Assembly (NCBI GenBank): GCA_964016885.1
Contig: CAXHJY010001399.1
Location: 74,590-138,589, forward strand
Length of the DNA: 64,000 nucleotides
Direction: 5' to 3'
From: Eledone cirrhosa
Lineage: Eukaryota
A model generated the notes under the pieces. The model searched no databases, was not told the DNA's origin, and saw nothing but the letters and a program-made list of their open reading frames with translations. This document shows, one piece after another, positions 1 through 64,000 of the stretch. The first letter of the stretch is position 1; the number at the start of each line of letters is the position of its first letter. The position numbers and the translations under genes are program-made.

Positions 1-642
1 CTAAGGATCAAATTGGTGTACCAGTTCTTGGTCAGACGTTCAACAGCAGCTACCAGTGATTGTGGGACTTTGGCTAACTGTAAAGCCTTAACAATCCACC
101 CATGAGGTACACTATCAATTGCTTTTTGATAGTCCAGCCACACCACAGTCATGTTTCATTTTTTCATTTTTATATGTATCGACCTTCATCCTGACACTGC
201 TTTGACTGAGACACTTCTTTCCCTGTATATATCACTCGCATGTATGTGGTTGCGCGTGTGTGTGTGTTTATACGCGTCCTTTCATCCTTGTATGTGTATA
301 TATTTCAATCCTTAGTCCCTGAGTCTGTATGTACACTAACTCTATTATCTTACAATTTCTTTTTCAACATATATTATATACGTATTTGTGGTCACACATA
401 TACTGATATGCTTGCCCTCACATATGTACTTACGCACACATTTTTTCACTATACACATGCATTTGTACATACACACATATGTACATTTGTGAGTGAATAT
501 ACACACATTTATACACATACCCTAACTATATTTCCTTATTTTATTTTTATATATCTCTTGCATTACTTTTATTTATATATTTTTTTTGCCCGTTAAACTT
601 TTACCTTTCTTGAGGAGATTTTTCAAATATTTCACTGTTTTA

Positions 643-720
643 AATTGCCTTGTCTGACGAACGAATGCGGACGTTTCTTGTATTCGTCTTATTCGGGAAA
701 CCTCTGGTAATGAGGTAATT
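643..720 (+). ncRNA. Hammerhead ribozyme-like motif (type I)
   Basis: AATTGCCT..CTGACGA-ACGAATGC/GTATTCGT..-GAAAC-CTCTG-GTA..AGGTAATT, at the 3' end of a putative PLE-like segment abutting (TA)n. Confidence 0.55.
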
Positions 721-733
721 ATATTGTATTGTT

Positions 734-848
<115 letters not shown>

Positions 849-990
849 GAGTTTATGTTGGTTGTATACCAACACCTCAGTATGCAGGCTGGAGCACTCG
901 ACGTAGTGCGCAGGTTGGTTTGGTTACTCCGGAGTAGTGTAAAATAAAGTTAAATAAAAGTCAAATGATTAAAATTTAGCTTCGTTTATT

Positions 991-1045
991 ACTGCTATAT
1001 ATATTTCAGTGACAGCCATCTTTGGCTGTGACCTCTTCAGGCAGT
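991..1045 (-). ncRNA. Minimal type I hammerhead (family A)
   Basis: ACTGC-CTGAAGA-GGTCACAGCC/GGCTGTCACT-GAAA-TATATATA-GCAGT. The mirror copy at 1227-1281(+) has a mutated core, CTAAAGA. Confidence 0.8.
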
Positions 1046-1340
1046 TTGAATTAGTATGGTATAGACAAGTACATATTTTGTTTAGGTGTATAATATTGTC
1101 AATACTCTGATATGTCCAGTTCCTTGTTGGGTTGTTATTTCTCTGAGGAACTGGAGTCATATCAGAGTATTGACAATATTATACACCTAAACAACATATG
1201 TACTTGTCTATACCATACTAATTCAAACTGCCTAAAGAGGTCACAGCCAAAGATGGCTGTCACTGAAATATATATAGCAGTAATAAACGAAGGTAAATTT
1301 TAATCATTTGACTTTTATTTAACTTTATTTTATTTTATTT

Positions 1341-1396
<56 letters not shown>

Positions 1397-1708
1397 AGGG
1401 TTGACGGACCCAGCATATTTATCAATGCCAGTACCGGTTGTATCTCAGCGCACTCCATGGACAAAGTAAGATACAATCCCAGAGTATACACAAAGTTATT
1501 TGCTTCAACACAACACACGTAAATATATATATATGTATGTGTGTGTGTGTGTGTGTGTGTGTCTGTGTGGGTGTCTGTGTGTGTCTGTGTGTGTGTCTGT
1601 GTGTGGGTCTGTGTGTATGTGTATTTCTGTCCGAGACGTTAAAACATCCTACACTACCACCAAATATAACTGTGCAGTTGCCTCCTGTGTTTTGTTTGTT
1701 CATTTTCA

Positions 1709-1811
<103 letters not shown>

Positions 1812-2321
1812 TATATAAATATACATAATATACACACATGTATTCATATACACACATATAGACGCGCTGGAAGAGTAAATTAACTGTTAGGTTTATATGT
1901 GACTGCAGGGGGTTTGGGCGTGGGATTGCTGGGGGGTGGTTCTTTATTTGTTTTCTTTGAAAGTACAAAGCGATTGCTAGCCGCCCCTCCACACAGACCC
2001 ACCCCACCACCACCACTACCACACCACCACCACCACCGCGGAATGATTTCATCTGTGAAAAACAAAACTAAAAAAGACAGCTAAATAAACAATAGTAGAT
2101 AAAATAAAATAGAATAGGATGTAAAAGAATGAAAAAAAAAGTGTTTGTTGGTATCACTACCCCCAGCGCCACCATCGGGAGATATTTGAGAAGTTGACAT
2201 GACAGGGGGGGGGGGGGGGGAGGGGTCATGTTATGGTGGAATCATTGGCTTGTTAACACAGGTTAAACAAATCAGAACATTATCTTCAGAGTGAAACATT
2301 CTTCATCAGTTAGATACCCCA

Positions 2322-3677
2322 ACTACTACCACCACCACCACTACTACTACTAACACCACTACTACTACTACTACCACCACTACTACTACCAACACTACTA
2401 CCATTAACACCACCAACATTACTACTACAACTACCACCACTACTACCACCACCACTACTACTACTACCACCACTACTACTACCAACACTACTACCATTAA
2501 CACCACCAACACTACTACTACAACTACCACCACTACTACTACCAACACTACTACTAACACCACCACTACTACTACTACCACCACTACTACTAGCAACACT
2601 ACTACCATTAACACCACCAACACTACTACTACAACTACCACAACTACTACCACCACCACTACTACTAACACCACCACTACTACTACTACCACCACTACTA
2701 CTACAATCACTACTACTACCCCCACTACTACTAACACCACTACTACTACTACTACCACTACTAATACTACCACAACCACTACTACCACCACTACTACTAC
2801 CACTACTACTACCAACACTACTACTACCAACACTACTACCATTAACACCACCAACACTACTACTACAACTACCACCACTACTACCACCACCACCACTACT
2901 ACAACTACCACCACTACTACCACCACCACCACTACTACTAACACCACCATTACTACTAACATCACCAACAGTACTACTACCAGTACCACCACCACTACTA
3001 CTACCAACACTACTACTACCAACACTACTACCACCACCACTACTACTACCATAACACTACTACTACTACCACTACCACCACCACTACTACTACCAACACT
3101 ACTACTACTAACACCACTACTAACACCACCACCACACCACCACCACCAGCACCAGCACCACCACCACACCACCACCACCACCACCTCATCACCACCACCA
3201 CCACACCACCACCACCACCACCACCACCACCACCACCACCACCACCACCACCACCACCACCACACCATCACCACCACCACCACACCACCACCACCACCAT
3301 CACCACCACCACCACACCACCACCACCACCACCACCACCACCACCACCACCACCACCACACCACCACCACACAACCACCACCACCACCACCACCACCACC
3401 ACCACCACCACCATCACCACACCACCACCACCACCATCACCACACAACCACCACCACCACCACCACCACCACCACCACCACCACCACCACCACCACACCA
3501 CCACACCATCACCACACCACCACCACCACACCACACCACCACACCATCACCACACAACCACCACCACCACCACCATCACCACCACCACACCACCACCACC
3601 ACCACACCACCACCACCACCACCACCACACCACCACACAACCACCACCACCATCACCACCACCACCACCACACCACC
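2322..3677. repeat. Degenerate (CTA/CCA)n trinucleotide tract
   Basis: Direct reading. Confidence 0.95.
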
Positions 3678-3852
3678 AAGTATTATACTGTAGTCAGCTC
3701 TCCTCGGGTCTGGCAACTCGATCCCTTCTCGCTTTACTAGGCCGACTTTTTGTTTGTAAAACTTTCTGACAAAGAAACACAGACGCCTTCGTACACACAC
3801 ACACACACACACACAGACACACACACACACACACACACACACATGTTGGGTA

Positions 3853-3922
3853 CCATCTCTGTCTGATGAACGATCCAGACGTATATTAATACTGTCTAGG
3901 GTCCTGAAACCTTTGGTAATGG
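3853..3922 (+). ncRNA. Hammerhead ribozyme-like motif
   Basis: CCAT..CTGATGA-(GAT.CCAGAC/GTCTAGG.GTC)-GAAAC-CTTTG-GTA-ATGG. Confidence 0.6.
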
Positions 3923-3982
3923 ATTAATTATATATTGTGTTCACTTTCTAATTAAATATATATATATATATATATATATATA

Positions 3983-4162
3983 ATTGTTTCTACTATTGGC
4001 ACAAGGCCAGCAATTACCCAGTACATTACTGGTACTTTATTTTATCGACCCCGTAAGGATGAAAGGCAAAGTTAACCTCGGCGGGATTTGAACTCAGAAT
4101 GGCAAGGGCCGTAACTCTATGCATCAAAGCATGGCGTCCGACCTTCTACCGATACTGCCAAA
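3983..4162 (-). mobile_element. tRNA-derived SINE family 1
   Basis: A box TGGCAGTATCGG, B box GAGTTCAAATCC, core ACTTTGCCTTTCATCCTTACGGGGTCGATAAAATAAAGTACCAG, tail GGCCTTGTGCC..TAGAAACAATT. Further partial copies lie at 9219-9305, 10468-10560, 14555-14680, 16112-16228, 18320-18460, 25680-25826 and 43396-43537. Confidence 0.85.
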
Positions 4163-4487
4163 TAATGTTGAGTATGTGTTGGTTGTTTAACGACACCCCA
4201 GTATGCAGGTTGGAGCACTCAACGAAGTGCGCAGGTTGGTTTGTTTACTCCGGAGTAATGTAAAAACAATAAGTGTAAGTCAACAGGTTAAAATTAACTT
4301 CGTTTATTCACATTCACTGCTATATATATTTTAGTAACAGCCATAATTCAACAGCTATCACCTCATCAGGCTTCCAGTTCCGTAGAGGACTAACAACGCA
4401 CCCAGGATCTGAACATATCAATGGATTAAGACGGTAAAATCCATTGCAACATCATGTTTTCCTGTTTTTTTTTCTGTTTAAATTCTT

Positions 4488-4545
4488 ACTGCCTGATGAG
4501 GTCATAGCTGTTGAATAATAGCTATCACTGAAATATATATAGCAG
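4488..4545 (+). ncRNA. Minimal type I hammerhead (family A)
   Basis: CTGC-CTGATGA-GGTCATAGCT/AGCTATCACT-GAAA-TATATATA-GCAG. The mirror copy at 4316-4371(-) has GAAA>AAAA. Confidence 0.8.
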
Positions 4546-4593
4546 CGAATATGAATAAACGAAGCTAATTTTACCCTGTTGACTTACACATCT

Positions 4594-4661
<68 letters not shown>

Positions 4662-4663
<2 letters not shown>

Positions 4664-4850
4664 CGAAGGAAATGTGGTAAGGAACCAGGTGGACCATAAC
4701 GCACCAAAGTACTCAATACTTAGGGTAGTAGAGTGGGTAATAGGAACAAGTAAGACCCCGACGGCTGAGCTCAAGCCGTTTCGACGGCTAATTCTGGACT
4801 GAATTAGCCGTCGAAACGGCTTGAGCTCAGCCGTCGGGGTCTTACTTGTT

Positions 4851-4855
<5 letters not shown>
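4662..4855. mobile_element. Short fold-back element in (TA)n
   Basis: 4741-4794 is inverted to 4801-4854, with a tail at 4662-4740. The same family occurs rearranged at 30067-30233. Confidence 0.7.
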
Positions 4856-4900
<45 letters not shown>

Positions 4901-5412
4901 ATACATTAACAGAGAAAGCTTTAAGCTATACTCTGACTGGCTTCCATCTCACTCAACAAACATTAGGATATACCTTAGTATAATCCCAATTTTACGTTTG
5001 GGGTGCTAACTATATGAATTTTTCAGATAGCCAGTTGTATTATTTTATATGAGACATAATTATATATATATATATGGCCGGATATGGCCAGTTTAAATGC
5101 CTAAGTGTTAAACAACAACATGTTTGAAAGGAAAAATTAAACAAAAACCTGTTCCCTATTTACACACATTCACTGACCTATCTGGTACCACGTCAAAGAT
5201 TAATGGTACTCTCACCTCATCCATTGTTTCTGATCTGACCCAGTTCATAGACAGTCGCATTCTTTACAATAATTATGAAGCCGTGAAATTTAATTACTTT
5301 CTTATTATAATCTTGTTCCGTTATTCTTATTTTCATTAAGATTCCGTGTCTTTTTATAAAACTTTAGCACCAGCTTCACCTGACCTGACACGAATTTAGA
5401 TACATTAAAACG

Positions 5413-5800
5413 ATTTCTAATTTCAGCACAAGGCCAGCAATTATGAGGGAGAAGGGAAAGTCGATTAATTGACCCCAGTCCATTACTGGTACTTTATTTT
5501 ATCGACTCTAAGAGAATGAAATGCAAAGTTGACCTCGGTAAGATTTAAATTCAGAACGTACAGCGTTGTATTTTGTCCGACGCTCTAACGATTCGCCAAT
5601 CCACCCTTTTAGAATATATTAATAATGGCCATCAATTTTGAGGAACGGGAAAGTCGATTAAATCGACCCAGTGCGTTACTGATACTTTATTTTATCGATC
5701 ACGTAAAGATGAAAGGCAAAGCTAACCTCAGGAAGATTTGAACTCAGAATATAAAGATCCATAACGAAACACTACGAAGCACGTTGTCCGGCACTCTGAC
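5413..5800 (-). mobile_element. Two adjacent SINE family 1 copies
   Basis: Two diverged copies of the same core and B box. Confidence 0.75.
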
Positions 5801-5980
5801 TAATGTTAGCTTAAAGTTAACTGCTTCTACGGAGGTTTTTGACTACGAAAAATAGTCGAAGTTGGGCATAGAAGCACTGAGGTAATGCTGTCCAATGTTT
5901 TGTGTCTGCAGTAGCTTATCTGCTCAGCTAGTTCGACTATATTTCATAGTAAAAGAAAACCCGTGTTAAGAAGCTAACAC

Positions 5981-6198
5981 ACGAGGGTCGGACGAGACTG
6001 AAAGGTTCATAGGCTGACTATGAAGGAGTGATGCTAGAGCTGTGAAATCTTGCATACATTAATTTCAACTCTTATTAATAACTACATTGTTTCTTTCCAG
6101 GGACTATGTTGAACGAATAAACCTCATTTGGTCATTCCATGAGAGTATCTTGGTCAGACTGAACTTTTTAGCTTATAAACTTTTCAGCCCACCCTCGT
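5981..6198. mobile_element. Mariner-like MITE
   Basis: Imperfect TIRs ACGAGGGT..CTGAAAGGTTCATAGGCT / AGCTTATAAACTTTTCAGCCCACCCTCGT. A similar terminus TACGAGGGGGTGCTGATAAGT is at 12123. Confidence 0.6.
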
Positions 6199-7257
6199 AC
6201 ATTCAAAATACATTGATAACAGTTTGTTTGTTTGTTGATATTGTACGAACGAAATCTCTTTTCGTAACTCTCCAATTCGTCATTCCGTCCTCTCTTAGCT
6301 GCAGGACTCTGCTGGGTATATTTACTTTGGGGTGGAAACTTCAAGAGAATTTCTTCTTTCTTCTTAAAGTGTACCACCTTCTTAGTTGAAGCTGGTCCAA
6401 AACACATCTCTGCAGTTCTCCGATTAATTGCACTTTGTATCCGATGGTCCAACAGTACAATCTACTTTTAGATGCCATATTCTATTTTTAGTCGAAGTCT
6501 TTATACAACTGTTGTCGGACTTCCGTCGTTTTCGACGACGATCGTTCTAGTTGATTCAGTCAACGGAACTACCTACTCGTGAAATGTTGAAAGATTCATA
6601 TCAGCTATTACAAGTCAGAAACATAACGGTGGAGCGAACAAAAACACGGGAGAGACACAAATACCTGTGTGCACCGCTAAATTATCAGTGTAGACTAGCG
6701 ACTATTAAACTCTGTACATACCTCGGCACCCACATTCCACGACATCTGCATGTCAGTGGCAGAAATTCAACATATGGTGGAGAAATTAAATGTTTTTCAT
6801 TCGTCAGCATCACAAACTTCAGAACAGGAGCAAACTGTGACAACTGCTTTATTCTTTCTAAAGTGACATCCACAAAATTGTTTCAAGTGGAATGGGAAGA
6901 ATTTGTTTTGAACCCCGTATAATGCTGTCTCGGTTTCATAGAAAGCATTAATTACATATTCGCAACAGAATAATGTAAACTAATCTAAAACCTTCGAAAT
7001 ATTTCTCACTGATGTAGACAATTTGTGACTGATGTGCTCCACAACAGTAGTATTTTTATTGAATAATTTACGACACGGGTTTCAGTTTAGCAACATTATG
7101 ATTGTAGATCCTGTACGAGAAAATCAGTTGTTTATTTTTAGAAACCTCAAGTGCCCGAGAGGCTAACCACTTCTGGGAGGTAAGAAGAAAGCACTGCTCT
7201 TTGAACTCGATGGAACAGATGTAACATTTAAAAATGTATCTCTGGGGATGTAAAAAA

Positions 7258-7893
7258 AGGAAGGACCACCAAAAGATCGTAGAAGTTTTAGAGGGACCAC
7301 CAAAAGATTGCAGAGGCTTTAGAAGGACCACCAAAAGATCGTAGAAGTTTTAGAAGGACCACCAAAAGATCGCAGAGGCTTTAGAAGGACCACCAAAAGA
7401 TCGCAGAAGTTTTAGAAGAACCACCAAAAGATCGCAGAGGCTTTAGAAGGACCACCAAAAGATCGCAGAAGTTTTAGAAGGACCACCAAAAGATCGCAGA
7501 GGCTTTAGAAGAACCACCAAAAGATTGCAGAAGTTTTAGAAGGACCACCAAAAGATCGCAGAAGTTTTAGAAGGACCACCAAAAGATCGCAGAGGCTTTA
7601 GGAGGACCACCAAAAGATCGCAGAGGTTTTAGAAGGACCACCAAAAGATCGCAAAGGCTTTAGAAGGACCACCAAAAGATCGCAGAAGTTTTAGAAGGAC
7701 CACCAAAAGATCGCAGAGGCTTTAGAAGGACCACCAAAAGATCGCAGAGGCTTTAGAAGGACCAGCAAAATATCGCAGAAGTTTTAGAAGGACCACCAAA
7801 AGATCGCAGAGGCTTTAGAAGGACCACCAAAAGATCGCAGAAGTTTTAGAAGGACCACCAAAAGCTCGCAGAAATTTTAGAAGGACCACCAAC
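7258..7893. repeat. 31-bp minisatellite, ~20 copies
   Basis: Unit GAAGGACCACCAAAAGATCGCAGAGGCTTTA. Confidence 0.95.
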
Positions 7894-8055
7894 AGAAATC
7901 AATTTGCCGTAGATTTTAGAGGATTTGCACTTAGAATGCAAAGAGATGGAACAAATACTGCAAGGTATACCATCTGACACTAACAATCCTACCAGTCCAC
8001 TAACCTAGATGGGTTCTTTATTTACCAAACACCCTTCCTGTCTATAAATGACTGT

Positions 8056-8500
8056 TACCATTGACTATTACCAGTTTGAACTAGCTAGAGTTGACCATTG
8101 AATATTACCAGTTTGAACTGGCTAGAACTGACCATTAACTATTACTAGTTTGAACTGGCTAGAGTTGACCATTGACTATTACCAGTTTGAACTGGCTAGA
8201 ACTGACCATTAACTATTACTAGTTTGAACTGGCTAGAGTTGACCATTGACTATTACCAGTTTTAACTGGCTAGAACTGACCATTGACTATTACCAGTTTT
8301 AACTGGCTAGAGTTGACCATTGACTATTACCAGTTTCAACTGACTAGAACTGACCATTAACTATTACCAGTTTTAACCGGCTAGAGTTGACCATTGACTA
8401 TTACCAGTTTCAACTGGCTAGAACTGACCATTAACTATTACCAGTTTTAACCGGCTAGAGTTGACCATTGACTATTACCAGTTTGAACTAGCTAGAGTTG
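8056..8500. repeat. 36/37-bp minisatellite, ~12 copies
   Basis: Unit GACCATTGACTATTACCAGTTTGAACTGGCTAGA(ACT/GTT); internal hairpin CCAGTT.GAACTGG. Confidence 0.93.
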
Positions 8501-8814
8501 ATCAGCCTACACTCAATATGATTGTTTTCTACAAGAGATCAGCAACTGATGGGGATAAATGTAATGGCCATTAAGAAGTTGATCTTAGCAGAGATTTGGT
8601 AGAACTGGTAGAACTGGTAGAACTGGTAGAAGTGGTAGAACTGGTAGAACTACGTGATATACGAGTCATGTAAAAATCAAAGAAGAATCAACTCAGAGTG
8701 TTGCTGAATCATTGTACACAACCCGTAGTCTGATGACTGTGAATGTCTGATATAATCTTCATTGTATGTATGATACTCCCGAGGGAGTCGTAGGGACGCC
8801 ATATTGACATGTTT

Positions 8815-9110
8815 CTGACTGACTGGCACTCCGTCGGTTACGACGACGAGTGTTCCAGTTGATCCGATCAACGGAACAGCCTGCTCGTGAAATTATGTTC
8901 AAGTGGCTGAGCATTCCACAGACATGCATACACTTAACGTAGTTCTCAGGGAGATTCAACGTGACACACAATGTGACAAGGCTGGCCCTTCGAATTACAG
9001 GTACGACTCATTTTTTGCCAGCTGAGTGGACTGGAGCAACGTGAAATAAAGTGTCTTGCTCAAGGACACAGTGGACTGGAGCAACGTGAAATAAAGTGTC
9101 TTGCTCAAGG
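8815..9110 (-). mobile_element. tRNA-derived SINE family 2, 3' portion
   Basis: Minus strand CCTTGAGCAAGACACTTTATTTCACGTTGCTCCAGTCCAC core (duplicated) plus a long tail. Confidence 0.7.
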
Positions 9111-9365
9111 TGTTCTTGGTGGAGCCCATCTCCTCTGAATACAGCAGATTTCTGGCAGAGAAAGATAGAGAGAATGAGAGAACGGAAGGGAGAAAGAAAT
9201 ATAGAGGAAGAATCAACCCCAGTACTTGACTGGTACTTTTTTTTACCTTAAAGTTGACCTCTGCGGGATTTGATCTCAGCGAACAGAGAACCAAAACGAA
9301 TACTGCTTTGAGGTTTAACACACCTCCCTATAATTTCTTAGCTTTACTGTCTCCGTCGCTCTTCC

Positions 9366-10355
9366 CTCTCTCTATAATAGATTATTCCCCCTCTCTATAA
9401 TTTAACTGCTTTACTCTCTCTGTCGCTCTTCACTCTCTATATGACAACACTGTTTTACACACATGCCTATAGTTTCTTAGCTTTACTCTCTCCATCGCTC
9501 TTCCTTCTCTCTATAATATATTATTCCCCCTCTCTATAATTTAACTGCTGGGGGAGTCATTGGAGTTCCGTATTGACATACGGCTTTTCTGGGGTATTTT
9601 AAATCGGCTTATTTCAAATAACAACCCGCAAAATAACACTTCATATAACAGATTAATGCTATAGACATATGAATCGGAAATGTTTAAATTATTTATTTTT
9701 TACGACTTTCATTGGTTAAATATTAATATGACAACAGCCATAGTGTTGTACTTCTGGCAATTCTGCCGAATACACTGCCAAGGATGAACCTTTTCCCCTC
9801 GGCGTCAGATATTCCGTTCGATTTCCGGCGATCCCAATCCCCGGTGAGACCATGTTTTGCCAAGTCCATTAACAAGTCACAAGAGCAAACATTGTCGGTG
9901 GCGGGTATCCATTTGGGGGAGCCATGCTTCTCCCATGGCCAACTTTATGTTGCCTGTTCCTGCGTAGGGAGCAGGAATGGACTTTTTGCTTACACTCCTC
10001 AAGGGATGACATGCAATATCGTCTACAAAGAGGTGCTACAGATGTTGGTGCAGGTGTTGGAGCTATGCCGTCTGGAAAACTATTTCCTGGTAGGGTCACC
10101 CATGGCGGACAGATCTGACACCCAGCGGCATTAGGGCCACCATCTTGCAACTTTGGTCTGCTAAATTCGCTATTGGAAGATTATTAACCCATCATTGATT
10201 GTCCAAAATGCTAATTGGTTCGTAACATTTAATAACCGGTTCAACTACTTTATGCTCTTAATTGATAAGCTTATTCGCTTTCAAGCCACGTTTACCTGTA
10301 TGTAACTTTTCATAACAAATGAACAAACCCGAGCAACGCCGGGCTAAACTGCTAG
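9366..10355 (+). mobile_element. Internally deleted Helitron
   Basis: PIF1 fragment, 3' hairpin CCCGAGCAACGCCGGG and CTAG^T end at 10352-10355. 5' boundary uncertain. Confidence 0.7.
9784..10044 (+). pseudogene. Helitron RepHel PIF1-helicase C-terminal fragment
   Basis: PFDFRRSQSPVRPCFAKSINKSQEQTL..GIHLGEPCFSHGQLYVACS..NIVYKEVL is a degenerate version of PIF1 motifs V/VI. Confidence 0.88.
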
Positions 10356-10561
10356 TCTTCATTAAATTTGTTAAAATCCTCTTCTACAATCCATCTATGC
10401 CGACTGCTAGGTCAGCCAAAAATTGAACCACGACCACAATCTATAACGGAGGTGTTGGAGCTTTCTTTGATCGAAAGGATGAAAGGCAAAGTTGACTTGG
10501 GTGGGTTTTGAACTCAGCAGATGTAGAGGAATGAAAGATAAACAAATACCGGAGATTGTCC

Positions 10562-10935
10562 GGTCACTTACCCTTCACACCGGTCACCGTCGAGACCTCA
10601 GGGGTACTCGGACCCCATACTGTCGAGCTCCTCCGCAAGATCGGAACGTCGGCGGCCCGTCTGAGGAAGGAGCCCCCGAGGTGGGGTGGCTGTTGTAGCG
10701 GGTGTCGCTGGCATTATCCACGGGAATGCTTTTGTGGTTTTGTCCGCGGGGCACAGCTCCTTTACCACCGTGCCCTAGGCCCAGAGCCCAATCACCCCCA
10801 CCGCTCCCCCAATCTTCTGTGACACTAGAGTCCCTGAAATTCCCTTCCTTTTCCCTTTTTTACTTTCTTCTTTCTTTATATTTTCCTATTTTCCATGCTT
10901 TCTTCTCAATCTTTTCTTCTTCTTCTATTAAACTA
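10562..10935 (+). mobile_element. CRE-like (restriction-like endonuclease) non-LTR retrotransposon 3' fragment
   Basis: FTPVTVETSGVLGPHTVELLRKIG followed by a frameshifted WLL*RVSLA..GNA segment, matching the RLE C-terminus pattern F.P..VET.G..G / QRISIAIQRGNA. Confidence 0.65.
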
Positions 10936-11033
10936 TATTTACTTCCTATATTCCAGAAAATATTTCTTGCTAAATTCTGAAGAAACTGTTTTAAATAATC
11001 TCGTCTGACCGACATCTTGGTCAGTGGTGATAG

Positions 11034-11119
<86 letters not shown>

Positions 11120-11153
11120 CACACATACACACACACACATACACACACATACA

Positions 11154-11727
11154 CACTCTATTCCACTCTATTCCACTCTATTCCACAGTATTCCACTCTA
11201 TTTCACAGTATTCCACTCTATTGCACTCTATACCACTCTATTCCACAGTATTACACTCTATTCCACTCTATACCACAGTATTCCACTCTATTCCACAGTA
11301 TTCCACTCTATTCCACAGTATTCCACAGTATTCCACTCTATACCACTCTATTCCACAGTATTCCACTCTATACCACTCTATTCCACAGTATTCCACTCTA
11401 TTGCACTCTATACCACAGTATTCCACTCTATACCACAGTATTCCACTCTATACCACTCTATACCACAGTATTCCACTCTATTCCACAGTATTCCACTCTA
11501 TTGCACTCTATACCACAGTATTCCACTCTATACCACAGTATTCCACTCTATACCACTCTATTCCACAGTATTCCACTCTATTGCACTCTATACCACAGTA
11601 TTCCACTCTATACCACAGTATTCCACTCTATACCACTCTATACCACAGTATTCCACTCTATTCCACAGTATTCCACTCTATTGCACTCTATACCACTCTT
11701 TTCCACAGTATTCCACTCTATTCCACT
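11154..11727. repeat. 10-bp minisatellite
   Basis: TTCCACTCTA / TTCCACAGTA variants. Confidence 0.95.
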
Positions 11728-11921
11728 AAATTCCATAGAGACACACTCGTGTCGTAAATATTTGTGACGAGGTCGTAATTGTTCAACGAAAGACGTTGAC
11801 ACTTAATATCTGACATTACACATCTAAACAAAAGTGGATTTTACGCCCCACTCACACACACACATACCGACACACACATACCGACACACACACACAGACA
11901 CACACACACACGCACACACGC

Positions 11922-11997
<76 letters not shown>

Positions 11998-12789
11998 GAG
12001 TTTTAAATGGCTATTATGACTGTAACGATGTAATTATCCTAATGTTAATATTTTCTTTTTTATAAACTTATAAACATATTTTATCCCGTGATCGGAAGCT
12101 TGTGACAACTTATGTCGCCTATACGAGGGGGTGCTGATAAGTAAAAGAAAATACATGAGGATCAGTTAATTATGATTATTTTCAACACATTCGCCTCTCG
12201 GATTTACATACTTATTGCGGCGGTCCTTCAGTTTTTCTAAACCCTGTAAAAAGAACTCGCAATAAGGACTGACCCTTAGTTTCATTTATGGTGGTGACAT
12301 GTCGAATAAGTTTACTTACCAACATAGAATCTCTTTCTCCCCTCACTGTTATACACAGCTTCTTGGAGACATGACCTCAACTCTTTTAACCATTCTTGAC
12401 ATATTCTAATCTTATTAGATTTTCTCAGCAAAGCATAAACTTTGTTGTCTGTGGGAATGCAGCCGAAACTATTTCTCTTTATCTAGGGTACTAATCAGAT
12501 GCTTAACTAGGGTATGACAAGGATAGCACGTGTCATGGGGGGGGGGGGGTTTACATGTAGGGGGTGCCACTTGGACTAGAAGCACGTGCCATGGGGAGCC
12601 ACATGAAGGGGGCACCACTTGGACTAGGAGCAGGTTCTATTAAAGTCAAATAAACCTCGTCTGAGAGTAAAAAAAGAAACTCCTTCAGCTGTATGATCTG
12701 TCTCTATCATGGGTGAGAAACATTATGGTGGCTGGATCATTAAACCATTTATATAAATTATAAACCTCCATAGATTAAAATACAGTGCT

Positions 12790-13550
12790 GGGCAGGGGTG
12801 CAATTTCACAGCTTGCCATAGGGGCTATTTTACCTAGTTATGCCTCTGGACAGGGGCACAATTTCACAGCTTGCCATAGGGGCTATTTTACCTAGTTATG
12901 CCTCTGGACAGGGGCACAATTTCACAGCTTGCCATAGGGGCTATTTTACCTAGTTATGCCTCTGGACAGGGGCACAATTTCACAGCTTGCCATAGGGGCT
13001 ATTTTACCTAGTTATGCCTCTGGACAGGGGCACAATTTCACTGCTTGCCATAGGGGCTATTTTACCTAGTTAAGCCTCTGGACAGGGGCACAATTTCACT
13101 GCTTGCCATAGGGGCTATTTTACCTAGTTATGCCTCTGGACAGGGGCACAATTTCACAGCTTGCCATAGGGGCTATTTTACCTAGTTATGCCTCTGGACA
13201 GGGGCACAATTTCACTGCTTGCCATAGGGGCTATTTTACCTAGTTAAGCCTCTGGACAGGGGCACAATTTCACTGCTTGCCATAGGGGCTATTTTACCTA
13301 GTTATGCCTCTGGACAGGGGCACAATTTCACTGCTTGCCATAGGGGCTATTTTACCTAGTTATGCCTCTGGACAGGGGCACAATTTCACTGCTTGCCATA
13401 GGGGCTATTTTACCTAGTTATCCCTCTGGACGGGGGCACAATTTCACTGCTTGGCAGCCATAGGAGCTATTTTCCCTAGTTATATCCTCTGGGTAGGGGC
13501 ACAATGTCACTGCTTGCCATCGGTCGTATTTTCCCTAGTTATGCCTCTGG
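12790..13550. repeat. 58/59-bp minisatellite, ~13 copies
   Basis: Unit GGACAGGGGCACAATTTCACAGCTTGCCATAGGGGCTATTTTACCTAGTTATGCCTCT. Confidence 0.95.
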
Positions 13551-13770
13551 TACTAATACTTCCAGGAAAGGCATGAATGTCACATATTCTCATTCATAGT
13601 TGTTTGCTGTTTCACACGACTCATTATAAATCACCAACTTACTGTTACGACAAACCTACCCACCTTAATAGGGTGTGTTAGGAAGAAGGCCTGCTATTTG
13701 CGGAGAGGGGGGAAACTCGATTATATGCACCCCAATAGTTTACTGGTACCGCCTTAAAGAACAAGAAATA

Positions 13771-13955
13771 ATTGTTTCTACTTTTGGCACAAGGCCAGCA
13801 AATTATCTCAGTGCATTACTGGTACTTTATTTTATCGACCCCGTAAGAATGAAAGGCAAAGTTAACCTCGGTGGGATTTGAACTCAGACCATAAAGGGCC
13901 GTAACTCTTTGCTGCAATTCATGGCGTCCGACCCTCTACCGATACTGCCAATCCA
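13771..13955 (-). mobile_element. SINE family 1
   Basis: Full A/B box, core and tail. Confidence 0.85.
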
Positions 13956-14347
13956 CAATGATTTCTAATTTAGGTGCATGGCTAATCCATCGTCCCTTTA
14001 TAATAATTTACAATTTAGGCACAAGGCCAACAGTTTTTTTTATGGCGGGGTGAGTCGATTATATATACCCCAATAGTTTACTGGTACCACCTTAAAGAAC
14101 AAGAAATAATAATTTCTAATTTTTTTTTTTTTTTTTCGACGAAATATAACTTTATTTTCAAAAGATAAATAAATATGAGAAAGTAAGATTTAATTAAGTA
14201 ATTAAATGGGGAAGGGTTAAGTAAGGGCAGATCTGGTTGTATGGGAATGTAGAGGAAAGAACTATGAAGGACATACATGAGAGGAACAGGAGGGGAAAAG
14301 CAAGGGCAAGGCCAACAAGAGGGAAGGAGAATATATCGTTATCAGAG

Positions 14348-14541
14348 GGCACTGGATTGGCAGTATCGGTAGAGGGTCGGACGCCATGCTTTGCAGCATA
14401 GAGTTACGCTCTTTTACGGTCTGAGTTCAAATCCCGCCGAGGTTAACTTTGCCTTTCATCCTTACGGAAGGTCGATAAAATAAAGTACCAGTAATACACT
14501 GGGCATAATTGCTGGCCTTGTGCCAAAAGTAGAAACAATTA
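14348..14541 (+). mobile_element. SINE family 1
   Basis: Full A/B box, core and tail. Confidence 0.85.
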
Positions 14542-14678
14542 TATAATCACAGTTATTATATTTCATCGATTCTTGAAAGATCGAAGGCAAAGTTGATCTC
14601 GACGGGATTTGAAGGTAAAACGTAAAGGGACGTAGCTAAATGCTACAAAGCATTTAGTCGGACGATCTAACGATTCTG

Positions 14679-15541
14679 TGAAGACGTCTGGCCTAGTGGT
14701 TAGAGTGTTGGACTTACGATGGGTTCGATTTCTTGACCGGGTGATGTGTTAGGTTCTTGAGCCAAACATGTTTTCATGTTGCTCCATTATACTCAGTGGA
14801 GGCCTATGGCCTAGTGGTAAGAGTGTTGGACTTACGATGGGTTCGATTTCTTGACCGGGTGATGTGTTAGGTTCTTGAGCCAAACATGTTTTCATGTTGC
14901 TCCATTATACTCAGTGGAGGCCTATGGCCTAGTGGTAAGAGTGTTGGACTTACGATGGGTTCGATTTCTTGACCGGGTCATGTGTTAGGTTCTTGAGCCA
15001 AACATGTTTTCATGTTGCTCCATTATACTCAGTGGAGGCCTATGGCCTAGTGGTAAGAGTGTTGGACTTACGATGGGTTCGATTTCTTGACCGGGTCATG
15101 TGTTAGGTTCTTGAGCCAAACATGTTTTCATGTTGCTCCATTATACTCAGTGGAGGCCTATGGCCTAGTGGTAAGAGTGTTGGACTTACGATGGGTTCGA
15201 TTTCTTGACCGGGTCATGTGTTAGGTCCTTGAGCCAAACATGTTTTCATGTTGCTCCAGTATACTCAGTGGAGGCCTATGGCCTAGTGGTTAGAGTGTTG
15301 GACTTACGATGGGTTCGATTTCTTGACTGGGTCATGTGTTAGGTCCTTGAGCCAAACATGTTTTCATGTTGCTCCAGTATACTCAGTGGAGGCCTATGGC
15401 CTAGTGGTAAGAGTGTTGGACTTACGATGGGTTCGATTTCTTGACTGGGTCATGTGTTAGGTCCTTGAGCCAAACATGTTTTCATGTTGCTCCAGTATAC
15501 TCAGTGGAGGCCTATGGCCTAGTGGTAAGTGTGTTGGACTT
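14679..15541 (+). repeat. Tandem array of 118-bp SINE family 2 heads (7 full + 1 partial)
   Basis: GGCCTAGTGG recurs at 14690, 14808, 14926 ... 15516. Each full unit carries B box GGTTCGATTTC and the TTCTTGAGCCAAACA core. Confidence 0.9.
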
Positions 15542-15584
15542 TGACTAAATAATTCGGTTATATTGCTTACTGTTACTTACTGTT

Positions 15585-15850
15585 ATGTGGAGACACTTGG
15601 CCTTGTGGTAAGGGTGTTGGTCTTACGACCCTAATGTTGTGGGTTCGATTCCTTGACTGTGTTCTTGAGCGAAACACTTCATTTCACGCTGTTCCAGTAT
15701 ATTCAGCTTAAAATGAACGCCAGTAGTAACTAGAGGTTTAACCCTGCCATAGACTGGCGTCCTATCCAGGGGGGAAGCCTTGTTCTCTCAGTCCCTTAAT
15801 GCCACAGAAACTGGGAAAAGCACCGGTCTAATGAACTTGAGGACAGACTT
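15585..15850 (+). mobile_element. SINE family 2
   Basis: TGGCCTTGTGG A box, GGTTCGATTCC B box, core and tail. Related copies at 17975-18290 and 37935-38125(-). Confidence 0.75.
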
Positions 15851-17685
15851 TAACCCTTTAGCATTTAAACTGGCCGTATCCGGCCAAAATTCTCTCACCT
15901 CTTTCTGTTCAAACCGGCCATAACCGGTTGTTCATACTGATGTTAAGGTATTGTTCTCAAAATAAATAATATCAAAATCTCGTATATTCGATATTATGTG
16001 AGATAATTATTTGAGATAAAGACTTTACAGTGAAAATACAATAGTATATATAGAGTAACTTAAATGCTAAAGGGTTAAACATTTTTGTCTAACAATTCTA
16101 ACCACCTTAATAATTGTTTCTACTTTAGGCACAAGGCCAGCAATTACCAGTGCATTACTGGTACTTTATTTTATCGACCCCGTAAGGATGAAAGGCAAAG
16201 TCAACCTCGGCGGGATTTGAACTCAGATCTAACCACCTTAATAATGATTTTTAAACATTTATTTTTTATTGTTTGTTTGTTTCTTTATTTATTTGGTTAT
16301 TTATTTATTTAATGAAAGACTCCCCCAAAAAACACACAACAAAACAACCTTAACAGCAACGGATCGAACACACGGACACAGCAACGGATCAAACACACAG
16401 ACACAGCAACGGATCGAACACACGGACACAGCAACGGATCGAACACACAGACAGACACGGCGTCAGGTTATTTTGATTGGAGATTAAAAAGATTAAAGAC
16501 AGGCTTGTTTGTTTGATTGACGAGAATAATACAAGCTGGGTAATTTGATAGGTATGGTTACAGAAAGTTGGTTAAGGGTTTGTTTGAGTCCTTAGGCGGT
16601 TTTCTACCCTTTTTTTTCTTTTCCACAGGTGGACTAAAGGTGATGCACACCATTAAGGTGATACAAACTTCAAACACAGAATGCTTTAGATTTGAAACTA
16701 AGTGTGAATACATATATAATGTTTAGAAAAGGAAATCCCTAAAGTTAGTTGATCCTTTCATAAATTACGCTCACTTCACCGCTATCTTTTTATTTATTTT
16801 ATTTATTTATTTTATTTATTTATTGGGGTGGGGCGGGTTTACAAGAATTACTGTTTTGCACTTGGTAGTGTTAGGGCAGTGTTAATGTGAGAGTAAATAG
16901 ATATAACTGAATGGAGGGAGAGGGGTGAGAGAGGGAGAGAGGGAAGTGTGTGAGAGAGAAAAAATGAGGGGGAGAGAGAAGGGAAGAGAGAGAGAGAGAG
17001 ATAGAGGGAGAGGGATAACAAGAAAACAGAGAGAGAACGAGATAGATAGAGAGAGGGAAAGGGAGAGAGCTTATTCCCCCTCCGGCATCTCATGGTAGTA
17101 GCAGGCAACACTTGCCACCGATTTCTCAGTAGTTCCAGCTTTTATTAAAACTACATCTCTTCCCGTCGCCTTACCAGGACTATATTAGATTTCCAACACT
17201 TTCTAACACAAAGACGACACATAAGTCGGGTAAGTTAATTTTATTTTCTCATTCTCTGGTGGTTGCTGCTCTTTAACAATTCAAATCTTTGCTGTTCATA
17301 TTCCCAGACTCCCTACAATGTTTTCTACTCATTTATCGGAAACAATAAAGTTTACGAATGAATGGAAGTAAACAAACAAACACACACACACATGTCACCA
17401 GGTCCTGAACACAGGAGCCGAACTCCCACTGGCATCACCTCCATCTCTGTCGTCCTCCCCATCACACACACATGTCACCAGGTCCTGACACTGAGGAGCC
17501 AAACTCCCACTGTCATCACCTCCATCGCTCTCACCCCACCCCTCTCTATTATGAGCAAATGGGGTCCCACGCGCTTATCTCAATCTTTTTCTCACTTATA
17601 CTGTCCGAAACAAAAATCATTTCATTTTTTTTTTATTTATTCCACTTAATAACTCTAATGTTTACAAAGGGTCAGCAATTTTGGC

Positions 17686-17905
17686 TGTGGGTGTCCCTGG
17701 GGTGTCACTGGGGTGTGGGTGTCACTGGCGTGTGGGTATCACTGGGGTGTGGGTGTCACTGGGGTGTGGGTATCACTGGGGTGTGGGTATCACTGGGGTG
17801 TGGGTGTCACTGGGGTGTGGGTATCATTGGGGTGTGGGTGTCACTGGGGTGTAGGTGGCTCTAGGGTGTGGGTGTCATTGTGGGAGGGTGTTCACTAGGG
17901 TGTGG
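17686..17905. repeat. 17-bp G-rich minisatellite
   Basis: Unit GGGGTGTGGGTGTCACT. Confidence 0.9.
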
Positions 17906-18594
17906 TCATATTGCGGGAGGGTGGAGGGAGGAAAATCGATTATATTGATCCAGTACTTGACTGCTCTGGACTGGGTTGTGTTTGTTGTGTTCTTGAGCAA
18001 AACACTTCATTTCACGTTGCTCCAGGATACTCAGACGAAAATGATATACCAGCAATATCTGGAGGTTTAACCCTGTGATGGACTGGTGTTCTCTCCAGTG
18101 GGAGGTAGTCTTGTACTGTCAGTCACTTAATGCCCCAGAAACCAGGATAAACACTGGTCTGATCAGCCTCCGGGACAGGGGGGACATACTTTAACCCTGT
18201 GATGGACTGGCGTCCTCTCCAGTGGGAGGTAGTCTTGTACTGTCAGTCACTTAATGCCCCAGAAACCAGGATAAACACTGGTCTGATCAGCCTCTTCAGA
18301 CTTTAGACTTTTAGGCTTGACTTCTACTTTAGTTTATCGAACTCCTGGAAGGCTGAATGGGAAAGTAGACTTCGGTGGGATTTGAACTCTGGACAGAAAC
18401 AGGTCGGAATTTAAATGTTGCAAAACATTTTGTCTGGCGCTCTACCAATTCTGCCTCTCCCCCTTTATCTGTTTAAAATAATTTCTTTGGATTCTCAGAT
18501 GGTCAACAGTCTTGCATGGGGGGGGGGGGGGTCGACTACAAGTGCGTGTGTGTGTGTGTGCGTGTAACATATGTGCAACACATATAAATATATA

Positions 18595-18648
18595 TTTCTG
18601 ACTGATGAACCTGTGAGAAGCAGGCGAAACTCTAGAGTTACAAGAGTC
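18595..18648 (+). ncRNA. Hammerhead motif
   Basis: CTGATGA-ACCTG/CAGGC-GAAAC-TCTAGA-GTT with palindromic stem III AACTCTAGAGTT. Stem I is weak. Confidence 0.65.
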
Positions 18649-19005
18649 ACGATTTAGCCTTATGATGATAATAATAATTGTTTCATTTATTAGCCACAAG
18701 GGCCGACATGTAGGGGACAATACCAAGACAGGGACAGTGGGGGTGGGGGTTACAATAAAATTGGGGGAGAATACACAATAACAAAAACCATAATACACCA
18801 GGTATATGTGATTTCTTTATAAGCCACGCAGGGTTGACATTAAGGAGACCTTAAAGACGGTACAGGGTGATAGAGGGGGTGGGGGTTCTTGTATAAAATA
18901 GAATTTATAAAAGAGACTAAGAAAATAACCATTAAAAAAACAAACATTACAAATTCTCCAAAAACCAGGTTTACCCTGACCAGCACGGCAAGCTTCCTCT
19001 CCCAG

Positions 19006-19256
<251 letters not shown>

Positions 19257-19348
19257 GTATGTATATTTATTAAAATAACAGATTAAAGTTTAAGCAAAGA
19301 ATCGCTGCTTTCACCCTTAACGGGATCTTATATATATATATATATGTA

Positions 19349-19401
<53 letters not shown>

Positions 19402-19574
19402 ATACATATATATATGTATATATATATATGTATATATGTATATATATATATATATGTGTATACATATATATATGTATATATATATATGTATATATGTATA
19501 TATATGTATATATGTATATATATATATATGTATGTATATATATATATTATGTATATATATATATATATATATGT

Positions 19575-19723
19575 ATTATTTCTGAAGACGGCGTATATAT
19601 GTGTTTGGTATGTATATTTAATCTTGATAATTTGTATAATTTTGTATAATTTTGTACATAGATCTGTTGAATATGCATGCCAATTCTAACACATATATAT
19701 CCTAGAAACGATCGTTAAATAAT
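19575..19723 (+). ncRNA. Hammerhead with ~116-nt extended stem II (family B)
   Basis: ATTATTT-CTGAAGA-[long hairpin]-GAAAC-GATC-GTT-AAATAAT. Confidence 0.75.
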
Positions 19724-19781
19724 GAACTTTTTTTGTTTAATATAAGAAATTGTTTATTCATTATTTGTTTAATATTTTATA

Positions 19782-20006
<225 letters not shown>

Positions 20007-20021
20007 GTATATATATATATG

Positions 20022-20068
<47 letters not shown>

Positions 20069-20183
20069 GTATATATATATATGTATATATATATATATGT
20101 ATATATATATGTATATATATATGTATATATATATATATGTATATATATATATGTATGTATATATATATATGTATATATATATG

Positions 20184-20216
<33 letters not shown>

Positions 20217-20249
20217 GTATGTATGTATATGTATATATATGTATGTATG

Positions 20250-20280
<31 letters not shown>

Positions 20281-20309
20281 GTATATATATATATGTATAT
20301 ATATATATG

Positions 20310-20360
<51 letters not shown>

Positions 20361-20410
20361 GTATATATATATATATATATATGACATCACATATATATAT
20401 ATATATATAT

Positions 20411-21427
20411 ATGACATCACTGACATCATCAAACACAGCAACATTAAAATTTTCGCTGATGATTCCAAGCTCCAAAAGGTCATCAATGGCGTGGATGACC
20501 GGATAAGCCTTCAGTCAGACCTACTGGCTGTTACCCAATGGGCGGAAAAGAACAACATGTTACTGAACGAAGACAAATTCGAACTGATCCACTTTGGAAA
20601 AGAGGATGCTCTGAAACTCCCGTACTCCCTTCCCTCCGGGGAAACTCTCGTGGCATCTAACAACATCAGAGACTTGGGAGTAACCGTGGACAGCAACATA
20701 AGCTGGACCACGCATATAAGCAGCAAAGTTGACATGGCCCGCAGAATCTGTTCCTGGATCCTCAGAACCTTCCAGTCGAGAGATTCCCACACCATTATCC
20801 TTCTCTTCTCTACTTTTGCCCGACCACACCTTGAATACTGTTGTCCACTGTGGTCTCCCCACACGAAACAAAGTATCATGAAACTTGAAGCTCCTCAAAG
20901 GGCAATCACGAAAAAGATAGATGGCATGTCAGACCTTGACTACTGGGGTCGACTAGAAAACCTGAAACTTTACTCACTCCAACGTCGCCGTGAGCGTTAT
21001 ATTATCTGCATGATGTGGAAAATGTTCCATCATCACTGCCCAAATGATGTTGGCATCGCCTTCAAGATACACCCAAGGCTTGGGCCCCGTGCTATCCGTC
21101 CCATTCAAAAATCTAAATCGCAACTCATAACAACAATACGGCACAATTATTTCACCTCAATCGGCCCTGCTCTCTTCAACATCACACCAGGACACGTCAA
21201 AACAGAAACTGACCACACAAAATTCAAGAAGTCTTTGGACAAATTCCTCCAAGTAATCCCGGACAAACCACCCACACCCGGATATGTCTCCGCAAACAGT
21301 AATTCTCTTCTCGAATGGGCCATGGTGCCCAAATCCTGAATTGAAAGACTTCGCCAGGTGGTGCTATTAAGTTAGACATGGCCTGGGCCAATACTGGCCA
21401 AAACATTTCAAAGTTATTCAAAGTTAT
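20411..21427 (+). mobile_element. CR1-group LINE, 5'-truncated 3' part (RT C-terminus + 3' UTR)
   Basis: Open frame to stop at 21339: [54 protein letters not shown]. Short TTCAAAGTTA repeat tail. Embedded in (TA)n. Confidence 0.9.
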
Positions 21428-21428
21428 G

Positions 21429-21653
<225 letters not shown>

Positions 21654-22016
21654 GATGATAATGGAGCTGCGACGTTGCAAATGGGTTACATATGAAAAAG
21701 TAAGTCCTTCGTCAGTGGCCTTCCAACCGTCCTAGGCATTTCATCGCTTTAAGGGCCATATACCTCAGGTTGGTGCGAACAACGGCTAAAAAAAGTCGTT
21801 GGGACACGTAAATAAAGGGGACGCTAGGGTGAACAAACAAAATGGTTTAAGCAACAGAAAGTGAGAAGAAAGAGACAAGTCCCAGATTTCTATGAATATA
21901 AACTCGGTGAAATCGTGAACGAGAGACGAAAGACCATCAAACCTGGTTGAAATGTGAGCAAGGAAGGAATTTCGCACAGGTCTAACGGGAGGAAGAAGGG
22001 GTCTGGTCTGTATATG

Positions 22017-22125
<109 letters not shown>

Positions 22126-22126
22126 G

Positions 22127-22193
<67 letters not shown>

Positions 22194-22210
22194 GTATATA
22201 TATATGTATG

Positions 22211-22241
<31 letters not shown>

Positions 22242-22700
22242 GTATATATATGTATGTATGTATATATATATATGTATATATATATATATGTATATATATG
22301 TATGTATGTATATATATATATGTATGTATATATATATATGTATGTATATATATATATGTATATATATATATGTATGTATATATATATAAGTATATATATG
22401 TATGTATATATATATATGTATGTATATATATATATATGTATGTATATATATATATGTATGTATATATATATATATGTATGTATATATATATGTATGTATA
22501 TATATATATATATGTATGTATATATATATATATGTATGTATATATATATATGTATATATATATATATGTATGTATATATATATATGTATGTATATATATA
22601 TGTATGTATATATATATATATATGTATGTATATATATATGTATGTATATATATATATATGTATGTATATATATATATATGTATGTATATATATATGTATG

Positions 22701-22806
<106 letters not shown>

Positions 22807-22809
22807 TGC

Positions 22810-22929
<120 letters not shown>

Positions 22930-23487
22930 GTATATATATATATGTATATATATATGTATGTATATATATATGTATATATATATATATGTATATATATATG
23001 TATATATATATATATATGTATGTATATCTTTATATATGTATATATATGTATGTATATATTTATATATGTATATATATGTATGTATATATATATATATATG
23101 TATATATATGTATGTATATATATATATATATGTATATATATGTATGTATATATATATATGTATGTATATATATATATGTATGTATATATATATATATGTA
23201 TGTATATATATATGTATGTATATATATATATATATGTATGTATATATATATATATGTATGTATATATATATATGTATATATATATTGATTTTTCCCTGGA
23301 TTTCAATAAATTCTGTGGATGAATCTATATCCTGATTCTCTTTAGGATGAGTTTAAATTATTTTTCCCACATCTTACGTTAACTATTTTTCCCATTTTGA
23401 CGCTATAGTCACTTATATACTATGGAATGCTGTTCGCTTTTCGCTGCAGTGTTTTCTATACCTTTCATTTATATATGTATATATATG

Positions 23488-23593
<106 letters not shown>

Positions 23594-24004
23594 TTTATAT
23601 ATATATGAATTTATATATATATATGAATTTATATATATATGAATTTATATATGTATATATATATATATATATATGAATTTATATATGTATATATATATGT
23701 ATATATATATATATATGAATTTATATATGTATATATATATATATATGAATTTATATATGTATATATATATATATATATATATGAATATATATATGTATAT
23801 ATATATGAGCAACGATGGTTGCTAGACACTGTACGGCTTAATTCGGGATGTTTGTTTACAAACACACCGAACATTATAATAAATGTTCGGTGAATCCATA
23901 CATACATATATATATATGTGTGCATGTATGTATATATATATATATACATACTACTGAACGTCTGTATACATATATGTATGTACATATACATACTTATATT
24001 TATG

Positions 24005-24067
<63 letters not shown>

Positions 24068-24385
24068 ACTATATTATATTTAGAGATTAAACTTTTAGTC
24101 GTTTACAATTAATCAGCTCAAAGAAAGAGGCATTTCTGAGCAGTGAAATACAAGTTATATATTAATATATATGATAAACACAAAACGTGTTTGTATTGTA
24201 ACAGACAAAGTTAGCTAGCAATGAAATAAACTAATTAAAGTGAATACAATTTGTCTGTCTAGATATAAGTCAATAAAGACAAGCTTATATTGGCAAAAGC
24301 CGTGATTCCTGGACAAATTTAAATTTCAAAATCCAAACCCGCTCCGTAGATGAATTTGATATTCGAAACCCATATATGTATGTAA

Positions 24386-24698
24386 ATGTTATTCTTTTTG
24401 GTAAATATCATCTTGGTTAAGGGAGTGGGACTGGCTTTGTGCACTGCCTTTGCTCACTATAAAAGCTTCACGGCACAGGCATTGCTTTATACCTGGAGAT
24501 CTCTCTGCACTTGTCGTCACATGGTACCATGGGCCCAGCACTATGTGTCAATAATTGTCACAAGTGTAGTGTTTGTACCAGAGTTTTCAAGTCGCTGGCT
24601 GGACTAAAAAGTCACACTCGTTCAGCGCATCGGTAGGGGTTCTCCCACATGGATATAAAGTAGTGGCAGTACTCGAAAACGAGTTGGCAGCCACCATA
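24386..24698 (+). mobile_element. 5'-truncated copy of the RTE-like element at 32612-33222
   Basis: Highly similar to ~32910-33222. Confidence 0.7.
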
Positions 24699-24806
24699 TG
24701 TATAGTATACATATATATTTATAGTATACATATACATTGTATACATATCATCATCGTTTAACGCCCATCTTCCACGCTAGCATGAGTTAGACGGGAGTTG
24801 TATGTA

Positions 24807-24903
<97 letters not shown>

Positions 24904-25949
24904 ATGTATGTATGTATGTATGTATGTATGTATGTATGCATGTATGTATGTATAGATATGTATGTATGTATGTATGTATAGATAGATATGTATGTATGTA
25001 TGTATGTATGTATGTGTGTGTGTGTATGTATGTCTGTTCTTCTGGTTTTATAATTTCATAAAGTTTTACCAATAGAGAGAGAGTTGGTTTCTAACATAGA
25101 CACAAGACTCTCTCATTGGAATTTACACATCAACTAGGTAGATATGTATGTCTGCATGTGTAGATATGGATGTTATTGTATGTGTGGATGTGGATGTTTT
25201 GAGTTGTATGTGTGCATGTGTACATGCTTTGTATCTGTACATGTGTATATGCAGTTATTAGATGCACTATTTTTGGAATGTTTTACATATTTTTACTGTT
25301 CCATTAATGGATTGTACTTGTAATTTCCTAACTAGTTGTGTTCTTTCTGTTCCTGTGAAGCCTAGCTTCTCAAGATTTGTATTGAGGCAGTTACTAACAT
25401 ACCCCCAGTGCCCCAATAATCACAGGCATAAATCTGAAGGTGTAATAAGGGTGGAGTATCTGCTGATTTCTCATTAGTTCTGCATGTATATATGTATGGT
25501 ATGAACCCGTAACCCCGAGGAGTCGTAGGGACGCCATATTGATAAACAACATTTTTAGGGCATTATCTTAAAACCTGGTGGAGCCCATCTCCTCTCCAGG
25601 CCTGAATACAGCAGATTTCTTCCATAGAAGGATAGAGAGAGTGGGGGAAAGAAGGTGAGAGAGAGATATAGAGGAAGAATCAACCCACTACATGACTGGT
25701 ACTTTTTTATCGACCTCAAAAGGATGAAAAGCAAAGTTGACCTCGGTGGGATTTGAACTCAGAGTGTGGAGAGCTGGAATACCATAAAGTACTCTATCTG
25801 ATATTCTAACGACTCTACCAATTCACCGTATATATATATATATATACAGTTGTCCCCGGGTATTCGCGGGGTTACGTTCCTCGAGCACCCGCGAAGAGTC
25901 AAAATCCGCGAAAATTGCACGTGGTTCATAAAAATGCCTATAACCGTCA

Positions 25950-26783
25950 AAACATAACATAAATATAAACTCTAGGCCGAAACATAACATAAAATATAAA
26001 CTATAGTCCGAAACATAACATAAAATATAAACTATAGGCCGAAACATAACATAAAATATAAACTATAGTCCGAAACATAACATAAAATATAAACTATAGG
26101 CCGAAACATAACATAAATATAAACTATAGGCCGAAACATAACATAAAATATAAACTCTAGGCCGAAACATAACATAAATATAAACTATAGTCCGAAACAT
26201 AACATAAAATATAAACTATAGTCCGAAACATAACATAAAATATAAACTATAGGCCGAAACATAACATAAATATAAACTATAGTCCGAAACATAACATAAA
26301 ATATAAACTATAGTCCGAAACATAACATAAAATATAAACTATAGTCCGAAACATAACATAAAATATAAACTATAGTCCGAAACATAACATAAAATATAAA
26401 CTATAGGCCGAAACATAACATAAAATATAAACTATAGTCCGAAACATAACATAAAATATAAACTATAGGCCGAAACATAACATAAAATATAAACTATAGT
26501 CCGAAACATAACATAAAATATAAACTATAGTCCGAAACATAACATAAAATATAAACTATAGGCCGAAACATAACATAAAATATAAACTATAGTCCGAAAC
26601 ATAACATAAAATATAAACTATAGTCCGAAACATAACATAAAATATAAACTATAGTCCGAAACATAACATAAAATATAAACTATAGGCCGAAACATAAACA
26701 TAAAATATAAACTATAGGCCGAAACATAACATAAAATATAAACTATAGTCCGAAACATAACATAAAATATAAACTATAGTCCG
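25950..26783. repeat. 31-bp minisatellite, ~27 copies
   Basis: Unit AAACATAACATAAAATATAAACTATAG(T/G)CCG. Confidence 0.95.
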
Positions 26784-26917
26784 GGAAATACGTTTTATTG
26801 TTATTAATAATTTAGCGTTTAAAAGATTAAAAATATATATTGCCACGAAAAGAGTCATGAAAATATCGCGGAAGATATTTACGATTCCGCGAATATGCGG
26901 TGGTTTCCATGAACCTG

Positions 26918-27096
26918 AATTGGCAGTATCGGAAGAGGGTCGGACATGCTTTCCAGCATAGTTACGTCCCTTTACGATCTGAGTTCAAAATCCGCCCGAG
27001 GTTAACTTTGCCTTTCATCCTTACGGGGTCGATAAAATAAAGTACCAGTAATGTACTGGGTAATTGCTGGCCTTGTGCCTAAAATAGAAACAATTA
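26918..27096 (+). mobile_element. SINE family 1 nested in the DNA transposon
   Basis: Full A/B box, core and tail. Confidence 0.85.
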
Positions 27097-27157
27097 TTAG
27101 TTAGGTTCTAAGGAAAATTCCGCGAATAATCGGGACCGCGAATGTTGGGGTTACACC

Positions 27158-27250
<93 letters not shown>

Positions 27251-27515
27251 ATAATAATAATAATAAAAACATGTGGAGAGGAGGCACACGAGTTAGGATA
27301 TATATATATATGAAATCAGGGAGAAAGAGACGATTATGAGGAAGAACAATTTTTTTTTTTCCTTTTTTTTTTGTGTCTCTCTCTCTCTCTTTTTTCTGGG
27401 TTAGAAAATGATTAAAACGAAATGCTTTACTTTGTGTGAAGTGTTAAGGTATTAGTTGATTTATTTATTATTTAACAATGGCATTTATTTATCTATTTAT
27501 ATATTTAATTATTGT

Positions 27516-27557
27516 CTATTACCGGTTTCTGCATTTATATGCATTATCAAATGATAG
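27516..27557 (-). ncRNA. Hammerhead, U3-A8 variant
   Basis: CTATCAT-TTGATAA-TGCAT/ATGCA-GAAA-CCGG-TA-ATAG, located in the spacer of an inverted repeat. Confidence 0.7.
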
Positions 27558-27762
27558 TGAAATGTATTAGTGTGGTGTCGCACATGTTAAACAGAAGGTG
27601 CTGCCATTGTTAAATAATAAATAAATCAACTAATACCTTAACACTTCACCCAAAGTAAAACATTTCGTTTTAATCATTTTCTAACCCAGAAAAAGAGAGA
27701 GAGACACAAAAAAAAGGAAGAAAAAAAATTTTTCTTCCTCATAATCGTCTCTTTCTCCCTGT

Positions 27763-27834
<72 letters not shown>

Positions 27835-27961
27835 CTCCACGTTGGCAAAATACTACATGTGATGTGTATAAGAAGCAAATTGCGTAGGTTTGAAACTAAA
27901 CTGCGAAGACAGAAGACATTTGTAAAAGAATGTCATTGAGAGAAGTAAGGAATCCTGAAAT

Positions 27962-28161
27962 ATGGTGACTGTCGTCTGTTATGGTTGTTGTACATTCTAC
28001 ACCCCCTAGCAGCACTGGTTACAACAGTGAACACAGAGATGGTGACTGTCGTCTGTTATGGTTGTTGTACATTCTACACCCCCTAGCAGCACTGGTTACA
28101 ACAGTGAACACAGAGATGGTGACTGTCGTCTGTTATGGTTGTTGTACATTCTACACCCCCT
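27962..28161. repeat. 77-bp tandem repeat x2.6
   Basis: ATGGTGACTGTCGTCTG recurs at 27962, 28039 and 28116. Confidence 0.9.
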
Positions 28162-28243
28162 AAATATTTTTATAACTGATATAAAGCACTCAACAAATTA
28201 TACAATATATTAAAAAATGGAAACTATATTTATAAAACCATAT

Positions 28244-28311
28244 TTATTTCATTATACATATTTCAAGGGCCACCTGAGCAAACTATGGTGCGCTTTCATC
28301 AGATAAAATAT
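28244..28311 (-). ncRNA. Hammerhead motif
   Basis: TATTTTAT-CTGATGA-AAG.GCACC/GGTGGCCCTT-GAAA-TATGTATA-ATGAAATA. Related to 36342-36409. Confidence 0.65.
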
Positions 28312-28383
28312 AATATAGGTTAGTTTTATAAATAAATATTGACATACCCTTAAAAAATGCAACCATTCTGGTTGGAATCTCCT

Positions 28384-28421
<38 letters not shown>

Positions 28422-28476
28422 AAATAAAATAAAGTTAAATAAAAAGTCAAATGATTAAAGTTTAGCTTCGTTTATT

Positions 28477-28531
28477 ACTGCTATATATATTTCAGTGACA
28501 GCCATCTTTGGCTGTGACCTCTTCAGGCAGT
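28477..28531 (-). ncRNA. Minimal hammerhead (family A)
   Basis: Same sequence as 991-1045. Confidence 0.8.
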
Positions 28532-28597
28532 TTGAATTAGTATGGTATAGACAAGTACCATATACAACCAACATATACAACCAACATAAACTCAAAA

Positions 28598-28647
<50 letters not shown>

Positions 28648-28899
28648 TTCATATACATACATATATAAGTACATATATACATACATATATAAGTACATAT
28701 GTGTATATATATATAAATATATAAGTGTGTGCCGGTATGTATATCGTGAAGGCGTGTGGCTCGGTTGTTAGGAGTTTTCAGCTCACCATTGTAAGGTTGT
28801 GACAGCTGACAGTAATGAGTTGTACCAGTAATTCTTGAGGGGGCCCAGCTTTAAAATACGACCAAAGATATCTGGAAAAGGGGGGAAATATCTAATCTG

Positions 28900-29200
28900 T
28901 TTTGTGTGAGAGCCAGGGGACAGATGGTTGCGACCATAAGGAAGCAAAAGCTACATTACTTTGGCCATGTCATCGGGGATCAGAAGCTTAGAAAACCACA
29001 CCCCGGAGGGACACATTGATGGTAGGTAGAAAACTGAGAAGAGGAGACCAAGTCGTCGCTGGAGTGATGACATCGGGGAGTGGACGGGAAGAAGGCTGGC
29101 GGAGTGTACGGTTGCAGTGATGGAGAAGTGCTACTGGCGGACATTGGTGTATTTCTTCATGGTCACCCGACCCCTCAGTGATGAGGATGGGAAATGACAA
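28900..29200 (+). mobile_element. RTE-clade LINE ORF C-terminal fragment
   Basis: Hand translation gives IRKQKLHYFGHVI, then after a frameshift EGHIDGR*..RRPSRRWSDDIGEWTG..WRTLV, a typical RTE/BovB-like C-terminus. Confidence 0.8.
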
Positions 29201-29443
29201 CATAAGCGGAACATCCCTAAAGGGAGTTTCAGTGTTGAAGTTGCGAGGATAGTGTCAGTTTGATCTAAGTCTTTCGCCACCCGCCATATTCAGACAGTAC
29301 GACTCCATTTGTGTATATATACACTTCCTGAAGAACGTTGCCCTCGGCCAGTTTTACCTCAACATTTTCTTAACACCCACACACAATTACACCACACATA
29401 CACACTACCTTACATTACACTATAATTACACTACCTCTCTCTC

Positions 29444-29495
<52 letters not shown>

Positions 29496-29788
29496 GATAG
29501 GTAAATATACACGGGTGTGTATGATTGTGTATAGAAGATTATATTAATAAGAGGAATTCCAACTTTGTCTGATTTACTCGTTTTATTTACAATCCTTTAA
29601 AATTTATAATGGTATTATAATGAAATAGTATGATAGAATATTAAATTCTAAGTGTTAATTGAACAAGTACTTTCATGCTTTCGCAATCTTCAGGTTCATA
29701 ATATGTGGTGACAGTCGAGTTTGCAATTTTCAACTGTGGAGAATATTACACAGTTGAAAATTGCAAACTCGACTGTCACCACATATTA

Positions 29789-29827
29789 TGAACCTGAAGA
29801 TTGCGAAAGCATGAAAGTACTTGTTCA
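29789..29827 (+). ncRNA. Minimal type I hammerhead (family C)
   Basis: TGAAC-CTGAAGA-TTGC-GAAA-GCAT-GAAA-GTAC-TT-GTTCA. Mirror copy at 29660-29698(-); third copy at 51669-51707(+). Confidence 0.85.
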
Positions 29828-30231
29828 ATTAACACTTAGAATTTAATATTCTATCATACTATTTCATTATAATACCATTATAAATTTTAAAGGATTGTAA
29901 ATAAAACGAGTAAATCAGACAAAGTTGGAATTCCTCTTATTTTTATATATATATATATATATATATTAATGAGAGGTATAGAGATTGTTTTAGCGAGAAG
30001 CTAATAGTATTCTATAACATATATGGGACTATAACGTCAAGATGGGAAAAATATATATATATATATATAGGAACGAGTAAGACCCCGACGGCTGAACTCA
30101 AGCCGTTTCGACGGCTAAATCTGGACTAATATTAGTCCAGAATTAGCCGTCCTATTACCCACTCTACTACCCTAAGTATTGAGTACTTTGGTGCGTTATG
30201 GTCCACCTGGTTCCTTACCACATTTCCTTCG

Positions 30232-30361
<130 letters not shown>

Positions 30362-30602
30362 GTTAATGTAGTTAAAACAATGACAAGACAAACAACACGG
30401 AAATGCAAAAACATTAAGTCGTATCGGTATCACGTTATGGGAAAGTAGAGGTATATATATATATGTTCTCATTCCTTGTATTTTGATCATGCTTTATTTT
30501 TATTTATTATTTATTATATTTTTGTCTTTATTTGTTAATTTTTCATTCGCACCGTTTCCTTTCGCTATATGTCTCTCCACCACTCCCCTACACACCTTTT
30601 GA

Positions 30603-30640
30603 ACTCTTACCTGAAGAAGGGCTTATGCCCGAAACGTCGT
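30603..30640 (+). ncRNA. Hammerhead core
   Basis: CTGAAGA-AGGGC-TTAT-GCCC-GAAACGTC. The 3' strand of stem I is mostly lost. AATAAA lies downstream, then (TA)n. Confidence 0.65.
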
Positions 30641-30725
30641 CCCCCACCTACCCCCCACTCTCCTGAGCGTGAATCTAATAAACATTTGTCGTACTGCCTC
30701 TCTGTTCTGTCCCTGTTCAATTTTT

Positions 30726-30779
<54 letters not shown>

Positions 30780-30908
30780 GTTATTCCGGGTTGAATCGGA
30801 GGTAACCACAGTAAGTAAGGTACTCAATACATAGCAGAGTATAACAGTTTTAATATAGATGAGATTCTACAGGACTAGAACTGTTTCATTCATTAGAAAT
30901 CATCATTC

Positions 30909-30938
30909 CTGATGATTTCTAATGAATGAAACAGTTCT
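30909..30938 (+). ncRNA. Hammerhead core at centre of fold-back element
   Basis: CTGATGA-TTTC-TAAT-GAAT-GAAAC-AGTTC. The 5' strand of stem I is truncated by the inversion point. Confidence 0.55.
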
Positions 30939-31016
30939 AGTCCTGTAGAATCTCATCTATATATATATATATATATATATATAGTGTGTGTTGTATGTAT
31001 GTGTATTTATAGTGTA

Positions 31017-31078
<62 letters not shown>

Positions 31079-31117
31079 TATATAGTGTGTGTTGTATGTA
31101 TGTGTATATATAGTGTA

Positions 31118-31167
<50 letters not shown>

Positions 31168-31567
31168 TATATAGTGTGTGTTGTATGTATGTGTATATAT
31201 AGTGTATATATGTGTATATATATATATGTATGTGTATATAGTGTGTGAGTATATATATATATGTGTATATAAATGTGTATATATAGTTTAGTGAAGTGTA
31301 GTGTAAACAAATCTCCGCTCGAGATACTCCTGTGCGGTGTTACTACCCCGAGGGTACAGGTGGATGTCAACACACCCCTGTCCTACATTAACACAACACC
31401 TTAGAGTATGAAATAGTCTAGAAACAATTCCTGGCTCTTATCGGTACTTTAAGGGGTCGGTTGGGGGTCGGGGTAAATATGAAGTGGGCACATAACACAA
31501 AGGGCCCAGAGTACAGATTATTTGAGGATTGGTAAATGTCACTGAGATGGTATTATACGGTACTGCA

Positions 31568-32330
31568 TTCTTCTTCTTCTTCTTCTTCTTCTTCTTCTTC
31601 TTCTTCTTTGCCTTCTTCTTCTTCTTCTTCTTCTTCTTCTTCTTCTTCTTCTTCTTCTTCTTCTTCTTTGCCTTCTTCTTTGCCTTCTTCTTTGCCTTCT
31701 TCTTCTTCTTCTTCTTTGCCTTCTTCGCCTTCTTCTTCTTCTTCTTTGCCTTCTTCTTCTTCTTCTTCTTCTTCTTCTTCTTCTTCTTCTTCTTCTTTGC
31801 CTTCTTCTTTGCCTTCTTCTTTGCCTTCTTCTTCTTCTTCTTCTTCTTTGCCTTCTTCGCCTTCTTCTTCTTCTTCTTCTTCTTTGCCTTCTTCTTCTTC
31901 TTCTTCTTCTTCTTCTTCTTCTTCTTTGCCTTCTTCTTCTTCTTCTTCTTCTTTGCCTTCTTCTTTGCCTTCTTCTTTGCCTTCTTCTTTGCCTTCTTCT
32001 TTGCCTTCTTCTTCTTCTTCTTCTTCTTCTTTGCCTTCTTCGCCTTCTTCTTCTTCTTTGCCTTCTTCTTCTTCTTCTTCTTCTTCTTCTTCTTCTTCTT
32101 CTTCTTCTTCTTTGCCTTCTTCTTTGCCTTCTTCTTTGCCTTCTTCTTTGCCTTCTTCTTTGCCTTCTTCTTCTTCTTCTTCTTTGCCTTCTTCGCCTTC
32201 TTCTTCTTCTTTGCCTTCTTCGCCTTCTTCTTCTTCTTCTTCTTCTTTGCCTTCTTCTTCTTCTTCTTCTTCTTCTTCTTCTTTGCCTTCTTCTCCTTTG
32301 CCTTCTTCTTCTTTGCCTTCTTCTTCTTGC
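31568..32330. repeat. (TTC)n tract with TTTGCC interruptions
   Basis: Direct reading. Confidence 0.95.
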
Positions 32331-32611
32331 CACATCATATATGTACGTATGTATACATAAATGTATGTATGTATGTATGTATGTATGTATGTATGTATGT
32401 ATGTATGTATGTATGTATGTATGTATGTATGTATGTATGTATATGTATAGTGTGTAACTCTGTGCTACAAAGCATGTTGTCCGACCCTCTACCGATACTG
32501 CCACACCACCACCCTCAGATTATTAATAATGGTATATCGTGCAATGGCCATACTCGATAACGAGGGGGCAGCCATCATGTATGCATATATGTATGTATGT
32601 ATATATGTTTA

Positions 32612-33222
32612 TGTCAGTTCACCAGTTGGTGCTACTGGTAACATGTATCCCAGTACAACCTGTCCCATGGTCGGGTCGTTGGCGACTAAACTGGCAACCC
32701 CACCAAGGTTTCTTGGTGAGGAGGGTGACTTTGGACATCCTGCAGGACTAAAAACAAAACCTATCAAAGGGCAAAGGAGCTCTTGAGAGTCAATGGCCAT
32801 CCAAAATCACCGGGAGAGATGACCCCTTAGCCTTTGTCAAGGCAGAATTCTAGGAGAAGGAAAACTCTGATATAACACCTGCAACGCTGATGGTACCCAA
32901 TGATGTTGACTTGTTCTTCTTTTTGGTAAATATCATCTTGGTTAAGAGAGTGGGACTGGCTTTGTGCAGTGCCTTTGCTCACTATAAAAGCTTCACGGCA
33001 CAGGCATTGCTTTATATCTGGAGATCTTTCTGCACTTGTCGCCACATGGTATCATGGGCCCAGCTCTATGTGTCAATAATTGTCACAAGTGTAGTGTTTG
33101 TCCCAGGGTTTTCAAGTCGTTGGCTGGACTAAAAAGTCACACTCGTTCAGCGCATCAGTAGGGGTTCTCCTACATGGATATAAAGTAGTGGCCGTACTCG
33201 AAAACGAGTTGGCAGCCACCAT
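32612..33222 (+). mobile_element. Non-autonomous bipartite RTE-like element (5'UTR-like part + 3' end)
   Basis: The 5' part contains CTAGGAGAAGGAAAACTCTGAT, which resembles RTE 5'UTRs. The 3' part encodes [24 protein letters not shown] (C2H2-like) and ends TACTCGAAAACGAG..GGCAGCCACCAT. Confidence 0.6.
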
Positions 33223-33499
33223 ATATGTATGTTTGTATGTATGTATGTATGTATGTATGTATGTATGTATGTATGTATGTATGTATGTATGTATGTATAT
33301 ATGTATGTATGTATGTATATATATATATGTATATATATATGTGTGTATATATATATGTGTGTATATATATGTGTATATATATATATGTGTGTATATATAT
33401 GTGTATATATATATATATGTGTGTATATATATATGTGTGTGTATATATATATATATATGTGTGTGTGTATATATATATATATGTGTATGTATATATATG

Positions 33500-33542
<43 letters not shown>

Positions 33543-33570
33543 GCATATATATATGTATATATATATATGC

Positions 33571-33602
<32 letters not shown>

Positions 33603-33631
33603 GCATATATATATATGTGTGTGTGTATATG

Positions 33632-33662
<31 letters not shown>

Positions 33663-33779
33663 ATATGTATGTATATATATAAATATATATGCATATATAT
33701 GTGTGTATGTATATGCATATATATATGTGTGTATGTATATGTATATATATATATATATGTGTGTGTGTGTATGTATATG

Positions 33780-33826
<47 letters not shown>

Positions 33827-33990
33827 ATAACAATATTTATATTTATATATGTTTGATACAACTATAAATATGGAGGGTAGTACTAAGTACTAGCCGGTTA
33901 CCGGTATGACAAAAGGCTCAATGCAAATTTTGAATCGTTTTACAGAGCCGAGTGTTAAAACGATCAAATTTTAGTTTAGAACATTTATTT

Positions 33991-34035
33991 GCTGACAATT
34001 GTTTCTTCCAGAGGGAAGTCTGGATTCATCGGAGT
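33991..34035 (-). ncRNA. Hammerhead, U4C variant
   Basis: CCGATGA-ATCCAGA/TCTGGAA-GAAAC-AATT-GTC. Confidence 0.6.
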
Positions 34036-34623
34036 ATAGGGAATGTCGAAACATGTTACTAAAATCCTAGTCATTTAGAACATTTAGGGTACATAATTGT
34101 TGTTAGTGTCATAGGTAACATGTGGAGAGTCAGGAGTTAAAAAGATGTTCTGCTTGAAAGAACACAATTACAGGCAGCACTGGTTGGAAGTGTAATAGGT
34201 ATAAGCGAAAAGCACAAGCAAAAAAATACAATCAAAAAAGTTATAAGCAAGGACAATTGGTGTACAATGCATGAGTCAATACAGTCAATAAGGCATGTAT
34301 GAGGAAAGAGTTATAATGCAGTTGAAATAAACATATTTTGTGTGGGGTGTTAAAGCATGTTATAATTGTTATAAATGTTTAAGATAGTGTGCAATTTGTT
34401 ATAGAGGCTTGTGGTGATCACGTAGGTATATGTTACGTGAGGTGTAATGCAAAGCACGTGATAGAGTTGGATATGTGATTTTCATTCAAGTCTTTTTGCG
34501 TTGTAGTTCGTATGTATGTGTGTATGTTGTTTGTAACTCACAGCTATTAACCATGGGATTATTTTGAGTCGTTTATAGTCAATAGGTGTTTGTTTTTTAA
34601 ATGTAAATTCCACCGAATTACTG

Positions 34624-34696
<73 letters not shown>

Positions 34697-34730
34697 AGAT
34701 TTGAATGGATACAGTTTAGTTGAAAGGAAT

Positions 34731-34847
34731 TTATTGACACGTGTTTCTATAACAGTTACATAACCTAAAACAGCTGCTATCTACAAACTTTTAGTTATGC
34801 AGACATTCAATATTTCAATATTATTTACTGTCATTTCATCAGAATAA
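34731..34847 (-). ncRNA. Hammerhead with extended, branched stem II (family D)
   Basis: TTATT-CTGATGA-AATGACAGT..TGCATAACTAAAA/TTTTAGGTTATGTA-ACTGTTATA-GAAAC-ACGT-GTC-AATAA. Confidence 0.75.
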
Positions 34848-35378
34848 TATTACTGAGGACCTATTTAGTTTTTATAGAGAATATTAGGAGGGAGGGGTGA
34901 AGTTGTTAGAAGAATAGTTGAAGGAGTGGTTTTTCGATAGCAGTGAGAATTCTTGGTGGCAGTGAGTAATTAGATTCCCATCTGTTGTTTTGACATTTTT
35001 TATAGAATATATTATTGGTTATTTTTCTAAATCTATAGAAGGATTAGAGATAGTAAAGATATGCGTGGTTGGTTTTGTGTTTGCACTTAATTAACATTCA
35101 GACTTAAATTTTTCTTTCAAGTGTACGTATCCTTTCACCCACGCATTCACAAACAAATATATTTGCATACCTCTACAAAATACATATACTCACAATTCAC
35201 ATATTCATACTTACATATATATACACATGCATACACATATATATACACACATGTATTCATGTACATACATACGCGCTCATGTGTATACATTTTCATACTC
35301 AACTTATCTTCGAGCAAACTCTACGTGAGCTTATAATCTACTGTGTGTAATATTTATATTACAACACAACGGAAAATA

Positions 35379-35413
<35 letters not shown>

Positions 35414-35594
35414 TATATATATATTAGTAATAATAAGCTTGAAAAGTAAAACCCAAAGAGGGCTCTTTAAGGATAAATATATATTAAATATATAAGAACC
35501 GTAGAGCAAATATTTATTAAATAACAGATTAAAGTTTAAGCAAAGAATTGGTGCTTTCACCCTTAACGGGATCTTCTGAAACTAACAAAGTCAG

Positions 35595-35675
<81 letters not shown>

Positions 35676-35677
<2 letters not shown>

Positions 35678-35901
35678 AAGGCGTGTGTCTGAGTGGTTAG
35701 AGAATTGTATTCGCAATCGTAAGGATGTGAGTTCGATTCCTGGACCAGGCGATGCGTTATGTCCTTGAGCAAGACACTTTATTTCACGTTGCTCCTTCTA
35801 CCTGGAGTTGCGACCGATAGATAGTATTAGCAATTGGAAAGACCAACGGAAACATTGTTCCCTCGGTCCGATTTGACAAAAAAAGTCGATCGTTCCTATA
35901 T

Positions 35902-35951
<50 letters not shown>

Positions 35952-36165
35952 AAGGCGTGTGGCCGAGTGGTTAGAGAATTGGATTCCTAATCGTGAGGTT
36001 GTGAGTTCGATTCCCGGACCGGGCGATGCGTTATGTCCTTGAGCAAGACACCTTTATTTCACGTTGCTCCTTCTACCTGGGGTTGCGACCGATAGAGAGT
36101 ACTAGCAATTGGAAAGACCAACGGAACCATTGTTTCCTCGGTCCGATTTGACGAAAGTCGATCGA
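35676..36165 (+). mobile_element. Two SINE family 2 variant copies
   Basis: AAGGCGTGTGGCCGAGTGG..GAGTTCGATTCC..GTCCTTGAGCAAGACAC with a distinct tail (GCGACCGATAG..GACGAAAGTCGATCG). A third copy is at 45246-45463. Confidence 0.8.
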
Positions 36166-36190
36166 TAAAAAAAAAATATATATATATATT

Positions 36191-36241
<51 letters not shown>

Positions 36242-36243
36242 GG

Positions 36244-36297
<54 letters not shown>

Positions 36298-36341
36298 ATA
36301 TTAAACAAATGGAAACTATATTTATATTTATAAAACCATAT

Positions 36342-36409
36342 TTATTTCGTTATATATATTTCTGGGATATCATATTAAAAATATGTTATGCCTTCCTCAG
36401 ACAAAATAA
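36342..36409 (-). ncRNA. Hammerhead motif
   Basis: TTATTTTGT-CTGAGGA-AGG..CATATT/AATATG..CCCA-GAAA-TATATATA-ACGAAATAA. Confidence 0.65.
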
Positions 36410-36486
36410 TATCGTAAACCTACTCCAGAAACTGTTGAGTTGTAACCCAACAATCGTTGTAACCCAACAATCTTAAATAAAACTTT

Positions 36487-36532
<46 letters not shown>

Positions 36533-36663
36533 GATAAATCTACCAAGAGTTTACGGTAGTGTCCAATCCGTATGAAGAACTCAATGTATTCCGGATATCA
36601 TGGAAAGAAGAAATGTAATGAAAAATCACTTTCGGTGAAAGATAAACGGTATACAGAGTCAAG

Positions 36664-37078
36664 ATAAAATATTAAACAAATAATGAATAAACAATGAGAC
36701 AGTTCCTTATATTAAACAAAAAAAGTTCATTATTTAACGATCGTTTCTAGGATATATATGTGTTAGAATTGGCATGCATATTCAACAGATCTATGTACAA
36801 AATTATACAAAATTATACAAACTATCAAGATTAAATATACATACCAACACATATATACGCCGTCTTCAGAAATAATTATTTCTGAAGACGGCGTATATAT
36901 GTGTTGGTATGTATATTTAATCTTGATAGTTTGTATAATTTTGTATAATTTTGTACATAGATCTGTTGAATATGCATGCCAATTCTAACACATATATATC
37001 CTAGAAACGATCGTTAAATAATGAACTTTTTTTGTTTAATATAAGGAACTGTCTCATTGTTTATTCATTATTTGTTTA

Positions 37079-37087
<9 letters not shown>
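36664..37087. repeat. 424-bp apparently perfect palindrome made of two family B hammerheads
   Basis: Centre at 36875/36876 (AAATAA|TTATTT) with no spacer. HHRs at ~36729-36876(-) and ~36875-37022(+). A tail at 36530-36663 is on the left arm only. Confidence 0.9.
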
Positions 37088-37109
<22 letters not shown>

Positions 37110-37295
37110 GGACCAGCAGTACCGCTGGTAGAGGCTAAAACTGCCAAAGTCCTCCTCAACGGCTGATGACCCTGGAGTTCTGTGTATTTCGTTTGTATTT
37201 TTTTTTTTTTTAAATAATCGTTAAAGGTTTTCCTTTTGAAAAAATGTTTTTCGTTTTGCCTTGTTTTCGTTCGTTGTCTTGTTAATTTTTCTAAG

Positions 37296-37371
<76 letters not shown>

Positions 37372-37585
37372 GCTGACATACATATTTATGGCTGACACAC
37401 ATAACAGTCATATCAAGCTGGGATGGCTGTGATCTGGAGTCGACAGCTGAAGAACAGAGTGTCCCGCAGCGAAAGTTGTATGTGAAATACATAATTCATA
37501 TATGTGTGTGTGTGTGTGTGTATATATATATGTATGATACCATCAACACTATACACACAGAGCTGGCATATCTAAGAACTGACTA

Positions 37586-37641
37586 ACTGCCTGATGAGGT
37601 CATAGCCATTCAATGGCTATCATCGAAATATATATAGCAGT
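37586..37641 (+). ncRNA. Minimal hammerhead (family A)
   Basis: ACTGC-CTGATGA-GGTCATAGCCATT/ATGGCTATCATC-GAAA-TATATATA-GCAGT. Confidence 0.8.
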
Positions 37642-37696
37642 AAATAAAGGATTATGAGTTCATGCAATTGACTTGTTTCGTCATTATATATATATA

Positions 37697-37884
37697 GGGC
37701 GGTGGATTGGCAGTATCGGTAGAGGGTCGGACGCCATGCTTTCCAGCATAGTTACGTCCCTTTACGGACCGAGTTCAAATCCCGCCGAGGTTAACTTTGT
37801 CTTTCATCCTTACGGAGTCGATAAAATAAAGTACCAGTAATACACTGGGTAATTGCTGGCCTTGTGACAAAAGTAGAAACAATT
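37697..37884 (+). mobile_element. SINE family 1
   Basis: Full length, GGGCGGTGGATTGGCAGTATCGG..AGAAACAATT. Confidence 0.88.
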
Positions 37885-38436
37885 ATATTAAGACTCTTGT
37901 CTAGTAGCGTGAAGTGACTAATAATACCAGACCCCCCCACTGGACAGGACGCCAGTCCATCGCAGGATTAGACAACCTAGCTGCTGCCTGTACTCATTTT
38001 CAGCTGAGTATAGTGTTTTGAAGTGTTTTGCTCTAGTACACAACAGACAACCCAGCCCAGGAATCGAACCCACGACATTATGATCGTAAGTCCAACACCC
38101 TTACCACCAGACCACTTGCTTCCACCATTATATTAAGGTTAACTCAGAACTTCTGAGTTCCAGATTAGCATACGGAAACATTTAACTGGATAAACTGCAA
38201 ATGATTACCGCCATTCGTATCTTGTAACCCGTCCCCCCCTACCGCTCTGGTAAAGGGCCTGAGTGCTATGGCCCTGAAAATACATTTGCAATCTTATTTT
38301 ACATGTTTTGCTTGGCAAATCTACCTGATTTAGAAGTGTTTTCGTCACGGACCCGTTTGGGCGTTTAAGCGTGGCGGAGCCATTCCTCTCCAGGTGTGAG
38401 AACAGCCGATTATTTCCAGACACAGACAAAAGTATT

Positions 38437-38496
<60 letters not shown>

Positions 38497-38651
38497 GCGC
38501 CGAAACATCGGTTCGGGATACATTTACAGCTGACGATGGAAACTCCTTTCTTCCTTTCTCCTCCTGTTCCGTCCTTACCACCATCCTAAACCTTGTTTTT
38601 AGTAACCACACAGCTCCTTTCGTTTCATAACTTTTTATATATATATATATA

Positions 38652-38930
38652 CTAGCTGATCCCGTGCCGTCAAAAATGTCGGCTAATTGTAATATGTATC
38701 CATAATATAAAAAAGAAATGTTGGTTGGTTGGTTTCTTTTCGCTCACTCACTCACGCAAGTGATACAAACATACAAACAGACCGTCAGTGTGTGTAGCCA
38801 AATCGCTACACATACACACACATCTGTGACGAATCTACGCTGGACGTTTATAGTTTCTCACCCCACTCCTTCCACAGTCATCACATAGATGTGTGTGTAT
38901 GTAATGGTTGTTTTTTGTAAGTGTGTCTGT
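38652..38930 (-). mobile_element. Helitron-like 3' end
   Basis: Minus strand reads GCCGACATTTTTGACGGCACGGGATCAGCTAG^T (hairpin + CTAG). A related sequence lies at ~40060-40250. Confidence 0.45.
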
Positions 38931-38953
38931 TTATATATATATATATATATATA

Positions 38954-39004
<51 letters not shown>

Positions 39005-39065
39005 GATCTTTGTGTGTTTGAAATTCTATTGTCTATGTATCTTTCTAAATAAACACAAACAAATA

Positions 39066-40046
39066 TCTATATATATATATAAAACTGAGGATGTCTGTCT
39101 GTGTGTGTGTGAGTTTGAATCGCTAAAACCCGAGAACCACTCAACCGACTGTTTTCAAACTTTACACATGTAATACTTATGTTTCAGGAAGTGTTCTAAG
39201 CAAAATAAAATTTCAAATTTTCAATGCCCTAGGGACCGCATTAGGCGATTTAGCGATCTCTCTCTATAATTCTTAGTCTTTCTCTTTTTAGATAGATATA
39301 TACATATAACGTCGCACCTTTATAATTGTTTCTACTTTAGGCACAAGGCCAGGAATTAACCAGTGCATTACTGGTACTTTTATTTTATCGACCCCGTAAG
39401 GATGAAAGGCAAAGTCAACCTCAGCGGGATTTGAACTCAGATCGTAAAGGGACGTAACTATGCTGGAAGGCATGGCGTCCGACCCTTTACCGATACTGCC
39501 AATCAACCGCCCTTATAATATCTGTCTGTATGTCTGGCTGTCTGCATTACGTCACTCCCCTGAGGATGTCTGTGTGTGTGTGTGTGAGTTTGAATCCCTA
39601 AAACTCGATAAGTACCCAACCGATTTTTTTGAAACTTTACATGTGTATTACTTATGTTTCAGGGAGTGTTATGCACATAAAATTCAACTTTTTGATCTCC
39701 TAGGGCCCGCATTAGGTGAAAAACTGCGTTTTTAAAGCTTTTTTTTTTTTTTTAGGCGTTACGTCAGACCGATTTCCTTGAAATTGTAACTATGTATTAA
39801 TCAGTCTCTTCTTCATACCGTGAGCAAAGAAAATCCATCTTTTTTATGGCCTAGGGCCCGCATTAGGTGAAAACCTGCATTTTCCCTGCTTCATCGAGGA
39901 AAATCTTAAAGATTATCCAACCATCAGAGTATTCGGTTTATTTTCTTTACATATTGTCCAGGCATGCAGTTTTTCCACAATTAGGTCTGATGGCGGCCCG
40001 CGTTCCAAAATACCTATTCCCGTGCAACGCCGGGTACCACTGCTAG
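39066..40046 (+). mobile_element. Non-autonomous Helitron with nested SINE
   Basis: A^TCTATATATATATAAAA 5' end and CCCGTGCAACGCCGGG..CTAG^T 3' end. Internal duplication ~39083-39250 vs ~39560-39720. Confidence 0.7.
39324..39512 (-). mobile_element. SINE family 1
   Basis: Full length. Confidence 0.85.
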
Positions 40047-40253
40047 TTATATATAAATATAATTTACACAAACACACATATACACAAACACTCACATAAT
40101 CATAACAGCCAATGTGTGTAGCCAATTTGCGATACATATAGACACACAGGTGTAGTAAATATTAGACGCTGCCAGCTCTTCCTTCCTCAGTCGATGTTAT
40201 CACCCCCTCTTTCCTCGGTCATCTCTCCTGCGTTACGGACAAACACACGAGGC

Positions 40254-40287
<34 letters not shown>

Positions 40288-40291
40288 ATAA

Positions 40292-40481
40292 TAATTGTTT
40301 CTATTTTAGGCACAAGGCCAGCAATTATCCAGTACATTACTGGTACTTTATTTTATCGACCCCGTAAGGATGAAAGGCAAAGTTAACCTCGGCGGGATTT
40401 GAACTCAGATCATAAAGGGACGTAACTATGCTTCAAAGCATGGTGTCCGACTCTCTACCGATACTGCCAATCCATTGCCCT
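40292..40481 (-). mobile_element. SINE family 1
   Basis: Full length. Confidence 0.85.
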
Positions 40482-40567
40482 TATATAGTAATAATAATAA
40501 ATGTGAATCCAAAGAGGGCTCGATAAGGGTGAAAGCAGCGATTCTTTGCTTAAACTTTAATCTGTTA

Positions 40568-40655
<88 letters not shown>

Positions 40656-40659
<4 letters not shown>

Positions 40660-41664
40660 CCGTTATATCGCGTGACTATCTCCCCCTCCGCCTTTTGGGA
40701 TTCTTTCTCACGTCGTGTAGACGCGTTCTTGAGACTAGTAAAATGAGGTATCCTCTTGATAAGTCGGCAGACCTCGCAGGGACTCTATATCTTTATGATG
40801 TATTGTTTTTGTTTATGCCACGAAACTACGTAGTCGAGGAATCTAGGAGCAGTTTAGGTATGATACATTTTATTACTAATTATATCTAAATGTTTCTTCT
40901 CTCTTCATAATGTATTTTTAACTCTGATACTGGTTCAGTCTAGTTCAACCGGATTGGTCTGTCCCAGTCATTCATTGAGCAACATCGGTGAAGTTGGCAC
41001 CCTTAACTCACGGTTGGGTGCGGATGCATTCATGTATATGTGTGTGTCCGCATGTATCTGTGTGTTTCTAAATATATTGTTAATAACTCCCTCTGGTCGA
41101 GCAATCTTTGAAGTGTGGGGACTGCTGGAAAGCTTCCATTACACATACTTCTCGCCCCCTTCACCACCTCTTCTACGGCTTCGATATAAATACCCCCTCC
41201 GCCTCCGTGGTATTTTCTTCGGGGTTATAAGAGGCTTAGCTCTGTTTCTCGACCGTTATATCGCGTGACTATCTCCCCCTCCGCCCTTTGAGATTCTTTC
41301 TCACGTCGTGTAGACGCGTTCTTGAGACTAGTAAAATGAGGTATCCTCTTGATAAGTCGGCAGACGTCGCAGGGACTCTATATCTTTATGATGTATTGTT
41401 TTTGTTTATGCCACGAAACTACGTAGTCGAGGAATCTAGGAGCAGTTTAGGTATGATACATTTTATTACTAATTATATCTAAATGTTTCTTCTCTCTTCA
41501 TAATGTATTTTTAACTCTGATACTGGTTCAGTCTAGTTCAACCGGATTGGTCTGTCCCAGTCATTCATTGAGCAACATCGGTGAAGTTGGCACCCTTAAC
41601 TCACGGTTGGGTGCGGATGCATTCATGTATATGTGTGTGTCCGCATGTATCTGTGTGTTTCTAA

Positions 41665-41671
<7 letters not shown>
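40656..41671 (+). mobile_element. Partial tandem (593-bp period) non-coding element with a hammerhead in each repeat; retrozyme/pLTR-like
   Basis: 40656-41078 is nearly identical to 41249-41671. HHRs at 40751-40840 and 41344-41433: TCCTC-TTGATAA-GTCGGCA../..TGCCAC-GAAAC-TACGTA-GTC-GAGGA. Both flanks are (TA)n. Confidence 0.8.

Positions 41672-41721
<50 letters not shown>

Positions 41722-41726
<5 letters not shown>

Positions 41727-64000: not shown

Follow-up and report, generated by a model that had tools for sequence, protein, structure and literature searches.

Is the 593-bp tandem repeat at positions 40,656 to 41,671 a retrozyme, i.e., a non-coding element released as RNA by paired hammerhead ribozymes, and how are its copies made? 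The question arose in the window, i.e., the whole stretch of 64,000 nucleotides of Eledone cirrhosa DNA that was analysed. A first-pass annotation of the letters alone had proposed that two hammerheads release a 593-nt monomer, which is circularised and reverse-transcribed by a Penelope-like element (PLE) RT.

Structure of the window copy

The direct repeat had a period of 593 bp. Positions 40656-41078 matched 41249-41671 over 423 bp with three mismatches (40693, 40698, and 40773), and a single-copy middle of 170 bp lay between them. Stop-to-stop frames in 40656-41671 were short, i.e., at most 134 aa, and none of the five frames scanned matched Pfam. The annotated repeat, the (TA)n runs on either side and the lack of a meaningful ORF were borne out. 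The description as a repeat with a unique middle was right about the repeat but not about the architecture, which consists of 1.71 units arranged head to tail, the 5' end being truncated, rather than of two terminal repeats. The window copy is a single arm terminating at End B (Table 1). Compared with the family consensus, six monomer sites differed, including the hot site 537, with G in both units.

Table 1. Features of the window copy. Monomer position 1 is the first base past the predicted cut.
Feature	Position in window	Strand	Remarks
Single-armed insertion, 1.71 units of the 593-bp monomer	40656..41671	+	monomer positions 414 to 243
(TA)n target, 5' side	40573..40656	.	1-base overlap with the truncated 5' end of the insertion
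(TA)n target, 3' (primed) side	41665..41723	.
Hammerhead 1, type I	40751..40840	+	stem I TCCTC begins at 40751; GUC ends at 40835, predicted cut after it
Hammerhead 2, same core	41344..41433	+	stem I TCCTC begins at 41344; GUC ends at 41428, predicted cut after it
Predicted 593-nt monomer RNA	40836..41428	+
End A, monomer ~72-80	41500..41508, again 40907-40915	+	fixed 3' end of the family, putative RT start site
End B, monomer ~235-245	41662..41671, again 41069-41078	+	second fixed 3' end of the family
Candidate TATA box, then GC-box-like motif	41185..41203	+	putative promoter, sequence only (as for next row)
Second GC-box-like motif	41273-41283 and 40680-40690		as above
A>G, monomer site 537	40779, also 41372 (both units)	+	recurrent, editing-like site

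The first hammerhead lies upstream of the TATA-like box. Because the first unit starts downstream of where that candidate box stands in the monomer, read-through transcription would be needed before the window copy could yield a monomer.

Hammerhead motifs

Both units carried the hammerhead core UUGAUAA (U3-A8) together with GAAA. Stem I of the first motif was 5 bp long (40751-55 with 40836-40, TCCTC/GAGGA), and stem III, ACTACGTAGT, was a perfect palindrome. Stem II, as read from the sequence, appears bulged and closed by G10.1-C11.1, with a long loop II hairpin. The self-complementary stem III and the GUC at each predicted cut site agreed with the annotation. The two hammerheads had been called identical, which was true of the core and stems, but one base differed in the loop II extension (40773 vs 41366).

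No hammerhead was found with Rfam, either at the gathering score in the window or at E-values up to 10 in the region. Therefore, the ribozyme assignment rests on motif anatomy. In the minimum free energy fold of the isolated hammerhead region, stem I and part of stem II formed and the catalytic fold was absent (z -1.62).

Distribution of the family in the genome

A 27-mer spanning the cut site had 1,805 exact matches genome-wide, and its reversed control had none, so the motif is not a chance occurrence. When the 3.0-Gb genome was searched, 1,663 candidates were obtained; the best of the 40 scored were 98-100% identical. Near-identical copies were located on many large contigs. This search had been suggested in the annotation as a check, and it recovered many dispersed copies and multi-unit arrays. 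An unselected sample, namely the first 100 of the matches to this motif on contig 1, gave 73 insertions with 107 arms, so approximately 1,300 insertions are expected in the genome as a lower bound. About 120 loci of the family were inspected in all. Eleven overlapping loci, eight of them from the unselected sample, were left out of the arm set, and L094, which holds two separate insertions, was excluded from variant counts.

The family is young, dispersed, multi-copy, and without LTR-type ends. Three subfamilies were placed 5, 12, and 48 sites away from the main consensus. In public contig runs of unstated kind, which came from three studies with three organism labels, the head-to-tail junction was present in four of four, and the 593-bp unit and its TA-joined ends also occurred in their contigs.

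Internal duplications or deletions were seen in six copies (L054, L063, L071, L080, L087, and L093). The rearrangements in L063, L071, L087, and L093 appear to join two similar GC-rich motifs at monomer ~358-369 and ~438-448.

The consensus unit has a G+C content of 43% (254/593), and the predicted 593-nt circle of the window copy (40836-41428) folds at -171.1 kcal/mol with 64% of bases paired (z -4.3, 60 shuffles). Despite its 48 differences, the oldest subfamily reaches -164.9; nulls with the changes placed at random gave -140.0 +/- 6.8, and none of the 25 was as low. Its fold is kept mostly through G-U exchanges; one two-sided long-range change (155-327) was found, and nine pairs were broken. 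The signal was weaker in the middle subfamily (2/25 nulls as low), and there was none in the youngest (15/25). Changes from A-U to G-U, which editing also yields, preserve pairing by mechanism alone, and this weakens the test. The apparent conservation of the modelled circle fold in the oldest subfamily is thus supporting but not decisive. For purifying selection on the hammerhead core, the signal was not significant: no subfamily change fell in 509-527 vs 1.8 expected.

Insertion ends and arms

The 3' ends of the arms were fixed. In the unselected sample, 101 of 107 arms stopped at one of two sites, A (~+80) or B (~+243), and then passed into (TA)n; the two sites are 163 nt apart. Two opposed arms were present in 34 of 73 insertions, i.e., A with B in 29 and A or B with another site in five, and like ends were never combined. 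The 39 single arms stopped at A (20), B (18), or elsewhere (1), and (TA)n was found just upstream in 29 of them. Among 20 more two-armed copies taken from selected sets, A was paired with B in 18 and, again, like ends were never paired.

The 5' ends were variable and spread round the monomer. The longest arm comprised 6.4 units and was itself placed within a fixed-ended insertion, and the insertion at L111 holds about nine units. Two clusters of 5' ends were recognized, at 379-394, approximately 30 nt past the TATA-like box (9/107 vs 2.9 expected), and at 536-549 (9/107 vs 2.5 expected). A transcription start at 379-394 was considered, but the partner arm extended further upstream in seven of nine two-armed copies; therefore, it is not a shared 5' end. 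The cluster at 536-549, like that at 379-394, suggests structural stalls. At first, 5' ends at 248-250 hinted that arms with end B span whole numbers of units, but a larger set did not bear this out.

A PLE frame directly upstream was found at none of 109 loci, and four loci had a match 488-876 nt away. At these loci, the unit does not occur only as the pLTR of a coding PLE, which the annotation had named as the competing case. Dispersed copies, multi-unit arrays, two fixed 3' ends, inverted second arms, and (TA)n targets, together with this absence of a directly upstream frame, support the proposed retrozyme mobilised by a Penelope-like RT. That PLE-type machinery inserts this non-coding family is nearly certain.

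A coding PLE of the same genome

The GIY-YIG search returned 10,596 candidates, of which 150 were scored, and 50 loci were inspected. At L151, a 938-aa frame with RT and C-terminal GIY-YIG matches and a CX4CXXC linker was placed between two U3-A8 hammerheads. By this linker, as described in part of PMC8557442, the family appears Neptune/Nematis-like. The motif of this coding PLE had 10,895 exact matches in the genome.

The copies of the coding PLE end approximately 76 or 142 nt past their own cut; of 17 adjacent two-armed copies, 15 combined the two ends. Shared with the 593-bp unit are a pyrimidine-rich end A and the TTTCTAA that precedes (TA)n at end B. Beyond such short end motifs, no DNA homology to the unit was found in the 50 GIY-YIG loci, save one inserted copy. 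A score of end motifs was tried for naming the partner, and the coding PLE was not singled out among 256 TA-adjacent ends, where other families scored equally. L151 shows that the insertion grammar belongs to PLE enzymes active in this genome, and it is itself a candidate partner only.

The 5' ends of the coding PLE lay at most 10 nt apart in 10 of 10 short two-armed copies, which were chosen for short spacing, and at most 30 nt apart in three of seven longer ones. They were placed upstream of the uncut hammerhead, and the template of the coding PLE looks linear.

In the short two-armed copies (L215-L224 of the coding PLE, G000:C1), the arms stop 56-95 nt upstream of the cut, often at -72. This shared stop may mark where transcription starts, or else a fixed 5' end on a linear template that was left uncut. 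Near PLE frames at L156, L160, and L164, hammerhead-like motifs whose cores are C3-G8 were also observed; they represent further ribozyme-bearing families.

The RNA template

The cut site was crossed at least twice by 24 of 107 arms, and seven times by one selected arm. Of 1,500 junction matches, the first 100 were read, and 99 were full length across the cut; the single exception had an 8-base deletion. The same stretch of the monomer was present in both arms of 51 of 54 two-armed insertions, and the 5' ends of paired arms were uncorrelated, i.e., at most 30 nt apart in 5 of 54 vs 5.6 expected.

Sequence variants were counted at 49 main-subfamily loci. Array-wide variants, which occupy every copy of a site in an insertion, comprised 31 A>G, 7 T>C, and 10 others (n = 48), whereas those private to one unit were nearly strand-symmetric (17 A>G and 31 T>C of 232). 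By site, array-wide changes affected 16 of 128 A and 7 of 211 T (p 0.002). Site 322, which was discordant in 13 loci with a one-strand skew, was excluded from the counts. Such a sense-strand A>G bias must arise on RNA or while RNA is copied, and A-to-I editing would be its simplest source. The neighbours of 16 A>G sites, with a 5' G in 1/16 and a 3' G in 7/16, seem to agree with the preferences of ADAR.

The hot A>G sites 107, 277, 436, and 537 occurred in mixed combinations, and A>G at 107, 340, 353, and 537 recurred on several subfamily backgrounds. When two arms were compared, a hot-site G was concordant in 22 of 30 cases and discordant in 8; comparisons within an arm gave 37 concordant and 10 discordant cases of 47. 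With all subfamilies pooled, GG and GA pairs at the four hot sites numbered 7/0, 5/1, 10/0, and 2/2; if units were edited independently, 11.0, 8.9, 14.9, and 5.6 GA pairs would be expected. A change borne on RNA and found in every unit implies that some step copied one unit many times. It is highly probable that one monomer is re-read in each insertion. Repeated crossing of the cut, array-wide A>G changes, and overlapping arms with uncorrelated 5' ends are explained by a circle, and a covalently closed template is probable.

The discordant hot-site cases run counter to this, as do two further points. The A>G events are not independent, as 107G is fixed in the youngest subfamily and 436G in the oldest. 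Moreover, L015 and L115 each carry one unit with the variants of another subfamily (two diagnostic bases).

The mixed units of L015 and L115 may come from template switching between RNAs or from gene conversion. At site 322 (window 41157), T and C were discordant between units in 13 loci of several subfamilies, with 17/69 on the genome + strand vs 9/78 on the other. This site may be a slip hot spot of the RT or an assembly artefact.

Possible traces of cleavage

Twenty-four matches had a base other than C before position 1, i.e., 15 substitutions and nine true 5' ends. At the control positions 8 and 585, true 5' ends numbered three of seven and four of 13; the small excess of nine over three and four has a conditional p of 0.05. 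Several of the nine cut-site junctions show microhomology. In the contig-1 sample, which favours cut-crossing arms, 5' ends did not accumulate at the cut (2/107 vs 2.0 expected).

Both arms reach position 1 at L186 and also at L191; between them lies a single additional base in one case and an 11-base duplication in the other. By rough arithmetic, the chance of two such double run-offs among about seven two-armed loci is approximately 0.002. Arms that begin exactly at the cut, including the double run-offs, suggest that cleavage may occur in vivo. They also suggest that a cut linear RNA may exist in vivo and would rarely be used as template.

Proposed mechanism

The 593-bp element is best read as a non-autonomous, Penelope-mobilised non-LTR retrozyme that is probably copied from a circle, and we give this reading a probability of roughly 0.7. 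A transcript over two hammerheads would be cut after each GUC, probably with the help of pairing between the stem III palindromes or of a protein. The 593-nt monomer would then be ligated into a circle and gain a small number of A-to-I edits. At a (TA)n run, both strands would be cut by a PLE protein that is probably dimeric, after which one DNA end would prime at A (+80) and the other at B (+243). Each RT would then move backwards along the circle and across the religated cut site, covering a distance that varies. Two cDNAs joined head to head would give a two-armed copy, and one cDNA joined to the flank would give a single-armed copy such as that of the window. Rarely, the template would still be linear and the RT would run off at the cut.

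A bolder version has about an even chance of being right. According to it, each insertion would be the record of a single molecule, i.e., one ADAR-edited germline circle read several times round by a dimeric Penelope RT, loaded 163 nt apart and from both sides of the DNA break, with the other strand displaced; rare copies would have frozen the linear cut intermediate. If this is true, RNA editing and not RT error would be the main source of new inherited variants, and edits on a non-coding circle would be written back into the genome in each cycle.

Alternative explanations

The copies might be made without any circle. A PLE could copy uncut linear multimers transcribed from a few DNA-expanded master arrays, with the hammerhead mostly idle. 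Uncut RNA is the main substrate of PLE in vitro, in the part of PMC11167929 that treats it, the coding PLE of this genome looks linear-templated by its coinciding 5' ends, and 5' ends of the 593-bp family do cluster just past the TATA-like box. However, that cluster is passed by the partner arm in most two-armed copies, and independent editing of the units of a multimer predicts mostly discordant pairs, whereas the observed GG and GA pairs were mostly concordant. Across the roughly 120 inspected loci, the longest arm, of 6.4 units, lay inside a fixed-ended insertion. We consider copying of uncut multimers unlikely. A cut linear monomer, on which the RT jumps from the 5' end to the 3' end of the same molecule, could also mimic a circle, and we hold this to be slightly less likely again. 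It would account for the run-offs precisely at the cut, of which one shows an added base and another an 11-base duplication, and for the one junction with a deletion across the cut. However, RT jumping usually leaves bases added or lost at the junction, and all other junctions read were full length. In addition, the text seen of PMC7229834 describes RtcB-ligated circles as the form in which retrozyme monomers build up in coral, mussel, and axolotl.

That the unit is the pLTR of some further coding PLE, with the arrays as its truncated 3' ends, is improbable. Among the features of pLTRs are U3-A8 hammerheads and two-site ends (PMC4209133 and PMC11167929, in the parts on pLTRs), and Xenopus retrozymes resemble pLTRs in the available text of 10.64898/2026.07.22.740005. 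However, no PLE frame stood directly upstream at the 109 loci, the four distant matches being hundreds of nucleotides away; the arms run on into more copies of the same unit, with up to seven cut crossings; and homology in the 50 GIY-YIG loci was confined to one inserted copy. Descent of the 593-bp unit from an extinct pLTR is likely, and it is compatible with a Penelope-mobilised retrozyme. A one-off local duplication, which the annotation had listed as a further competing case, or an assembly artefact has a negligible probability. The contig of the window is small and rich in microsatellites, but the 1,805 motif matches and near-identical copies on many large contigs argue against it, as do the unit, its TA-joined ends, and its head-to-tail junction (4/4 runs) in contigs of public runs.

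Comparison with known elements

The retrozyme that is copied by a PLE, probably from a circle, belongs to an element class already known, and the 593-bp family is new to it. Metazoan non-LTR retrozymes, in the texts available of PMC7229834 and 10.64898/2026.07.22.740005, are likewise non-coding head-to-tail units with one type I hammerhead per unit, a GC content under 50%, a strongly self-paired predicted circle, and a proposed mobilisation by PLE. Correspondingly, the 593-bp family has two or more successive units bearing type I motifs, is non-coding and dispersed without LTR-type ends, and has a stable predicted circle and a GC content under 50%. Its length of 593 nt is above the 170-400 nt of PMC7229834 and within the 51-972 bp of 10.64898/2026.07.22.740005. 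It differs in its U3-A8 core, and between the family and those available texts, short partial tandems, two fixed ends, and inverted second arms are found in the family only. Circles were shown for the metazoan retrozymes, in the same texts, whereas those of the 593-bp family are deduced from genomic traces. In Xenopus, eight of nine retrozyme dimers showed no cleavage in vitro, in the text available of Li, Clavereau and Pollet 2026 (10.64898/2026.07.22.740005).

The family also has the features of a non-autonomous PLE, i.e., two fixed internal RT start sites (101/107 arms) spaced 163 nt apart, partial tandems, 5' truncation, an inverted upstream arm, and a microsatellite target. The autonomous arrangement, an RT and GIY-YIG ORF between pLTRs, was found at none of the 109 loci. 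Partial tandems, inverted arms, and microsatellite targets are PLE traits in the passages seen of PMC8557442. In PMC4209133, as far as its accessible part goes, the U3-A8 variant is known from Schistosoma Cercyon, stem III is palindromic in PLE hammerheads, and stem II is bulged in the Penelope hammerhead of D. virilis. The accessible part of PMC11167929 (Frangieh et al. 2024) describes a PLE that cuts and extends both strands in vitro, with RT starts at two internal sites; there, hammerhead cleavage is dispensable, uncut RNA is the main substrate, and no RNA-seq reads were found to end at the hammerhead cut.

As these three sources describe PLEs with pLTR hammerheads, in the parts named, the 593-bp family agrees with them in the U3-A8 core, palindromic stem III, bulged stem II, partial tandems, inverted 5'-truncated arm, (TA)n targets, and two RT starts downstream of the cut. 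It differs in having no ORF, in the spacing of the starts (163 nt vs a tail of 30-40 nt), and in some copies that end at the hammerhead cut. The coding PLE of the same genome shares the U3-A8 hammerhead, the (TA)n targets, and two paired ends (+76 and +142). Unlike the 593-bp family, its own 5' ends tend to coincide, as for a linear template, its starts are spaced by approximately 66 nt vs 163 nt, and the two have no extended DNA homology.

Plant LTR retrozymes are superficially like the window copy. In the available texts of PMC7229834 and 10.64898/2026.07.22.740005, two hammerheads in direct repeats flank a non-coding circle of 600-1000 nt. However, those elements carry type III hammerheads, true LTRs with fixed termini, PBS, PPT, and 4-bp TSDs, whereas the 593-bp family has type I hammerheads and free, variable 5' ends.

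In the retrozyme literature, within the same two available texts, circles or a link to the pLTRs of PLEs are shown, and reverse transcription of the circle is proposed only. In the main texts of the leading matches of a literature search, the 593-bp family was unreported, and no account was found of editing marks or two-armed ends in retrozymes; the supplements of these papers, i.e., family lists and insertion models, may bear on novelty. The family has a meaning here as genomic evidence on the reverse transcription of a circle and on hammerhead cleavage. Its predictions are exact: a circle of 593 nt should exist, cleavage should follow one specified GUC, RT should begin at +80 and +243, and four particular sites should carry edits. 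As a young coding PLE family is present alongside it, rolling-circle target-primed reverse transcription can be put to a direct test. The spacing of 163 nt, compared with approximately 66 nt in the coding PLE, limits the ways in which the folded RNA can offer both start sites to the enzyme.

Other features of the window

Just left of the insertion, a short piece at 40485-40572 was found between TA runs. Both of its ends recur beside (TA)n in L155, L161, L162, and L165; therefore, it is probably a remnant of another TA-targeted family. A large inverted repeat at 41805-43195, with arms of 239 and 209 nt that are 98-99% complementary, is likely a two-armed insertion of another element.

Pieces of a PLE RT-like frame were observed at 54000-55610, with 58% identity to the L161 protein. 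They are flanked by an inverted repeat of 172-174 bp at 53571-53917 and 55690-56035.

Young minisatellite arrays were located at 7260-7896, 8057-8501, 12788-13550, 14689-15541, and 25950-26783, with periods of 31, 37, 58, 118, and 31 bp. The 118-bp unit looks tRNA- or SINE-derived.
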